A stretch of 64,000 nucleotides of DNA from an uncultured Gemmatimonadales bacterium (GTDB lineage: Bacteria; Gemmatimonadota; Gemmatimonadetes; Gemmatimonadales; GWC2-71-9): the NCBI GenBank assembly GCA_963779755.1, contig CAVZZO010000003.1, forward strand, positions 1,088,001-1,152,000. The letters are read 5' to 3'. Below, one piece after another: positions 1 to 64,000 of the stretch. Within the stretch, counting starts at the first letter, position 1. Each line of letters opens with the position of its first letter. The notes under the pieces are model-generated. The model worked only from the letters and a program-made list of their open reading frames with translations. It searched no databases and was not told the origin of the DNA. The position numbers and the translations under genes are program-made.

Positions 1-1218
1 CGCCCGGCACTGCCTGCGATGTACCTCGGCGCCGACTGGCGCAACGGGCAGAATCTGGTCTGGTTCTTCGATATTTCATCCCGCGCCCTGGGGCTGGCCG
101 CGCTCGTGCTTCTTCTGGCCTTGCTGGTCAGGCCTGAGCCCGGCGCCGGCGGGCTCGCCGCGCTGGCCGGCGCGACCGCCCTCACCACCGCGCTGAATCC
201 CATAGTGGGCCTGGCGGGGGCCGGCCTGCTCGGGGCATCACTTCTCGCCCTCGGCTGGCGATTCCACCGGCCGGCCCCGGCGTCCCGCGCGATGCCGCGC
301 GAGGCGCTCTGGAAAACCGCCGCCCTCGCCGCGGGAGTCCTGGGTGCGTTACCGACCTATATGGTTCTCCTGCGCCACTCGGGCGGAGCGGGCGGCCTGT
401 CCAATCCGGCTCAAGTGCAGCTCAAGATCCTCGCCCTGGGAGCCGGCGCCCTGGTCCTCGTTCCACTGGCGCTCCTGGGAGCGCGGGCAACCCGCAATGC
501 ATCCTCGCTCAGCGTGCACGCCGTTGCCCTCGCGGGCCTCGGCCTGCTGGCGGCGGCGGTCGCGATCCACCTGGAGAAGGGTAACGAGCACAACCTGGTC
601 AATGCCGCCGCGGTGCTGCTCGCGGTGCCAGCGGCCGGGTGGCTGGTGCAGCGCCTCGACGGGAGTTCCCGCCCACCCGCCGTGGGCCGGCGGCGAGTAT
701 TGCTCGCCGCGCTCCTGTTCCTCCCGGTGACGGCCGGCACCTGGTGGAGTTTTGACGGCCGCCCTGGCCTGCCGCTGCGCACCGCGGGAGGGCGGCTCCT
801 GCGGGAACCGCCCGGCCACCCGCTGGCGCGCTTCTACGACTGGACCGTCCGACACACCGACCCGCACGCCGTGTTTCTGGTGGACCCCTCGCAGCCGGTC
901 AAGATGTCGGGCAATGTGATGGAATTGCCCGCCTTCACCGGGCGGGAGATCTACGTGGGGCAATTGAACTACATGTCGAGTTCCTACCCGGACGTCCGCG
1001 CCCGGATGCAGTTGGCCCGCAAGGCCGAGGCGGGATTCCCGCTGGATGAACGGGACCTGGCCGGATTGCGGCGGCTCGGGCGGCCCGTGTACCTGGTGAG
1101 CTATCGTGCGACCGATCCGGCTCTGGCCGGACAGCTACGGGCGGCCTATGGCGCACCGGTCTTTGCGGACGGCTTTGTCGCAGTCTTTTCAGTGGTGCAA
1201 TCGTTGGCAGGGCACTGA
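1..1218 (+). CDS. Multi-pass membrane protein, probable GT-C-fold glycosyltransferase (5'-truncated by the window edge)
   Basis: Frame is open to position 1. Many hydrophobic helices are followed by a soluble C-terminal domain (WTVRHTDPHAVFL...PAFTGR) of the kind seen in GT-C-like proteins. Confidence 0.55.
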   Translation, partial: RPALPAMYLGADWRNGQNLVWFFDISSRALGLAALVLLLALLVRPEPGAGGLAALAGATALTTALNPIVGLAGAGLLGASLLALGWRFHRPAPASRAMPREALWKTAALAAGVLGALPTYMVLLRHSGGAGGLSNPAQVQLKILALGAGALVLVPLALLGARATRNASSLSVHAVALAGLGLLAAAVAIHLEKGNEHNLVNAAAVLLAVPAAGWLVQRLDGSSRPPAVGRRRVLLAALLFLPVTAGTWWSFDGRPGLPLRTAGGRLLREPPGHPLARFYDWTVRHTDPHAVFLVDPSQPVKMSGNVMELPAFTGREIYVGQLNYMSSSYPDVRARMQLARKAEAGFPLDERDLAGLRRLGRPVYLVSYRATDPALAGQLRAAYGAPVFADGFVAVFSVVQSLAGH

Positions 1219-1308
1219 CGAGCCTTCCGCGTCTTCCGCGCGACTTGCGAGCAGTGCACCGGATCCTCATCTTGGGTGCCCGGCTCGTTCCCAATCCCAG
1301 GAGGAGAA

Positions 1309-1959
1309 ATGCATATGCGCCCCCTGATTCCCTGCCTGCTGGCGGTCGGAGCCGTTCTGGCGTGCTCCGACAATGCGCCCACCCGCCCCGCCGACGCACC
1401 AATGGCCGCCCTCGCCAGCCTCCCGGCTCCGGGACAGGCGATCCCCACCGGCGAGCGTATTCATGGACAGAGCGTGCTCGAGGCGGTCTACGACGCCGAG
1501 CATGCCGGCGCGATCGGCTTCGTCAGTACGCCGATACACGCTCCGATGCACGCCAACGAGAAGGCCTGGGCGCCGATCTACATCGTCGTCTATCCCACGA
1601 ATTCCAGCGTGACGGGGACGCTGCTGTGCGAGGATATCCCGGCGGAGAACTGCCCCGACCACGGACCGGCGATCGCGGGGCTCGCACAGCAGATGCAGCC
1701 CGGAGTGTATGGAGGCGGGGTGCGGGGCCATGATCACCTGATGGATTACCCCGGAGGCGACGAGTTCAATGTTGCCTGGGAGCCCATCGTGGTGCTGTTC
1801 ACCAACAGCGCGGCCGCGAATCAGCACGTCCTGACGGACGCCCAGATCGATGCGATGGTGCAGAGCGGCGACGCGATCGAGATCCCGCTGCCTTCGGCCA
1901 CCTTCCATTGCGCGGCGGTAGCCCCGGCGCTGTGGAAGCGGTCGACGCCGATCAGCTGA
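1309..1959 (+). CDS. Lipoprotein of unknown function, His/Cys-rich
   Basis: GGAGGAG RBS precedes ATG 1309. Signal peptide ends in lipobox VLAC. Motifs CEDIPAENCPDH, GHDH and FHC. Confidence 0.7.
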   Translation: MHMRPLIPCLLAVGAVLACSDNAPTRPADAPMAALASLPAPGQAIPTGERIHGQSVLEAVYDAEHAGAIGFVSTPIHAPMHANEKAWAPIYIVVYPTNSSVTGTLLCEDIPAENCPDHGPAIAGLAQQMQPGVYGGGVRGHDHLMDYPGGDEFNVAWEPIVVLFTNSAAANQHVLTDAQIDAMVQSGDAIEIPLPSATFHCAAVAPALWKRSTPIS

Positions 1960-1966
1960 ACGGTCC

Positions 1967-1997
1967 GGTGGACCGGTGGCCATCCCACCGGTCCACC
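1967..1997. terminator. Hairpin between convergent genes, probable bidirectional terminator
   Basis: Perfect 13-bp stem GGTGGACCGGTGG / CCACCGGTCCACC with a 5-nt loop, just after the stop at 1959. Confidence 0.6.
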
Positions 1998-2045
1998 ACC
2001 GGCGCGTCCCTTCTTCCGTCCTGACATCTGGCCCGTCCGAGACGG

Positions 2046-2777
2046 CTATCCCCGGCGATACTTCCAGAAGGTCCGCGAGCCGATGAACCAGTCGCGCAGG
2101 CCGATCTTCTTCCCTTCGGAACGGGACCGCGGGAAATAGCGGATCGGCACTTCGCGGATGGTGCAGCCCCGGGCGAGCAGCCGGGCGGTGATCTCGTGGT
2201 CCAGCTCGAACCCCGAGGATCCGAGCGGCAGCGATTGCACCAGAGCGGCGGGAAACAGCTTGAGCGCGGTCACGGTGTCGGTCAGGTAGGTGCCGGTGCA
2301 TGCCAGCGCCACCAGGCTCAGGCTCTGGCCGCCCAGGTAGGCGGGCCAGCTCTGGCCGGGATACTTGCCGGCCAGCAGGTTGCGCAGCGGCCCCGCCTCC
2401 GGATGCTTCAGATAGCGGCTCCCGTAGACCGCGTCCACCCCCTTCACGCCGAGCGCGCGCAGCATGGGGAGATAGTCCGCCGGATCGTATTCCAGATCCG
2501 CGTCCTGGATGATGAGATACGTCCCGGTGGCCAGCCGGATGCCGGCGCGCACCGCGGCGCCCTTGCCGCTGTTCCGCTCCAGCCGGTGCAGCCGGACATC
2601 GGGAAACCCCGCCACGATCTCCGGGGTCCGGTCGCGGGAACAGTCGTCCACCACGACGATTTCCCGGTCCACCCCGGCCGCCCGGAGATCGAGCGCGCGG
2701 ATCCGCTCCAGCAGCGTGCCGATGAAGCGTTCCTCGTTGTAGGCCGGGATGACGATGGACAATACCGGCAGGCTCAT
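2046..2777 (-). CDS. GT2 glycosyltransferase, DPM1/polyprenol-phosphate glycosyltransferase-like
   Basis: SIVIPAYNE, VVDDCSRD, NSGKGAA, IQDADLEYDP, GFELDHE and EGKKI motifs. Confidence 0.9.
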   Translation of the reverse strand: MSLPVLSIVIPAYNEERFIGTLLERIRALDLRAAGVDREIVVVDDCSRDRTPEIVAGFPDVRLHRLERNSGKGAAVRAGIRLATGTYLIIQDADLEYDPADYLPMLRALGVKGVDAVYGSRYLKHPEAGPLRNLLAGKYPGQSWPAYLGGQSLSLVALACTGTYLTDTVTALKLFPAALVQSLPLGSSGFELDHEITARLLARGCTIREVPIRYFPRSRSEGKKIGLRDWFIGSRTFWKYRRG

Positions 2778-3526
2778 GGAGCCTCCCGCATTCGCAGATA
2801 CTCCGCCACCCGTTCCAGCTCGGCGGGCGTATTGATTCCCACCGCCTCCCGGCGATCCTCCACCGCGAACGTCACCACCGGCCGGCGGCGCTGGAGCCAG
2901 GGAATGAAGGGCAGGAAGTTACGCTCGCCCGTTCCCGCGGCGGGCGCCGCCTCGGACGCATAGGCCGGCAGCAACTCCCCGTAGGTTGGCCCCCGCAGGG
3001 CGAACAATCCCATGTCGGCCTCTCCCACCGGGGGCATGCGGTCTCCCTCCCGCCGCTGCAGCACGCCGCTAATGGTCCCCTGCCCGTCGCGGGTGAAATG
3101 GATGTAGGGGTCGGGAGCCTGGATGGTGGGGAACGCCAGGGCCGGCGCGGGCGTGGCTCCCGCCGCCAGCGCCAGGCGCCGGACCGTCTCCGCCCCGACC
3201 GCCACCTGGTCGCACCAGGTGATCCAGATCTCCCCGGGCAGCGGATGCGGCAGGGCCACGCTCGCCGCCAGGATCGCATCCAGCATACCGGTGGGCTCCG
3301 GCTGCAGCGCCGGGAGGATGGATTCGCCGCGGCCGCGGGCAAAGCGGCCGAAGGCATCCCTGAATGCCGGGCTGATGACGACCACGAACCGGTCCACCAG
3401 CCCGGCGTAGCGCTCGAGGATGTGCTGCAGCATCGGTTTGCCGTTCACCGGCACCAGCATCTTGGGCAACTCGCTGCCCAGCCGGCTTCCCCGCCCCGCG
3501 GCCGGGACGATCAGGACGCGCCGCAT
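2774..3526 (-). CDS. Nucleotidyltransferase (NTP-transferase, GlmU N-terminal-like)
   Basis: Start MRRVLIVPAAGRGSRLG..PK, then QPEPTG, WCD and C-terminal GINT. Confidence 0.85.
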   Translation of the reverse strand: MRRVLIVPAAGRGSRLGSELPKMLVPVNGKPMLQHILERYAGLVDRFVVVISPAFRDAFGRFARGRGESILPALQPEPTGMLDAILAASVALPHPLPGEIWITWCDQVAVGAETVRRLALAAGATPAPALAFPTIQAPDPYIHFTRDGQGTISGVLQRREGDRMPPVGEADMGLFALRGPTYGELLPAYASEAAPAAGTGERNFLPFIPWLQRRRPVVTFAVEDRREAVGINTPAELERVAEYLRMREAP

Positions 3527-4176
3527 GCCGCCGGTCCGGAGAGAAAGCCGGCCAGCGCCGCCAGGTCCGGCAGCGCGGCCAGGAAGCGGGGGTGCCGGAG
3601 GCGCAGCCCGCTGCGGACACTCACCACCGTGGCGCCCGCGGCCAGGCCGGCGGCGATTCCGGCCTCGCTGTCTTCCACCACCAGCGCCGCCTCCGGCCCG
3701 GTTCCGCAACGGGCCAGCACCAGCCGGTAGGTTTCGGGATCGGGCTTGCCCCGGCGGATATCGTCCCCGGTCACTACCACGGGGAAGAACTCCTCCAGGC
3801 CGGCATGCCGGAGCACCCGGTCCGCGGTGGCGGAGGAGGCTCCCGTACCCAGCGCCAGCCTGCGGCCCTGCCGGCGCAGGTCGCGCAGCGTCGGCACGCT
3901 GTCGGGAAACAGCAGCGCCGACCCGGCCACCAGCACCCGCGCCCGCTCCTGCTTGAACCGGACCCAGCCGGCGCGTTCGGCATCGTCCGCCGCCAGCGAC
4001 CCGGTGATTTCCGCCACCACCTCCGCCGTCGTGCGGCCCGCGATGCTGGCGTAATCGGGGCCCCGGATGCCGATTCTGGCCCACAACTCGGAAAAGGCGC
4101 GCTCATGACACGGCGTGGTATCAACCAGGACGCCGTCCAGATCGAAGACGATCAGGCCGGACGGATCCGGGCTCAC
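3511..4176 (-). CDS. HAD-family phosphatase (beta-PGM/CbbY-like)
   Basis: FDLDGVLVD motif I, KPDPE, and VEDSEAG motif IV. Confidence 0.9.
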   Translation of the reverse strand: MSPDPSGLIVFDLDGVLVDTTPCHERAFSELWARIGIRGPDYASIAGRTTAEVVAEITGSLAADDAERAGWVRFKQERARVLVAGSALLFPDSVPTLRDLRRQGRRLALGTGASSATADRVLRHAGLEEFFPVVVTGDDIRRGKPDPETYRLVLARCGTGPEAALVVEDSEAGIAAGLAAGATVVSVRSGLRLRHPRFLAALPDLAALAGFLSGPAACGAS

Positions 4177-6266
4177 TTGGGCAGGCTGACGGCGCCGGGT
4201 TGGTAATCCTCGATAGCGGGCCGGACGTCGGCGCCGCTGTCGCCCGGCTCCAGCGGGGAGCCGCCCCAGCGTCCCCGGAGGATGGCCAGCAGGGATCGCA
4301 CCCCCTCGCCCACGGTGGTGCGGTGGACCTTCTCCGGGGAAATGGGGAAGTAGTAGACCGGGACCTCCAGAATCTCGGCCCGCCGCCGCAGCAACCGGGC
4401 GAGCAGCACATGATTGAACTCGCGCCGGCTCCAGATGCCCGGAAGGGAGCGCAGCCAGGAGGAGCGCACCGCTCGCACCCCGGACAGCGTGTCCGAGATA
4501 TAGCGCCCGTAGAGCAGGAGACAGGCCAGGCTCAGGAGATGGCTGCCGGCATAGCTGACGGCGGCCTTGAGACTGCGGTGGCGGTAGAGCAGACGGTAGG
4601 CCTGCCGGATATCGTTGACCGAGAGCCGGCGGCTGCCCCAGACGGCGTCGATCCGCCCGCCGGGCAGATGGTTCAGCAGCGCCACGACGTCGTCCCCCTT
4701 GTACATCCCGGAGGACTCGAAGAGCACCAGATATTCGTAGGTCCGGTCCTGCGCGATCCGGTCCAGTGCGGCGTCCGTTGTGGACCCCAGGCCGGCGAGG
4801 TTGTGCAGTCCGAAGGGCAGGGAGGCCTCGAAACCGGCATCGAACGACTCCGCCCCCTCGTAGAACACCGTGGGCACCACCGGAACGCGCTCCACCCCGG
4901 CCCGGATGATCTCGACGATGCTCTGCCCCACCTTGTTGAGCGAGCCGCCGCCCAGCAGCGCCACCGCGACGCGGGGGCGTTCGCCCCGGCGCAGGAAGGA
5001 CTTGATGAACGGCGTGAGCACACGGGACGCGTCGTGCCGGCCGGAGACGCCGTCCTCGTAGTTGCCGATGCGCACCAGCCGGGGATCCTCCAGGCTCTCC
5101 AGCCGCCCCAGCGGCACGTAGGGTGTGCTGGTCTCCGGGTGCCCCGGCTCATTGAGCAGGAAATGCGTGATGAGACAGGGCGTCGGGATGTTCACCCGGT
5201 TCTTCTCCCGCAGGTAGTACTGCGCCCGGGTAATGAGATCCACCGCGCTGCTGCCGGAAATTTCGGCGTCTTCCACCAGGTTGGTGATCAGGACCTTGAC
5301 CGCGTGGAGATTCCGGGCCACCGCCGCTCCCAGGCCGGGCGTCAGGTAGGAGGGGAAGAGGCTCGAATGCTGGGTGCCGGGTGCATAGACGATGAGGTCG
5401 GCCTCGGCCAGGCGGCGCAGCAGCTCCGGGTTGGCGGCCGGGGTGACCTCGTGCGCGCCGACGTAACGCTGCAGCTCGTGCGCCGGCCCGGCATTGAGCC
5501 GGTCGCGGTCGGCGGCCGCGGGCGGCCGGTCCAGCAGGAAGATGTCCTTCAGGTCATGGGGCCGGTCGGCGCTCACGATCTCGGCTTCGGAACCGAGCAG
5601 CCGCCCGTTCCGGTCCAGCGCCACCAGCCACGCGTTCTCGCCCTGGGTGACGTTCAGGATCAGGCCGGCGGGAAGGCCCAGCAGGGCGCAGTAATCCTCC
5701 ACCGCCGGGTTGAACCGGCGGCCGCAGTGGAGGAAGCATCCCGCGAAGACCAGATTGCCCAGACTGCAGTCGGCAAAGGCAAAGGGAAAACCGCTGCGGT
5801 CCAGCTCGGCCTGCACCAGACGCAGCCGGCTCCCCACCGCGGAACGCACGGCGGGATCGATCCCGGCCGTCATCTGGAGCATGCGGCGTCCGGCATCGTC
5901 GTCCGGCGCCGGCGCCGGGGCCGGCGCGCCGGCCAGGCCGAGAATCCGCCGCGCATCCGCCGCCTCACAGGGATCCGGCAGGCGGAAATCCAGCAGGGCG
6001 ATCAGCTGCTCATCGCAGGTCCGCAGCTCCATCGCCAGCCGGGATGCGTTCTTGCGAAAGTCCGACGGGCCCAGGCAGTCGGGCAGGAACCGGCGGATTT
6101 CGCCGGTGGAGAGCCCGTCGTCATAGCCGTTGATGGCGAGGGTCAGCACGATCCGCTCGTTCTTGAGCAGCTCGCGCGACAGCACGCCCGAGCCCCGGCC
6201 GCCGGTGAAGAGGACCACCCGCACCGGCTCCGCGGGCAGCATCGTCGCGCGGTCGGGGTGGGGCAT
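4173..6266 (-). CDS. YvcK/GlmR-CofD family protein fused to a degenerate DPM1-like GT2 domain
   Basis: N-part: VLFTGGRGSG, YDDGLSTG, GPSDFRKN, SLGNL, ADLIVYAPGTQHSSLFPS, KVLITNL, RHD. C-part: DAVWGSRR, ISDTLSG, ILEVPVYY, with ESS where DxD is expected. Confidence 0.8.
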   Translation of the reverse strand: MPHPDRATMLPAEPVRVVLFTGGRGSGVLSRELLKNERIVLTLAINGYDDGLSTGEIRRFLPDCLGPSDFRKNASRLAMELRTCDEQLIALLDFRLPDPCEAADARRILGLAGAPAPAPAPDDDAGRRMLQMTAGIDPAVRSAVGSRLRLVQAELDRSGFPFAFADCSLGNLVFAGCFLHCGRRFNPAVEDYCALLGLPAGLILNVTQGENAWLVALDRNGRLLGSEAEIVSADRPHDLKDIFLLDRPPAAADRDRLNAGPAHELQRYVGAHEVTPAANPELLRRLAEADLIVYAPGTQHSSLFPSYLTPGLGAAVARNLHAVKVLITNLVEDAEISGSSAVDLITRAQYYLREKNRVNIPTPCLITHFLLNEPGHPETSTPYVPLGRLESLEDPRLVRIGNYEDGVSGRHDASRVLTPFIKSFLRRGERPRVAVALLGGGSLNKVGQSIVEIIRAGVERVPVVPTVFYEGAESFDAGFEASLPFGLHNLAGLGSTTDAALDRIAQDRTYEYLVLFESSGMYKGDDVVALLNHLPGGRIDAVWGSRRLSVNDIRQAYRLLYRHRSLKAAVSYAGSHLLSLACLLLYGRYISDTLSGVRAVRSSWLRSLPGIWSRREFNHVLLARLLRRRAEILEVPVYYFPISPEKVHRTTVGEGVRSLLAILRGRWGGSPLEPGDSGADVRPAIEDYQPGAVSLPK

Positions 6267-6268
6267 GC

Positions 6269-7594
6269 TCAGCTTCCCTCCAGCGCCAGCGCGCCGGCCG
6301 GTCCGGACAGCCCGACCTCCTCCGGGGCCTGCGCGAGCCGGTGCCAGCGGGCCAGCAGCTCGCCCTGGTAGCGGAGCAGCCACAGCAGGAAGAGCAGCAG
6401 CGGCCCGGCCTTCACCAGGCTCACCGCCAGCAGGGCGGCGTGGCTCGTCAGGGGGACGTGACTTCGGAACGCCATCACCAGGATCAGGTTCTGCGCCGGC
6501 ATCAGCGCGAAGAGGCAGACCAGCAGGAGCCGCGCTCCCCTGCTCCAGCTTCGCCACTGGGCCACCAGGAAGAGCAGCGGGATGAAGAGCAGCGACAGGT
6601 AATGCTCCCAGACGACCTGGACCGCCAGCAGGCTGAGTGCGACCGCCAGGAACATATCGAGACCGCGGCGGGCGCGCGTTTCCGGAAGCAGCCGGTGGGC
6701 GCGCCAGGCCAGCCACACGATGGTGGCGGCACCCAACCCGCGCAAGCCGAGGCCGATCAGGCCGGGGAGCGGGCCGCCCTCGCCGAATACCGGCCCGGAA
6801 TCACGGATGGGGCGGAAGGCGTCGCCCAGGATGGCCAGCGAGCTGTTGAAGAACCAGGGCGAAGGCTTCCGGCTCCCCGCGATCAGGATGTCGAGAAACT
6901 GCCGGTGAATCGGCCATCCCAGCAGGAGGATGGAACCGGCGGCGGCGGCGAGAAATATCCCGGCGAGCCACAGGGCGAACCTCCGGCCCCCCAGAAAGAA
7001 CAGCAGCGCCGGAATGAACACGAAGCCCGGTTTGATCAGCACCACGAGCAGCAGGGCCAGCGCGGCCCCCGGCCATAGCCGCCGGCGGTAGGCCCGGGAC
7101 GCCGCGACCACCAGGAGAAACACGAACGGCGTCGTCTGCCCGCCCACCCGGTAGATGGTCCAGAACGGCTGGTACAGCGCGACCAGGAGCAGGATGACGA
7201 GCGCGAAGGATTGCCGGGCGTCCACCGCGTCGAGGCCGGCTGCTTCGGCGGTCTGCCGGTAGAGGCAGAACAGGCCCACGGCAAAGGCGATGGTTCCCGC
7301 CAGTTTGAACAGCACCAGCGCGACGGGAGCACTGAAGAGCGCCAGGGGGGCGTACAGCCAGGCGGAGAGTGGCGCGCCCCAGAAGGCCATGCCTCCCTGG
7401 GGAGCGGCCCCGGCGATCAGGGAACCGGGGCGATAGATCTCGCCCAATTCGCCGGCTGCGGCACGACGCCCGGTATCGTAGAAATTCGCGAAGTCCCATC
7501 CCGCCCCCGCCGGGATCAGGATCCCGATGAGGGCCGGCACGCCCAGAACGAGGAGGCCGGTGATCAGGAGCCGGCGACGGCTGATGGGCGACAT
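6269..7594 (-). CDS. GT87/DUF2029-like GT-C membrane glycosyltransferase
   Basis: WDFANFY, GGQ, IKP and VWEHY motifs with about 10 TM helices. Confidence 0.8.
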   Translation of the reverse strand: MSPISRRRLLITGLLVLGVPALIGILIPAGAGWDFANFYDTGRRAAAGELGEIYRPGSLIAGAAPQGGMAFWGAPLSAWLYAPLALFSAPVALVLFKLAGTIAFAVGLFCLYRQTAEAAGLDAVDARQSFALVILLLVALYQPFWTIYRVGGQTTPFVFLLVVAASRAYRRRLWPGAALALLLVVLIKPGFVFIPALLFFLGGRRFALWLAGIFLAAAAGSILLLGWPIHRQFLDILIAGSRKPSPWFFNSSLAILGDAFRPIRDSGPVFGEGGPLPGLIGLGLRGLGAATIVWLAWRAHRLLPETRARRGLDMFLAVALSLLAVQVVWEHYLSLLFIPLLFLVAQWRSWSRGARLLLVCLFALMPAQNLILVMAFRSHVPLTSHAALLAVSLVKAGPLLLFLLWLLRYQGELLARWHRLAQAPEEVGLSGPAGALALEGS

Positions 7595-7715
7595 CAGGAC
7601 TGAGGCGATAATTCGGATGCCGGCCGTCTCGCCGGCCGGCGGTGCGGGAGCGCGGAGCGGAAAACCCGGCAGGCCGGGCGCCGGTTCGGAGCGGAGCGGC
7701 GCCGGACCCGGCCCC

Positions 7716-7877
7716 TCACCCGCGCCGGAACAGCGAACCCACCTTCTTTGCCACCCCGACCACCTGGCGCCAGAAGATCATCAGGACGCCCCCGATCGCC
7801 CCCAGGATGGAGGTGAGGGGGAGAATCTGATCCGGCCCGACATAGAGAAGATGGAGACTCAGGAGATGCAGTGTCAT
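7716..7877 (-). CDS. Small (53 aa) single-TM protein with a YxGP motif
   Basis: MTLHLLSLHLLYVGPDQILPLTSILGAIGGVLMIFWRQ...; purine-rich stretch upstream; follows a sigma54 motif. Confidence 0.65.
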   Translation of the reverse strand: MTLHLLSLHLLYVGPDQILPLTSILGAIGGVLMIFWRQVVGVAKKVGSLFRRG

Positions 7878-7963
7878 CCGGCAGACCCTTTCTTCGGCCC
7901 CGGTAAGAGAATTACTGGCCCCCGCTGCGGGAAGGGGCGTTTGCTGGTGCTGCCTGAGGCAGG

Positions 7964-7978
7964 GCAACCCCTGTGCCA
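7964..7978 (-). promoter_or_regulatory. Sigma54 -24/-12 promoter
   Basis: TGGCACAGGGGTTGC on the minus strand, a full match to TGGCAC-N5-TTGC. Confidence 0.75.
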
Positions 7979-8075
7979 GTCACTCCCCGCAGAGTCCAGC
8001 ACAGCGGGAGAGCAGCGGAGCCAATCTGATACCCAGCCTGGCGGATAGCTATGACGGCCGCCACAGACTGTTGCA

Positions 8076-10016
8076 TCAACGCAACGGTAGGGCTGTCAGC
8101 GAGATGCCAGCCTGGAGGCTCGGCGATCCGGCCGCGGATTGCGACAGGCTCCGGAGCCGCTGCAGCAGACGCTGGAACCGGGCATCCTGGCTGGGCAGCG
8201 TATCAAGGTCGTGGTGAGCGCCCGGATCGGACCGCAGATCGTAGAGTTCGGTTGCTCCGGACTCGAGTTGGATCACCTGCCACGCATTCCGGGAAACCAG
8301 CGACCAGACCATACCCTGCCCGGTCGGCCAGGTCTCGGGGTTTCCGGCCAGGAAAGGTGCCTCCAGCAGCACCGGATCGGTCGGCATGCCCGGCTCGACC
8401 AATGCGGCTCTGATTCCTGCCCCGGGGAAGGACACGTCCCGAATACCGGTCCACTGCATGATGGCCTCGGGCACGGCGGCCAGGCTGACCGGCGCCGGCA
8501 CGGTCGTCCCGGCCCATGGCGCATCCGCGCGCCATACGATGAGCGGTACCCGGATCTGCTCCGGATACAATCCTCCGCCGTGATGGATCATCTGGTGCTC
8601 ACCGAAGGCTTCGCCATGGTCGCTCGTAATGATTACGACCGTGTTCTGCAGCAAGCCGCGGCCTCGCAGACTGTCGAGCAAGCCGCCGATCTGGTCGTCG
8701 AGATACGACAGGCTCTCGTCGTAGCGCTGCCTCCACAGGGCCAGCACGGCGCTATCCGGAGGCGCCGCGTTCTCGTCCCAGGCCCCGATCTCTACCCTGC
8801 GCGGGTGCCACTCCGGCACCTTGGCCTCCGGCCCGAAGCGGCCGCGGTACGGCGGGGGAGGTAGATAGGGGGCATGCTGATCCATGTAATTGAGAAAGGC
8901 GAAGAACGGCCGCTCCCGACCCTGTCCCACCCAGTCCAGAAATTCCCGGTTGACAAGGGCGGCATTTTTCCGGCCCGGAATGTCCGGGAAGCCCATCCGG
9001 GGGAGGGCCCAGTAGGCCATCCGCCGCCCCAGTTCGGTGCGGCTGACCACGTCGCCGAAGCGGCCGAAATAATCTTCGTAATGGAGGAAGCCGCGGGCGA
9101 GTCCCGAGATCCGGCCCGTGAAGAAGACGTTCCCGACGAAGCCGCCCGTTCGGTAGCCGTGATCGCGCAACACCTCGGCGATGGTCGGGTACCGGCCATC
9201 GAGAAAGGCGTGGTGCGGGGTACCGGCCCGATGCACGTGCACGGGCAACCCCGTCATGAGCGTGGCATGCGAGGGGAGCGTGGTCGGAGCCCCGGCGAAC
9301 GCCTCCTGAAACAGGGCACCCGCACGGGCGAGCGAATCGAGCCGCGGGGTGGTGGGCCGGGCGTAGCCGTAAGCCGACAGATGATCGGCTCGCTCGGTGT
9401 CGAGGACGATCAGGAGCACGTTCTTCCCGTTCCCGCGTACCGGGCCCAGCCGGGCCAGCGCCAGGCGCTCCATCAGGGGGGGCAGGAGAAACCCGCCTAG
9501 CGCCCCGATCACCAGGACCGCCCCTCCCAGACTGGGCAGCGCCCGGCGCATCCGGCGGATCCAGAGGTCCCGCCGCCGCAGGTAGGAACGCAACACGACG
9601 GCGGTTACTCCGGCCGCCAGGATCAGAGCCGCGAGGGGCGACAACAGGTTGCGTTGCAGCCGGCTCAGCATCAGGGCGGAGATCAGCGCCAGCACGGCGG
9701 TCAGCGGAATGTCCCATGGGAAACGGGGCCGGATCGTCGCCGGGAGAACCAGGATGAGAGCGACGGCCAGATAGGCGAGCGCGTAGAACACCGGTGCGAC
9801 CAGCAGGACGGGCGGTGCCGTGCCGTTGTCCCAGGAGAGTCCACCCGGGATGTGGCTGAGGACCAGCGAACTGCCGGCTTCGATGAAGCCGTAGGCCAGC
9901 CCCCAGAGCAGCCCGATCCGGATCAGCTGGAGGGCGGCTTCACGGCGGCCCCCGGCCCCGGTGGCGGGGCGCCCGTCGAGCGCCCGGACAGGTGCAGCGA
10001 CCTGCCTCGCCGACAA
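8076..10016 (-). CDS. Membrane-anchored sulfatase-like hydrolase/transferase (alkaline phosphatase superfamily); start uncertain
   Basis: About five N-terminal TMs, then LIVLDTERADH, TLPSHATLMTG, NYMDQHAPY and TSDHGE..GEH. Confidence 0.85.
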   Translation of the reverse strand: MSARQVAAPVRALDGRPATGAGGRREAALQLIRIGLLWGLAYGFIEAGSSLVLSHIPGGLSWDNGTAPPVLLVAPVFYALAYLAVALILVLPATIRPRFPWDIPLTAVLALISALMLSRLQRNLLSPLAALILAAGVTAVVLRSYLRRRDLWIRRMRRALPSLGGAVLVIGALGGFLLPPLMERLALARLGPVRGNGKNVLLIVLDTERADHLSAYGYARPTTPRLDSLARAGALFQEAFAGAPTTLPSHATLMTGLPVHVHRAGTPHHAFLDGRYPTIAEVLRDHGYRTGGFVGNVFFTGRISGLARGFLHYEDYFGRFGDVVSRTELGRRMAYWALPRMGFPDIPGRKNAALVNREFLDWVGQGRERPFFAFLNYMDQHAPYLPPPPYRGRFGPEAKVPEWHPRRVEIGAWDENAAPPDSAVLALWRQRYDESLSYLDDQIGGLLDSLRGRGLLQNTVVIITSDHGEAFGEHQMIHHGGGLYPEQIRVPLIVWRADAPWAGTTVPAPVSLAAVPEAIMQWTGIRDVSFPGAGIRAALVEPGMPTDPVLLEAPFLAGNPETWPTGQGMVWSLVSRNAWQVIQLESGATELYDLRSDPGAHHDLDTLPSQDARFQRLLQRLRSLSQSAAGSPSLQAGISLTALPLR

Positions 10017-10039
10017 CCCGGGCGTGGACTCTTCCGGGC

Positions 10040-10324
10040 TCAAGCCACCATCCGGTTGTACATCGCGCCGATGAGCCGACCCAGGGCATAGCCGAACACG
10101 AAGGCGTACACGAACCCGATCAGGCTGCCCAGAAAGGTGACCCGGTAGCCGGGAAAGAAGACGTGCAGCATCTGCAGGTGCTGCCCGGCGTTGGGGCCGC
10201 CCCGCAACACCAGGATGTTGGTGGCGAAAAAGAGACCGAACCCCAGGAGCAGGCCGAAGGCGATCCCCCACGCGCGGCCGTTCAACTGAAGCAGAGTATG
10301 TTGCACTTCGTCGTTGGTCGTCAT
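10040..10324 (-). CDS. Small membrane protein, paralog of the adjacent gene
   Basis: 94 aa; AWGIAFGLLLG...FFPGYRVTFLGSLIG. Confidence 0.75.
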   Translation of the reverse strand: MTTNDEVQHTLLQLNGRAWGIAFGLLLGFGLFFATNILVLRGGPNAGQHLQMLHVFFPGYRVTFLGSLIGFVYAFVFGYALGRLIGAMYNRMVA

Positions 10325-10331
10325 GGCTCGC

Positions 10332-10703
10332 TCAGATGTGGTCGAGAAAATCCCGGGTCTGGGCCAGCTCGGCACGAGTCCGGATCAGGAACAGGGAAAC
10401 GGCGACGACGAAATTGCGGCAGAACGCCAGGAACCATCCGCCGACGAAGCCGATGAGAAACCCCCAGCCCCATCCGATCAGTGCTCCGGTTACCGAGACA
10501 CGATAGCCTCTGAAGTACTGGGCCAGGAGGACCAGGCCCTCCCCCTCCCCCCGCAGAACCGCGATGAGCGTCAGCGCGGCAACGGCGGTGCCGACCGCCG
10601 TGCCCATCGCGACGCCGAAGGCGCGCTTGTGCAGGGGGGCGAACGCCAGCGCAAGGCGGCGGCTCAGGCCTTCCGGTGCGGCCGCGGGGGCGGTTGACGT
10701 CAT
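10332..10703 (-). CDS. Small membrane protein, paralog of the adjacent gene
   Basis: 123 aa; AFGVAMGTAVG...YFRGYRVSVTGALIG. Confidence 0.75.
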   Translation of the reverse strand: MTSTAPAAAPEGLSRRLALAFAPLHKRAFGVAMGTAVGTAVAALTLIAVLRGEGEGLVLLAQYFRGYRVSVTGALIGWGWGFLIGFVGGWFLAFCRNFVVAVSLFLIRTRAELAQTRDFLDHI

Positions 10704-10778
10704 GGGGTTGCCACTTTCCTCAGGCATTCGCAGGGCCAATATGTGAGACGCTCTCTGCAGCGGCAATGCCGCGCCGGC

Positions 10779-11918
10779 TCAGGCGCTGGCCGCCGGCGGC
10801 CGTGACCGGCTTGATGCTTCCCACGGCGCGCGGGGCCGCCGGCTGGGAACCGGGGGCCAGGTCTCCAGGCCCACTTCGCTGAACGCCTGTACCGAGGCGG
10901 GCGGCTGGGGCTCGCCCACCACATGGTGCAGCAGGATGCCCGAGACCGCCGAGAGGCCGTTCACCAGGTAATAGAGCAGATGGAGCGGGAGAACGGCGAG
11001 CGCGAAGCCCCACCCCCGCAGGGCCCTGAAGGAGTGATACAGCGACCGGTTACCGTAGAGCACCGGGGCCAGCGCCAGGGCCGCCGCTGCCAGCCAGAGC
11101 GGCTGCCGGAGGAGTGCCGCCGCCCCCGCGCAGAGAAAGGCCAGCCAGACCAGCACGGTGCTCACCCGTTCCCGGGTCCGGACATTCAGCACCCCTTTCC
11201 GGATTCCCGGGTCGTCGTTCACCAGGAGCCGCATCCAGGGCACGCCCCGGTCCTTGAAATCGGTCGCCACCATGTTGCCCAGCGTCCAGCGCTTCAGGTG
11301 CGTCCCCTGAATTTCGGGCCGCAGCAGGATGCGGTGCCCCCGGGCCCGGATCCGGTGCCCCAGCTCGATATCCTCGATCTGCGGCTTGTAATAATGCCAT
11401 TCATCGAACATCCCGCACTCCGCAAAGACCGCCGTCCGGACTGCGCCACAGCCGGCCCAGAACGTTTCCGCCTCGCCGGTATTCTGGTGGTGTACCAGAT
11501 GGTGCAGAAGGTTCCGGTACTGGGAAACCAGCCCGGGAGCGGCGGGCCGACTGTCGTAGGAGCCGAAGACCGCCCCCAGGGCCAGGCTGTCGGAGAAGAG
11601 CCCGGTGAACCGCCGCAGGGCGTCGGGATGGACACAGACGTCCGCGTCCACGAAGACGATGATTTCGCCCCGCGCCGCCTCGAACCCGCGGTTACGGGCG
11701 TAGGCGGGCCCGTGGGGTTGGCCGGGCAGCCGGACCACCGCATCGGCGAAGCGGGCAGCCAGGACGGCCGTATCGTCCGTGCTGGCGTCGTCCACCACGA
11801 TCAGCTCCCAGCACTCCCGGGGCAGGTCGCTGTGCAGCAGCGCCTCCAGAGATTGGGGCAGAACCCGGTGGCCGTTATGGGCCGGCACGATGACGGAGAG
11901 AAACGGACGTTCAGACAT
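10779..11918 (-). CDS. GT2 glycosyltransferase with C-terminal TM segments
   Basis: SVIVPAHN, VVDDASTD, GPAYARNRG, FVDAD and IEDIELG. Confidence 0.9.
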   Translation of the reverse strand: MSERPFLSVIVPAHNGHRVLPQSLEALLHSDLPRECWELIVVDDASTDDTAVLAARFADAVVRLPGQPHGPAYARNRGFEAARGEIIVFVDADVCVHPDALRRFTGLFSDSLALGAVFGSYDSRPAAPGLVSQYRNLLHHLVHHQNTGEAETFWAGCGAVRTAVFAECGMFDEWHYYKPQIEDIELGHRIRARGHRILLRPEIQGTHLKRWTLGNMVATDFKDRGVPWMRLLVNDDPGIRKGVLNVRTRERVSTVLVWLAFLCAGAAALLRQPLWLAAAALALAPVLYGNRSLYHSFRALRGWGFALAVLPLHLLYYLVNGLSAVSGILLHHVVGEPQPPASVQAFSEVGLETWPPVPSRRPRAPWEASSRSRPPAASA

Positions 11919-12645
11919 GAAGCACCTCGCGAAGCCGCCGCGCCTGGCCGCGGAGACGCAGCCGCCAGCGGAACCGGGCGGATCCCCAATCCTCCAGCAT
12001 CCCCGCCTCACGAAGGTAGTACATATCCAGCCGGGGAAGCAGGTGGGGCCGGTCCTCCCGGGCCACCGGCCGCAGCTCGGTGGTGCACGCCAGGGCGAAC
12101 GTGTCCGCCGCCAGCGCCGCGACTCCGGCGTCGAGATCGCCGTAGGGATACGCAAAGGCGGCGGGCCGCCGGCCGGTTTCGCGTTCGATCTGATCGGCCG
12201 ACCCGGCGATCTCCTCCCGCCGGCGCGCGGCATCGAGCCGCGAGAGATGCGGGTGGGTCCGGGTGTGCGCGCCCAGGGCGATCCCGCGCTCGGCCAGGCG
12301 GCCCAGGTCGTCCCAGCCCAGCAGCGGCAGCGTCGGGATGCCCGGGCCGGGCGCCCCCTCCCAGTCGTTGGTCCCGCCAGCCCGGTCGGTCACCACGAAC
12401 AGCGTCGCCGGCAGTTGCAGATCCAGCAGCAGCGGCGCCGCCACCTCGCCGAAATTGGCAAACCCGTCGTCGAAGGTAAGCGCCACCGCATCGTCCTCCG
12501 GCGCCTGCCGCCCCAGCTCCTCCAACGGTACCACCCGCACCGGCCCGCCGGCCAGCCACTCGGCCTGGCGGCGGAACGTCGCGGGATCCACCGAGATCAC
12601 CGAGCCGCTCGGGTCGATGGAGTGGTACATGAGGATGGCGTGCAT
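11911..12645 (-). CDS. Polysaccharide deacetylase (CE4/NodB)
   Basis: ILMYHS, LTFDDG, GAHTRTH and FAYPYG. Confidence 0.9.
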   Translation of the reverse strand: MHAILMYHSIDPSGSVISVDPATFRRQAEWLAGGPVRVVPLEELGRQAPEDDAVALTFDDGFANFGEVAAPLLLDLQLPATLFVVTDRAGGTNDWEGAPGPGIPTLPLLGWDDLGRLAERGIALGAHTRTHPHLSRLDAARRREEIAGSADQIERETGRRPAAFAYPYGDLDAGVAALAADTFALACTTELRPVAREDRPHLLPRLDMYYLREAGMLEDWGSARFRWRLRLRGQARRLREVLHV

Positions 12646-12669
12646 GCGCAATCCGGGTTCGGTCCATTC

Positions 12670-12750
12670 GTAAGAGGTGAGAGGTAAGGCGTGAGGCGTG
12701 GCGGAATAGTCTCACGCCTTACGCCTTACGCCTTACCTCAAGCGCCTTAC
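12670..12750. repeat. Inverted heptamer tandem arrays (GTAAGGC-like / GCCTTAC)
   Basis: gtaagag-gtgagag-gtaaggc-gtgaggc ... ctcac-(gccttac)x3 ... gccttac, at a gene junction. Confidence 0.85.
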
Positions 12751-13724
12751 CTGCCCACCGCAATTCTCTCGCGCTGGTCCGCCACTACGTCGGCGACGAT
12801 CTGCTCCAGCGACCGCTGGAAGCGGTAGCCGGTAAGCTGCTCCAGTCGCCGGATGTCGGGGACGCGGCGCTCCAGGTCTTCGAACCCCTCGGAGTAGGCT
12901 TCGGTATAGGGCACGTGCACGATGGGGGAGCTGCTCCCCGCCGCCGCGCGCACCATCTCGGCCAGCCGGTTGATGGTGATCTCCCGGTCGGTGCCGACGT
13001 TGACGACCTGCCCCACGGCATCCGGTGTGGCCACGAGCCGGAGCAGCCCCTCGACCGCGTCCTGCACGTGACCGAAGCAGCGCGACTGCTCGCCCGAGCC
13101 GAAGACCCGGATCGGCTCCCCCTGCACCGCCTGGGCCGCGAAGTTGGGCAGCACCATGCCGTAGCGTCCCGTTTGCCGGGGCCCCACGGTATTGAAGAAG
13201 CGGACCACCACCACCGGGACTTTCTTCTCCCGCCAGTAGGCCAGCGCCAGCCACTCGTCCAGCGCCTTGGAGCAGGCGTAGGCCCAGCGGCTGTGGCTGG
13301 TGGGGCCCAGCTTGAGATCATCCTCCTCGGCAAAGGGAATCCTGGTTCCCTTGCCATAGACCTCGGAGGTGGAGGCCAGCACCACCAGCTTGCGCTTCTT
13401 GGCGGCGGCGTTGAGCACCGTCTCGGTGGCCTTGACGTTGGTCTCGATCGTGTGCACCGGCTGCTCCACGATGAGCCGCACCCCCACCGCGGCCGCCAGG
13501 TGGATGGTGACGTCGCAGCGGTCCACCAGTTCGCCCACCAGGGGCGCGTCCATGGCCGTGCCGACCCGGTACTCGTAGCCCTCGCGGCCGATCAGATGGG
13601 TGATGTTGTCCATCTGGCCGGTGGAGAGGTCGTCGAGAATGAAGACCTTGTCCCCCCGGTCGAGCAGCCGCTCGGAAAGATGCGACCCGATGAACCCGGC
13701 GCCGCCGGTAATGAAGACGCGCAT
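12747..13724 (-). CDS. NAD-dependent nucleotide-sugar epimerase/dehydratase (extended SDR)
   Basis: TGGAGFIG, STSEVYG, YACSK and RFFNTVGPR. Confidence 0.92.
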   Translation of the reverse strand: MRVFITGGAGFIGSHLSERLLDRGDKVFILDDLSTGQMDNITHLIGREGYEYRVGTAMDAPLVGELVDRCDVTIHLAAAVGVRLIVEQPVHTIETNVKATETVLNAAAKKRKLVVLASTSEVYGKGTRIPFAEEDDLKLGPTSHSRWAYACSKALDEWLALAYWREKKVPVVVVRFFNTVGPRQTGRYGMVLPNFAAQAVQGEPIRVFGSGEQSRCFGHVQDAVEGLLRLVATPDAVGQVVNVGTDREITINRLAEMVRAAAGSSSPIVHVPYTEAYSEGFEDLERRVPDIRRLEQLTGYRFQRSLEQIVADVVADQRERIAVGR

Positions 13725-13741
13725 TCTTACGCTCCCGGTAT

Positions 13742-13837
13742 CAGGGACAAGGGACCAGGCACAAGGGACAAAGGTCTCAATGGTCAAGCAGGGCGGACGA
13801 CGGGAGTCGTGTCCCCTGTCCCCTGTCCCCTGTCCCT
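13742..13837. repeat. Inverted heptamer arrays (AGGGACA-like / TGTCCCC)
   Basis: cagggacaagggaccaggcacaagggaca ... gtcccctgtcccctgtcccctgtccc, spanning the GT4 stop. Confidence 0.8.
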
Positions 13838-15090
13838 CTTTCCAGCAAGCCCACCACCCGCCTGTCGCCCTTCTTTTCCGCCGTTCGCCTGACGATATCC
13901 AGATACCGCGGCACCACCGCGCTCTCGCTGTAGCGCTCCACGTAGGCCCGGTAGCCGTTCTCCGCCAGCCGGCGCCGGTGGGCCGGGTCGGCCTGGATCC
14001 GCCGCATGGCCCCCAGCAGCTCCCGGCCGGTCTCGAACAGCTCGCCCCCCGCCGCCGACTCGACGATCTCCGGGAAGGGGCCGATCCGGCGCGCGATGAC
14101 CGGCGTCCGCTGCCGGAAGGACTCGATCAGGATGATGCCGAAAGTCTCGAAGCAGACCGACGGCACGATCAGTGCCAGCGCGTGCTGGTAGTAGCGGCAC
14201 AGCTCGTCCGGAGCCACCCGGCCCAGAAACCTGACCCGCTCGATATCCTGCCCCAGCGCCCGCAGGGTCGCGCCATATTCCCCCTCGCCCGCGATCAGCA
14301 GATCGGCATCGGGGTAGTCGCGAAACAGCGGGATGACGTCGTCCAGCCCCTTGATCTTCTCCAGCCGCCCCACGAAGAGGAAATAGGGCCGCCCGTGCGG
14401 CGACTCGCCGGCCACCGCCGCCCCGCCCGGCTCCGGATCGGGCAGGAAGTAGGGCAGCACTTCCATCTCCCGGGGAAAGCCGAACTCCCGGTGCTTTCCG
14501 CGGCTGAATTCGCTCATCGCGATGAACGTATCCACGTGCCGCAGCTCCCGCTCCAGAAACCCGGTCCAGCGCCAGAGCTGCGGCGGCCGGCGGTAGCTCA
14601 GGGTGCAGCGCAGGCACTCCCGCCCGGTGCAGAGCTCGCGCCCGTGGCGCCAGAGCACGTGCATGGGGCAGACCAGCCAGTGCTCGTGCGCCATGTAGAG
14701 CTTGAGCGCGTCGCCGTAGCGGAAGAGGCCGGGGCCGCCCACCAGCGAGGCGTTGTGAAAATTGATCACGTCGAAGCCGCCCCGCTCCAGCAGCTCGCGG
14801 ATCTTCCCGCCGTTCACCACCGGGCGCCCGAGCTGCTGCGTCAGGAGCGGTGACAACGCCCCCACCCCGCTCCTCAGGCCGATCCGCTCGACCCCCTCGA
14901 CCTCCTCGACCCTCTCGACCCCCTCGACCTTCTTTCCCGCCAGCATCTCCCAGGCATCGGCGTCGTGCACCACCGTCACCCGGTGCCCCGCGCGCGCCAG
15001 GCCCCGCGCCAGTCGCTGGATGCCGATCCCATCCCCGCCGAAATTCCAGGGGGGATAGAAAGTCGTCAGAAAGCAGAACTTCAGCGGCAC
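13777..15090 (-). CDS. GT4 glycosyltransferase
   Basis: FYPPWNFGGDG, FVGRLEKIKG and ETFGIILIES; Cys-rich insert CPM...C...EC..C; GTG start inferred. Confidence 0.9.
   Translation of the reverse strand: MPLKFCFLTTFYPPWNFGGDGIGIQRLARGLARAGHRVTVVHDADAWEMLAGKKVEGVERVEEVEGVERIGLRSGVGALSPLLTQQLGRPVVNGGKIRELLERGGFDVINFHNASLVGGPGLFRYGDALKLYMAHEHWLVCPMHVLWRHGRELCTGRECLRCTLSYRRPPQLWRWTGFLERELRHVDTFIAMSEFSRGKHREFGFPREMEVLPYFLPDPEPGGAAVAGESPHGRPYFLFVGRLEKIKGLDDVIPLFRDYPDADLLIAGEGEYGATLRALGQDIERVRFLGRVAPDELCRYYQHALALIVPSVCFETFGIILIESFRQRTPVIARRIGPFPEIVESAAGGELFETGRELLGAMRRIQADPAHRRRLAENGYRAYVERYSESAVVPRYLDIVRRTAEKKGDRRVVGLLERGTGDRGQGTRLPSSALLDH
14886..14932. repeat. In-frame 9-mer tandem array (CCTCGACCC-like) inside the GT4 gene
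   Basis: About five degenerate units encoding VEG-VER-VEE-VEG-VER. Confidence 0.75.
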
Positions 15091-15094
15091 GCGA

Positions 15095-16357
15095 TCATAT
15101 CCTTGTGCTCGTCGGGGACAGGGCACCAGGGACAGGGGGCAACGGGCACACCCCTTGTCCCTGGTTCCTGGTCCCCTGTCCCCGGCCTGCGTCCTCGATG
15201 GCCTGCAAGGCGATCGAAGCCGTGGCGGGCCACGAAAGCGCCCCCGCCCGCGCCAGCGCGCGCGCCGCCATGGCGCTCCGCCCGGCCGGGTCCAGCAGCA
15301 TGGAACGGAGGGCCGCGGTCACCGCCGACTGATTACCCGGCGGGATGAAAATGCCGCCGCCTTCCAGCAGCTCGGGCAACGGGCTCTCGCGCGTCGCGAT
15401 CACCGGCGCCCCACAGGCGGCCGCCTCCACCGCCGGCAGCCCGAAGCCTTCGCAGGCGGAGGGGAGCACCAGCGCCAGGGCGCGGCTGTGCAGGTGGCGC
15501 AGCTCCTCGTCGGGGACGAAGCCGGTCCAGCGCACCAGCGACTCGGTGCCCGCCTCGGCGATGGCGCGCCGGATGGCCGCCTGGTCGCCGTGGAAGGGAT
15601 CGCCCTCGGTGGCGCCCACCAGCAGCAGATAGGGCGGCGTTCCATGATAATCCGCCAGCGTCTCGGCGTGAGCCCGGACCAGCACATCCACGTGCTTGTG
15701 CGGGTTGAACCCGCCGACGTAAATGAACCAGCTCGATCCCGGCGGCACCCCGAACCGGGCCGCGATCCGGTCGGCCGCGTCGTCATCGCCGCCGGGACGG
15801 AACGCCGGGGCCGGGGCTTCCACCGCCACCCGGATCCGCTCGGGGGCCACCCGGAGATACCGGGCGATGTCCCGGGACGAGAACTCGGAGACGGTGAGCA
15901 CCAGGGCCGCCTGCCGCACCGCCGCCCCCACCTTGAGCCGCCAGAACAGCCGCGCCCGGGCGGTCGGCAGGGTCAGCTCGGGAAACCGTTCGGCGATGGC
16001 GTCGTGCACCGTCACCACCGACCTCTGGCCCGGCACCAGGGGAAACCAGGTGTACACCGAGGGCCAGAAGAAGACGTCGGGATGCTCGCGCCATACCGCG
16101 CGGCTCAGCCGCAGCATATCGGCGGGCGAGCGGTTGCCGTCGGCCGCCGCCGCCTCGGTGGGCGCGCGCGACTGCGCCACCACCACCCGGCGGACATTGC
16201 CGCCGGCCAGATCGAACGATTCGGCCGACCGGGGATCCAGAAAGCAGATCCACTCGTGGTCCGCGCCCGCCGCCGTCAGCGCCGGCAGCAGCTGCCGGAT
16301 GTAGCGACCGTACCCCCGCCCGTTGGCCCAGCAGGTCGCGTCGATCCCGATGCGCAT
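15095..16357 (-). CDS. GT4 glycosyltransferase (MtfB/WbpY-like)
   Basis: MRIGIDA..RGYGRY, VTVHD, and EGFGLPAVEAAACGAPV. Confidence 0.9.
   Translation of the reverse strand: MRIGIDATCWANGRGYGRYIRQLLPALTAAGADHEWICFLDPRSAESFDLAGGNVRRVVVAQSRAPTEAAAADGNRSPADMLRLSRAVWREHPDVFFWPSVYTWFPLVPGQRSVVTVHDAIAERFPELTLPTARARLFWRLKVGAAVRQAALVLTVSEFSSRDIARYLRVAPERIRVAVEAPAPAFRPGGDDDAADRIAARFGVPPGSSWFIYVGGFNPHKHVDVLVRAHAETLADYHGTPPYLLLVGATEGDPFHGDQAAIRRAIAEAGTESLVRWTGFVPDEELRHLHSRALALVLPSACEGFGLPAVEAAACGAPVIATRESPLPELLEGGGIFIPPGNQSAVTAALRSMLLDPAGRSAMAARALARAGALSWPATASIALQAIEDAGRGQGTRNQGQGVCPLPPVPGALSPTSTRI
15113..15184. repeat. Inverted heptamer arrays (GGGACAG-like / TCCCTGG-like)
   Basis: cggggacagggcaccagggacagggg ... 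ccccttgtccctggttcctggtcccctgtcccc, in the 3' tail of the GT4 gene. Confidence 0.75.
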
Positions 16358-16362
16358 GCGCT

Positions 16363-16546
16363 AGGACGGCAGGACGGCAGGACGGCAGGACGGCAGGCGG
16401 GTAGCCCTCCGGGGATCGGTGGTCATACCGGGGGATGTACCGGCGGCCGAACGTTCCCGCGTGCGCTCACCTGCCGCCTTGCCGTCCTGCCGTCCTGCCG
16501 TCCTGCCGCCTTGCCCTCCTGCCGCCCTGCCGTCTTGCCGCCTTCC
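16363..16546. repeat. Inverted octamer arrays (AGGACGGC / TGCCGTCC)
   Basis: (aggacggc)x4 at 16363-16394 and about nine degenerate tgccgtcc units at 16471-16546. Confidence 0.85.
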
Positions 16547-18003
16547 TCCAGCTTCTGCTCCTCGTGGTACTCGAAATCGGTGTTGACCGACCAGATATCG
16601 TGCGCCGCGCCCTCCATGTTCCACACCGCCATCATGGCGGTCAGCATGGAGTGGTCCTGGTTGTTGTATTTGTGCATCCCGTTGCGGCCGACGGTATGCA
16701 GGTTCGCGATGGGATCGATGTGGCCCCGCACCACGTCCAGGTGGGCCCGATAGGACCCGTCGTAGATGGGATAGGCCTTGGGCATGCGGATCACCGCGCC
16801 GTCGAACACCTTCTGGGGGTCGGCCAGGCCCAGCTGCCCCAGCTCCCGGCCGGCCAGGGCGATCAGGTCCTCGTCGCTCGAGTCCCAGAGCCCGTCGCCC
16901 TTGAAGCAGAAATACTCCAGGCCCAGGCAGGTCTTCCCCGGCTCCGGCACCATGGCGCGGCTCCAGTTGTTGAAGTTCTGGATCCGTCCGACCTTCACCC
17001 CGGGCGAGTGGATGTAGATCCAGTTATCGGGGAAGAGGTCCTCGGCGTCGAGCATGAGCGCCACCACCAGGAAGTCGCGGTAGCGCAGTCCCTCGGCCCC
17101 CTCGCGCACCGGGGCCGGCACGGCGGGATCGAGGCTCCGGACCAGGCTGCGGAGCGGCTGGCTGGAGATCACGTGGTCACAGGCCACCCGCCGCTCGCCC
17201 GCCGCGGTACGCACCCGGACGGCGGTGGCGCGTCCCGCCTCCACCTCCACCGACTGGACGTAGTGCCCCAGATGCACCTTGCCGCCCATGGCGCGGATCT
17301 TCCCGGCGCAGGTGTCCCACATCTGTCCCGGCCCCAGCCGGGGGTACTGGAACTCGTGAATCAGCGTCTTGATGGAAGTGGAGCGCTTGTTGATCGCGGC
17401 CGCGCTGAGAATCGCCTTGGCCAGCGAGAGCCCCTGGATGCGCTGTGCCGCCCACTCCGCCCGGATCTCGGTGCAGGGGATGCCCCAGACCTTCTCGGTG
17501 TAGGTCTTGAAGAAGATGTTGTACAACCGCTTGCCGAACCGGTTGGTGACCCACTGCTCGAAGTTCTCTTCCACCGGGTAGGGCTTGAAGTGCCAGCAGA
17601 CATAGCTGGCCACGATGGCAAACGCGTTCCAGAGCCCCAGGCCCTTGAGCGCATTGGAGGCCTTGAGCGGATAGTCGAAATATTTCCCGTCGTAGAAGAT
17701 CCGCGACAGGCGCGGGACCGAGATGAACTCGTGCTCCAGGATCTCGTGCCACAGCGCCTCGACCGGCGCCACCTTGGTAAAGAACCGGTGCCCGCCGATA
17801 TCGAACCGGTACCCCTTGTACTGCGCGGTGCGGGAGATCCCCCCCAGGATCTCGTCGCCCTCGAAGACGGTTACCCGGTGCCCCTTCTGGGCCAGCAGGT
17901 ACGCCGCCGTCAGGCCCGCGGGCCCGCCGCCGATGACGACGGTATGGTCGCCGGGGCGGAGCCGGTCAACCACGCGGGGACCTGCCGGGGGGCTGGGGGT
18001 CAT
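16423..18003 (-). CDS. FAD-dependent oxidoreductase (protoporphyrinogen oxidase/UDP-galactopyranose mutase-like)
   Basis: IGGGPAGL, FDIGGHRF and GRNGMHKYNNQDHSM; C-terminal tail is repeat-derived. Confidence 0.85.
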   Translation of the reverse strand: MTPSPPAGPRVVDRLRPGDHTVVIGGGPAGLTAAYLLAQKGHRVTVFEGDEILGGISRTAQYKGYRFDIGGHRFFTKVAPVEALWHEILEHEFISVPRLSRIFYDGKYFDYPLKASNALKGLGLWNAFAIVASYVCWHFKPYPVEENFEQWVTNRFGKRLYNIFFKTYTEKVWGIPCTEIRAEWAAQRIQGLSLAKAILSAAAINKRSTSIKTLIHEFQYPRLGPGQMWDTCAGKIRAMGGKVHLGHYVQSVEVEAGRATAVRVRTAAGERRVACDHVISSQPLRSLVRSLDPAVPAPVREGAEGLRYRDFLVVALMLDAEDLFPDNWIYIHSPGVKVGRIQNFNNWSRAMVPEPGKTCLGLEYFCFKGDGLWDSSDEDLIALAGRELGQLGLADPQKVFDGAVIRMPKAYPIYDGSYRAHLDVVRGHIDPIANLHTVGRNGMHKYNNQDHSMLTAMMAVWNMEGAAHDIWSVNTDFEYHEEQKLEEGGKTAGRQEGKAAGRQDGRTARRQVSARGNVRPPVHPPV

Positions 18004-18004
18004 G

Positions 18005-18104
18005 TCGTTGGTCGTCAGTCGTTGGTCGTTAATTGCCAGTTACTGGCCGCTGCCGACGGTCGCCGGTCTCTCACCCTGGTTCCTGATTCCTGGTCCCTGA
18101 TCCC
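18005..18104. repeat. Two short heptamer arrays (GTCGTTG-like; TCCTGAT/TCCTGGT)
   Basis: gtcgttg-gtcgtca-gtcgttg-gtcgtta and ccctggt-tcctgat-tcctggt-ccctgat in a 100-bp intergenic gap. Confidence 0.7.
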
Positions 18105-19016
18105 TTACCTGACCTTTGCCAGCGCATCCCCCGCCCCGAACCAGGCGCCCACCACCTCGCCGGCGGCCCAGCCGCCCACGAAAATGGCCAGCAGCGGCAG
18201 GGACCGGATCAGCTCCTCCCGGTGGATGCCCTTCTCCCAGACGCGCCGGACCGTGCGGTAGAACAGCACCGGCGGCAGGGCGAAGGCGGCCGCTCCCCAG
18301 GCCATCCGCTTCAGCAGCGGGGCTCCCCGGGTTCGCGCGCCGGCATAGGACCGCGAATACAGATAACGCTGGGAGAGATACTCCCAGACGGTGTAATGCT
18401 TCTTGTGCCCCACCCGGATGCCCGGACGGCAGTAGAGCGTCACGCCGCTCCGGCGCAGGTGATCGTGCAGGTAGTTCTCCCAGCGGCCCTCGGCGATCAC
18501 GGCGCGGCTCTGCTCCAGCAGGGCCCGGCGGTAGACGGTGTTATTCCCGGTGAGCCAGTCCGAGGGGCCGTCCGGCAGGGGCGGCAGCAGATGACTATAC
18601 TCGCACAGGAACGCCGCCCAGTCCACCAGGCGCTCGGTGGCGGCGTTCTCCACCGCGCCGCCCACGACCTCCTCGCCCCGTTCCTGGGCCTCCAGCAGCG
18701 CCCGGGCCCAGCCCGGCGGCACCAGCACGTGATCTTCGATGACCGCCACCGACGCTCCCCGGGCGGCGGCGAAGGCCTGCGCCCGCAGCGCCGGGATGGT
18801 GGTGTCCGCTGCCGCCTCCAGCAGCCGCGCCCAAGGGTACTCCCGCCGGACCAGCTCACGCAGAGGCTCCCCGCAACGGTCGGCCACCAGCACCTCCAGC
18901 CGGCAATCGCTCCGCTGCGCGGTCAGGGCCTCGAGACATCCCCCCAGATCGCTCCATCCATTGACCGAGGGCACAACCACGGAAAGCTGCGGCTCGGCGC
19001 CCTCAGATCCGGTCAT
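18105..19016 (-). CDS. GT2-family glycosyltransferase
   Basis: LSVVVPS, EVLVAD, VAVIEDH and GNNTVYRR; C-terminal hydrophobic segments. Confidence 0.8.
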   Translation of the reverse strand: MTGSEGAEPQLSVVVPSVNGWSDLGGCLEALTAQRSDCRLEVLVADRCGEPLRELVRREYPWARLLEAAADTTIPALRAQAFAAARGASVAVIEDHVLVPPGWARALLEAQERGEEVVGGAVENAATERLVDWAAFLCEYSHLLPPLPDGPSDWLTGNNTVYRRALLEQSRAVIAEGRWENYLHDHLRRSGVTLYCRPGIRVGHKKHYTVWEYLSQRYLYSRSYAGARTRGAPLLKRMAWGAAAFALPPVLFYRTVRRVWEKGIHREELIRSLPLLAIFVGGWAAGEVVGAWFGAGDALAKVR

Positions 19017-19473
19017 CCAGCCCTGCTTCCCGCAGAATCTCGCGAATGCCGCTCGCCGCCGGCCCGTAGACCGGTGCCCGGATGCCCAGCCGGCGGCCCA
19101 GCAGCTCGACCCAGTCTTCCTCGTGGGCTCGCAGGTCGGTCGTCAGGGCGACCACGTGGCCGGTCGCCTCGGCCATGCCGGCCGCCAGGAGGTCCGGCAG
19201 GGCTACCCCGGGGGACGCCAGGACAAACCGGACCCCCTGGAAGACGCGGGCAAGCTCGGTCAGGCTGGCCGGGGCATCGGCGCGCGCGACAATCAGCTCC
19301 GCCGCGAAACGCCCCACGGCGGGCAGCATGTAGCCCAGCACCGCCTCCAGCCGCGGCCGCTCGCCCAGCGACGCCATCACCACGGAAATCGTGGGGGTAG
19401 CGGCCTCCCTGGGCCGGACCTCTCCCGGCCGGTCCTCGGCCGGCACGAAGATGACGCTCAAGGGAAGTGTCAC
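19003..19473 (-). CDS. Short degenerate GT2-like protein (N-terminal half only)
   Basis: ISVVMAS, ELIVA and GMAEATGHVVALTTD parallel the neighbouring GT2; overlaps its start. Confidence 0.55.
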   Translation of the reverse strand: MTLPLSVIFVPAEDRPGEVRPREAATPTISVVMASLGERPRLEAVLGYMLPAVGRFAAELIVARADAPASLTELARVFQGVRFVLASPGVALPDLLAAGMAEATGHVVALTTDLRAHEEDWVELLGRRLGIRAPVYGPAASGIREILREAGLDDRI

Positions 19474-19579
19474 TCGCCGGCGGGGGAGCGGGTGGCCCGA
19501 ATGCTCCTCCGCCTTGCATCAGCGCTCATGGGCGATCCGGTAGAACGGTGGCTTCGTGCGGTCCAGGTCCGGCGAGTTC

Positions 19580-19595
19580 AGCAAACCCGGTGCCA
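19580..19595 (-). promoter_or_regulatory. Sigma54 -24/-12 promoter
   Basis: TGGCACCGGGTTTGCT on the minus strand, about 105 nt before GTG 19473. Confidence 0.75.
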
Positions 19596-19769
19596 CACAG
19601 CGCCGATCTTGAGGAACGCCAACTCCGTGCGGCGCAACGTAATCCTGGTGATGTCGCAGGCGGTGACCGGCCTGGCGGCCCGCTGTCACGCGCGAAAGCC
19701 CCGCACATGTGGACCCGATGCAACAGGGCTCCCATCCCACGCCCCACAGACGGGTGGGCCGGCGGGCTG

Positions 19770-21419
19770 TCAAGGATCCTCCGGCGCGTGCCTCTCTCGT
19801 TCGGGGTTCCGGGCCAGGCTGTCCAGGGTGACGCACGCGGGGCTCCCGGTGGCAGCCGCGGTGTCAGCTGGGAAGTGGTAGAGGAAGGCCCGGCCGGGCC
19901 AGCGCTGCACCAGCCGCACCTGCCCGCAGAAGGCATCGACGAACGGCACCACGCGCGCCCCGCCCACCTGGGGGCTCACGAAGATGTAGCGGATGTTCCG
20001 CCGCTGGAGGAAACCTGCCAGATCGCCCCGGGCCTGTTTCAGCGCCAGATTCGGATGGTAGACCTGCCGCCCGCTGTAGTAGGAGAACGTGGCCTCCTTG
20101 ATGGTCAGGACAGCAGCATCGCGCGGGATATGGGCGGCGGCGTACCGCGCCGCCGCGAAGAAGGACAGCTGCCCCTCGTTGAAGCAAACCGGGCTGTCGG
20201 TCGCCCGGGCACGGGGGCAGCCGAGCGCATGTTCCACCCGCGGGTATTCCACCGCGATGCCGCGAGCGGCGAGCGGGGCGCAGAGAAGCACGGCCGCCAC
20301 CGCTATCGCCCGGCTTCCCCACCGGCGGGCCAGGGCCGTCAGGCCCACCACCATGACCAGGAGGAGCACCGGTGCCAGCGGCACCATGAACCGGGTCAGC
20401 TTGAAGGGCCACGCCCAGAGAACCACCGCGTAAGAGAGCAGATAGCTCAGGAAGACTGGATGCCGCCGCAGGCTCCACAGCCCCGCTGCCAGGAGCAGCA
20501 CGATGACCGCCACGATCCCGATGTTGTCGATCACCGTGCCGGGTACCGTCGGCACCTGGAGGCTGGTGGGAATCGACTGGAACAGGTAGGTGGAAACCAT
20601 CCGCCGCGACCGGTTGACCAGCTGGGCCGTGATCTGGGCGCCTGGCCGATCGAGTATCCGGCCGGTGGCCGCGGCGTAGGAGCGGTCGGCGAACTGATCG
20701 GGGGCAACCACGGTCCAGAGTATCCAGCCACCCACCAGGAGCGCGGCGAGCCCGCCCCATACCAGCACCCGGCGGTAGTGCTTCTGGAACAGCCAGACGA
20801 GGCCCACCGCCGCCACCATGCTCACCCCGACCGTTCGGGTCAGGCCGGTAAGAATCGCCAGCCCGCCCGCCAGGATGGTGCGCCACCGCCCCTCGGGCAG
20901 CGCAATCATGGCCCAGAGCGTGGCCACGCTCATGGTGAGATAGGGCTGCTCCGACACCGTCCTCCCGGCAAACCCTATGAGCCACGGGTTCACCGCCAGC
21001 GCGGCCAGCAATGCGAGCCCGGGCACCGGCCCCGCCAGCCTCCTCGCCAGATCGGCCAGCAGCAGGAGCCCCAGCAGCGCGAGCACCAGGGAGAGGAGCA
21101 AGGCACCGTCGAGGCTCCGGCCGGTGACGCTGGTCCAGACCGCGAGCATCACGGGATAGGCCGGCGGATATTGCGAGTGCACCGGCTTCCCCAACACATG
21201 CTGGTCCCGGTAATGCAGCGACTGGATGGAGCGGCTCAGCAACAGGTACTGCGCATCGTCGTTGGCGTTGGGGGTGATGGCGGGGGTACGGGTCACCCAG
21301 ATCAGGGAACCATGCAGCAAAAGCAACAGGGCCACGGCCGGCCAGTACCAGCGGCCCCCGCGGCCCGAGGGGCGGTGGGGAGGTTTGCCGGTTTCCTGGG
21401 CGAGTTCCAGCAGGGTCAT
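19770..21419 (-). CDS. ArnT/PMT-like GT-C membrane glycosyltransferase
   Basis: NDDAQY after TM1, YPPAYP, SEQPY, RF motif; about 11 TMs. Confidence 0.8.
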   Translation of the reverse strand: MTLLELAQETGKPPHRPSGRGGRWYWPAVALLLLLHGSLIWVTRTPAITPNANDDAQYLLLSRSIQSLHYRDQHVLGKPVHSQYPPAYPVMLAVWTSVTGRSLDGALLLSLVLALLGLLLLADLARRLAGPVPGLALLAALAVNPWLIGFAGRTVSEQPYLTMSVATLWAMIALPEGRWRTILAGGLAILTGLTRTVGVSMVAAVGLVWLFQKHYRRVLVWGGLAALLVGGWILWTVVAPDQFADRSYAAATGRILDRPGAQITAQLVNRSRRMVSTYLFQSIPTSLQVPTVPGTVIDNIGIVAVIVLLLAAGLWSLRRHPVFLSYLLSYAVVLWAWPFKLTRFMVPLAPVLLLVMVVGLTALARRWGSRAIAVAAVLLCAPLAARGIAVEYPRVEHALGCPRARATDSPVCFNEGQLSFFAAARYAAAHIPRDAAVLTIKEATFSYYSGRQVYHPNLALKQARGDLAGFLQRRNIRYIFVSPQVGGARVVPFVDAFCGQVRLVQRWPGRAFLYHFPADTAAATGSPACVTLDSLARNPERERHAPEDP

Positions 21420-21455
21420 CAGGGCCTGGGGTTGGGGGATGGATCAGCGGCAGGC

Positions 21456-21470
21456 GCAAACATGGTGCCA
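21456..21470 (-). promoter_or_regulatory. Sigma54 -24/-12 promoter
   Basis: TGGCACCATGTTTGC on the minus strand, upstream of ATG 21419. Confidence 0.75.
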
Positions 21471-21513
21471 GCCACTGTCACACCATCAGATTACTGATGT
21501 GTGGGGTCACGGC

Positions 21514-21529
21514 TGGCCCTGCTCTTGCT
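21514..21529 (+). promoter_or_regulatory. Sigma54 -24/-12 promoter
   Basis: TGGCCCTGCTCTTGCT upstream of ATG 21585. Confidence 0.65.
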
Positions 21530-21584
21530 CTACCGTCTACTTAATGAAGGCTCACACACTGTCACCCCCTCGGGCGCTGCCCGC

Positions 21585-23309
21585 ATGAACGGTACTCCTC
21601 CCCTGCCCCGCCGTCACCTCCTTACGGTGGCGTTGGAGGATTATTACCACGTCGGCGCGTTCAACAGCCTGATCCAGCGGGGCCACTGGTACCGTTTCGA
21701 GAGCCGGCTGGAACAGAACACCCGGCGCAGCCTGGACCTGCTCGACCAGCACGGCGTCCGGGCCACGTTCTTCACGCTCGGCTGGGTGGCCGACGCGCTG
21801 CCCGAGCTGGTGCGCGAGGTGGCCGGCCGGGGACACGAGATCGCCAACCGCGGATACTATCACCGCAGTATTCAGGAACTGACCCCGGAAGAATTCCGCC
21901 AGGACCTGTCCCGGTCAAAGGAAGCGCTGGAGCGCGCGGCCGGCCGGCGGGTGATCGGCTACCGCGTGGCCGACCGCTGGCTGGGCCCGGCGGACCTGTG
22001 GGCGCTCGATGTCCTGGCCGAGGAGGGCTACGAATACGACTCCAGCATCGGCCCGGTGCTGCGGGCCTTCTCCGCCGAGCCCTGGCGCCGATTTGCCCAT
22101 CCCCATCCCTGGGGAGAGCGCCTGCTCTGGGAATTTCCCATCTCGGCGCTGGCGTTCCTCGGCTGGATGCTGCCCATCTCCGGCGGTAACTACCTCCGGC
22201 AGTTCCCCCGCTGGCTCATGCGGCGGGCCGTGGCCCACTGGACCCGCACCTACGCCGCGCCGCTGGTGCTCTATTTCCACGTCTGGGAACTGGATCCCGA
22301 CCAGCCGAGGATCGGCGCCGCCTCGGCGCTGCAGCGGATCCGGCACTACCGCAACCTGCGGCGCATGCCCGAGATCCTGGGCGAATACCTGAACCGCTAT
22401 CGGTTCAGCAGCATCGCGGATCATCTGGGGGTGAGCACGGCTCTCCGGCCGGCCGCCCCGGCTCCGGCGGCGCGGAAGGCCGAGCCGCCCGTCCCCGCCA
22501 GACCACGCCCCCGCGCACCCGGCCGGACACCGGTGACGGTCGTCATCCCCTGCTATAACGAGGAACGTACCCTGCCCTACCTGGCCAATACGCTGGCCAG
22601 TGTGGAGCGCCGGCTGGGAGACGCGTGGGAGCTGCACTTTCTCTTCGTGGACGATGCCAGCGTGGACGGCACGTGGGAGTCGCTGCAGCGGCTCTTCGGC
22701 AGCCGGCCCGGCTGCCGGCTGGAGCGGCACCAGCGCAACCTGGGGGTGGCGGCCGCCATCCTGACCGGCATCCGCGCGGCCGACACCGACATCGTAGCCT
22801 CCATCGACTGCGACTGCACCTACGACCCGCACGAACTGGCCGCCATGATCCCCCTCCTCACCGCCGGAGTGGACCTGGTGACCGCGTCTCCCTATCACCC
22901 GCAGGGAAGGGTCCACAACATTCCGGCCTGGCGCCTGTTTCTCTCCCGCCGGTTGTCGGGACTGTACCGCCTGGTGTTGCGGCGGCCGCTGCACACCTGG
23001 ACCAGTTGCTTCCGCGTCTACCGGCGCGCCACGCTCACCCAGGTCCGCCTGCGGGAGAGCGGTTTCCTCGGCGTGGCGGAGACGCTCGGCATCCTGGTGC
23101 TGTCGGAGCGTGGCGTGGTGGAATTCCCCGCCACCCTCGAGGTCCGGGTGTTGGGCCGCTCCAAGATGAAAGTGCTGCGCACCATCGCCGGCCATTTCCG
23201 GCTGCTGGCGCGACTGGCGCTGGCCCGGGCCGGCGGCTGGCATCCGCTCCCGCCGGCGCACCCCGCCGAGCCGGCCGCCCGGAGCGAGCGGGAGCGGCTG
23301 GGTGTCTAG
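21585..23309 (+). CDS. Polysaccharide deacetylase (DUF3473/XrtA-locus type) fused to a DPM1-like GT2
   Basis: LTVALEDYY, ATFFTLGW, GGNYLR and YFHVWELDPDQPR; then VVIPCYNEE, VDDASVD and IDCDCTYDP. Confidence 0.85.
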   Translation: MNGTPPLPRRHLLTVALEDYYHVGAFNSLIQRGHWYRFESRLEQNTRRSLDLLDQHGVRATFFTLGWVADALPELVREVAGRGHEIANRGYYHRSIQELTPEEFRQDLSRSKEALERAAGRRVIGYRVADRWLGPADLWALDVLAEEGYEYDSSIGPVLRAFSAEPWRRFAHPHPWGERLLWEFPISALAFLGWMLPISGGNYLRQFPRWLMRRAVAHWTRTYAAPLVLYFHVWELDPDQPRIGAASALQRIRHYRNLRRMPEILGEYLNRYRFSSIADHLGVSTALRPAAPAPAARKAEPPVPARPRPRAPGRTPVTVVIPCYNEERTLPYLANTLASVERRLGDAWELHFLFVDDASVDGTWESLQRLFGSRPGCRLERHQRNLGVAAAILTGIRAADTDIVASIDCDCTYDPHELAAMIPLLTAGVDLVTASPYHPQGRVHNIPAWRLFLSRRLSGLYRLVLRRPLHTWTSCFRVYRRATLTQVRLRESGFLGVAETLGILVLSERGVVEFPATLEVRVLGRSKMKVLRTIAGHFRLLARLALARAGGWHPLPPAHPAEPAARSERERLGV

Positions 23310-24711
23310 CAGCCTCGGCGTGGCGGGCGGGGGCCTGCTGGGCATGACGCTCGCCCTGCGGCTGGCGCAGGCCGGCCATGCGGTCACCCTGTTCGAGGCG
23401 GCCCCCGCGGCCGGCGGGCTGGCGTCGCCGGAGGCGGTGGGCGAGTACCAGTGGGACCGGTTCTACCACGTCATCCTCCAGTCCGACACCGCCCTGCTCG
23501 GCCTGCTGGACGAGCTGGGCCTCTCGGACCGATTGCACTGGGGCACCACGCGCACCGGCTTCTATGCCGGGGAGCGGCTGTACTCCCTGTCCAACAGTCT
23601 CGAGTTCCTGACATTCCCGCTGCTCGGGCCGGTGGACAAGCTCCGGCTGGCGGCGACCATCCTTCATGCGTCGCGCATCCGCGACCCGCGGCCGCTGGAG
23701 CGCGAGCTGGCCACCGACTGGCTGCGGCGCTGGTCGGGCCGCCGCGCCTGCGAGCGGATGTGGTTCCCCCTGCTCCAGAGCAAGCTGGGCCCGAATTACG
23801 ACCGGGTGAGCGCCGCGTTCATCTGGGCCATCATCGCCCGGATGTATGCCGCCCGGCGGTCCGGGCTCAAGCGCGAGATGTTCGGTTACGTGGACGGGGG
23901 CTACGCGACGGTGCTGGAGCGGCTGCGCCCGCGCCTGGAGGCGGCGGGCGTGACGGTTCATACCGGCAGCACGGTGGGAGAGGTGCGGGAAACGGGGACC
24001 GGCGCGGAGATCGTGGTGGACCGCGTGGCACACGCCTTCGATGGGGCAGTGCTCACCTTTCCTGCCGGTGCGGTGGCCCGGGCCTGCCCCCAGCTGAAGC
24101 CGGCCGAGCGGGAGCGCCTGGAAGGGGTGACGTATCAGGGCGTGATCTGCGCGTCGCTGCTGCTGCGCCGCCCGCTGGGCGGCTTCTACGTTACCAACAT
24201 CCTCGACCACCGGGTCCCGTTCACCGGTGTCATCGAAATGACCGCGCTGGTGGACCGCGAGCGTTTCGGGGGGAACACCCTGGCCTACCTGCCGCGCTAT
24301 CTCCCGGCCGGCGACCCCTGGTGGGAGCGCAGCGACGGGGAAATCCGCGAGGAGTTCCTTCCGGCACTGGCGCGCATGTATCCCGGATTTTCCCGCGAGG
24401 ATGTGCTCGCCTTCCGGATGGCACGGGCGCGGCAGGTGCAGGCGCTCAGCACCCTGCACTACTCCGAGCGGGCGCTGCCGCCGCTCCGTACCACGCTTCC
24501 GCATGTCTGGATCGCCAATTCGGCCCAGATCGCCTACGGGACGCTGAATGTGAATGAGACGGTGGCACTCGCCGAACGCCAGGCACGGGCCATCCATGAG
24601 CTGCTGCCATCGGGGTCTGCCGGCCCTTGGAGTGGAACCAGGAATCAGGAATCAGGAATCAGGAATCAGGAATCAGGAATCGGCATGGCGCAGCCGACCT
24701 TTGACCTTTGA
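23302..24711 (+). CDS. FAD-dependent oxidoreductase (amine oxidase/protoporphyrinogen oxidase-like)
   Basis: GGGLLG, FE..GGLA, DRFYH and GYVDGG. Confidence 0.85.
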   Translation: MSSSLGVAGGGLLGMTLALRLAQAGHAVTLFEAAPAAGGLASPEAVGEYQWDRFYHVILQSDTALLGLLDELGLSDRLHWGTTRTGFYAGERLYSLSNSLEFLTFPLLGPVDKLRLAATILHASRIRDPRPLERELATDWLRRWSGRRACERMWFPLLQSKLGPNYDRVSAAFIWAIIARMYAARRSGLKREMFGYVDGGYATVLERLRPRLEAAGVTVHTGSTVGEVRETGTGAEIVVDRVAHAFDGAVLTFPAGAVARACPQLKPAERERLEGVTYQGVICASLLLRRPLGGFYVTNILDHRVPFTGVIEMTALVDRERFGGNTLAYLPRYLPAGDPWWERSDGEIREEFLPALARMYPGFSREDVLAFRMARARQVQALSTLHYSERALPPLRTTLPHVWIANSAQIAYGTLNVNETVALAERQARAIHELLPSGSAGPWSGTRNQESGIRNQESGIGMAQPTFDL

Positions 24712-24742
24712 CCTTTGACCTTGGGCCTCTTGACCTTCGACC
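24633..24742. repeat. Adjacent heptamer arrays (CAGGAAT)x6 and (GACCTTT)n
   Basis: ggaaccaggaatcaggaatc... then gacctttgacctttgacctttgacctt..., across the stop codon. Confidence 0.9.
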
Positions 24743-24768
24743 ATTCGACGACGGCGACGACCCCAGCG

Positions 24769-25743
24769 ATGGCACCTGCGCTCGCGAGCATCTCGCTCGA
24801 CCTCGACAACCTCTGGTCCTACCTCAAGACCCATGGGGACCCGGGCTGGGAGAAGCGGCCCTCGTATCTCGAGCGGTTCATTCCGCGGGTCCTGACCGAG
24901 CTGGAACGGGCGGGGCTCAGGATCACCTTCTTCGTGGTGGGTGTGGACGCGGAGCGCCACGCCGGCGACGGTCTGTTGCGCTCGCTCACCGGCGCGGGAC
25001 ACGGCGTGGGCAACCACAGCTTCCAGCATGAGCCCTGGCTGCACCGCTACAGCCGGGACGAGCTGGTGCGGGAAATCGCCCAGGCGGAAACGGCCATCGA
25101 AGCCGCCACCGGCCGGCGACCCCGGGCATTCCGCGGACCGGGGTTCAGCTGGAGCCCCACATTGCTGGAGGTGCTGGCGGAGCGGGGCTACCTGGTGGAC
25201 GCCTCGACCCTCCCCACCTTCCTGGGCCCGCTGGCCCGCGCCTGGTACTTCGCCACCGCCCGGCTCCGGCCGGAGCAGCGGGAGGAGCGGGGAGCGCTGT
25301 TCGGCAGCTGGCGCGACGGCCTCCGCCCCGTGCGGCCCTACCGCTGGGATCTGGCGGAAGGCCGTTCGCTGCTGGAGATTCCGGTAACGACCATCCCGCT
25401 GGTCCGGACGCCGTTTCATCTGAGCTATCTGATCTATCTCGCGCGATGGTCGGAGAGCCTGATGATGGCCTACCTGCGGGGCGCGCTGCGCGCCTGCCGG
25501 ATGGCCCGGGTGGAGCCCAGTTTTCTTCTCCATCCGCTGGACCTGCTGGGAGGAGACGAGGTCCCGGAGCTTTCGTTCTTTCCCGGCATGGATCTTCCTG
25601 TCCGGAAGAAGACCGACCTCTTCCAGCGGGTGCTGGGAACCCTGGCCGAGCGTTTCACCCTGGTAGACCTGGAGACTCATGCCGAGGCGCTGCTGGCCCG
25701 AACCGATGTCCCGCTGCGCGCCGCCCTGGCCCCGGGAGCCTGA
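24769..25743 (+). CDS. Polysaccharide deacetylase
   Basis: SLDLD, ITFFVVG, GNHSFQH, FRGPG and LLHPLD. Confidence 0.85.
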   Translation: MAPALASISLDLDNLWSYLKTHGDPGWEKRPSYLERFIPRVLTELERAGLRITFFVVGVDAERHAGDGLLRSLTGAGHGVGNHSFQHEPWLHRYSRDELVREIAQAETAIEAATGRRPRAFRGPGFSWSPTLLEVLAERGYLVDASTLPTFLGPLARAWYFATARLRPEQREERGALFGSWRDGLRPVRPYRWDLAEGRSLLEIPVTTIPLVRTPFHLSYLIYLARWSESLMMAYLRGALRACRMARVEPSFLLHPLDLLGGDEVPELSFFPGMDLPVRKKTDLFQRVLGTLAERFTLVDLETHAEALLARTDVPLRAALAPGA

Positions 25744-25776
25744 GATGCCCGCTCATCCGACCGCGAGTTGCCCGCC

Positions 25777-27750
25777 ATGTGCGGCATAGCCGGCATCGTG
25801 CGGTTCGACGGCTCCCCCGTGGAGCCGGCGGTCCTGGGCGACATGCTCGAGGTCCTGGCCCATCGCGGCCCCGACGACGAGGGCATGGTGACGGAAGGGC
25901 CGGTGACGCTGGGGATGAAGCGGCTCTCCATCATCGACCTGGCCGGCGGCCATCAGCCGATGCGGGCCGGCCCCGCCACGCTGGTCTACAACGGCGAGCT
26001 GTACAACTACCTCGAACTCCGGAGCGAGCTGGAACAGCGCGGGCACCGCTTCGAAACCCGCTCCGATACCGAGGTGATCCTGCGGGCGTACCTGGAATGG
26101 GGACCGGACTCCGTCTCGCGGCTGAACGGCATGTTCGCCTTCCTGCTGCACGACCGCGCCGCGGGCCGCCTCATCGCCGTGCGCGACCGCTTCGGCATCA
26201 AGCCGCTGTATCTCACCCGCGATTCCCGCGGGCTCTACTTCGCCTCCGAGATCAAGGCGCTGTTCGAGGTGCCCGGCGTGCGGCCGGAGCCGGACTGGGA
26301 CGCGGTGCGCGAGTATCTCACCTTCCAGTACGTGCTGGGCTGGAGCACGCTCTTCCGCGGGGTGGAGAAGCTGCCGCCGGCGCACTACCTGGTGGTGGAT
26401 ACCCGGACCGGCGCCAGCCGGGCGGTGCGCTACTGGGATCCCGCGTTCGAGGTGGACAGCCTGCACAGCGCGGAATTCTTCGCGTCCCGCGTGCGCCACC
26501 TGCTGGAAGACGCCGTGCACCTCCAGCTTCGCAGCGACGTGCCGGTGGGGACCTACCTCAGCGGCGGCATGGACTCGAGCCTGGTGACGGCCCTGGCGAG
26601 CCGGTCGGCAAGCGGGCTGCAGTCGTTTGTGGGTCGTTTCGGCGAGGGTCCCGAATTCGACGAGAGCCCCTACGCGCGGCTGCTGGCGCAGGCCTGCGGG
26701 GTGACGCTGCACGAGACGGTCGCCACCCGCGAGGAGTTCTTCGAGCTCATGCCCCGGCTCATCTGGCACATGGACGAGCCGGCCGCGGGGCCGGGCATCT
26801 ACCCCCAGTATCTGGTCTCCCGCCGGGCGTCGCAATCGGTGAAGGTGATGCTGGGCGGCCAGGGGGGCGATGAAATCTTCGGCGGGTACGCCCGCTACGT
26901 CGTGGCCTACCTGGAGCAGGCCCTGAAGGGCGCCATCTACGAAACCAACGAGGAGGGGAAGCATATCGTCTCCCTCGACTCCATCGTCCCCAACCTGCCG
27001 GCACTCCGGGCCTACACGCCCATGATGCAGCAGTTCTGGCGGCAGGGCATGTTCGAGCCGATGGACCGCCGCTACTTCCATCTGGTGGACCGGATCGCCG
27101 GCGCCGTCAGCCTCTTTACGCCCGAGTTCCGGGACCGCTACGACCGCGAGCGGATCTTCCAGCGCTTTGCCCGGATCTTCAACCGGCCGGACACGAAGTC
27201 CTACTACAACAAGATGACGGCCTTCGACCTCACCGCCGGCCTCCCCGCCCTGTTGCAGGTGGAAGACCGGGTCAGCATGGCCGTGTCGCTGGAGTCGCGC
27301 GTCCCGCTGCTCGACCACCGGCTGGTCGAGCTGGTCGCCGGCATCCCGGTGGCGTTCAAGTTCCACGGCGGCCAGATGAAACACATCCTGCGCCGCGCCA
27401 CGGCCGATCTCCTCCCACCCGCCATTCTCCAGCGCAAGGACAAGATGGGCTTCCCGGTGCCGCTCCACGTCTGGTTCCGCGCCGGCCGCGGCCGGGAATG
27501 GCTGGAGGACCTGCTGCTCTCACCCGGCGCCGCCATCCACCAGATCTTCGACCAGGGCGAGATCCGCAAGCTCATGGACTACCAGCGCGCCTACAGCCGG
27601 CGCGTCTGGGGTCTGCTCTCGCTCGAGCTCTGGTTCCGCACCTTCATCAAGCGGCCCCAGCCCGGCCCGGCGGAACGCGAGCACCGGCGCCGGGCGCGGG
27701 CCCGCTCCCGTTCCCGTACTCGCCCGGCCGATGCCGCTGACGCTGGTTGA
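25777..27750 (+). CDS. asnB: Asparagine synthase (glutamine-hydrolysing) family amidotransferase
   Basis: MCGIAG, HRGPD, NGELYN, RDRFGIKPLY, LSGGMDSS, GGDEIFGGY and KMGF. Confidence 0.92.
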   Translation: MCGIAGIVRFDGSPVEPAVLGDMLEVLAHRGPDDEGMVTEGPVTLGMKRLSIIDLAGGHQPMRAGPATLVYNGELYNYLELRSELEQRGHRFETRSDTEVILRAYLEWGPDSVSRLNGMFAFLLHDRAAGRLIAVRDRFGIKPLYLTRDSRGLYFASEIKALFEVPGVRPEPDWDAVREYLTFQYVLGWSTLFRGVEKLPPAHYLVVDTRTGASRAVRYWDPAFEVDSLHSAEFFASRVRHLLEDAVHLQLRSDVPVGTYLSGGMDSSLVTALASRSASGLQSFVGRFGEGPEFDESPYARLLAQACGVTLHETVATREEFFELMPRLIWHMDEPAAGPGIYPQYLVSRRASQSVKVMLGGQGGDEIFGGYARYVVAYLEQALKGAIYETNEEGKHIVSLDSIVPNLPALRAYTPMMQQFWRQGMFEPMDRRYFHLVDRIAGAVSLFTPEFRDRYDRERIFQRFARIFNRPDTKSYYNKMTAFDLTAGLPALLQVEDRVSMAVSLESRVPLLDHRLVELVAGIPVAFKFHGGQMKHILRRATADLLPPAILQRKDKMGFPVPLHVWFRAGRGREWLEDLLLSPGAAIHQIFDQGEIRKLMDYQRAYSRRVWGLLSLELWFRTFIKRPQPGPAEREHRRRARARSRSRTRPADAADAG

Positions 27751-29437
27751 CGGCCGCCCGGAAGGGTGGCAGGTCCGCAAGATCGGTGTAATCGGCCCCG
27801 GCATCGTCGGCATGCCCATGGCCGCCCTGCTGGCCCACGCCCGCATCCGCGAAGGCAGCGGCGACCCCGCCCGCGTCCTGGTGATGCAGCGCCCCTCGTC
27901 CACGTCGGGCTGGAAAGTGGATGCCATCAATGCCGGCCGCTCGCCCATCGGCGGCGTGGAGCCCGGCCTGGATACGGTGGTGCGCGACACCGCGGCCCAG
28001 GGGCTGCTCGCCGCCACGCACGAGGTGAACGACCTCTACGATGCCGACGTGGTCCTGGTCTGCGTGCAGACCGACCGCGACGGCCTGGCCCCGGCCTACG
28101 GCCCCCTGCTGGAGGCCCTCACCGGCCTGGCGCAGGCGCTGGCCCGCCGGCCCGCCGGGAACACGCCGCTGGTCATTATCGAATCCACCCTTGCGCCCTC
28201 CTCCATGACCACCGTGGTGCGCGAGCTGTTCGCGCGGCACGGCCTGATCGAGGGCCGCGACATCCTGCTGGGCAACAGCCCCAACCGCGTCATGCCGGGC
28301 CGGCTGGTGGAGCGGGTAACCGAATCGGACAAGATCGTCGCGGGGCTCCGCCGGGCCACGCCCGAGCTGATCGCCCGGCTCTATCGCCGCATCGTCACCC
28401 GGGGCACGCTGCTGCCGGCCAACAGCCTCACCGCCGAAGTCGTAAAGACGCTGGAGAACGCCTACCGCGACGTGCGTATCGCCTTTGCCGCCGAGGTCTG
28501 CCGCTGGTGCGACGAGCTGGACATCGACTTCCACGCCTTGCGCGAGCAGGTGAACCGGCGGGTGGCGCAGAGCGACTCGGCCAGCGGCGACCCGATGGCG
28601 GTGCCCAGCGGCGGCCTGCTGGTGCCCACGGTGGGCGTGGGCGGCCACTGCCTCCCCAAGGACGGCATCCTGCTCTGGTGGCGGGCGCTGGAGGCCGGCG
28701 TCGACACCGGCAAGAGCCTGATCCTGGAAGCGCGCCAGATCAACGACGAGTCCCCCGCGGCAACGAAATGCCTGCTGGAGCGTCTGGCCGGCCCGGTCGC
28801 GGGGAAGCGGATCGCGCTCCTCGGTACCGCCTACCGCTTCGATTCGGAGGACACCCGCAACAGCCCGGCGCTGGTCCTGGCGCGCCTGCTGCTGGAGGGC
28901 GGCGCCGACGTGGTGCTGCACGACCCCTACGTGGCCCCGCACGACCAGAACCTCCGCCGCTATCAGCTGGAGCGCCGCTTCACCCGCGATCTGCCGCGGG
29001 CGCTCGATGCGGCCGAGGCAACCGTGCTTTGCACCGCCCACCACGATTATCTCGACGCCCGGGGCGGGATCCTCGAGCGCGGCCCCGCCGTGGTGCTGGA
29101 CGGCTGCAACCTCTTCCGCCGCGACCAGCTGCCTCGGCGGACCATCTACGGCGGCATCGGCCGGGGGCGGCGCGCGCCGCCGGAGAACCTGGTGGCGTGG
29201 ACCGAGCAGGCCTTCCGCGCCGTCGAAACCGGTGTTGCCAACGAGGTGGACGGCCTCTGCCGCTGGCTGGATGAACGCTACGGCTCCGACGGCTTCGGAC
29301 GGCTCCGGTTCGACGACGTGCGCCGGATTGCCGCCACCTGCGTCACCGGCTGCCTGCTGGCGCAACCGGGGGAGGTGGACGCCCCGCCGCCCTGGGCCGG
29401 CCGCCAGAGCCGGCTGGTGAGTCGCGCGGCACCATGA
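27731..29437 (+). CDS. UDP-glucose/GDP-mannose dehydrogenase-family nucleotide-sugar dehydrogenase with a C-terminal extension
   Basis: GPGIVG, IESTL, AEVVKTLENAYRDV, GVGGHCLPKD and DTRNSP. Confidence 0.88.
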   Translation: MPLTLVDGRPEGWQVRKIGVIGPGIVGMPMAALLAHARIREGSGDPARVLVMQRPSSTSGWKVDAINAGRSPIGGVEPGLDTVVRDTAAQGLLAATHEVNDLYDADVVLVCVQTDRDGLAPAYGPLLEALTGLAQALARRPAGNTPLVIIESTLAPSSMTTVVRELFARHGLIEGRDILLGNSPNRVMPGRLVERVTESDKIVAGLRRATPELIARLYRRIVTRGTLLPANSLTAEVVKTLENAYRDVRIAFAAEVCRWCDELDIDFHALREQVNRRVAQSDSASGDPMAVPSGGLLVPTVGVGGHCLPKDGILLWWRALEAGVDTGKSLILEARQINDESPAATKCLLERLAGPVAGKRIALLGTAYRFDSEDTRNSPALVLARLLLEGGADVVLHDPYVAPHDQNLRRYQLERRFTRDLPRALDAAEATVLCTAHHDYLDARGGILERGPAVVLDGCNLFRRDQLPRRTIYGGIGRGRRAPPENLVAWTEQAFRAVETGVANEVDGLCRWLDERYGSDGFGRLRFDDVRRIAATCVTGCLLAQPGEVDAPPPWAGRQSRLVSRAAP

Positions 29438-32081
29438 TTCGCGGCAGTAGTCCTCGACCTTCTCGACCCCCTCGACCCCCTCGACCCCCTCGACCGATCG
29501 AGAAGGTCGAGATGCTCGAGAGGGTCAAGGAGGTCGAGGTGGGCCAGACGCGGCACCTCGCCTGGCTCGAAGCGCTCAAGGCCTTCGCCCTCTTCGGCAT
29601 TCTGTGGAATCACACGGTCGAGGCCTTGGGGCCCGGCCCCTGGTTTACCAATCCCACCAACCACTGGCCCGCGCTCGCGGTCCGGTTGCACACCTGGTTT
29701 CCCGGCCCCGGGAGTCCCCTGCCCCGGCTGGCGCAATTCCTCGGCTGGCTGGGCGACAGCGGCCCGGGCGTCTTCATCCTGGCCAGCGGATTCGGCCTGA
29801 CGCTCTCCGCCCTGCGGCGCGGCGGGCCGGCGGGCTCGTGGGGCGCGTTCCTGCGCCGCCGGCTGGCGCGGCTGTTCCCGCTCTATATCGCCATGCACCT
29901 GGTGGTGCTGGCCCTTGCCCTGGGCGTGCCGGGCAGTACCGCGCGGCTGGATGACCCCCGCACCCTGCTCAGCCTCGCCGGGCTGCGGTTCAGCCCCGGG
30001 CTCTTCTTCTACCTGGTGCCGGCCTGGTGGTTCGTCTGGCTCATCCTGCAGCTCTATGTCGTGTTTCCCGCCTGTTTCCGGCTGCTGCAACGCGCCGGCA
30101 TCGCCCGCTTCCTCGCCGTCACCATCGGGTTCACCCTCGCCTGCCGCGCGCTGGGACTGCTCTTCTCCGCCAATCTCTACTACTGGATGACCGGCCTGTT
30201 CTTCGGCACCCGCCTGGCGGAATTTGCGGCCGGGATGGCGCTGGCCGCCTGGCTGGTGCAGGGGAAGCGCTCGATGACCGGGCCGTTCCGCGCATCGCGG
30301 GTGCTGGCGGCCGGGCTTCCGGTATATGTCCTCGGGGTGGCGGCGTCTCTCTTCTGGTGGGGCACGCTGGTGTCGAACCTCCTGGTGACGCTGGGGCTGG
30401 CCGCGGTCTTCTATGTGGCCTGGGCCCTCGCGCGCCGCGTTCGCGGGGCCGAAAGAGTCATGGTCCAGGTGGGAGCACTCGCGTTTCCCGTCTTCCTGCT
30501 GCATCAGCCCCTGGTGGACTGGACCGGCGCGTTCGTTGCCGCGCCGCTACCCCATCTGGCGGCGGCGGCCGGCATGCTGGTGCTCTCCTTCCCCGCCGGA
30601 TGGGCGGTCGAGCGCGCCGCCCTCGCGGCGATACGCCTGCCCCGCTCCTGGCCGGCATCACGATGGGCCCGCGTTGCCATGGTCGCGGCCACCCTGGCGA
30701 TGCTGGCGCTGCTGGCGGAACCGTTCCTGGCAGCGGGCGAATGGTCCCAGCGCGCCTGGGCCCTGGGTCTGGGGCTCGGAGTGCTGGCGCTGGCCGGAGC
30801 GGAAGCGGCCAGGTCCGGGCGGGGCGGCATGAGCCGGTGGTGGACCTGGTCGGCGGGAATCGCGGCGCTGGTGCAGCTCTTCATCCTGCCGGCACCGGCC
30901 GGTCTGGCGGCGATGAGCTTCGGGCTGTTGGCCGCCGGCGGCGCAATCCTGCTGCGGCGCCTGCGCGGAGGGACGCTCCTGCCCCTGGCGGCGGGCGGCG
31001 TGTTGGCCCTAGTCGCGTGGGGCGCGGCCGAGCTGGCGCTCACCCGGCTCGCGCCGGTCGAGGCCGGGGCCTGGGGCGAGCTGCCGGCGCTCATGACACA
31101 CCCCACGCGCACCTACGGCCTGCGCCCGGACCGGGTCACGCGCCTGCGCTACAACAACTACGACTACGTCCTGCGCAGCAACAGCCGCGGGCTGCCGGGC
31201 CCCGAGATTCCACTTGCCCGTCCCGACAGCGCGACATTCAGGCTGCTGGCCGCGGGCGATGCCTTTACCATGCCCGAGGGGCTGCCGTACCAGGACGGCT
31301 ATCCCGCGCTGCTCGAGCGGCACCTCTCGCGCTGTCTGGCGCCCCGCACCGTTCAGGTGATCGACGCCGGCATCACCGGCTACGGGCCGGCCGAGTCGCT
31401 GCCGCAGATCCGCGAGCTGGCGCCGGAGTATCGCCCCGACCTGGTGCTCTATCAGTTCTTCGTCAACGAATTCGGCGAGGCAACGCTGACCCCGGCGCAG
31501 CGCCGCGAGGCGATCGGGCTGGCCCGCGGCGGCTCCCGGCGCGGATATTACTGGGGCCGCTCCCAGGTGGCGCGCCGGCTGGAACGGGCGGAGGACGCGC
31601 TCCGGGAGCGGATCACTGGCCGGGCGGCGGCCTGGCGGTACAGCCGGTCGCTGCTCGCCTATTATCGCCGCGGCGAGAATCCGCTGTACGACGAGCGCCA
31701 CCGCCGGGCGGTTGCCGGCGATCTGGCGGCCATGCGGGCCGCCGCGGAGAAGAGCGGCGCGGCGTTTGCGGTCGTGTTTGTTCCCGGCGCGGTGGCGGTG
31801 GCGCCGCCCGGATCGCTGGCGTACTTCCCGCGGGGGAAACTCTGACCGACAGCTCGCGGTACGACCTGTCCCGTCCCTGGCACGCGTTGCGGGCCATCAC
31901 CGACTCGCTGGGCATTCCGGTGCTGGACCTGACTCCGGCGCTCAGGGCCGGCGCCCTGACCTACAGTACCGCTGCCTGGCACTGGAACCGCCGGGGCCAT
32001 CGCGTGGCCGAGCGGGCCATCAGTAACTGGCTGGCGGCGCGGGGGCTGCTGCCGGGCCGCTGCGCGGGGGATGCGGAGTGA
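29434..32081 (+). CDS. Acyltransferase-3 fused to an SGNH/AlgJ-like domain; one frameshift at about 31835 (true start may be 29512 or 29539)
   Basis: WLEALKAFA..NH, VFILASGFG, RRLARLFP and WFV; then GDAFT, AGITGYG; C-terminal WHWNRRGH lies in another frame after a G5 run. Confidence 0.78.
29452..29540. repeat. Inverted 9-mer arrays (CCTCGACCC / GAGGTCGAG-like)
   Basis: About five cctcgaccc units followed by about five complementary degenerate units. Confidence 0.85.
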
Positions 32082-33595
32082 GCCGTCTGCGGCAGGAGGG
32101 AGCGTGGCTGGCGCTGCTGCTGGCGGTGGCGCTGGCGGTGGCGGGGCGGCCGGTGCCGAGCGGGAACGAACTGCTGTATCTGCTGGCGCCCTACCGCCTG
32201 ACCCATCCCGCCTTCCTGGCCGGCGACTGGACCTACGCCGTGCCCTGGAACGAGCACCTGGTCTTCAACTGGACCGTCGGCGCGCTGATGCTCGCCATCC
32301 CTCCGGTGGTGATGGGCTGGCTGGGCCGGCTGGTCTGCTGGACGCTGATCCTGGCCGGATTGCTCCAGCTGGGGCGGCGGTTCGGCCTCACGCCGGCGCT
32401 ATCGGCGCTGGGGATTGCCATCTGGCTGGGCGCCGGCCAGGCGCTGGTGGGCGGCGAGTGGATGATCGGCGGCTTCGAGGCCAAGGTAGTGGCCTACGTG
32501 CTGTTGGTCTTCGCGCTGAACCGGCTGCTGGAGGGGCGGGAGAAATCGGGCGGCATCCTGCTGGGCCTCAGCTTCACCCTGCATCCGGCCGTCGGCATGC
32601 AGGGGGCAATCGCAGCCGCCGTGGGGCTGCTCTTCCTGCGCTGGCCCCCGGCGCGTCTGGCCCGGACGGGGGTCTGGGCCACCGTCTTCGCCCTCCCGGG
32701 AATCGTCACCGCGCTCATGCTGGTGACCGGCCAACCGACCGGTGCGGCCGAATGGCGGCTGGTCGTCCTCGGGCGGATGCCCTGGCATGTCGACCCCTGG
32801 ACCTTCCCGTATCACCTGTTGACGCTGCTGGCCCTGATGCTGCTGTTCAACCTCCTCTGGTTCCGGCTGCGGCGTGAAGACCAGGCGTCCCGGTTCTTCG
32901 CCGGGTTCCAGCTGGCGCTCCTGGGATTCTTCCTGCTGGGAATTGCCTTCCGGGCGCTGGGGTGGTTCCCCGGCATGGAACTGACGCCCTTCCGGCTGCT
33001 GCCGCTCTTCGTGCCGCTGCTCTTCTGGTGGCAGTTGGCCGCCGCCTGGCGGGAAGGCGAGTTGCGCCGGCCCCTGCTGGCGGCGGCGGCCCTGCTGGCG
33101 CTGACCGGCCATGCGGGCGTCATCCGTGCGACGGGCTCCCGGCTGCTCCAGACGGTCCGGTTCTGGCAGGAAACCGACCCGGTGGACCCGGCGCTGCGCT
33201 GGATCGCGGCGCACACACCGCCCGGCGCGGTGGTTCTGGCCCCGCCCGGCATTCGGCAATCCTTCTGGCTGATGCGGCGCGGCCAGGTGGTGAGCTGGGA
33301 CGCGATCCGCTACGACCGGCTGGGAGAGTGGCGGCGGCGGCTGGAAGCGCTGGGTGCGCCGCCCCCCGCGGCAGTGACCGGGGTGATCACGCCCGACAGC
33401 ATCAACGCGGCCTTCCTGAGCCTGCCCGCGGACAGCCTGCGAGCCCTGGCGCGAAGCTATCGGACCGGCTGGTTGCTGAGCCGGCCGGGGTATCCTTTCC
33501 CCCAGGCCGCGCGATTCGGGGAATGGGTGGTGTACCAACTGCGGGAAGCGGGAAAAGGGGAAACGGGAACAGGGGAAAAGGGTACTGGACCGTGA
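32078..33595 (+). CDS. Multi-pass membrane protein (DUF6798-like, probable GT-C fold)
   Basis: About 12 TMs; GNE..Y, DW and HPAVG motifs; C-terminal WIAAHTPPGAVVL domain. Confidence 0.6.
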   Translation: MSRLRQEGAWLALLLAVALAVAGRPVPSGNELLYLLAPYRLTHPAFLAGDWTYAVPWNEHLVFNWTVGALMLAIPPVVMGWLGRLVCWTLILAGLLQLGRRFGLTPALSALGIAIWLGAGQALVGGEWMIGGFEAKVVAYVLLVFALNRLLEGREKSGGILLGLSFTLHPAVGMQGAIAAAVGLLFLRWPPARLARTGVWATVFALPGIVTALMLVTGQPTGAAEWRLVVLGRMPWHVDPWTFPYHLLTLLALMLLFNLLWFRLRREDQASRFFAGFQLALLGFFLLGIAFRALGWFPGMELTPFRLLPLFVPLLFWWQLAAAWREGELRRPLLAAAALLALTGHAGVIRATGSRLLQTVRFWQETDPVDPALRWIAAHTPPGAVVLAPPGIRQSFWLMRRGQVVSWDAIRYDRLGEWRRRLEALGAPPPAAVTGVITPDSINAAFLSLPADSLRALARSYRTGWLLSRPGYPFPQAARFGEWVVYQLREAGKGETGTGEKGTGP

Positions 33596-33633
33596 TCCGG
33601 ATCCTGTTCCCTCTTCCCTGTTCCCGCTTCCCC
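33541..33633. repeat. Inverted heptamer arrays (GCGGGAA-like / TTCCCTG-like)
   Basis: gcgggaagcgggaaaaggggaaacgggaacaggggaaaaggg ... cctgttccctcttccctgttcccgcttccc. Confidence 0.75.
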
Positions 33634-33638
33634 ACGGT

Positions 33639-33720
33639 TTACGCCAGCCGGTAACTATCCTCCGGCCGCATCAGCGCGTCGGCGAAGTATTTCGTGGCCC
33701 GGTTGAGCAGACGCCCGTGG
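33639..33720 (-). pseudogene. Orphan 3'-end remnant of the gene at 37570-38820
   Basis: Encodes LLNRATKYFADALMRPEDSYRLA*, against LLNWATKYFVDALMR...DDSYRLA* in the intact gene. Confidence 0.8.
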
Positions 33721-33963
33721 CGCCGTCCGATCACCTGCGCCTGGGGTCGGCCCAAGCATGCCAGTGGGGACGCTCCCCGGAGACGGTACCCCCATCGGGC
33801 AAAGCCGCTCCCCTGAGGCCCCCGGGCGTCAAGGCGAGTGTGGCTCTGTAGCGAAAAGCGCATAGGCCCTGCCATCCGGCATAGCAGCTTGCCGCTGCCG
33901 GAACCTGTGGCCATTGTTAACAAGCTCTCGGATGTTTCCTCGAACTCAGGTTGGGAGGCTGGA

Positions 33964-34863
33964 ATGACGGCTGTCCAGGCAACGACGCTGGCGGCAGACC
34001 TCGAGCGAGACGGTATCGTCCTGCTGCCCGATTTTGTACCGCCGGAAACCCTGCAGAGCATGCAGCGCACCTTCGGGCTGGCCCTGGAGCGCATGCGCTG
34101 GAATGATTTCCCCGGGTTCGAGAAGACCGAACCCTATCGCCACATGGTGCAGGACGTTCTCGCCCTGGAACAGGGGTTCGTGGACGTCGCGCTGCACCCG
34201 CTGGTCAAGGATGTCCTGGCGACGTACATCGGCCCCGAATTCCAGCTGGTGGAGGCCAAAGGCTGGCTCACCCGGCCCGTGCGGAAGGATTTCCACGGCT
34301 GGCACGGGGATGCGTGGTATGACCAGTCCAAGGTGGACTACATCCCCCGCGAGGTGAAGCTCGCGGTGTACCTCACCGACGTAAACAGCGGGTATTTCGA
34401 GTACGTGAAAGGCTCACAGGGCAAACAGCATCCGCGCGCGGTGCGGGACGAGGAGGTGACTCAAGCCACCCACAAGGATATCGTCCAGGCGAAGCTCCCG
34501 GCGGGGTCGGCTATTCTGTTCGATACCAGCGGGATTCATCGCCAGAGCGTTCCGGTGCTCCAGCCACGCTGGGCGGTTTTCTACAACTACCATAATCCCC
34601 GCCTGGCCCTCCAAAAAGAGGATCTGGATTACTACCGCTACCATCCCCTGCTCCTCAACGCGGCCTTCCTGGGGAATCTCTCGGACGAGGACCGGCGGAT
34701 TCTGGGATTCGGGGACAAGACCAACTATATCCCCCATTACCAGCGCAAGCCCAAACACGAAGGCCTCCAGCGATTGATCCGCGGTATGTTTGAAGGAAAG
34801 CTCTGGCTGGACCGCCAGACCTCACGCATCAACGCCCGAATGCGTAAAACCTTTCGGAGCTGA
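33964..34863 (+). CDS. Fe(II)/2-oxoglutarate dioxygenase, PhyH family
   Basis: GWHGD, VYLTDV, GSAILFD..GIH and a distal Arg; GGAGG RBS. Confidence 0.85.
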   Translation: MTAVQATTLAADLERDGIVLLPDFVPPETLQSMQRTFGLALERMRWNDFPGFEKTEPYRHMVQDVLALEQGFVDVALHPLVKDVLATYIGPEFQLVEAKGWLTRPVRKDFHGWHGDAWYDQSKVDYIPREVKLAVYLTDVNSGYFEYVKGSQGKQHPRAVRDEEVTQATHKDIVQAKLPAGSAILFDTSGIHRQSVPVLQPRWAVFYNYHNPRLALQKEDLDYYRYHPLLLNAAFLGNLSDEDRRILGFGDKTNYIPHYQRKPKHEGLQRLIRGMFEGKLWLDRQTSRINARMRKTFRS

Positions 34864-35985
34864 GGTGACGGGCAAGTCCTGCCGTTCGGCCGACTTGCGC
34901 CCGGCAGCTTCCTCACACCAGTCGAGGTTCGCCCTGACGGACCTTTCGAGGTCGAAGCGCTCCTCGACTCGCCTGCGCGCCGCGGCCTGAAGTCTGGCCC
35001 GGAGCGCCGGGTCGTCCAGCAGACGGCGTATCGCTGCGGCGAGCGCCGCCGGGTCTGCCGGAGGAACCAGGAGGCCGGTCACGCCATCCTCGATCAACTC
35101 GGGGATCCCACCGGCGTTCGTCGCGACTACAGCGCACCCGCCGGCCATGGCCTCGGCAATGGCAAACCCGAACGCTTCCTCCCAGACCGCAGGATGGATG
35201 AAGATCCCGGCCTGCCGGACGAGATCCGAAACGTCGTTCCGGAGTCCGAGGAACCGGACTTGCCCGCTGATTCCCAGGCCGGTCGCGAGCGCCCGGAGAT
35301 TGGCTTCCTCCGGACCGTCTCCCGCCAGCGCCAATTCAACTCCGGGATCGCCGAGCAACCCTACCGCGCGCACGAGATGCTCGACCCCCTTGATCCAGTG
35401 CAGGTTCGCGACGCAAAGCAGGTGCGGCGGGCCTTTGTCGTCCCGTTTTCCGGGGGTAAACCGCTCGAGGTCGACTCCGCTGTAGATCCGCCGCAGTTTT
35501 CTTCGTGGCAGCCCGTACAACCACCGATCTCTCTTCACCACGTAGTCTGAAACCCCGGCGACGCCATGCACCCGGGGCAGGGCCACCGCGCAGCGGAAGC
35601 GGTTCTTCAGTGCGCTCTTCCACGACAACTGCCCCGGAAGGGGGCCCGAATACTGGTCCAGAATCAGCACCCGGGCCGGCCAGGCCAGGGCAGCCGCATG
35701 AGTCCACCAGCGGTAGGGTTGAAAGAGCTGGAGGTGCAGCACGTCGTAGGTTCGGAGCTTTCGGACGGCCTGCCACATCGAGGCCCCGATCCCGGCGCGA
35801 TCCAGTGTGCCCCACCCGGCCCCATGGGCGTGCAACCGCTCGAGGAAGACAGGATGGATAGGAGGCTTCCCGAAGACATCCACCTCATGCCCGCGGCTTT
35901 GCCCCTCTCGAGCAAAAGCCAGGAGCCAATCCTCGAGGGAGCCGAGCTTACGAGGTGCGAGGTCTATCAGGAGCGCAATACGAAT
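34822..35985 (-). CDS. GT4 glycosyltransferase; N-terminus extends to an ATT codon at 35985
   Basis: EAFGFAIAEAMA and GGIPE; in-frame upstream IRIALLIDLAPRKLGSLE..RGHEV. Confidence 0.8.
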   Translation of the reverse strand: MRIALLIDLAPRKLGSLEDWLLAFAREGQSRGHEVDVFGKPPIHPVFLERLHAHGAGWGTLDRAGIGASMWQAVRKLRTYDVLHLQLFQPYRWWTHAAALAWPARVLILDQYSGPLPGQLSWKSALKNRFRCAVALPRVHGVAGVSDYVVKRDRWLYGLPRRKLRRIYSGVDLERFTPGKRDDKGPPHLLCVANLHWIKGVEHLVRAVGLLGDPGVELALAGDGPEEANLRALATGLGISGQVRFLGLRNDVSDLVRQAGIFIHPAVWEEAFGFAIAEAMAGGCAVVATNAGGIPELIEDGVTGLLVPPADPAALAAAIRRLLDDPALRARLQAAARRRVEERFDLERSVRANLDWCEEAAGRKSAERQDLPVTSAPKGFTHSGVDA

Positions 35986-36039
35986 GGTACGCCCTCAGCG
36001 TTCGGAGATAGCCGCTGCTCCACCAGCGGCAGCAGAGGC

Positions 36040-37479
36040 TTACGGGCTGCCGGCCACTTCCTGGAGCGCGTCAAAGAGAATTCGGGCCTGATGCCCACGG
36101 CTGAGCGTGCGGTCCCGTGCCACCGGTTGCGGCACGACCCCCCTCCTGAACTCATGATACCGCCGAATCAGCACCTCCGCCAGACGATCAATATCGTCCG
36201 GCGGAACAACGTCCGCGGAGGTGCCCTGCAGAAGTTCTGCGGTAGCGCTCCGTTCGTCGGCCATGGCCAGCAAGGCCGCATGAAAGCTCATGTATTCATA
36301 GATCTTCGATGGAATCGCCATGTGGCTGTCCTGCGGCAGACTGACCAGGATGGTGGCATCTTCCAGGACACGGGACAGTTCATGACGGGCGATGCGTGGG
36401 AGCAAGATGAGAAACTCCGATACGCCCTCTTCCCGAGCCATCTGTTCCAGAGATATGTCTTCGAACCTCTCGACGTTGCCTACGAAGAGCATGCCGAGAT
36501 CGGCCCTGGTCAGAGACTCGGACTTGACCAGGCGCTTCACGGCCCGAAACAGGCCACGCGGGGTTCGATCGTAATAGATGCTCCCGGCATAGGCCATAAT
36601 GAACTTGTCCCGCCGGGCAGCGGAGGGGGCAGGTTCGATATCATATCCGTTCCGGATGGTGAGAAAGCGGCCGGGAGCCTCGGGGTAGGCTGCCCGTAAA
36701 GCAGCAGTGGCCGGACCGGTATTCGAAATCACCAACGCCGCCCTCGCCATGACCCGCCGCTCGTCCCGCCCCTCCAGGATATAGTACACTGGGCTGGCCT
36801 TCCCTTCGAGCACCCGCTCCTGAAGACTCCAGGGATCCCGGAGATCCACCACATGCGGCAGGCCGTACCGTAGCGCGAGCCGGCGCCCGGCTTCGTGAAC
36901 CTGATGCGGTGGCCCGCAGGTGATGACCGCGGCATGCGATCCCGAACCGATCAGCCGCCGAGCCAGCCGCGCTGCCAGTCCTCCCCAATGCCTCGTGGAG
37001 ATGAACAGGCTCCAGGCGTGGTAGGTGCGCATAACGCTGCGGGGCGTCAGCGGAAGCCAGTGGATCTCGGAGCGGCGCAGCGATCCCGGCAGACCGCCGG
37101 AGCCGCCATGGTTGAGCCCCGCCACGGGGGCCTTGACGGGTCGCCGGCCAAGAGAACGCAGAATCCGCAAGGCCTCTTGTTCCAGCCGTGCGAGAGGACT
37201 GGGTACCTCCGGCACCCCAAAGACCCGGAGGTTAGCGGGAAGGGCATCGAGCGTCTGCATGTCGCAAGTGCCTAGCGCAGCGGGACTCCGGGTCACCACG
37301 TCGATGCCCCACCCGCGCTCCACCCCATACGCGGCCAGTCGCTGCCATCGAAGTGCCCCCACCTCCGGACTGGGAGGAAAGTGATAGCTGATAAGGAGGA
37401 GCCGGCGCGCACCCGGTTCGACCCGGGCGCTTCCATGAAACGGCTCGATTCCAGAGGCTTGCACGTCGCTCGGCTTCAT
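36040..37479 (-). CDS. GT4-like glycosyltransferase
   Basis: LISYHFPP..VGALRW, TCGPPH, DLRDPW and IPSKIYEY. Confidence 0.85.
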   Translation of the reverse strand: MKPSDVQASGIEPFHGSARVEPGARRLLLISYHFPPSPEVGALRWQRLAAYGVERGWGIDVVTRSPAALGTCDMQTLDALPANLRVFGVPEVPSPLARLEQEALRILRSLGRRPVKAPVAGLNHGGSGGLPGSLRRSEIHWLPLTPRSVMRTYHAWSLFISTRHWGGLAARLARRLIGSGSHAAVITCGPPHQVHEAGRRLALRYGLPHVVDLRDPWSLQERVLEGKASPVYYILEGRDERRVMARAALVISNTGPATAALRAAYPEAPGRFLTIRNGYDIEPAPSAARRDKFIMAYAGSIYYDRTPRGLFRAVKRLVKSESLTRADLGMLFVGNVERFEDISLEQMAREEGVSEFLILLPRIARHELSRVLEDATILVSLPQDSHMAIPSKIYEYMSFHAALLAMADERSATAELLQGTSADVVPPDDIDRLAEVLIRRYHEFRRGVVPQPVARDRTLSRGHQARILFDALQEVAGSP

Positions 37480-37569
37480 GAAACGGAAGACATCAGGATG
37501 CGCGGTAGAACAATGAGACGCAAGGAGAGGGCCAGAAAAGCAGATCTGTGCGTGGAGGCAGGCTTATGC

Positions 37570-38820
37570 TCACGCCAGACGGTAACTGTCGTCCCTCCGC
37601 GGCCTGCCCGCGCGTGCATCGCCGTCCCTCATGAGGGCGTCCACGAAATACTTGGTCGCCCAGTTGAGCAGCTCGTGGCGGCCGTAGCCGCCGGTGAGCG
37701 GCGCCGAGCCCTTGATGCCGCCCCGGAGGCCGGGATCGCGGCTCCCGCGGTTCTGGGTCCGCTTGAGGAAGCGCAGTACCTGACCCACCGGTCCCAGCCA
37801 TTCCCGCTCGCCGGTGATGGCCCAGAGGCGAATCCAGTTGTTCACCATCTGGGCGTTGCCGGTGAGGCAGCTCCACTCCACCGCGCCGCTCCAGTCGGCG
37901 TTGAACCGCCCCGGCAGCCAGCCGTCTTCCCGCACCCGCTCGAGAATGGCCCGCGCCGGGCGCACGGCCGCCTGGAGCAGCGCCTCGTCCCCTAAGACGC
38001 GCGCACCCTCCAGCAGGCCGCGGATGGTGTAGGCCAGCGTATGCAGTAGCGGCCGGGCGGGATCGGTGAGGCAGCAATGCGGAAACCAGCCGTTGGGATG
38101 CTGCAGGGTGGCCACCGCCCGCAGGTTGCGCGCCGCACCCGCGGTAAAGCCTGGCTCCTCCAGCCGCGCCCCAGCCTCGGCGAAGGCCCAGGCCACCCGC
38201 GCGTTGTAGAGCGTGGTGTCCTTGCGGGCGAACTCCGAGTTGCCGGCGCGCCAGTGGCCGTCCGCTTCCTGCACGGCGGCCAGGTAACGCCCGGCGCGCC
38301 GGGCGGCATCGGCGAAGCGCTGCTCTCCCGTCTCCTCGAACAGGGCCAGCCAGCCGAACATCACCTGGCCGGTATTGAACACCGCCGGCGAGCGGCCTTC
38401 GCCGATCACCCCGCCCTGCACCGCCCCGTCGGGCAGCTGCACGGCGATCTCCCAGTCGCCGGCGCGCAGAGCACGAGCGGCCAGCTCGGGACGGTCCAGC
38501 CGCCGCGCCGCTTCCAGCAGCGTGGGAATGATGTAGCCTGTCGTTTCGGGGTAGGAGGGCTGCCAGCCGCGGGAATGGAAGTAGCGCAGGTATCCCAGGC
38601 TGTAGCCCCGGGCAACGCCGTCATCGGGCGTGCCGTCCTGCGCCCGCGCCAGCCAGTCCACCGCCTCGCGCAGGTGGGGCAGCGACTCCCGCTCGGCGGG
38701 ATGGCCCCCCTGCGATTCGCGGCGGATTTCGGCGGCGAGCACCGGATTGAGGGCCGGATGCTCCCGCAGGGAGCCCAGGCGTCCGCGGACAGACCGGAGA
38801 ACTCGATCGGGCAGGGACAT
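37570..38820 (-). CDS. (alpha/alpha)6-barrel protein with prenyltransferase/squalene-cyclase-like repeats, EPS-locus type
   Basis: SYPETTGYIIPT and repeated Q..DG.W-type motifs (QLPDGA, QEADGHW, QHPNGWF). Confidence 0.7.
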   Translation of the reverse strand: MSLPDRVLRSVRGRLGSLREHPALNPVLAAEIRRESQGGHPAERESLPHLREAVDWLARAQDGTPDDGVARGYSLGYLRYFHSRGWQPSYPETTGYIIPTLLEAARRLDRPELAARALRAGDWEIAVQLPDGAVQGGVIGEGRSPAVFNTGQVMFGWLALFEETGEQRFADAARRAGRYLAAVQEADGHWRAGNSEFARKDTTLYNARVAWAFAEAGARLEEPGFTAGAARNLRAVATLQHPNGWFPHCCLTDPARPLLHTLAYTIRGLLEGARVLGDEALLQAAVRPARAILERVREDGWLPGRFNADWSGAVEWSCLTGNAQMVNNWIRLWAITGEREWLGPVGQVLRFLKRTQNRGSRDPGLRGGIKGSAPLTGGYGRHELLNWATKYFVDALMRDGDARAGRPRRDDSYRLA

Positions 38821-38902
38821 GGGGCGGGAAAATGGGGATCCGGTGGATTCTGGGCAAGGGAATACGGGTCGTGGACTGCGTGCCGAACTTCGCCGGGAAT
38901 GG

Positions 38903-38917
38903 GCCAGCAGCATGCCA
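38903..38917 (-). promoter_or_regulatory. Possible sigma54 promoter
   Basis: TGGCATGCTGCTGGC has GG-N10-GC spacing but an imperfect -12 box. Confidence 0.45.
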
Positions 38918-39206
38918 GCTTGCGGCACACTTCAAGGCGCAGATCTCCTGCAGGGAGTGGCGCGTCACTCGCGCCAGCGGGGTGGGACCAGGTATACCAG
39001 CGCCCGAAAGACCACCTCGTTGTCGCGCGGCGCCCCCCCCATCGCTTCTGGGATGGCGAGGATAGAGAGATTCTCGATCCCCTGGCCGCCCCACAAGCTA
39101 TTCGTCACTGAGCCTGCGGGGGAAAGCGGCCTGCTATATTGGCCGGGACAACCGGCTGCGCACTGAGCAGGTTGATTCTCGTAGTTGGACAAGGAGGGGT
39201 AGCCTG

Positions 39207-40271
39207 ATGTATACGGTCACGGCATACTACGATCCCTTCGAGAATCTCTACCACACTTCCTACGCCTACTCCGGGCTCCTGGCCCTGGCCCGGCGGCGAC
39301 AGATCAGACTGCGAATCAGACGTGTCCGCCAATACCAGCCAGGCTCACTCTGCGTATCCACGGTCGTCATCGGTCCCGGGAAAGGAAGCCTTCGAGTCAC
39401 CTTTGATCTGCGAGACCGGAGCACGCGCTTCGATCAGAGGCTCCTGCAGGACTCCAACGTGTATTTCAAGCGGAGCTATCATGGTCCCGATCTGTCTGAT
39501 ATCGAGCCGCGACTCCGGTCCCGCATTCTCCCATTTGGGCTGAATTATGTCTGCGGCTCGCCCGGCATGGCCCCGCTCCTCATCCGGGCCGCTGGCATAG
39601 GGGCACTGGACGCCATCCTGCACGGCCGGCTGCATGACATAAGGCCGCTGGCCAGGTCGTTGGCAGCTCTGGTACAATACAGCCGGGCCGGGGACTACGA
39701 GTACCCCGATTCGGCACCGAAAGACCCCATCGTGGTTTACCAGACAAGGTTGTGGCGAGATGATGAAGCGGGCGAGTCCGCGGAGGGCATCAACGATCAA
39801 CGCGCTCGGCTCGTGCGAGGGTTGCGCAGTGCCTTTGGTCCCAGATTCCGGGGCGGCCTGGTGCCCAATGCCCTCGCCATCAGCCGGTATCCGGACCTGA
39901 TCGGGGATCTTCCATACAGCCAGAAAGATTACATCAGACAGAGCCGCACTGCGTTGATCGGCATCTATTCTCGTGGCCTGCACTTCTCAACTGCGTGGAA
40001 ATTTGGCGAATATCTCGCCTCCTCCAGCTGTATCGTCGCCGAACCACCCAGGAATACACTGCCAGAACCCCTGGTGGAGGGAAGTCACTACCTGTCTTAC
40101 CGGACGCCTGAGGAATGCGTCGCCGCGTGCGAGCGGATCCTGCAGAATCCGGACTTGCAGGCGGACATGCGGAGCGCGGCCTTCCGGTACTATTTGCGCA
40201 ATGTGGAGCCCGGGGCACACATGCAGTCCTGCCTCGAACGAGCGTATGCTCTGGCTGGGAATGATTTGTAG
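39207..40271 (+). CDS. Glycosyltransferase-like protein (GT-B, CgeB/Glyco_trans_1_2-like C-terminus)
   Basis: YFKRSY and GLHFSTAWKFGEYLA; AGGAGG RBS. Confidence 0.65.
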   Translation: MYTVTAYYDPFENLYHTSYAYSGLLALARRRQIRLRIRRVRQYQPGSLCVSTVVIGPGKGSLRVTFDLRDRSTRFDQRLLQDSNVYFKRSYHGPDLSDIEPRLRSRILPFGLNYVCGSPGMAPLLIRAAGIGALDAILHGRLHDIRPLARSLAALVQYSRAGDYEYPDSAPKDPIVVYQTRLWRDDEAGESAEGINDQRARLVRGLRSAFGPRFRGGLVPNALAISRYPDLIGDLPYSQKDYIRQSRTALIGIYSRGLHFSTAWKFGEYLASSSCIVAEPPRNTLPEPLVEGSHYLSYRTPEECVAACERILQNPDLQADMRSAAFRYYLRNVEPGAHMQSCLERAYALAGNDL

Positions 40272-40412
40272 TACAAGGGCCTCACAGTAACCTCCGGTGG
40301 GGGGGTAGGCGGGTACGGCAAGCGGAACGGATCCCCTGCAGGCGCGGCTCTGCTCCTGCTGGAGTTGTGCCCCAACCGGGACCGGCAGGACGACTACTCG
40401 CCAGCAGAGGCA

Positions 40413-40428
40413 TGGCATCCACCTTGCT
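40413..40428 (+). promoter_or_regulatory. Sigma54 -24/-12 promoter
   Basis: TGGCATCCACCTTGCT, 38 nt before TTG 40466. Confidence 0.7.
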
Positions 40429-40465
40429 GCATTTGGCAGGTTCACCGCGCCCGGCAGGAGTCTGC

Positions 40466-41974
40466 TTGACCGTACCCGCTTCCCCGGAGAACGAGTCCAT
40501 CTCTCCCACTCCTATCGACACTCAGCGGCGTCTCGACCGGTCGCTGGTGCATGGCATAGCCTGGACCGGGGGAATGAAATGGGCCACCCAGCTGGCGACA
40601 TGGGGGGCCACGCTTATCATTGCCCGGCTGCTCACACCCGAGGACTATGGCCTGGTGGACATGGCCGCGCTCTACCTCGGCTTCGTGCAGTTGGTGAACG
40701 AGTTCGGGCTGGGCGCGGCCATCATCCGGGAGCGGGAACTGGACCGGGAACAGATCGCGTCCCTGGGCGGCATGTCCATACTGCTGGGGCTCGGCCTCTG
40801 GGCACTCTCGACGCTCATCGCCGTGCCGGTAGCGGCGTTCTTCCGGCAGCCGGAGGTCCGCTGGATCATCACCATCCTGGGCGTGACCTTCCTCACCACC
40901 GCGGTCAAGGTAGTGCCCCGCTCCCTCATGGTCCGCGATCTCCAGTTCCGGCGGGTCGCGGTTGCCGATGCGACGGAGGCCATCAGCAGCGCAGTAGTCA
41001 CCCTGACTCTGGCGATCGCGGGGGCGCGATACTGGTCTCTGGTATTCGGCAGCATCGTTGGCAGCACGGCGGGGATGACCCTGTCTCTCTGGTGGCGCGC
41101 CCACCGGGTTCGCTGGCCCCGGCAACTGAGCAGTCTGCGCCAGGCCATCGCCTTCGGCAGTCACATCGTCGTCTCGCGTATCAGCTGGTATCTCTACAGC
41201 AATGCGGACTTTACCATCGTGGGCCGGGTGCTGGGCAAGGCGGCCCTGGGCACCTACGGGTTCGGCTGGCAGCTGGCCAGCATCCCGGTGAACCGGATCA
41301 GCTCCATGGTGGGCCAGGTGACGCCCTCCATTTTCTCGGCGGTGAAGGACGATCCCGCCGCCCTGCGGCGCTACCTGCTCCGCCTCACCGAAGGCCTGGC
41401 CTTCATTACCTTTCCCTTCTCGGTGGGGGTGGCCCTGGTTGCCGATGATTTCGTGCTGGCGGTGCTGGGCGACAAATGGCAGGCGGCTATCATGCCGCTC
41501 CGGCTGCTGGCCATCTATGCCTGCATCCGCTCCATTACCACCATAGTACCTCAGATTCTCAACTACACCGGCCGTTCCCGCGACCAGATGCGCTTCAGCC
41601 TCTTTGCCCTGGTGGTGCTCCCGCCCATGTTCTACGTGGCGGCGCGCACCTGGGGCACAACCGGCGTCGGCTGGGCCTGGATCCTTGGGTATCCGGTGGT
41701 GATCGCCCCCGGCCTCGCCGTGGCGTTTCAGATCACCGGGCTGCGTCTGCGGGGCTACCTCGCCGCTTTGCGTCCCGCCGCCCTGGGATCGGCGGCCATG
41801 ATCGCGGTCGTGCTGGGCGTCCGGTTTCTTCTGCCCGCCCGACAGCCCCATCTGGCCCAGCTCCTGATCGAAAGCGGCACCGGCGCCCTGACCTACGCCG
41901 TCATCATGTACTTTGCCTACGGCGAGCGGATCCGGAGCACCCTCCGGATGCTGCGGGAGCTGCGCACCGGATGA
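40466..41974 (+). CDS. wzx: Wzx-type polysaccharide flippase (WzxC-like)
   Basis: IARLLTPEDYGL, EFGLGAAII and ADFTIVGRVLG; 12 or more TMs; AGGAG before the TTG start. Confidence 0.88.
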   Translation: MTVPASPENESISPTPIDTQRRLDRSLVHGIAWTGGMKWATQLATWGATLIIARLLTPEDYGLVDMAALYLGFVQLVNEFGLGAAIIRERELDREQIASLGGMSILLGLGLWALSTLIAVPVAAFFRQPEVRWIITILGVTFLTTAVKVVPRSLMVRDLQFRRVAVADATEAISSAVVTLTLAIAGARYWSLVFGSIVGSTAGMTLSLWWRAHRVRWPRQLSSLRQAIAFGSHIVVSRISWYLYSNADFTIVGRVLGKAALGTYGFGWQLASIPVNRISSMVGQVTPSIFSAVKDDPAALRRYLLRLTEGLAFITFPFSVGVALVADDFVLAVLGDKWQAAIMPLRLLAIYACIRSITTIVPQILNYTGRSRDQMRFSLFALVVLPPMFYVAARTWGTTGVGWAWILGYPVVIAPGLAVAFQITGLRLRGYLAALRPAALGSAAMIAVVLGVRFLLPARQPHLAQLLIESGTGALTYAVIMYFAYGERIRSTLRMLRELRTG

Positions 41975-42915
41975 GTCACTTGCCCGGCGCGGCCCGGTCG
42001 CCCTTTTTCATCGTGGGCTTTCAGCGAAGCGGGACGACCCTGCTCCGGCTCATGCTGGACAGCCACCCGGAAGTCGCGATTCCGCTGGATACCACCGGCC
42101 TGTGGGACCGCTACGAACGGAAACTGCACGAGTACGGCAGCCTGGAAGACGGGGCGAACCGGCGGCGCCTTGTCGCCGACCTGCTGCAGGAAGAGCGGAT
42201 CCAGCTCTGGGAAGTGCCGCTCACCGAGGATGCCGTGCTGGCGGGATGGCAGCGGCCGGGCTACGCCGGCGCCGTCGACGCCTTCTACCGCTGCTATGCC
42301 GCGGCGAAAGGCAAACGCCTGTGGGGTGACAAGGACCCGGGCAACATGACCCGGCTCGACCAGCTCCATCGCTGGTTCCCGGAGAGCCGCGTTATCCACA
42401 TCATTCGCGACGGGCGAGATGCTTGCCTCTCCCTGCGGAAACAGTCGTTCGGGTCCGGAGACATTCTGGGCTGCGCTGCTTCCTGGCGTGAAGAGGTCAC
42501 CTGGGTGCGCCGGATGGGAGGCCTGCTGGGGGGCCGGTATTTCGAGCTGCGCTACGAGGATCTCCTGGCCGAGCCCGAGCGGGTCCTGCAGGACATCTGC
42601 GGTTTTCTCGCATTGCCGTTCGAAGCTTCCATGCTGGAATACCATCGCCGGATCGGCGATTCGATCCCTGATTCCAAGCGGCACATCTGGCCGTTGATTG
42701 ACCGGCCCCCGCAGAAGGAGAACACGGGAAAGTGGCGAAAGGAGATGAGCCATGGCCTGCGGGTCTGTTTCGAAAAGCGGGCGGGAGACTTACTGGAATC
42801 ACTGGGCTACGACGTGACGCCACGGCCCTGGTCGGGATATTATCGAGAGGAGCTCAGAAACTTCCTCGGGATTGGCTGGCGAGCCATCCGTAGCCGGCAC
42901 CGGACACCTGGTTGA
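41971..42915 (+). CDS. PAPS-dependent sulfotransferase
   Basis: GFQRSGTTLL (5'-PSB), WGDKDP, IIRDGRD (3'-PB) and RYEDL. Confidence 0.9.
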   Translation: MSHLPGAARSPFFIVGFQRSGTTLLRLMLDSHPEVAIPLDTTGLWDRYERKLHEYGSLEDGANRRRLVADLLQEERIQLWEVPLTEDAVLAGWQRPGYAGAVDAFYRCYAAAKGKRLWGDKDPGNMTRLDQLHRWFPESRVIHIIRDGRDACLSLRKQSFGSGDILGCAASWREEVTWVRRMGGLLGGRYFELRYEDLLAEPERVLQDICGFLALPFEASMLEYHRRIGDSIPDSKRHIWPLIDRPPQKENTGKWRKEMSHGLRVCFEKRAGDLLESLGYDVTPRPWSGYYREELRNFLGIGWRAIRSRHRTPG

Positions 42916-42944
42916 ACCCTTGACTACGTGCCGATAGTACCTCG

Positions 42945-44246
42945 ATGAATGTTGCTTTCCTGACCTATCATTCCCCGCCCGATCGGGCCGTAGGCGCAAT
43001 TCGGGCCGTGAATGTGGCTCGCGCCTTCCGGGATGCCGGCCATAAGGTGACGGTCATTACCTCCCTCCCTCCCGGAGAAACCGGGGGCCGTGAGGAGGTC
43101 GCCGATATCGAGATCGTTCGTGTTGCGCCCTGGCGGAACGTGAGAGAGGTGTATGCCGAATGGAAAACGCGGCGGCCCCAGGCGGTTTTCTCAGAGTCGA
43201 AGGCGTCGAAGTCAGAGAAATGGCGTGCCCCAACCCGGGTGGCCGCCTGGAAGCGGTTCCTTTTCTCCCTGATATGGCTGCCCGACGACCGGCAGGGATT
43301 CGTCCCGCCGGCGGTCCAGGCGCTGCGGCGGCTTGATCCGGTCCCGGATGTTATCCTCAGCAGCGGGCCGCCCTTCTCATGCCACCTCGCCGCCTTCATT
43401 GGCAGGAAGGTCATCCGCAGGCCCTGGATCATGGAGTTCCGCGACCCCTGGTCCGGCAATCCGCAGAAGCAGTGGTGGATACAGACCGGCCCCACCGAGG
43501 CCATGAACCGCTGGCTGGAGAGGATGTGTCTCAGGAATGCGGAGTTGGTGGTCAGCGTCTCGGAGGGGATCGATCGGCACCTGAGGCAGGTCGTACCAAC
43601 GCTCCCGGCCCGGAAGTTCCTGGTGGTACGCAACGGCATCAGCAGCCTTCAGGCTCCGGGTACCAGTGCATCCTCGCCCGGCACGTGCTTCAACCTGGTC
43701 CACCTCGGCACTATCAATTTTGACCGGGATCCCGGACCGGTCCTCCAGGCGATCCGCTCCATGGTTCAGTCAATGAAGCTGCGCCCGGGTCAATTGCGCC
43801 TTCGGTTCATCGGCGACACGGAGAGCACGGACACCCTGGAGGGGATTGACCGTCTTGGCATCGGCGACTACGTCGAGATCTCCGGGTGGGTACCATATGC
43901 CCGGGCGCAGGAAATCATGCTGGAAGCGGACGCCCTGCTCCTCCTGGCCCGGAATCAGCCCGCCCAGATACCCAACAAGCTGTATGATTACCTGGGCGCG
44001 CGGAAACCGATCCTGGCTCTGGCCGACCAGGACGGAGAGACCGCGCAAATGCTGCGCGCCGTCGGGGGACACCACGTGTTTGAAGATGCCGAAGGAGCAC
44101 AACGTGCGCTCGAATTCCTGATGACCCGGCGGGGCCAGACACCAGGGAGCGAATCAGCAGAGCAGCTGCTGCAGGGCTGGACAACTGCCGCCCAGATGAG
44201 GCTCTACATCCAGGCCGCCATGGAGGTAGCAAATGGGGTGGGATGA
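42945..44246 (+). CDS. GT4-like glycosyltransferase
   Basis: YHSPP..VGAIR, SSGPPFS, EFRDPW and IPNKLYDY. Confidence 0.85.
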   Translation: MNVAFLTYHSPPDRAVGAIRAVNVARAFRDAGHKVTVITSLPPGETGGREEVADIEIVRVAPWRNVREVYAEWKTRRPQAVFSESKASKSEKWRAPTRVAAWKRFLFSLIWLPDDRQGFVPPAVQALRRLDPVPDVILSSGPPFSCHLAAFIGRKVIRRPWIMEFRDPWSGNPQKQWWIQTGPTEAMNRWLERMCLRNAELVVSVSEGIDRHLRQVVPTLPARKFLVVRNGISSLQAPGTSASSPGTCFNLVHLGTINFDRDPGPVLQAIRSMVQSMKLRPGQLRLRFIGDTESTDTLEGIDRLGIGDYVEISGWVPYARAQEIMLEADALLLLARNQPAQIPNKLYDYLGARKPILALADQDGETAQMLRAVGGHHVFEDAEGAQRALEFLMTRRGQTPGSESAEQLLQGWTTAAQMRLYIQAAMEVANGVG

Positions 44247-44955
44247 CCTGGTCGCCGCCGCACGCCAGGGCAGGGGGCCCCTGAAGCATGCTCGCCGGAT
44301 CAGGCACGGCATCCGCGGGTTCCACCTTCCGGTGGTCCAGCCGCTTGCCGCCCTGGCCTATGGCGGCACCCGGCTGACAAAGATGACCTGGAACCTGGGG
44401 CTGAAAATCTGTTATCGCGAGCCTATGCTGCGGTATCGCTGCGGCCGGGTGGGCCATCACCTGGCGCTGGAAGGGCCCATACCGCTGATCATCGGTAACG
44501 GCCGGATCGAAATCGGTAATGAAGTCCGGCTCGGGGCACCGATGACCTGGGATGTCGGGTTCGACGTCGGTGAGGCCGAGATCATCATCGGCGACCGGGC
44601 GCAGATCAATTATCGCAATATCATCAGCGCCGCCGGGAGTGTCCGGATCGGAGAGGACACGCTCATTGCCGGCGAGGTGGCGATCTTCGATAATCCCAGC
44701 CACCCCCTCGACCCCGAGGCTCGCCGAGCCGGCGGCCATTTCGCAGCTGAGGAAGTACGTCCGGTGGTGATCGGGAGAAACGTCTGGATCGGTCTCCGCG
44801 CCATCATATTGCGGGGAGTGACCATCGGAGACAATTCCGTGGTGGCCGCCGGGTCTGTGGTCACCAAGCCGGTGCCACCAAACACACTCGTGGCCGGCAA
44901 CCCCGCACGGCCCATACGAGAGCTGGGACCTGACTCACTGAGAGGCAGAGCGTGA
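44233..44955 (+). CDS. Hexapeptide-repeat (LbH) O-acyltransferase
   Basis: IGRNVWIG..ILRGVTIGDNSVVAAGSVV and GNPAR. Confidence 0.9.
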   Translation: MGWDDLVAAARQGRGPLKHARRIRHGIRGFHLPVVQPLAALAYGGTRLTKMTWNLGLKICYREPMLRYRCGRVGHHLALEGPIPLIIGNGRIEIGNEVRLGAPMTWDVGFDVGEAEIIIGDRAQINYRNIISAAGSVRIGEDTLIAGEVAIFDNPSHPLDPEARRAGGHFAAEEVRPVVIGRNVWIGLRAIILRGVTIGDNSVVAAGSVVTKPVPPNTLVAGNPARPIRELGPDSLRGRA

Positions 44956-45557
44956 CGGCCTCCTCCGGAAATCGTGGTCAGTACCTGCTCAAGGCGCTCA
45001 GTCACCCGCGAACGGCATGGTCAGTTGGCCGCGCACTCGCGAAGGGCTGGTGGTGCCGATGCTGGTGCCGCATCCGGGGCGTCCGGCTGCAGGCAGGCAG
45101 GAATCTTCGTATCGAAGGAAGACTCATCATTCGAGGGCCCGGGATGGTGGTTATCGGTGATAACGTGAGGTTCGGGATGACCGTCACGCCGTGGACACAC
45201 CATCGCGACGCCATGATCACCATCGGTGATGATTCGTACATCAATGGTGCGAGCTTCGGTTGCCGGAAGAGCATCACCATCGGGCGGCGCGCCATTGTGG
45301 GACGCTCGTACATCATGGACACCGATTTTCACAGCGTTCACTCCGACCGGCACGACCCCTCGGCGAAGGTCCGGGTTGCCCCGATCGTCCTGGAGGAGAA
45401 CGTCTGGGTCGCGGCCAACGTCGGTATCCTGCCCGGAACGTACATCGGAATGAATTCGGTGGTCGGTTTCGGCTCCGTCTGCTCCGGAAGGTTCCCCCCC
45501 AACAAGGTTATCGCCGGGAATCCCGCCCGGGTGATGCGGGACATCGAAAGTGCATGA
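44952..45557 (+). CDS. Hexapeptide-repeat (LbH) O-acyltransferase
   Basis: DTDFH, LEENVWV, IGMNSVVG and GNPAR. Confidence 0.88.
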   Translation: MTASSGNRGQYLLKALSHPRTAWSVGRALAKGWWCRCWCRIRGVRLQAGRNLRIEGRLIIRGPGMVVIGDNVRFGMTVTPWTHHRDAMITIGDDSYINGASFGCRKSITIGRRAIVGRSYIMDTDFHSVHSDRHDPSAKVRVAPIVLEENVWVAANVGILPGTYIGMNSVVGFGSVCSGRFPPNKVIAGNPARVMRDIESA

Positions 45558-45587
45558 TCTGGGGGCTTCCGCGGACACACCAGCTCC

Positions 45588-46697
45588 TCATCCGCCGCTA
45601 TATATCTCCTCGTAGCCCCTGACCATCTGCTTCAGACTGTAGCTGGTGATGACGCGGCGACGGGCTTCTGTCGCCTCGGTCTGCCGCCGTGCCGCATCGC
45701 CCAGCAGGTCCAGCCACGCCTGGGCCAGGAGATCGGGCCGTTCATTCGCCACCAGATTCTGACTGAGCCCATCCCCCAGAACAACCCTGTTCCCGCCGAC
45801 GTCGGTGACGACCGGAGGCAGCCCGGCGCTCATGGCCTCCAGCAGGCTCACCGAGGTTCCCTCGCTGCGGGAGGACATGGTAAAAAGCGTGAAGCTGGCA
45901 TGCAGGGCATGGATATCGTCGCGCCACCCGGGGAACCGGACCCATGGCGCAAGCCCCAAGTCCGCGATTCTGGCTTCCAGCCGGCTCCGTTCGGTCCCCT
46001 GTCCACCGACGACCAGAAAAGGCATCACGGCCCCACCCAGCTGGTCCCGAAGCATTCCGAACGCCTCGACCATGACATCATAGCCCTTGATGGCCTCCAG
46101 CCGACCGACACTACCGACGATCGCTGCACCTGCTGGAATGTTCAGTTCCCGGCGCACTGACCCATCGTCGGGCATGGGGCGGTAGAGATCCGTGTCCACC
46201 CCGTTGGGGACCAGGCGGAGCCGGCCCGGATCCGCGACCACACGACGGGCCATATGGTCCAGCAGCGGTTCCGATACCACCACCGTGACATCCGTGCGTC
46301 TGGAGGCCAGGCGTCCTACCATCCGGGCAAACCAGGGATCGGGCCACTGGCGACCGTGCTCGGTATGGATCACGCGCGGGACACCGGCCATCCACGCGGC
46401 CAGCGACACCTTGTACCACACCCCGCCATGGGAGTGCACCACGTCCGGGGCGATGCCCCGGATGGTGCGGCTCAGATGCCGCGGCCAGAGCAACGACCAT
46501 CTGGGCTGCGGACCGGCGTAATGAATGCCGGCATATCGCTCCAGCTCTTCCCCGAAACGCCCCAGGTAATCGATAATGAGGATGTGCGACTCGAATCGGG
46601 CCGGATCCAGCAGGCGGACGATATCCGCGAAGAGCCGCTCCATCCCTCCGTAATTGAGATTCTGGATGACGTGCAGCACCCGGACCCGCCCGGGCAT
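45588..46697 (-). CDS. GT4 glycosyltransferase
   Basis: LNYGGME, HTEHG, EGTSVSLLEAM and TDVGGN. Confidence 0.9.
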   Translation of the reverse strand: MPGRVRVLHVIQNLNYGGMERLFADIVRLLDPARFESHILIIDYLGRFGEELERYAGIHYAGPQPRWSLLWPRHLSRTIRGIAPDVVHSHGGVWYKVSLAAWMAGVPRVIHTEHGRQWPDPWFARMVGRLASRRTDVTVVVSEPLLDHMARRVVADPGRLRLVPNGVDTDLYRPMPDDGSVRRELNIPAGAAIVGSVGRLEAIKGYDVMVEAFGMLRDQLGGAVMPFLVVGGQGTERSRLEARIADLGLAPWVRFPGWRDDIHALHASFTLFTMSSRSEGTSVSLLEAMSAGLPPVVTDVGGNRVVLGDGLSQNLVANERPDLLAQAWLDLLGDAARRQTEATEARRRVITSYSLKQMVRGYEEIYSGG

Positions 46698-47463
46698 CAG
46701 CCGGCCCCTCTGCGCCAGCCTGCCATCCGGTCCTGAGCCCGGTCCGCCCAATCCAGTAGCCGGCGTCCGGTACGAAGCAGTCCCAGCCGCACCGCTCCCA
46801 TCGGGACCCGCGACCCGAAGCTCATGGTCAGTCCGCGGTTGTGGAATCTCCCGGCCTTCAACTCCACCAGGGGATCCGGTGCCTTCGGATGCGTCAGGAC
46901 GACCCGGGTGCCGCGGTCGTTCCGGCTGTCGTGTTGATCCAGCCCGGCCACTCCCACCATCTCGGGCCGTTCGCGCTGCACCCGGTGCAGCAGCTCGATG
47001 GCTCGGGGATCCGGCAGATAGCGCAGGTTATAGGAGGCATTCCAGACCTCGATGGCATCAATGCCGCGCGCCACCTCCAGGGGCAGCAGGTAGTCCGCCA
47101 GCAGGGGGTGAGCCATGATGGTGAACCCCGCTGCTTCCCGGCAGGCGGCCACGAACTCCCCCGGTGTTTCCGGCGTTATCCACTTGCGCAGGCCCAGCGC
47201 CAGCAGGTGCAATCCGGGATAGCCGGCAAACCGGAACTCGAGTCCGGGAATGAGCCGCACCGATTCCGTCCGACAGCGCCGCGCATTCGGCGAGGTAGCG
47301 GCGGAAAGCGGGCTCATCCAGGTCCTCGGCATGATCGGTCAGACCCACGAAGGTGAGTCCTGCCTCCAGGGCAAACTCGCGCAGGCCGGCGAGCGTCATC
47401 CGCCCCGTCATGCGAGTAGTCGCTGTGCACGTGGACCACACCGGTGCCTGCCGGCGTCTTCAC
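46697..47463 (-). CDS. PHP-domain phosphoesterase-like protein, two apparent frameshifts (about 47404 and 47268)
   Basis: HVHSDYSHDG, LTDH, IPGLE, HLL, AHP, IEVWN and GLDQH are spread over three frames. Confidence 0.75.
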
Positions 47464-48647
47464 CTTCTGCTCAGCCAATTGGCACTCTCCCGGAGAAAGG
47501 GCCTGGGATCATTCCAGCGCAGGATCTCGGACCGGTCTCCCGGCCGCCACAGCTTGAGGAAATCCAGCGTGGCCCGGAGCCGGCCCGGAGCGTCCGGTGG
47601 CAATGAGAGTGCCGCGTCACTGTGGCGAAGTCGCGTCAGGAGCTGGTCTACATCTCCCCACCACCAGCGGCTGCGTATACCGGTCCGGTAGCTGGTGACC
47701 GGCGCGGGCTCCTCGCCCAGGGCGAGCGAGACCAACAGACCGGGAAAGTCCACCCCGGCATCTATGGCGAGCTGGAGGGAACCCCAGAACCGGCCGTTGA
47801 TCTCCATGAGGTAGGGCCGGGCCGAGGCGGCGTCCAGCTTGTATTCCACCATGGCGACACCCTGCCACCCGAAGCGCTCCAGGAGCGCTTTCGACTTTTC
47901 TACCAGCGCCGGATCGGCCGGGACGCTTTCGCGATAGACGCTGACGCCGCCGGAAGGGGGCTTCTCCCGCAGTCGCCGGTGGGCAAACTGGGCCATGATC
48001 TTCCCGTCCCACAGCAGCAGGAAGATGCCCATGCCCGGGCCCACGATCCGTTGCTGCAGCATGATGGGATAGGCCTCGAGGGGAAACTGGCCCATGCGGC
48101 GCCGCAGCTCCTCCAGGCCCTGGGCGTAAGATACCCCGGTCTTCAATCGTGCACCGGTGTTTCCCACCACCGAGCGGGCCGGCTTGAGCACCAGGGGAAA
48201 GATCAGCCCGGCTTCCACTTGAGGGGTCAGATCGGAGGGAGCCGCCAGGACCTGTTGGGCCGGCACACCGATCCCGATCTCCCGGGCCGCGGACAGGACC
48301 TCCTGCTTATCGGCCAGTCGGCGAAGATGGTCCAGGTCGTCGAAAGGAATATGGACGTCGGGGAAGGATCCGCGGTGCTCGAGGACGGCCAGCAGGGCCG
48401 CATCGGTCACTGGCAGCAGCACTTCAATGCCCCACCTGGGAATCAGGCGGGTCAGGGCTTCCACAAACCCGCCTGGATCCCGCAGGGGCGACGGGACCCG
48501 ATCCTCCCCGTTGGCATAACGCGATCCCCCCGCCAGAAGATACGAACCCGAGCCCACCACATAGCCACGATGCCCCCGGCGGCCCAGAGCACGCAGCACC
48601 GCAAGGGAGGATCGCTCCTCGCCGTCGGTTACCAGGACGTTCGTCAT
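47460..48647 (-). CDS. ATP-grasp carboxylate-amine ligase
   Basis: DK, PLVLKP, QQRIVG, MVEYK and LMEINGRFWGS. Confidence 0.88.
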   Translation of the reverse strand: MTNVLVTDGEERSSLAVLRALGRRGHRGYVVGSGSYLLAGGSRYANGEDRVPSPLRDPGGFVEALTRLIPRWGIEVLLPVTDAALLAVLEHRGSFPDVHIPFDDLDHLRRLADKQEVLSAAREIGIGVPAQQVLAAPSDLTPQVEAGLIFPLVLKPARSVVGNTGARLKTGVSYAQGLEELRRRMGQFPLEAYPIMLQQRIVGPGMGIFLLLWDGKIMAQFAHRRLREKPPSGGVSVYRESVPADPALVEKSKALLERFGWQGVAMVEYKLDAASARPYLMEINGRFWGSLQLAIDAGVDFPGLLVSLALGEEPAPVTSYRTGIRSRWWWGDVDQLLTRLRHSDAALSLPPDAPGRLRATLDFLKLWRPGDRSEILRWNDPRPFLRESANWLSRR

Positions 48648-48697
48648 CCTGCAGTTGCTTCCCCGCCGGGAGTCATCGAAGACTACCCGGAGTGGAA

Positions 48698-50197
48698 TCA
48701 GCCGGTGGGCCGCTGCCGCCGGACCACCGGCGGAGTGGGGAGATAAGACGGAGAAACGCGACGAGAGGCCCCGGGATGGACGGGCGCCGCCGGCGGTGGC
48801 GGTGCGGACGGCAATCCACTGGATTCCATCAGCTTCACCTCGACCGACACGAACAGGCCCGCGGTCAGGGCAGCCAGAACATAGATAAGATCCAGATATG
48901 CGAAGCTCACGAAGAACCCGGACACGGCGAAGCCGACGTAGGCAACCGGGAGGTACACGCTCGTGAAGTAGAGAAATCGCTCCTCAGGATCACCGCGTAC
49001 CCACCTGCCTGGCAGCTTCCGCCGTAACCGGATGACGGAGATCATGCTTCCGAAGACCAGGGTGCAGAAGATGAGGAATCCTGGAATCCCCAACTCGGCA
49101 AGGGCCTGCAGGAAGGAGTCGTGAGCGGCGGACCACTTGATGCCGGCAAGGCTGGGATCGTCCGCCTGTGCCGCCGCCCGGTCAGACAGCGTTCCTTCGG
49201 CCCGGGCAAAATTCTCGATGCCGATGCCGGTCACCGGGTTATGCAGCATGTACCCGATTCCCCGGTTGAAAACCGCCTTCCGCCCCGTCGGGGCCGTCCA
49301 ATTGTAATCTTCTTTCGGGGCGAGCAGGGTGCTCATCTGGTCCCAGTAGCCTGCCGGCGCCGCGATCAGCAGGCCGAGCCCCGTAACCGCAATGAACGCC
49401 AGGCGCTTGGGAAGTGCCACATTCTTGAGCAGGATCAACAGCGCCACAGCGACAGCCATCAGCCCCAGGAACGCACCGCGAGAACCGGTGCGGGCCAGGC
49501 TCACACCGGTACCGAAGATTATCAGCAGGCTGACGAGCCGCCCTTTCTTGCCGGAGACCTGGAAGGTGAGAAGAGCGATGACCAGGCCCACGAGGAGCAC
49601 CAGCCCCATGTCATTCGAGTCGTAGCTGTAGCCGTTCTGGATCCGGGCGAATCCATCGTTGACCACCCTCTGCACCCGGAAGACGAAGATGGAGAGATAC
49701 GCCAGGCATCCGGTGCTGATGGCAAAGGCCCAGACAAAGGTGTAGAGATCCCGCGCATTCCGGATGGCGGCGATCAGCAGAAACGCCAGCACCAGCGTCT
49801 TGGAGTATTCGTAGAGAATGAACTTGCCCGACCCTCCCATTGAAATACCAAAGGGCACCGAAAGGCAGGCCATGATGCCCATTGCGGCGATGGCCTTGGC
49901 GGGAAAGGTCCGGAAGATGCTCCCCGTCACCAAGTACCGCGGGTTCATGTAGGCGTAGGCGCCTGCCAGCATGGTGACCACCAGAGCCGGGCGGAATTTT
50001 ATCAGAAACGCGAAGTGCTGGTGGATCCGGCTCAGCGTCATGACGAGCAGGAAGAACAGCGCCATCCGCATCGGGTCCCGCTGGATCTTGAGGGCTCCTC
50101 TCAGTCCCGCGAGGGCACGATGGGGTACGGCTCTCCAGCCGGGCTGGGCTACCCTGCCGTCAGGTAGTAGTTGGGGAGGTGTTGCCGGGTTGGCCAT
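48698..50197 (-). CDS. O-antigen ligase/Wzy polymerase family protein
   Basis: DSND, TGSRGAFLG and AHDSFLQALAELG; multiple TMs. Confidence 0.85.
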   Translation of the reverse strand: MANPATPPQLLPDGRVAQPGWRAVPHRALAGLRGALKIQRDPMRMALFFLLVMTLSRIHQHFAFLIKFRPALVVTMLAGAYAYMNPRYLVTGSIFRTFPAKAIAAMGIMACLSVPFGISMGGSGKFILYEYSKTLVLAFLLIAAIRNARDLYTFVWAFAISTGCLAYLSIFVFRVQRVVNDGFARIQNGYSYDSNDMGLVLLVGLVIALLTFQVSGKKGRLVSLLIIFGTGVSLARTGSRGAFLGLMAVAVALLILLKNVALPKRLAFIAVTGLGLLIAAPAGYWDQMSTLLAPKEDYNWTAPTGRKAVFNRGIGYMLHNPVTGIGIENFARAEGTLSDRAAAQADDPSLAGIKWSAAHDSFLQALAELGIPGFLIFCTLVFGSMISVIRLRRKLPGRWVRGDPEERFLYFTSVYLPVAYVGFAVSGFFVSFAYLDLIYVLAALTAGLFVSVEVKLMESSGLPSAPPPPAAPVHPGASRRVSPSYLPTPPVVRRQRPTG

Positions 50198-50610
50198 CTT
50201 GCTCCAGAGGTCGTCTGCTCACTAGAGACTAGCGTGCCCTGGATAGGTTACGCAAGAACAAGGCCCATCACTTCTTATGGGTGACCCGTGCCACAGTCAC
50301 CACGCCTCTCAATAGCCGGAGGAACGCCGCCGCACCAAGCAGCAAACCGCAAGTGACACGGGCATGAAGCCAATGCCGGTCATCCAACGCGCCCCTGGTT
50401 TCATCCTGGTGTTCAGGTTGCCGGCTCATCTTTGAATGTCGGTGCCTCGGCTCAGCGACTGGCGCACTCGAGGCCGATCGTTCTTGATAACGCGTTATAC
50501 CATAACATGTTAGGACTTTTTCACAGAGTCATCAGTCTTACCAGAAAACCACGTCGCTCTAAGCCATTCCGGCCTGAATTCATTGGGCGTGCAGGCTTGT
50601 GCACCAAAAC

Positions 50611-50625
50611 TGGCATGGCAAGTGC
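50611..50625 (+). promoter_or_regulatory. Possible sigma54 promoter
   Basis: TGGCATGGCAAGTGC (GG-N10-GC), 55 nt before ATG 50681. Confidence 0.55.
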
Positions 50626-50680
50626 CACACTGAGGGCCCGGCCCCCTCATCAAAACATCAACATCCCAAGGCAAAGCGCG

Positions 50681-53047
50681 ATGGCTACCCGATTTCCGGG
50701 CCCTCTCCCTGTTTATCTCCTCCTGCTGGCCGGGCTGCAGGGTGCCTGCGAGCAGCCGCAACTCAGGAATGCCCTGGCCAGCACCCCCGCAGTCAGCCTG
50801 GTGGTGGTCCCCGGAGCGGTCACGCTCAACACCGGGGACTCCACCCGATTCTCCGGTTACGTCAGAGATGGGAATGGCGATACCTCTACCGTAGCACTCG
50901 ACTGGCGGGCGAGCGGCGGTACGATGCTGTCCAACGGGACCTTCGTCTCCGACAGCCCGGGGACCTACAGGGTAATTGCGACTGCTCATGGCAATCCCGA
51001 CGCCGCCGATACCGCTCTTGTCCTCGTGATCATCCCCTCGGCTAACCTCACTGGCATCAGCGTGGCGCCCCAGGACCTGGTCACCGAGCCTGACGCCTCC
51101 ACCCCCTTTACCGCCATGGGTAACCTCGCCAATGGCAGCCAGACATTCGTGGCGGTGAACTGGGCGACCGATGGTGGAGTCATTGACGCTGGCGGGACCT
51201 TCACCGGCGGTGACTCCCTCGGGAACTTCAGGGTGTGGGCCGTCACGACCGACGGCCGATTCAGCGATACCGGGACGGTGACGATCCAGCCCCGCGCCCC
51301 CACGCTCGAACAGCTTACGGTGACCCCGCCCAGCGCATCTCTCAGTGGGGGTACCACGGGAGCCACCCAGCAGTTCACCGCCATCGGCCTCTTCGACGAC
51401 AGCTCCAGCCATCCGGTTTCGGCGGCCTGGGCTGCTTCAGCCGGCACTATTACGAGCACGGGGCTGTACACGGCCAGAAATGTGGCGGCCGGAACCTATA
51501 AAGTTGTCGCCCGCGCGCCCAACGGCCTGGCCGATTCCGCCCAGGTTACGGTGACCATCCCTTTCGTCACCCGCATCGCCATCTCGCCCAAAACGGTTTC
51601 GCTCAACACCAAGGGCACCCAGCAATTCAAAGTGACCGGCTTCCTGAGCGACGGGTCCACCGCGACAGTCAGCGCGAGTTACACCGCCACCGGGGGCACC
51701 ATCACCAGCACCGGGTTCTACACCGCCGGCAGCTCGGGAGGCAGCTTCAGGGTCATCGCCACCACCACCTCGGGCGGCCTGGCAGATACGGCGACGGTAA
51801 ACATCACGGCGCCCCAGCTTACTCTTACGGGCCTGGCGGTGAGCCCTTCCCCCGCCCCGATGCTGACGGGCGAGCGCCTCCAGTTCACCGCCGAGGCAAT
51901 CTACAGCGATGGCAGCCGGACCCCCGTCAGCCCCACCTGGCTGGTCACCGGGGGCTCCATGGGCTCGGGCGGGGTGTACACCGCGTCCATGCTCGCCGGC
52001 AGCTACAAGGTCATTGGCCAGTACAATGGGAAGAGCGACACGGTAACGGTGACGGCCAACCCCATCTCCAGGCTGCAGAAGATTACCCTCACACCGCAGA
52101 CGCTCGGCATTCCGATCAATGGCACGTTCCAGTTCAGTACCATCGGCACCTTGGGCACCGGCGGTCCCGTCTATGTGAACGTCAACTACTCGGCTTCTTC
52201 GGGAAGCATCACTGCATCGGGGCTCTACACCGCCCCGGGGCAGACTGGATCAGCCACTGTTACCGCGAGGCACGTTGCCACCGGTCTGCAATCGGTGAGC
52301 GCCGTGACGATTGGGGTCAGTTCGTGCATCAATGAGCCCCCCGGGCTCGCCGCGATCACGGATCAGCCATGGGACGCGGTCCCTCCCCAGGCGCCGGCAA
52401 CGGATCAATACGGCTGGAGGGTAGGCGCCGGCCGGACCCGTCTCTCCATCATACAGGACAACAGCGCAAGGCGCTCGAAGCCCAACGTCCTTCAGGGGAA
52501 GTTCCCCCAGGGAATGGGCGGTGGTGGAGGACCATTTCATATCGAGCACAAGCTCCCGGCGGTGAAGCAGCTCTATCAATGCTTCTGGCTCAAGATTGCT
52601 CCTGGGTTCACGAACAACGGCAATTCCGGCACAAAACTGGCCTTCGTTTATAACACCTACCAAGGGACGAGCCTCGGCAGCAGCGCCTACCTCAACCTGT
52701 TCGGTGGCGTGTCGGACGCCGGAACTATGGGCGTGAATACAGAAGGTCCCGGAGGCTTCAACCGGAACATGGGCACCCGATTTCAGTGGTCTTCACACCT
52801 GGGAGAGTGGCACCAATTCGAGTTCCTGATGATCGCCAATACCCAGGCCACAGCCGACGGCGTCATGCACATCTGGGTGGATGGGGCACAGGATACCTAT
52901 TATACCAATGTCAAGTGGTTTCTGGACCAGGCAGTGCCGACCGGGTTCAACCACCTTGACATCACCCCCACGTATGGCGGCGGCCACAACCCGGTCCCGT
53001 ATGACATGTTCATGTACCTCGACCACTGGTATGTCAGCGGCAAATAG
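50681..53047 (+). CDS. Lipoprotein with about six Ig-like (Big_2-type) repeats and a C-terminal polysaccharide-lyase/lectin-like domain
   Basis: Lipobox LQGAC; repeats of V.P..QF.A..W.A.GG.I..G.YTA; C-domain with GTKL, WHQFE, IWVDG and DHWY. Confidence 0.8.
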   Translation: MATRFPGPLPVYLLLLAGLQGACEQPQLRNALASTPAVSLVVVPGAVTLNTGDSTRFSGYVRDGNGDTSTVALDWRASGGTMLSNGTFVSDSPGTYRVIATAHGNPDAADTALVLVIIPSANLTGISVAPQDLVTEPDASTPFTAMGNLANGSQTFVAVNWATDGGVIDAGGTFTGGDSLGNFRVWAVTTDGRFSDTGTVTIQPRAPTLEQLTVTPPSASLSGGTTGATQQFTAIGLFDDSSSHPVSAAWAASAGTITSTGLYTARNVAAGTYKVVARAPNGLADSAQVTVTIPFVTRIAISPKTVSLNTKGTQQFKVTGFLSDGSTATVSASYTATGGTITSTGFYTAGSSGGSFRVIATTTSGGLADTATVNITAPQLTLTGLAVSPSPAPMLTGERLQFTAEAIYSDGSRTPVSPTWLVTGGSMGSGGVYTASMLAGSYKVIGQYNGKSDTVTVTANPISRLQKITLTPQTLGIPINGTFQFSTIGTLGTGGPVYVNVNYSASSGSITASGLYTAPGQTGSATVTARHVATGLQSVSAVTIGVSSCINEPPGLAAITDQPWDAVPPQAPATDQYGWRVGAGRTRLSIIQDNSARRSKPNVLQGKFPQGMGGGGGPFHIEHKLPAVKQLYQCFWLKIAPGFTNNGNSGTKLAFVYNTYQGTSLGSSAYLNLFGGVSDAGTMGVNTEGPGGFNRNMGTRFQWSSHLGEWHQFEFLMIANTQATADGVMHIWVDGAQDTYYTNVKWFLDQAVPTGFNHLDITPTYGGGHNPVPYDMFMYLDHWYVSGK

Positions 53048-53068
53048 AGGAGAATTCGGAACATTACT

Positions 53069-53109
53069 CGGGCGGCGGGCTTCCTCCGGGAGCCCGCCGC
53101 CCGCTTTCT
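53069..53109 (+). terminator. Probable intrinsic terminator
   Basis: 13-bp stem CGGGCGGCGGGCT / AGCCCGCCGCCCG followed by CTTTCT. Confidence 0.6.
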
Positions 53110-53124
53110 GGCATGGAAGTCGCT
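53109..53124 (+). promoter_or_regulatory. Possible sigma54 promoter
   Basis: TGGCATGGAAGTCGCT (GG-N10-GC), similar to the 50611 motif. Confidence 0.45.
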
Positions 53125-53170
53125 GCTTACATTAAGGTGGTCACTGGCCAATTCCAGATTGCAGAAGGTG

Positions 53171-54034
53171 ATGCGCATGTTTGGCAACGCACCCCGAAGA
53201 ACAGTAAGGCTCCTGGCAGCCACCGCCGTGGGCGGTGTGGTGTTCCTGGGCGCCTCACCTGCGCCTGACCTCCAGTCGGGGTTCGGCACCCCGGCAGGGC
53301 GTCCTCCGGGCTGTACACACGAGCCGCCGGGGGTGGAGCCAATCTCCAGTCAGCCATGGGACAGCGTCCCACCCAAGCCACCGAAGGTTGACCAACATGG
53401 CTGGAGGGTGACCAAGGACTACGAACGGCTGAGCATCATTTCTGACCCGTCTGCCCCCCTCTCCCCCCCCTATGTCCTCCAGGGTCGGTTTCCTCAGGGC
53501 ATGCGCGGCGGGGGGGGGCCCTTTCACATAGAGGTGAGATTCAGTCCCGTCCGTGTTCTCTACCAGTGCTTCGGGATCAGGCTCAGCCCCGGGTTCACTA
53601 ACAACGGCAATGCGGGAACCAAGCTGGCCTTCGTCTACAATACCTACACGGGAAAGCCTCACTCGAGTTCGGCTTATCTTAACCTGTTTGGGGGCGCGTC
53701 AGATGCCGGGACCATGGGAGTGAATACTGAAGGTCCCGGCGGCTTCAACCGGAACATGGCTACCAGGTTCCGATGGTCTTCCCACCTGGGCCAGTGGCAT
53801 CGGTTTGAATTCCTGATGGTCGCCAATACACAGGCCACCGCTAACGGCATCCTGCAGATCTGGGTAGATGGCGTGCAGGATACCTACCATACAGACGTCA
53901 AGTGGTTTCTGGACCAGGTGGCCCCCACGGGCTTCACTCGCATCGACATTACCCCCACCTACGGAGGAGGGCATAATCCAGTACCCTACGATCAGTTCAT
54001 CTATATCGACCACTGGTACATCAGCGGGCAGTAA
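53171..54034 (+). CDS. Secreted stand-alone copy of the lyase/lectin-like domain
   Basis: Signal-like N-terminus; long identical stretches with the C-domain of 50681-53047. Confidence 0.8.
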   Translation: MRMFGNAPRRTVRLLAATAVGGVVFLGASPAPDLQSGFGTPAGRPPGCTHEPPGVEPISSQPWDSVPPKPPKVDQHGWRVTKDYERLSIISDPSAPLSPPYVLQGRFPQGMRGGGGPFHIEVRFSPVRVLYQCFGIRLSPGFTNNGNAGTKLAFVYNTYTGKPHSSSAYLNLFGGASDAGTMGVNTEGPGGFNRNMATRFRWSSHLGQWHRFEFLMVANTQATANGILQIWVDGVQDTYHTDVKWFLDQVAPTGFTRIDITPTYGGGHNPVPYDQFIYIDHWYISGQ

Positions 54035-54048
54035 CGGCCGATCCCCCG

Positions 54049-55209
54049 ATGAAAGATCCGCTCTATATTCTGCTGCTCTGTGACGGAAACGCCGAAGACC
54101 CCCACGGTGCGTTCTCAGGCTCTGCTCACAGTCTGGTCACCGAGTTCCGGCGGCAAGGGCACCGGGTCAGGACGGCCGGTCTCGAGCTCGGCGGCATACC
54201 GCGGTGGGTCAGCGCGGCGCTGGCATTCTCCCCGGACCGGGCGCGCTGGGGGGTGCGGTACCGGCTGGGCGCGCCAGGGTTCTACTTCCGATCCCGCCGC
54301 GCCGCCAAGAGTATCCGCGCGCGGGGGCCGCACACCCGGGTGGTGCTCCAGATCGGGGCGACCTTCCGCCCGGCGGGAATCGGCGGCCTGCCGTACTTCC
54401 TTTACTGCGACTCGAACATCCGGATGGCCGAGGAAGGCATTGCGACGGGCGTCTCGGAAGCCGCCTCCCTCTCGCAAGGCGAACTCGCCGCCGTCGCAGC
54501 GCGGGAGCTGGGGGTGTACCGGGGCGCGACCGGTATCTTTACTCTAAGCGAGCGCCTGCGTCGCACCTTTCTCTCCGGCTTCGGCATCGCGCCGGAACGC
54601 GTGCTGGCCTGTTATGCGGGCCCCAACTTCGCCCTCGATACGATTCCCTCCACACCGACCTCCCACCGGGGGCCGCCCACGATCCTCTTCGTCGGGAAAC
54701 AGTTTGATCGGAAGGGCGGAGACCTGCTCCTCCAGGCGTTCGAGACGGTCCGGCTGGAACTCCCGGACGCGCGCCTCGTCATCGTCGGCCCTCCCGACCT
54801 CCGGGTCGATTGCCCGGGGGCGGAGAATCTGGGATACCTGCGCCGCGACCGTCCCCAGGAATGGGCCCGGCTGCGACAGGCCTACCTCGAGGCCGATGTC
54901 TTCTGCCTGCCCACCAGGTTCGAGCCATTCGGCATAGCTTTTCTGGAGGCGATGTTCTTCGGTCTTCCCTGCATCGGGCCCAATGCCTGGGCCATCCCGG
55001 AAATCATCCAGCAGGGCGAAACCGGCTTCCTGGTCGAACCGGAAAACCCGTCTGCCTTGGCAACCGCGATCCTGCGCGTTCTCGAGCATCCGGAGGAGGC
55101 CCGGGCGCTGGGCGAGGCCGGCCGCCGGCGGGCAGTGACGACTTTTACCTGGGAAGCGACCGTCCGGCGCATGGTGTCGCGCATGGCTCCTTTCGCTGCG
55201 AATAGGTAA
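54049..55209 (+). CDS. GT4 glycosyltransferase
   Basis: FVGKQFDRKGGD and EPFGIAFLEAM. Confidence 0.9.
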   Translation: MKDPLYILLLCDGNAEDPHGAFSGSAHSLVTEFRRQGHRVRTAGLELGGIPRWVSAALAFSPDRARWGVRYRLGAPGFYFRSRRAAKSIRARGPHTRVVLQIGATFRPAGIGGLPYFLYCDSNIRMAEEGIATGVSEAASLSQGELAAVAARELGVYRGATGIFTLSERLRRTFLSGFGIAPERVLACYAGPNFALDTIPSTPTSHRGPPTILFVGKQFDRKGGDLLLQAFETVRLELPDARLVIVGPPDLRVDCPGAENLGYLRRDRPQEWARLRQAYLEADVFCLPTRFEPFGIAFLEAMFFGLPCIGPNAWAIPEIIQQGETGFLVEPENPSALATAILRVLEHPEEARALGEAGRRRAVTTFTWEATVRRMVSRMAPFAANR

Positions 55210-56207
55210 TGCTGCGTTCCATGCGCCGTCTGGCCTCGGGCGGTGCCATCCTGTGTTACCATGCGGTCACGAATCCCGACTTTCCCTCGGAATCGTCCGT
55301 CAACGTGCCGTCCGAACGCCTGGAAGAGGACCTCCGGATCCTGACCTCCCACGCGGAAGTTGTTCCCCTGGCCGTGCTGCTCGACCGCCAGCGAGCCGGG
55401 CGCTCCTGCGCCGGCCTCGCCGGCATCACCTTCGATGACGCATACCAGACGGTCGCCATACTCGCCCTGCCACTGCTCGTGCGATACGCCGCCTGCGCCA
55501 CAGTCTTCGTAACCTGTGAGGCTCTGGAAGGAGCAGCACGGTTCTGGTGGGACCGGATAGATTGCCTGCACGCCCGGATACCGTCCCGGCGATGGAGGCA
55601 CTTTGAGGACGAGCTTGGCCTCCCGGAGAGCTACCGCAAGGGACAACCCCGCGAAATGGGGCCGCTCCGTCCCCTACGACAGTGGATTCTGGCCCAGTTT
55701 GCCGGCCGCTGGCCCGCCGCGCTGGAGGCGGCATTGGCCGCGCTGGAGGGGGAGTACGGCAGCCACACGGCGCAGCACTGCATGAGTGTGGAGGAGCTGG
55801 ACCGGCTGGCTGCCCATCCGCTCATTTCCCTCGGTGTGCACACCTGGTCCCACCCGGTACTGCCGCTTCTCCCGGAGGGCGAACAGCGCCGCGAAATCGC
55901 GCGGTGCCGTGACTGGCTCCGGGGCCGCTACTCCGAGGTGCTGCCCGCCCTGGCCTTTCCCTTCGGGCTCTTCGATCGCCGCTCGGCCGAGATCGCCCGC
56001 GAGGAGGGAATGGAGGCTTCGTTCAGCCTGGCCGAACGGACCCTGCGCGGCGCCGAAACGGATGACGTTCTGCCCCGGATCAGCGGCAACCGCGATATGG
56101 CAGGGTGGAAGCTCCGCCTGCGCCTCACCGGGTGGTTCGACGACCGGGTGCAGCGAGGCCGCGGACTGGCCCGCGACTACCCCGCCCTTCCCTCTCCCAC
56201 CTCCTGA
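55209..56207 (+). CDS. Polysaccharide deacetylase
   Basis: ILCYH, ITFDDAY, GVHTWSHP and AFPFG. Confidence 0.88.
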   Translation: MLRSMRRLASGGAILCYHAVTNPDFPSESSVNVPSERLEEDLRILTSHAEVVPLAVLLDRQRAGRSCAGLAGITFDDAYQTVAILALPLLVRYAACATVFVTCEALEGAARFWWDRIDCLHARIPSRRWRHFEDELGLPESYRKGQPREMGPLRPLRQWILAQFAGRWPAALEAALAALEGEYGSHTAQHCMSVEELDRLAAHPLISLGVHTWSHPVLPLLPEGEQRREIARCRDWLRGRYSEVLPALAFPFGLFDRRSAEIAREEGMEASFSLAERTLRGAETDDVLPRISGNRDMAGWKLRLRLTGWFDDRVQRGRGLARDYPALPSPTS

Positions 56208-57431
56208 GTCGGCCCGGAGAGCAGCCCCCGATAAAGGCCGGTCAGTTGCTCCCCCAGGTGGGACCAGCTGTAGTGCTCTTCCACTGTTCGCCGCCCTTCC
56301 CGGCCCAGGCGCCGTCGCAGGGCGGAATCCCGCAGCACAGAGCTGATGGCGGCGGCGAAATCCTGGGGATCATCAGCCAGCAGGATGTTCTCCCCCGGGC
56401 GGGTGCGCAGCCCCTCGGCGCCGATCGCGGTGGAGACGACTGCCTTGCCCATGGCCCAGGCATTCAGGATCTTGAGCCGAGTGCCGCCGCCGATCCGGAG
56501 GGGCACGATAAAACAGGAAGCCCTCGCCACCAGGGGGCGGATATCGTCCACATAGCCGGTGAGCGTCACGCCCACCGCCGCGTACGCCGCCCGGTCCGCC
56601 TCCGAGGCGTGGCCGATCCACACCACCGGTGGCGCCCTACCCTCCCGGCGCAGCAGCGGCAGCACCTCGGCGGCGAACCAGTCCAGCGCATCCTTGTTGG
56701 GCCACCAGTCGGTGCCGCCGGTGAAGACGCAGCCTTCGCGCGGTCCGGGCGGCGCGGGGGCAAAGAAGTCAGTATCCACGCCGTTGGGAATAGCCACCAC
56801 CCGGGCGCCCGGCGCCAGCCGCCGCAACATCGCCGCGTCGGCATCTGAAACGGCCACGTTGAGCCGCACTCGCGGCAGCCAGCGGCGTTCCGCCCGCTCC
56901 AGGTTGCGCGCCTGCAACCGCAGGTAGGCGCGGGCCGCAGGGATTTCGAAGCCCCGCTGCACGGCGGCGGAGCAGATGCGACTCCACATTGTGGTGAGTA
57001 CAGGCCACCGGCACCCCGGCCGGCAGGTCCGGCAGGTAGCGCACCAGGTCGAGGCTGTCGCAATGGATGATCGCCGGTGGTTCGGAGCGCAACGTGTCGT
57101 GCAGCGCCTGCCGGTAGTCAGGGGCGTCGTGCAGGTACCAGGTGTAGGGCCGGCCGGTCAGCAGGCTGCGCAGATGATCGGCGTAGAGCCGGGCGCGGCT
57201 GGACTGCTGGGGAATGGGGAAGGCACGGATACGGGCCAGCCCCTGAAATCCGGCCAGGCGCTCGCTCAGGGAGAGCCGCCGGGCCGGATCGGTCCGGTAG
57301 AAGCAGAGCGCGGTGACTTCGTAGGCGCCGGCCAGCAGCTTCAGGACGTTGAACGTCCGGAGGGCGGCACCGCTGTCGGGAGGATAGGGAAGAAGATGGG
57401 AGAGGAAGAGCAGCCTGGGCTTGCCGGTCAA
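56177..57431 (-). CDS. GT4 glycosyltransferase, one apparent frameshift at about 56941
   Basis: LPYPPDSG..RTFN and HNVES in one frame; PNGVD, PN.D and GGGTRLKIL in the next. Confidence 0.82.
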
Positions 57432-57456
57432 ACCGCTCCTCCCCTGGTCAGCGCCG

Positions 57457-57577
57457 TACCGCCGTACCGCTTACCGCTTACCGCTTACCGCTTACCGCCT
57501 TACCGCTTACCGCTTACCGCTTACCGCTTACCGCTTACCGCTTACCGCTTACCGCTTACCGCTTACCGCTTACCGCC
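57457..57577. repeat. Heptamer microsatellite (TACCGCT), about 17 units
   Basis: 14 perfect and 3 variant units; contains the stop codon of the upstream minus-strand gene. Confidence 0.95.
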
Positions 57578-58677
57578 CGCTAATATACCAGTCTCCAATG
57601 TGGATGAACATGTCATGGGGTACGGGATTATGGCCGCCGCCGTAGGTGGGCGTGATATCAAGGTAGTCGAACCCGGTTGGGGCGGCCCCGTCCACGAAAC
57701 CATTTGACATCGGGATGATAAGTATCCTCCACTCCGTCCACCCAGATGTGCAGGATGCCATCCGCGGTGGCCTGCGTGTTGGCGACCATCAGGAACTCAA
57801 ACTGGTGCCACTCTCCCATATGTGAGGACCACTGGAAGGTGGTAGGCATGTTCCGGTTGAAGCCCCCCGGGCCCTCAGTGTTCACGCCCATGTTCCCGGC
57901 ATCCCTCGTGCCGCTAAACAGATTGAGATAAGCGCTGCTGCCCTCAGGCGTTCCCTGGTAGGTATTGTACACAAAGGCGAGTTTGGTCCCGGCGTTGCCG
58001 TTGTTCGTGAACCCGGGGGCGACCTCGAGCCAGAAGCACTGATACAGTGTCTTGACCACGGGCAATTTACGGTTGATATGGAACGGCCCCCCTCCACCAC
58101 CCATCCCGGCGGGGAAGAGCCCGGTCAGAAACGGATTCCCTGCCGGGAACAGGTTGTCGTTGCCCAGAGACAGCCGGTTCCATCCACTTGATACGGACCA
58201 CCCTTGGGCGTCCCTGAGCGGCGCCTGTGGCGGGACTGCCGCCCAGGTCTGCCTGGTGATCGGGGTGAGACCGACGGGCTCGTTACCACAGGGTTGCGTC
58301 ACCGGATTGGGCGGTACCCGGATGGTGACGACCGAGGTATCGGCCGCACCGGACACCGGATCCCGGGCGATAACGAGAAAGTCGCCGGGCGTCGAGCCGG
58401 CCTGGTAGAGACCGGTCGAGTCAATGACTCCACCTGTAGCCGTCCACTCAACCGCGGGTGCCGGCGCAGCGGCATCGGGGACCATCGCCTTGAACTGATT
58501 CGCGCCCCGCGGCTGAATTACCACCGAGGACGGCTGAACAGTGACATTTGTGGGTGAATCGGGGCTGCTGAGTTTGTTGCCGGGGGCGCAGGAGGCCAGG
58601 GGGATCAGCGATAGCACCATCCACGTTGCCGCACGCAGCCGCGCCAGGCGGCGTGCCAGCCGAAACTGGTAGTTCAT
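57570..58677 (-). CDS. Lipoprotein with one Ig-like repeat plus the third copy of the lyase/lectin-like domain; frameshift at about 57697
   Basis: Lipobox LASC; same domain motifs; the tail DITPTYGGGHNPVPHD..WYISGR is in a shifted frame. Confidence 0.8.
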
Positions 58678-58910
58678 CAGTGCGCGTACACCTCAGCTGA
58701 ATGTGGGGAAAGACGCAGTTTTCCTCAGAGGTGAACGCAACATGTACCCACCCTGAAGGTGGGTCAATTCACAACATCATGACATGATGTGCAATATGTG
58801 TTATATCATTACATTGAAACAAGTTAACAACTTGCTGTAATGCTGTTTTAATGAGAGTGTCGAATAATCAGCCGCCAAACGAACTTCATGTTGCAGTGCC
58901 GTGATCCTGC

Positions 58911-60862
58911 TCACACTGCTTCGGTGATGCCGGTCACGCTCGACCGCTCCCGGTTCCAGGCCAGGTAGTTCAACACCGCCCACAATCCTGTCGCCAGGCC
59001 TCGCTCACCCGCCAGAAAGCGCTCCCACGCGCTCCGCGCAGCCCGCAGGTTGATCGGATCGCCGCCGCCGGAGTGCAACAGATCCGCACCCCAATCCCGC
59101 AGCGGCCCGCGCAGCCACGCCGCCACCGGCACCGAGAAGCCCATCTTCTCCCGGTCCACCAGGGCCGGCGGCACCCGGCGGTACAGCACCTGCCTGAGGA
59201 TCCACTTGCCTCGCCCCTCGCGCACTTTGAGCCGGCGCGGCAGCCGCCAGGAGTACTCCACCACCCGATGATCCAGTATGGGCACCCGCGCCTCCAGGCT
59301 CACCGCCATGCTGGCGCGATCCACCTTGGCCAGCAGGTCATCGGCCAGGTACCCGGCCTGGTCGGCCAGCATCATCCGCTCCATCAGGCCCAGACCGGCG
59401 AGGGAAGCCAGGGCTTCATTGCCGTTCTCTTCCTCCCCGCGCACCAGGCCCGCCGGCTCCTGCCAGGCCGAGAGCAGCGACCGGTACATCCGCTCGGGCG
59501 AATCCTGCCGCAGCAGCGCGGCGAGCTTGTGCAGTTTCTCGCCCGGCAGCCGGGTCCGGGCCCGGGCGGGAAGCACCGGCCGCATCGCCTGGTGGATCGC
59601 ATCCCATGCGGCGGCAGGCACCGCCGCAAGCCCGGCCGCGCCGGCCCGGCGCAACGCGCGCGGCCAGGCACCCGGTCCGGTAATCATGCGCTCGCCTTCC
59701 AGGTAACGGTTGTATCCGGCGAACAGCTCGTCGCCGCCGTCACCGCTCAGCGCCACCGTGACATGCTGCCGCGCCAGCCGGGAGACGAGAAAGGTGGGCA
59801 GCTGGCTGGGATCGGCCAGCGGCTCGTCGAACATCTCCGGTAACCTGGGGACCACCTCCAGCGCATCATCGCCGGTCAGGTACAGCTCGGTATGCTCGGT
59901 GCCCAGGTGCTCCGCCACCGCCCGCGCCTGGGCCGCCTCATCGTACTCCCGGGCATCGAAACCGATGGTGAAGGTGCGCACCCGCCGGCCCGCCTGCTCC
60001 TGCATCAGCGCCACCACGGTGGACGAATCCACCCCGCCCGACAACAGCGCGCCCAGCGGCACATCGGACTGCAGCCGCAGGCGAACGGCATCCCGGAGCA
60101 GCGCGTCCAGCTCGTCCACGCCCTCCTCGTCGGTGCCGCGGAAGGGGTCGGCCGCGCCCGGCGCTCGCGGCGTCCGCCGCCGACCAGTACGCCGCCGAGG
60201 CCGGCAGCGGCGCGCGGGGATCGCGAATGGTGATCAGGTGCCCGGGCAGCAGCTTGCGGGTATGGCGATAGATGCTGGCCGGAGCGGGAACGTAGAGGTA
60301 ACGCAGGTAGGCCGTCAGGGCGGCGGGATCCACTTCGTCGTGAAAACCGGGATGCGCCGCCAGCGCCTTCAGCTCCGAGCCGAACAGCACCAGACCGTTG
60401 CGGGCATACAGGTACAGCGGCTTGATGCCCATGCGGTCCCGGATCAGGGTCAGGCACCTCTCGCTCGGCGTCCCACACTGCGATGGCGAACATGCCGATG
60501 AACCGCCGCACCGAGGCCTCGACTCCCCAGCGCTCGAAGGCGGCCAGGATGACCTCGGAGTCCGACTGCCCCCGGAACCGCGCTCCCAGCCCCTCCAGCT
60601 CCTTCCGCAGCGCGAGGTAGTTGTAGACCTCGCCGTTGAAGATCATGACGAAGCGGCCGCCGGCCGAGGTCATCGGCTGGTGGCCCAGCGGCGAGAGATC
60701 GAGAATGGCCAGGCGGCGGAAGCCCAGGGCGACCCCGGCGGCGGGATCGGCCCAGGTGCCTTCATCATCCGGGCCGCGGTAGGCGATGGCGCCGGCCATG
60801 CGGCGTACCCGCTCCTCCAGCCCGGCGTTGCCGTCACCCAGGATCCCCGTGATGCCGCACAT
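58911..60862 (-). CDS. asnB: Second asparagine synthase-family amidotransferase, two apparent frameshifts (about 60455 and 60155)
   Basis: MCGITG, RGPD and NGEVYN / MGIKPLY and FGSELKA / LSGGVDSS, SGDGGDELFAGY and KMGF, in three frames. Confidence 0.85.
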
Positions 60863-60865
60863 GGG

Positions 60866-62521
60866 TCAGGCGCCCTCCCCGGCGGCGGCGGGCTCGGCCA
60901 CGTCGAACAGGGCCAGGTCCTCCTCGTGGTCGCGGGCGAAGCGTCGCGCATCCAGCGCGACCAGGCCGCCCTCCAGCGGGCTGAAGGCGGCATCGCGCAG
61001 AAACTCGCGCAGGGGAGAGTTCCGCTCCGTGGCGGCGTGTTCCAGCCGGTTGGGCGCCTGATCGCGGGCGCAGAGCCACGCCAGAAAGGCGTACTCCACC
61101 CGCCGCTGAAAGACACGGCAGGACATGACCAGCGAGGCGATGGTGCCATCCGGGCGGATGAGACAGGAGAGAATTTCGCCGTGACTGCCGTGCCGGTCTT
61201 CCAGGCTCGCGGAATAGAGCCGGCCGCCCGCATCCAGCACCGCCTGGACCTCGTCGTCCTCCACCCGCACGCCGTTGAGATTGAACTGGTTGGTCTTGTT
61301 GATGAGCTGGACCGCGCGCGTGCGGTCGCCTGCGCTGCGGTCGTGCAGCGTGAGCCGCATCTGGAGATCGCGCAGGAAGCCGGAGAGATCGGCGCCGGCC
61401 AGCTCGCTGGGCACCATCCCCGCCAGCCGGCGGCGATACATCTCGGTGCGCTCGCGGTCTTCGGCGGTCACCCTCCGACGGGGGAAGAGTGCCTCGACCT
61501 GTTCCAGCAACGCCGGCAGCTCTTCGGCCCGTCCCGGAAAGGTCACACAGTGCACCCCCGGCACCTGGAGCGACACTTCAGCCAGCTCCACCGGGTTGTC
61601 GTCCACGAACACAAAGCTGTCGAGCCCCAGATTGAGCTGCGTGGCCAGCTCGCGAATCTGGGCCGACTTGGCGTGATAACTGGCGATCACCGCGACGAAA
61701 TCGCCTTCCCGCAGCGGCATCTCGCCCTTGCGGAGCGGCGCCAGCGCCACCTCCGGATCGTTCCGGCTCACCGCGGCGAGCAGCACGCCTTCGATCCGCA
61801 GCCGGGCCAGCAGGGTCTGGTAGATGAAATGGCGGTAGCCCTTCCCCTCCGCGCGCCAGTAGATGCCCTCTTCGCCGTCCTCCGCGATCACGCCGGACCA
61901 GAGGGTGTTGTCGAGGTCGGTGACCAGTACTTTGCAGGGCTCGGGGGCCGGATCGAGCGCAGCCGATATGATATGGCCCGCGACCTCCCATAACGCGCCA
62001 CCCCCCACGGGGCAGCCCGAGTTGAGGTAGGTGGCCAGCGAGAAGGAACCGGCCGGCAGCTCCACCGCACCCAGCGAGGCCGCCAGCGACCGCAGCTCGA
62101 AAGCCAGCGCGCGGTTCTGGCCCGGATGGGGGAGCAGCGGCGGCAGCGCCGCCGGCAGGTAGAGGAAGCGCGCCCTCTTTCGCTGCGCCAGCCGGCCCGC
62201 GACCTCCGCCGCCGATTGCCGCAGCATCTCGAACTCCTGCGGAGAGCGCGGGATTCCGGAACGCCAGTCTGCTTGGGGCAGCAGGTCCCAGGGGAGGAGG
62301 AGGAAGACTTCCTCCAGCTCCTCCGCCGGCTGCAGCAGCAGTTGCCCCAGGGTGTTGAACGGCAGCGTGCCAACCCGCGCATCCCTGCCCCTCTCGGCCG
62401 CGCGGGCGCGGAGGTAGAGATCCAACTGGTCGCTGGTTCCCGACATGGCCAGCAGAAACTCCAGCGGCGCTCCGCCCTGGAATGCCGCCAGGATCCGCCG
62501 GGCCTCCAGAAACCCGGCCAT
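60866..62521 (-). CDS. FkbH-like HAD-IIIC glyceryl transferase/phosphatase
   Basis: DLDNTLWSG, SRND, FVDDNPVE, QLINKTNQFN and MSCRV. Confidence 0.92.
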   Translation of the reverse strand: MAGFLEARRILAAFQGGAPLEFLLAMSGTSDQLDLYLRARAAERGRDARVGTLPFNTLGQLLLQPAEELEEVFLLLPWDLLPQADWRSGIPRSPQEFEMLRQSAAEVAGRLAQRKRARFLYLPAALPPLLPHPGQNRALAFELRSLAASLGAVELPAGSFSLATYLNSGCPVGGGALWEVAGHIISAALDPAPEPCKVLVTDLDNTLWSGVIAEDGEEGIYWRAEGKGYRHFIYQTLLARLRIEGVLLAAVSRNDPEVALAPLRKGEMPLREGDFVAVIASYHAKSAQIRELATQLNLGLDSFVFVDDNPVELAEVSLQVPGVHCVTFPGRAEELPALLEQVEALFPRRRVTAEDRERTEMYRRRLAGMVPSELAGADLSGFLRDLQMRLTLHDRSAGDRTRAVQLINKTNQFNLNGVRVEDDEVQAVLDAGGRLYSASLEDRHGSHGEILSCLIRPDGTIASLVMSCRVFQRRVEYAFLAWLCARDQAPNRLEHAATERNSPLREFLRDAAFSPLEGGLVALDARRFARDHEEDLALFDVAEPAAAGEGA

Positions 62522-62760
62522 CAGCCCGTCTCGCGCGCGACCAGGTCCGCGGCGCGCTCCCATGAGGTCATGTCCAGCGATTCGGCCGTGTCGATGGTGA
62601 TCCCGAATTCGCTCTCGATGGCCGCGATGAGGGAGACATGGGCAACCGAATCCCAGGCCTCAGTCACGCCGGCTTCCAGCCCGGTGACGTCGGACCCGGC
62701 CGGCAGCTCGAAGACCTCACGAAAGATGGACTGCAACCTGGTGTGCTGATCTTGATCCAT
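62521..62760 (-). CDS. Acyl carrier protein
   Basis: 79 aa, acidic; WDSVAH phosphopantetheine site; IESEFGI. Confidence 0.88.
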   Translation of the reverse strand: MDQDQHTRLQSIFREVFELPAGSDVTGLEAGVTEAWDSVAHVSLIAAIESEFGITIDTAESLDMTSWERAADLVARETG

Positions 62761-62819
62761 GGAGCCCGGAGTCGTTGAAATCGTTGTGTCGCCAAAATAT
62801 AAGCCCGGACCGGAGGGGC

Positions 62820-63784
62820 TCAGACCGAAGGTTGCCCGCGTCGCTTTTCCTGCCACTTTCGCGCCACCAGATCGCGCGCCCAGACCCATTGCATGCGCCG
62901 CCATTCGCCGGCCGGGAGGGGGCCCGGCGCCCGGGCGTCCCGCAGCCAGTCCAGCAGCTCGCCCACCGGCGGGAACCAGCCCGGACGCCCTGCCAGCCGC
63001 TCCAGCAGGCGCCGGGTCACCGGGTGTACTTCGCCTTCACGGACGAAGCGCTTGCCGAAATGGGTCGCGACGATGCAGATGCCCCCTTCCCCTTCCAGCC
63101 GGTCCTGATTGTCGGGCCGGAGCAGCCGGTTGAACGCCACCACGTCCTCCGCGTCGCTGGCGGAGAACCACCAGGGGATGAGCGGCCGGCGCGGATCCTG
63201 ATACGGCAGGGTGGGATTGATGCTGAGCAGGTTGATGCGGTTGAAGGTGAGATTCCGGGCGTAGACGCAATGCGCCTGCGCCCGGTCGCCCCACCAGTAC
63301 TCGCTGCCGGGAAGGTGTCCCTGATAGAAGTCCCGGGAACGGCCCGTCATCCGCCCGAAGGCGGTCCGCACCACCGCATCGTCCAGCCGGTCCACGCCCC
63401 AGTAGAGATTTTCCCGGTTGTAGGAGTGATTCACGTGAATTCGCGGATAGTGTCCCAGCGCCGCCCGGAAGGCCTCCAGCCCGCGCACGGTCCGCTCCCG
63501 GCGGCTCGATTCCATGGTGGCGGCATGCCAGGTCACCTCGAAGCCGCGCGCGGCCAGGTCAGCACGAACGCGAGATAGCCGGGGTCTTCCAGCGTCTCGC
63601 TGCCCTGGTAGTCGGGGCTGCCCTCGGGACAGGCGAGGGGCCAGACGGTCTTGGTGGTCCGCATGCCCAGCGATTCCAGCAGCCGGTAGAGCGGCCCCAC
63701 ATTCGCGACCGTGGCCACATCGGTGTCGTCAATGACGGTAAAGGCGAACCGGGCGCCGCCGGGAAAGGCCAGAGGCCGGGCCAT
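62820..63784 (-). CDS. Conserved hypothetical protein (deacetylase/glycoside-hydrolase-like), frameshift at about 63560
   Basis: FTVIDDTD..TTKTVW in one frame, continuing GFEVTWH, HVNHSYNRENLYWG and THFG in another. Confidence 0.65.
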
Positions 63785-64000
63785 CAGAGATCGCCTTCCG
63801 AATCGCCGTCGGCACGGGTAATCCACCACTGACCCAGGTCTTCCGGGAACGTCAGGTCTTTCGGTGGGCGCACCAGAAGGTGGACATTGCCGGGCGCCGG
63901 CAAGTAGGCGGCGCGCCGAAGCAGGGCCAGCGCCGCGGGATGGCTCGCCGTTGCCAGAATGCCGTCCGCGCCGAGGCCGCGGGCCAGCTCTTCGGCCCGG
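63784..64000 (-). CDS. 3' end of a gene cut by the window edge, possibly GNAT-like
   Basis: Open frame ...GADGILATASHP...WWITRADGDSEGDL*; TGATG overlap with the next gene. Confidence 0.5.
   Translation of the reverse strand, partial: RAEELARGLGADGILATASHPAALALLRRAAYLPAPGNVHLLVRPPKDLTFPEDLGQWWITRADGDSEGDL

Follow-up and report, generated by a model that had tools for sequence, protein, structure and literature searches.

In an uncultured Gemmatimonadales bacterium, a gene that joins a YvcK/CofD-like domain to a glycosyltransferase domain lies among four genes for putative sugar-active enzymes, and the question is what this set of proteins makes. The window that we analysed is a 64,000-nucleotide stretch of contig CAVZZO010000003.1. 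The initial annotation had described a sigma54 motif, a small leader gene and five coupled genes, and had read them as a self-contained module of a new pathway. All of these elements were recovered at the same positions on the minus strand (Table 1). The genes follow the sigma54 motif and the membrane peptide in the order GT87, fusion, HAD, nucleotidyltransferase (NT) and GT2. The fusion gene starts 2 nt after the GT87 stop, the fusion and HAD genes overlap by GTGA, HAD and NT by 16 nt, and NT and GT2 by ATGA.

Table 1. Features of the locus, with positions in the window
Feature	Position	Strand	Basis and remarks
C-terminal 405 aa of a 630-aa, 10-TM protein, recurrent convergent neighbour	1..1218	+	probably GT-C
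Soluble DPM1/DPMS-like polyprenyl-phosphate glycosyltransferase (free GT2), 243 aa	2046..2777	-	PF00535, 8e-31; DAD intact
GlmU-N-domain-like nucleotidyltransferase (NT), 250 aa	2774..3526	-	PF12804, 3e-19
HAD-IA hydrolase, beta-phosphoglucomutase / sugar-phosphatase / pyrophosphatase group, 221 aa	3511..4176	-	PF00702, PF13419
Whole fusion gene, 697 aa	4173..6266	-	ORF, domain matches; no predicted TM segment
Degenerate DPMS/ArnC-like GT2 (GT-A) domain of the fusion (residues ~429-668)	4263..4982	-	fold and alignment
YvcK/CofD-superfamily domain of the fusion (residues ~12-425)	4992..6233	-	PF01933; helical insertion at ~86-160
GT87-family GT-C membrane glycosyltransferase, 441 aa	6269..7594	-	PF09594; at least 8 hydrophobic segments
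Leader protein, 53 aa	7716..7877	-	ORF and hydrophobicity; one predicted TM segment (residues 18-36)
Predicted sigma54-type promoter motif TGGCACAGGGGTTGC	7964..7978	-	-24 GG / -12 GC; ~87 nt upstream of leader ATG
Membrane-anchored sulfatase / alkaline-phosphatase-superfamily protein, recurrent neighbour	8076..10000	-	PF00884, 4e-47; 4 hydrophobic segments

The sequence TGGCAC-N5-TTGC has three exact matches in the window against 0.12 expected, and none of 100 shuffles reached three. The exact motif also lies upstream of the leader homologues in two of the three related leader-bearing loci (L011 and L013), and elsewhere in the genome, outside the window, there are at least 13 strong matches to Sigma54_activat. 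The motif, its conservation in relatives and the presence of activators together point to a sigma54-dependent promoter, which we treat as predicted. A scan of positions 1900 to 8200 gave no sigma70-like promoter, and the three terminator-like matches in this interval are within the shuffle expectation of 2.2. The leader is a single-copy gene in the genome. Its homologues form 114 clusters of 43-92 aa, whose source names, where given, are all Gemmatimonadota. Copies that are 70-73% identical were found in L002, L011 and L013, upstream of the GT87 gene or of a sulfatase-domain gene. The sulfatase gene, whose start codon in the window is uncertain (the longest ORF overlaps the adjacent gene), sits between the leader and GT87 in L013 and is also present in L011, L018, L045, L054 and L075. 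At the other end of the operon, the convergent 10-TM gene was found in 11 of 60 related loci. Its full-length version is L161 7326-9218; the protein has a weak DUF2298 match (2e-5, below the cut-off) and a similarly weak relationship to F3, a 12-TM family from Vicinamibacterales loci.

It was important to establish which of these genes belong together. The gene-neighbourhood search suggested with the initial annotation showed that the fusion and its synteny are conserved elsewhere: 411 GTDB species genomes match, and the cassette recurs in hundreds of uncultured bacteria. From these genomes 80 loci of the window clade were kept, and in 60 of them the sequence extends at least 2.5 kb beyond the fusion in either direction. 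All 60 have NT within 3 kb of the fusion; the free GT2 is as close in 58, HAD in 20 and GT87 in 18. A distant clade, about 30% identical, was represented by 80 metagenome loci, of which 28 hold the fusion with enough flank. Here the gene order is HAD-NT-[CofD+GT2]-GT2; NT was found in 25 of the 28, HAD and the free GT2 in 21 each, and in eight loci HAD and NT are fused to each other. Since related loci are kin, all these counts overstate the independent support. Several natural fusions write the same linkage into single proteins: NT+CofD+GT2 (P0143, P0146, P0155 and P0157) and HAD+NT+CofD+GT2 (P0194), both of which the distant clade yields, and GT87+CofD+GT2-like (P0099). The linkage of the genes goes beyond chance, as related loci and fusion proteins alike preserve it. 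What is conserved as a unit is NT, the fusion and the free GT2, with HAD joining in the wider family, and GT87 is one among several interchangeable large membrane partners. The functional linkage proposed for the five-gene module is therefore supported by synteny and Rosetta-stone fusions, while the five-gene set as a conserved unit is not. HAD and GT87 are absent near the fusion in most window-clade loci, and their genes may lie at other sites of the genomes concerned. A large membrane protein (at least 400 aa, at least 7 TM segments) occurs within 5 kb of the fusion in 53/61 and 23/34 loci, compared with 36% of random 12-kb windows of this genome. In other lineages, a GtrA-family gene and proteins with 8-13 TM segments flank the cassette; GtrA was seen in the distant-clade locus L091. 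Full-text literature searches found no published description of the fusion or the cassette, in agreement with the earlier statement that no described pathway with this gene set was known. The cassette appears to be undescribed so far.

We then considered each partner of the fusion. The free GT2 had been called DPM1-like, and this holds: among PDB structures it matches PfDPMS 5mlz best (profile E 1.6e-22, over residues 25-233), and its DAD, GSR and PR..EGKK motifs align with DADLQH, GSR and R..GESK of 5mlz. Like human DPM1, it has no TM segment, and it shares with PfDPMS and human-type DPM1 the DAD, GSR and A-loop R..G.K motifs. The difference from these enzymes is that here a paralogous copy with a dead donor site is fused to a YvcK-like domain. 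The best NCBIfam matches of the free GT2 are AglJ (74 bits against a cut-off of 325) and Dol-P hexose transferase (56/375), followed by PpgS (46/370) and ArnC (45/529). Across 22 orthologues its mean column identity is 74%. For NT, a CofC-like activity had been suggested, which the matches do not bear out: GlmU models span residues 3-248 (E 7e-16, far below equivalog cut-offs), and among solved structures the GlmU uridyltransferase domain comes closest (6e-12). Taken together, these GlmU N-domain alignments cover residues 1-248. The protein carries AAGRGSRLGSELPK, a G-x-G-(S/T)-R...K loop, and the features of the GlmU-type fold extend over both lobes. Judged by these matches, NT looks like a GlmU-type sugar-1-phosphate nucleotidyltransferase, unlike CofC. 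HAD matches PF00702 (1e-31) and PF13419 (9e-27), carries DLDG and scores 115 bits with TIGR02009, below the cut-off of 153. Its nearest solved structures are the TM_1254 sugar phosphatase, a putative beta-PGM and CbbY, and on such matches a mutase, a phosphatase and a pyrophosphatase cannot be told apart.

The GT87 assignment is upheld by a Pfam match above the cut-off (E 4e-10, 40.2 bits against 25) and by a PimE-like predicted GT-C fold. The AF2 model (pLDDT 89.8, pTM 0.90) has PimE 9dm5 as its best PDB match (E 3e-6, TM 0.70, 20% identity), and apart from 9dm5 and 9dm7 (TM 0.70-0.71) no structure reaches E<=0.001. In the first loop W33, D34, F35, N37, F38, Y39 and D40 are invariant, D34 and D40 in 23 sequences. 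In PimE, we take the catalytic Asp of the first extracytoplasmic loop to be D58. The protein is the sole GT87 of the genome and presumably a periplasmic user of a lipid-linked donor. It differs from mycobacterial PimE, the PIM mannosyltransferase, in its host, which is Gram-negative-type and does not make PIM, and in that its relatives are sometimes fused to the CofD-GT2 protein.

The least expected component is the fusion protein. HMM searches and structure prediction on this gene support a YvcK-like domain followed by a GT-A-fold domain, so that the fusion of a YvcK/CofD-family domain with a GT2 domain is confirmed by an N-terminal PF01933 match and by C-terminal GT2 homology. The AF2 model, computed ligand-free, is of moderate quality (pLDDT 71.9, pTM 0.62). 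The listed full-length homologues have 638-750 aa, except for the 1165-aa P0099. The N-domain matches PF01933 CofD with 66 bits (cut-off 30; E 3e-18), and the match covers positions 1-251 of the 290 in the profile. Its profile A2 matched five YvcK/UPF0052 structures (1e-22 to 2e-16) and no CofD/FbiA chain at E<=10. The predicted fold gives Z 17.9 to YvcK 2o2z (266 aligned, rmsd 4.5, 26% identity), 13.1 to FbiA 6uw3 and ~12 to CofD. Profile and modelled fold thus both place the N-domain closer to YvcK than to CofD; of the family first assigned to it, the YvcK-like part stands and CofD proper does not. It also scores below the cut-offs of the named subfamilies, with 54.7 bits for TIGR01826 (YvcK; cut-off 196) and, as the best NCBIfam match, 71 bits for TIGR04357 'GAK system CofD-like' (cut-off 340). 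With YvcK/GlmR, its closest relative in fold and sequence, the N-domain shares the motifs GGxG, DDG.S.G, P.D.R, GN and PG...S..P. It differs in a helical insertion of ~100 residues and in the additional invariants RKN, R95, D166, N186, E227, K324, D333 and H411. YvcK/GlmR is a stand-alone protein of ~320 aa, whereas a GT2 unit is attached in all full-length homologues here and the fusion sits among glycan genes. About 30 polar residues of the N-domain, many of them Arg or Lys, are invariant in both clades, which share only ~30% identity. D49 and D50 are invariant or near-invariant and align with the DD pair of YvcK in the HMM alignment; in Listeria GlmR, the active site is predicted to be at this pair (PMC10128056). 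The catalytic metal of FbiA is bound by two aspartates together with the beta-phosphate of GDP (PMC7253369). These aspartates are D45 and D57, and the alignment of D49/D50 is to YvcK, not to FbiA.

Pfam places the domain in 'CofD', and public records speak of a 'CofD family protein'. It is conceivable from these names that the fusion is a divergent CofD in the pathway of F420 or a related deazaflavin cofactor. The genome (97% complete) has no match to CofE (PF01996), its two CofH-like radical SAM matches (305 and 288 bits) are below the cut-off of 374, and the fusion is its only PF01933 gene. Profile A2 gives no CofD/FbiA sequence match at E<=10, and every fusion partner and neighbour is a glycan enzyme. 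We rejected this assignment, the probability of which is negligible. The likeness to CofC/CofD (FbiD/FbiA) lies elsewhere: a PF01933-superfamily domain is linked to a nucleotidyltransferase, with which it forms a single protein in some relatives; the modelled fold resembles that of CofD/FbiA, and the N-terminal motif of the domain has an acidic pair. The differences are the GlmU-like rather than CofC-like NT, the attached GT2 domain and the lack of an F420 context.

The C-domain gives no PF00535 (GT2) match, and its modelled fold is that of DPMS 9ep0 (Z 13.3, 209 aligned) and ArnC 9bhe (Z 13.0). It is 32% identical to the free GT2 of the window (E 2e-10). The initial annotation noted that it lacks DxD, and the alignment agrees, with DAD replaced by ESS. 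Relative to the free GT2, the changes are D44/D45 to P/T, D92-A-D94 to E-S-S, E96 to M and R217 to I, while the GSR arginine is kept (R121 of the free GT2, R546 of the fusion). In the alignment to 5mlz, these sites correspond to D39, D89/D91, Q93 and R202 of PfDPMS, and R121 corresponds to R117; the roles of these residues are described in PMC5526996. The ESS-type motif (FESSGMY) is constant across 25 aligned window-clade members. Judging by these alignments, the donor and metal residues of the fused GT2 domain are gone in the window clade. Distant-clade proteins retain, in their fused GT2, the R..GKK loop, the Glu and the Asp that binds the metal.

GpgS and MpgS fit the fold of the C-domain about as well (Z 12.2-12.6), within 1 Z of ArnC and DPMS. 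The product of the cassette might then be soluble, a phosphodiester or glycoside that serves, for example, as a compatible solute or primer, following the logic of glucosyl-3-phosphoglycerate synthase and its phosphatase or of CofC/CofD, rather than a lipid-linked donor. A HAD phosphatase acting after the synthase is the usual design of such soluble-product pathways. CofC and CofD are reported to activate and transfer small phospho-acids. However, both GT2 units match DPMS across the interface-helix/A-loop region, including the GSR and R..G.K motifs, and the best NCBIfam matches of the free GT2 are Dol-P/Und-P transferases. The recurrent neighbours are GT-C-like membrane proteins and GtrA, and in P0099 GT87 is fused to the CofD-GT2 protein itself. 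A soluble product is very unlikely.

Two other readings concern the role of the YvcK/CofD-like domain. It may be a non-catalytic UDP-sugar sensor that, through the dead GT2, regulates or scaffolds the free GT2 and/or NT, so that the synthesis of the lipid-linked donor follows the nucleotide-sugar pool. YvcK/GlmR proteins are known above all as UDP-sugar-binding regulators; in B. subtilis, YvcK modulates GlmS and is a binding protein for UDP-Glc and UDP-GlcNAc (PMC5482804 and PMC7525490). The closeness of the N-domain to YvcK agrees with this, and a pseudo-enzyme paralogous to the adjoining GT2 is suited to heteromer formation. However, the acidic pair and the other invariant polar residues are more than sensors usually keep, and an NT fused directly ahead of the domain is what would be expected for the hand-over of a substrate. 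Thus, we think a sensor unlikely. It is also possible that the domain is a second nucleotidyltransferase, comparable to the accessory uridyltransferase activity that has been reported for GlmR of Listeria. Two parallel lines, from NT to the free GT2 and from the domain to the fused GT2, would then give two lipid-linked sugars. According to PMC10128056, GlmR from three Firmicutes converts GlcNAc-1-P and UTP to UDP-GlcNAc in vitro, and the predicted catalytic DD pair is conserved in the N-domain. Both clades have two GT2 units, and several different GT-C-like partners adjoin the cassette. However, the second line ends nowhere in the window clade because its fused GT2 has lost the donor and metal residues, and the direct fusion of NT to the YvcK-like domain is left unexplained. 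A pair of lines is, in our opinion, quite unlikely.

We propose instead that the operon is a lineage-specific version of a widespread cytoplasmic cassette, which would make a polyprenyl-phosphate-linked sugar donor for GT-C use outside the cytoplasm. The chance that this is right is about even. The domain identities, the lost donor-site residues, the conserved linkage and the natural fusions are observed, whereas the use of a lipid carrier, the nature of the substrate, the sequence of the steps and a catalytic role of the YvcK/CofD-like domain are inferred. The roughly 30 invariant polar residues of that domain, the acidic pair among them, speak for such a role. The lipid carrier is suggested because PfDPMS, ArnC and GtrB are the nearest relatives of both the free GT2 and the fused domain, because GT87 is PimE-like, and because a GtrA-family gene and multi-TM proteins flank the cassette in other lineages. 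Transcription would start from the sigma54 promoter upstream of the small membrane peptide. First, the GlmU-like NT would convert a sugar-1-phosphate and NTP to an NDP-sugar, with HAD either supplying the sugar-1-phosphate as a beta-PGM-type mutase or pulling the reaction forward as a phosphatase or pyrophosphatase. The free DPMS-like GT2 would then load the sugar on polyprenyl phosphate at the inner membrane face. Next, the fusion would dock on the same lipid carrier via its GT2-like domain, in which the nucleotide-sugar and metal site is lost but part of the lipid-phosphate side is kept. The strongly conserved YvcK/CofD-like domain would then modify the lipid-linked sugar in a second transfer that depends on a nucleotide. 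If CofD/FbiA are a guide, X-phosphate would most likely be moved from NDP-X with the release of NMP. This third step, drawn from the analogy, is tentative and, as described, less likely than not, and the two seemingly active DPMS-like GT2s of the distant clade, which it does not explain, argue against it. Finally, the finished donor would be flipped across the membrane, and GT87 would pass the head group to an envelope acceptor.

Three-component periplasmic glycosylation is known from GtrA/GtrB/GtrV, ArnC/ArnE-F/ArnT and mycobacterial PpgS/Rv3779. In these systems, too, a DPMS/GtrB/ArnC-like GT2 loads polyprenyl phosphate and a GT-C enzyme uses the donor outside, and GtrA-family genes accompany distant-clade cassettes. 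The cassette differs in having its own NT and HAD, in the obligatory YvcK/CofD-like enzyme fused to a second GT2 unit, and in a GT-C partner that varies by lineage. A further difference counts against the proposed model: a GtrA-family flippase (PF04138) has no match in this genome.

In a more far-reaching reading, the YvcK/CofD-like domain would be a catalytic phosphotransferase acting on a polyprenyl-phosphate-linked substrate held by the fused GT2 or GT2-like domain. We consider this possible, though doubtful. It may extend the lipid-linked sugar by a phosphodiester-linked group, either a sugar-1-phosphate or a different X-phosphate, with the NDP-X that NT makes as the donor. Alternatively, it may join a sugar-1-phosphate directly to the carrier and would then represent a new class of phosphoglycosyl transferase. 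If the phosphotransferase reading is true, the fusion would be the first CofD-superfamily member in glycoconjugate synthesis. The product would be a phosphodiester-bridged lipid-linked donor, installed by GT-C enzymes such as GT87 in the envelopes of Gemmatimonadota, Acidobacteriota, Bdellovibrionota and others.

The initial annotation described five tightly coupled genes behind a full sigma54 motif and a small leader gene, and every element of this description was borne out, including the coordinates (see the table). The genes of GT87, of the fusion between a YvcK/CofD-like and a GT2-like domain, of the HAD hydrolase, of the nucleotidyltransferase (NT) and of the free GT2 are separated by a 2-nt gap (GT87/fusion), a GTGA overlap (fusion/HAD), a 16-nt overlap (HAD/NT) and an ATGA overlap (NT/GT2). 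The window, with a G+C content of about 70%, contains three exact sigma54 matches (0.12 expected), a number that was reached in none of 100 shuffles. A promoter scan found no sigma70-like promoter inside the cassette region, and terminator-like matches there show no excess over shuffles. The 121-nt spacer between the leader and GT87 was considered as an attenuator or terminator and rejected: its fold is no better than that of shuffles (z 0.32), and the terminator scan flags nothing in it.

Features of the cassette and its surroundings
Feature	Position	Strand	Remark
Sigma54 motif, exact	7964-7978	-	motif match, TGGCACAGGGGTTGC
Leader ORF, 53 aa, one hydrophobic segment	7877-7716	-	start about 87 nt downstream of the sigma54 motif
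GT87	7594-6269	-	PF09594, 40 bits vs. a cut-off of 25
Fusion, 697 aa	6266-4173	-	PF01933 'CofD'
HAD hydrolase	4176-3511	-	PF00702 and PF13419
NT	3526-2774	-	PF12804
Free GT2	2777-2046	-	PF00535, E 8e-31
227-aa ORF, high GC3, no Pfam family	1276-1959	+	between the cassette and the convergent membrane-protein gene
Sulfatase-domain membrane protein	8076-10271	-	in related locus L013, stands between leader and GT87
111-aa protein, 2 TM segments	10040-10375	-	sub-threshold 'holin_4' match, 39.6 vs. 70 bits
Second sigma54 motif, exact	19581-19595	-	about 108 nt before ORF 19473-19003
Third sigma54 motif, exact	21456-21470	-	about 37 nt before PMT_2-type GT-C gene 21419-19770

The fusion is no local accident. 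At E<=0.001 it has 1543 matching proteins, of which the best 120 are 52-90% identical to it over 92-100% of the length. A scan of GTDB with the single protein gave 75 pattern matches, none of which was confirmed; the scan with alignment A1 revealed a relative in 411 species genomes. The best 80 loci of these 411 genomes all belong to MAGs, mainly of Acidobacteriota (Vicinamibacterales, Blastocatellia) and Gemmatimonadota, and the remainder to Eisenbacteria, Latescibacterota and some genomes labelled Proteobacteria. In Gemmatimonadota the fusion is a patchy accessory trait, found in 3 of the 201 sampled genomes, the host included. The leader is far commoner than this, and therefore it is not specific to the cassette. 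Its family comprises 114 clusters, and all the source names given are Gemmatimonadota.

The neighbourhood counts rest on the best 80 loci per scan and on gene calls made by a simple ORF/GC3 script, which misses some genes; in 60 of the 80 loci at least 2.5 kb was present on either side of the fusion, and partners were counted within 3 kb. NT was found in 60/60 loci and the free GT2 in 58/60, against 20/60 for HAD and 18/60 for GT87; 17/60 loci have all four partners. In 48 loci the fusion, NT and GT2 follow each other in this order on the same strand, and a divergent NT/GT2 pair occurs in nine. Since NT and GT2 are near-universal and HAD and GT87 are present in about a third of the loci, the conserved core is NT, fusion and GT2. 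The fusion and the synteny of this core recur elsewhere; the full five-gene module proposed initially is not the conserved unit.

Proteins of the YvcK/GlmR type occur widely and are important for cell-envelope homeostasis. Their biochemistry is disputed: they have been viewed as sensors or as enzymes. The AlphaFold2 model of the fusion is of moderate confidence (pLDDT 71.9, pTM 0.62) and contains two domains. The protein matches PF01933 at residues 17-373 (E 3e-18), and its N-domain (about residues 12-425) is most similar to YvcK/UPF0052 structures (Z 17.9, 266 residues aligned, rmsd 4.5, 26% identity), followed by FbiA (Z 13.1) and CofD (Z about 12). Using a sequence profile of the window clade and a distant clade, we found matches to five YvcK structures (1e-22 to 2e-16) and none to CofD/FbiA chains even at E<=10. 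Because structure and profile matches both favour YvcK over CofD/FbiA, the N-domain is assigned to a YvcK-like branch of the CofD superfamily; it also carries about 100 residues of helical insertion. A role in F420 metabolism was ruled out by this profile result together with the genome content: apart from the fusion, no gene of the genome matches PF01933, no match to CofE was found there, and CofH-like matches are sub-threshold only. About 30 polar residues of the N-domain are invariant across clades sharing only about 30% identity. D49 and D50, which are among them, align with the DD pair of YvcK, described for Listeria GlmR as the predicted active site (PMC10128056). In FbiA, two aspartates bind the metal that contacts the beta-phosphate of GDP (PMC7253369).

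The C-domain (about residues 429-668) adopts a GT-A fold like that of DPMS and ArnC (Z 13.3 and 13.0), and a weak AglJ-like match covers residues 494-643. GpgS and MpgS tie with DPMS/ArnC within one Z unit; a soluble GpgS-type product is an unlikely alternative to a lipid-linked one. The C-domain is 32% identical to the free GT2 of the window without large gaps. It differs from the latter by D44/D45 to P/T, D92-A-D94 to E-S-S, E96 to M and R217 to I, and it retains R121 of the GSR motif as R546. In an alignment of the GT2 family with the P. furiosus enzyme (5mlz), the changed positions and R121 correspond to Asp39, Asp89/Asp91, Gln93, Arg202 and Arg117. Asp39 is base-binding, Asp89/Asp91 form the DXD pair, Arg202 belongs to the acceptor loop, and Arg117 contacts the lipid phosphate (PMC5526996). 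As the substituted positions map to donor and metal residues, the donor and metal side of the C-domain in the window clade is gone, and part of the lipid-phosphate side is left. The early remark that this GT2 domain lacks DxD is therefore right for the window clade, where DAD has become ESS and the FESSGMY motif is nearly invariant across 25 aligned members. A predicted pairing of the C-domain (425-668) with the free GT2 scored 0.00, which, in a run without controls, gives no verdict and counts neither way.

The other products of the cassette resemble enzymes of sugar activation and lipid loading. HAD falls in the beta-phosphoglucomutase subfamily with a score below the subfamily cut-off (NCBIfam), and the solved structures closest to its sequence are those of sugar phosphatases, beta-PGM and CbbY. 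GlmU models cover the whole NT at scores far below the equivalog level (NCBIfam), and the GlmU uridyltransferase domain is its nearest solved structure. The best named relatives of the free GT2, all below cut-off, are AglJ, Dol-P hexose transferase, PpgS and ArnC; the nearest solved structure is P. furiosus dolichyl-phosphate mannose synthase (DPMS). No membrane segments are predicted in the fusion or in the free GT2. GT87 has at least eight, and its high-confidence model (pLDDT 89.8) has PimE as the sole strong PDB match. A defence-system reading of the cassette was dropped, as a PADLOC scan of the six cassette proteins gave no match.

An exhaustive HMMER search gave 1573 representatives, including the distant clade, which is about 30% identical to the window protein. 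Its fused GT2 passes Pfam and retains the NE, VDGGSTD, D-x-E, GSR and R..GKK motifs. The cassette occurs in at least 549 metagenome stretches besides the 411 species genomes, and the G+C content of the best 80 metagenome loci of the distant clade ranges from 27% to 71%. In the 28 of these 80 loci where the fusion has at least 2.5 kb on either side, NT is adjacent in 25, HAD in 21 and a free GT2 of about 243 aa in 21, and HAD and NT are fused in eight. The source names include Bdellovibrionota, Oligoflexia, Dependentiae, Elusimicrobia, Brocadiaceae and Bryobacterales, with Bacteriovorax sp. BSW11_IV as the single cultured strain named; its protein, P0466, is of the NT+CofD+GT2 type. A tblastn search of plasmids with one protein of this clade (P0148) gave single-domain matches only and no full-length fusion. 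Two GT2 units occur in both clades, so the pair seems to predate the split between them. Natural fusions link the four activities on single polypeptides: NT+CofD+GT2 (P0143, P0146, P0155, P0157), HAD+NT+CofD+GT2 (P0194, with a canonical DAD), NT+CofD (P0251) and GT87+CofD+GT2-like (P0099). In some relatives, GT87 and the CofD-GT2-like protein form one reading frame of about 1130-1165 aa (P0099; G180:C6:85846-87816).

These parts fit a known design: polyprenyl phosphate receives a sugar from a DPMS/GtrB/ArnC-like GT2, and the lipid-linked sugar serves a GT-C enzyme outside the cytoplasm. With all functions deduced from homology, fusions and neighbourhood, we give roughly even chances to the reading that the cassette makes a lipid-linked sugar donor for GT-C enzymes. 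HAD would be a beta-PGM-type mutase yielding sugar-1-phosphate, or would remove phosphate or pyrophosphate; the HAD+NT fusions are compatible with any of these roles. NT would supply the NDP-sugar, the free GT2 would put the sugar on polyprenyl phosphate, and the GT-C enzyme would use it outside the cytoplasm. The dead GT2 domain may present the lipid-linked substrate to the YvcK/CofD-like domain, which could use NDP-X as the donor of an X-phosphate for a hydroxyl group on the lipid-linked sugar and release NMP. This transfer chemistry, suggested by analogy with CofD, is less likely than not. It is possible that the N-domain is instead a GlmR-like UDP-sugar sensor or scaffold. We favour a catalytic domain because its polar residues, including D49/D50, are invariant across the clades, because NT is fused directly in front of it, as expected for the hand-over of an activated intermediate, and because in the window clade the fused GT2, though deprived of its own chemistry, remains highly conserved, as would make sense for a domain that presents the substrate. 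A further, less likely alternative, in which the N-domain supplies the fused GT2 as a second nucleotidyltransferase, would suit the distant clade but is at odds with the dead GT2 domain of the window clade.

The membrane partner varies with the lineage. It is GT87, a PMT_2-like protein (749 aa, 13 TM segments), or one of several 10-12-TM proteins without a Pfam family, among them the 630-aa protein described below; in the distant clade, an 8-TM, 528-aa family is accompanied by a GtrA-family gene. Large membrane proteins (400 aa or more, seven or more TM segments) are encoded within 5 kb of the fusion in 53/61 and 23/34 loci, and in 36% of random 12-kb stretches of the host genome; the comparison is descriptive, as the loci are related to each other. 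No member of the GtrA family of flippases was found in the host genome. The 111-aa, 2-TM protein has homologues, often in tandem pairs, a few kb 5' of the cassette in Blastocatellia-type loci; the family is a candidate for small flippase subunits, or may be unrelated.

Radical SAM or B12-radical SAM genes stand directly 5' of the fusion in Vicinamibacterales (387-aa radical SAM and 526-aa B12-binding radical SAM proteins in L021, L022, L025, L065, L016 and other loci of this type). In distant-clade loci L089-L094, a 514-aa radical SAM protein and Methyltransf_23 precede HAD, and a Methyltransf_23 gene is present in 29/80 loci of that clade. These neighbours suggest that in such lineages the sugar or its substituent may be methylated or otherwise modified. 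Several Vicinamibacterales loci (L026, L038-L040, L046, L055, L059, L069) also encode, a few kb away, a 739-aa CotH-kinase and FGE-sulfatase-domain protein, a DedA/VTT-domain protein and a 327-aa GT2.

Just before the window start lie an LPG_synthase_TM gene, a GT2 gene and the gene of a 630-aa 10-TM protein (L161, G000:C3:1080001-1089300, 3668-9218). The 3' part of the last occupies window positions 1-1218; the protein has a weak DUF2298 match and no Pfam family. Convergent on the cassette, this trio looks like a putative second lipid-linked-sugar system, and it also comes after the cassette in loci L003, L006 and L007 of Gemmatimonadales. On the other side is a large glycan locus (10779-33595). 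It encodes a GT2, an NAD-epimerase/dehydratase, two GT4, two amine-oxidase-like flavoproteins, another GT2, a PMT_2 GT-C, a polysaccharide-deacetylase+DUF3473+GT2 fusion, a second deacetylase, an asparagine-synthase-like protein, a UDP-Glc/GDP-Man dehydrogenase-like protein and an 803-aa acyltransferase_3 protein. Given the two further sigma54 motifs at its genes, several of them may be sigma54-dependent.

In full-text searches of open-access papers and preprints we found no description of the fusion or of the cassette, which agrees with the first impression that no pathway with this gene set had been described. The nearest remark concerns a CofD-family pseudogene beside an NDP-nucleotidyltransferase and a synthase in Mycoplasma fermentans PG18 (PMC11658790). 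Among the matches listed, public records name the fusion protein only 'CofD family' or 'YvcK family'. The general kind, lipid-linked sugar donors for GT-C enzymes, is known; the enzyme module itself appears to be undescribed. Its dead GT2 domain, under strong conservation, clearly exemplifies a pseudo-enzyme that seems to have been kept for binding the carrier. A YvcK branch tied by fusion to an NT at one end and to a polyprenyl-phosphate glycosyltransferase at the other offers a defined context for testing the role of the fold. The cassette may mark an undescribed envelope modification in dominant, mostly uncultured soil phyla.
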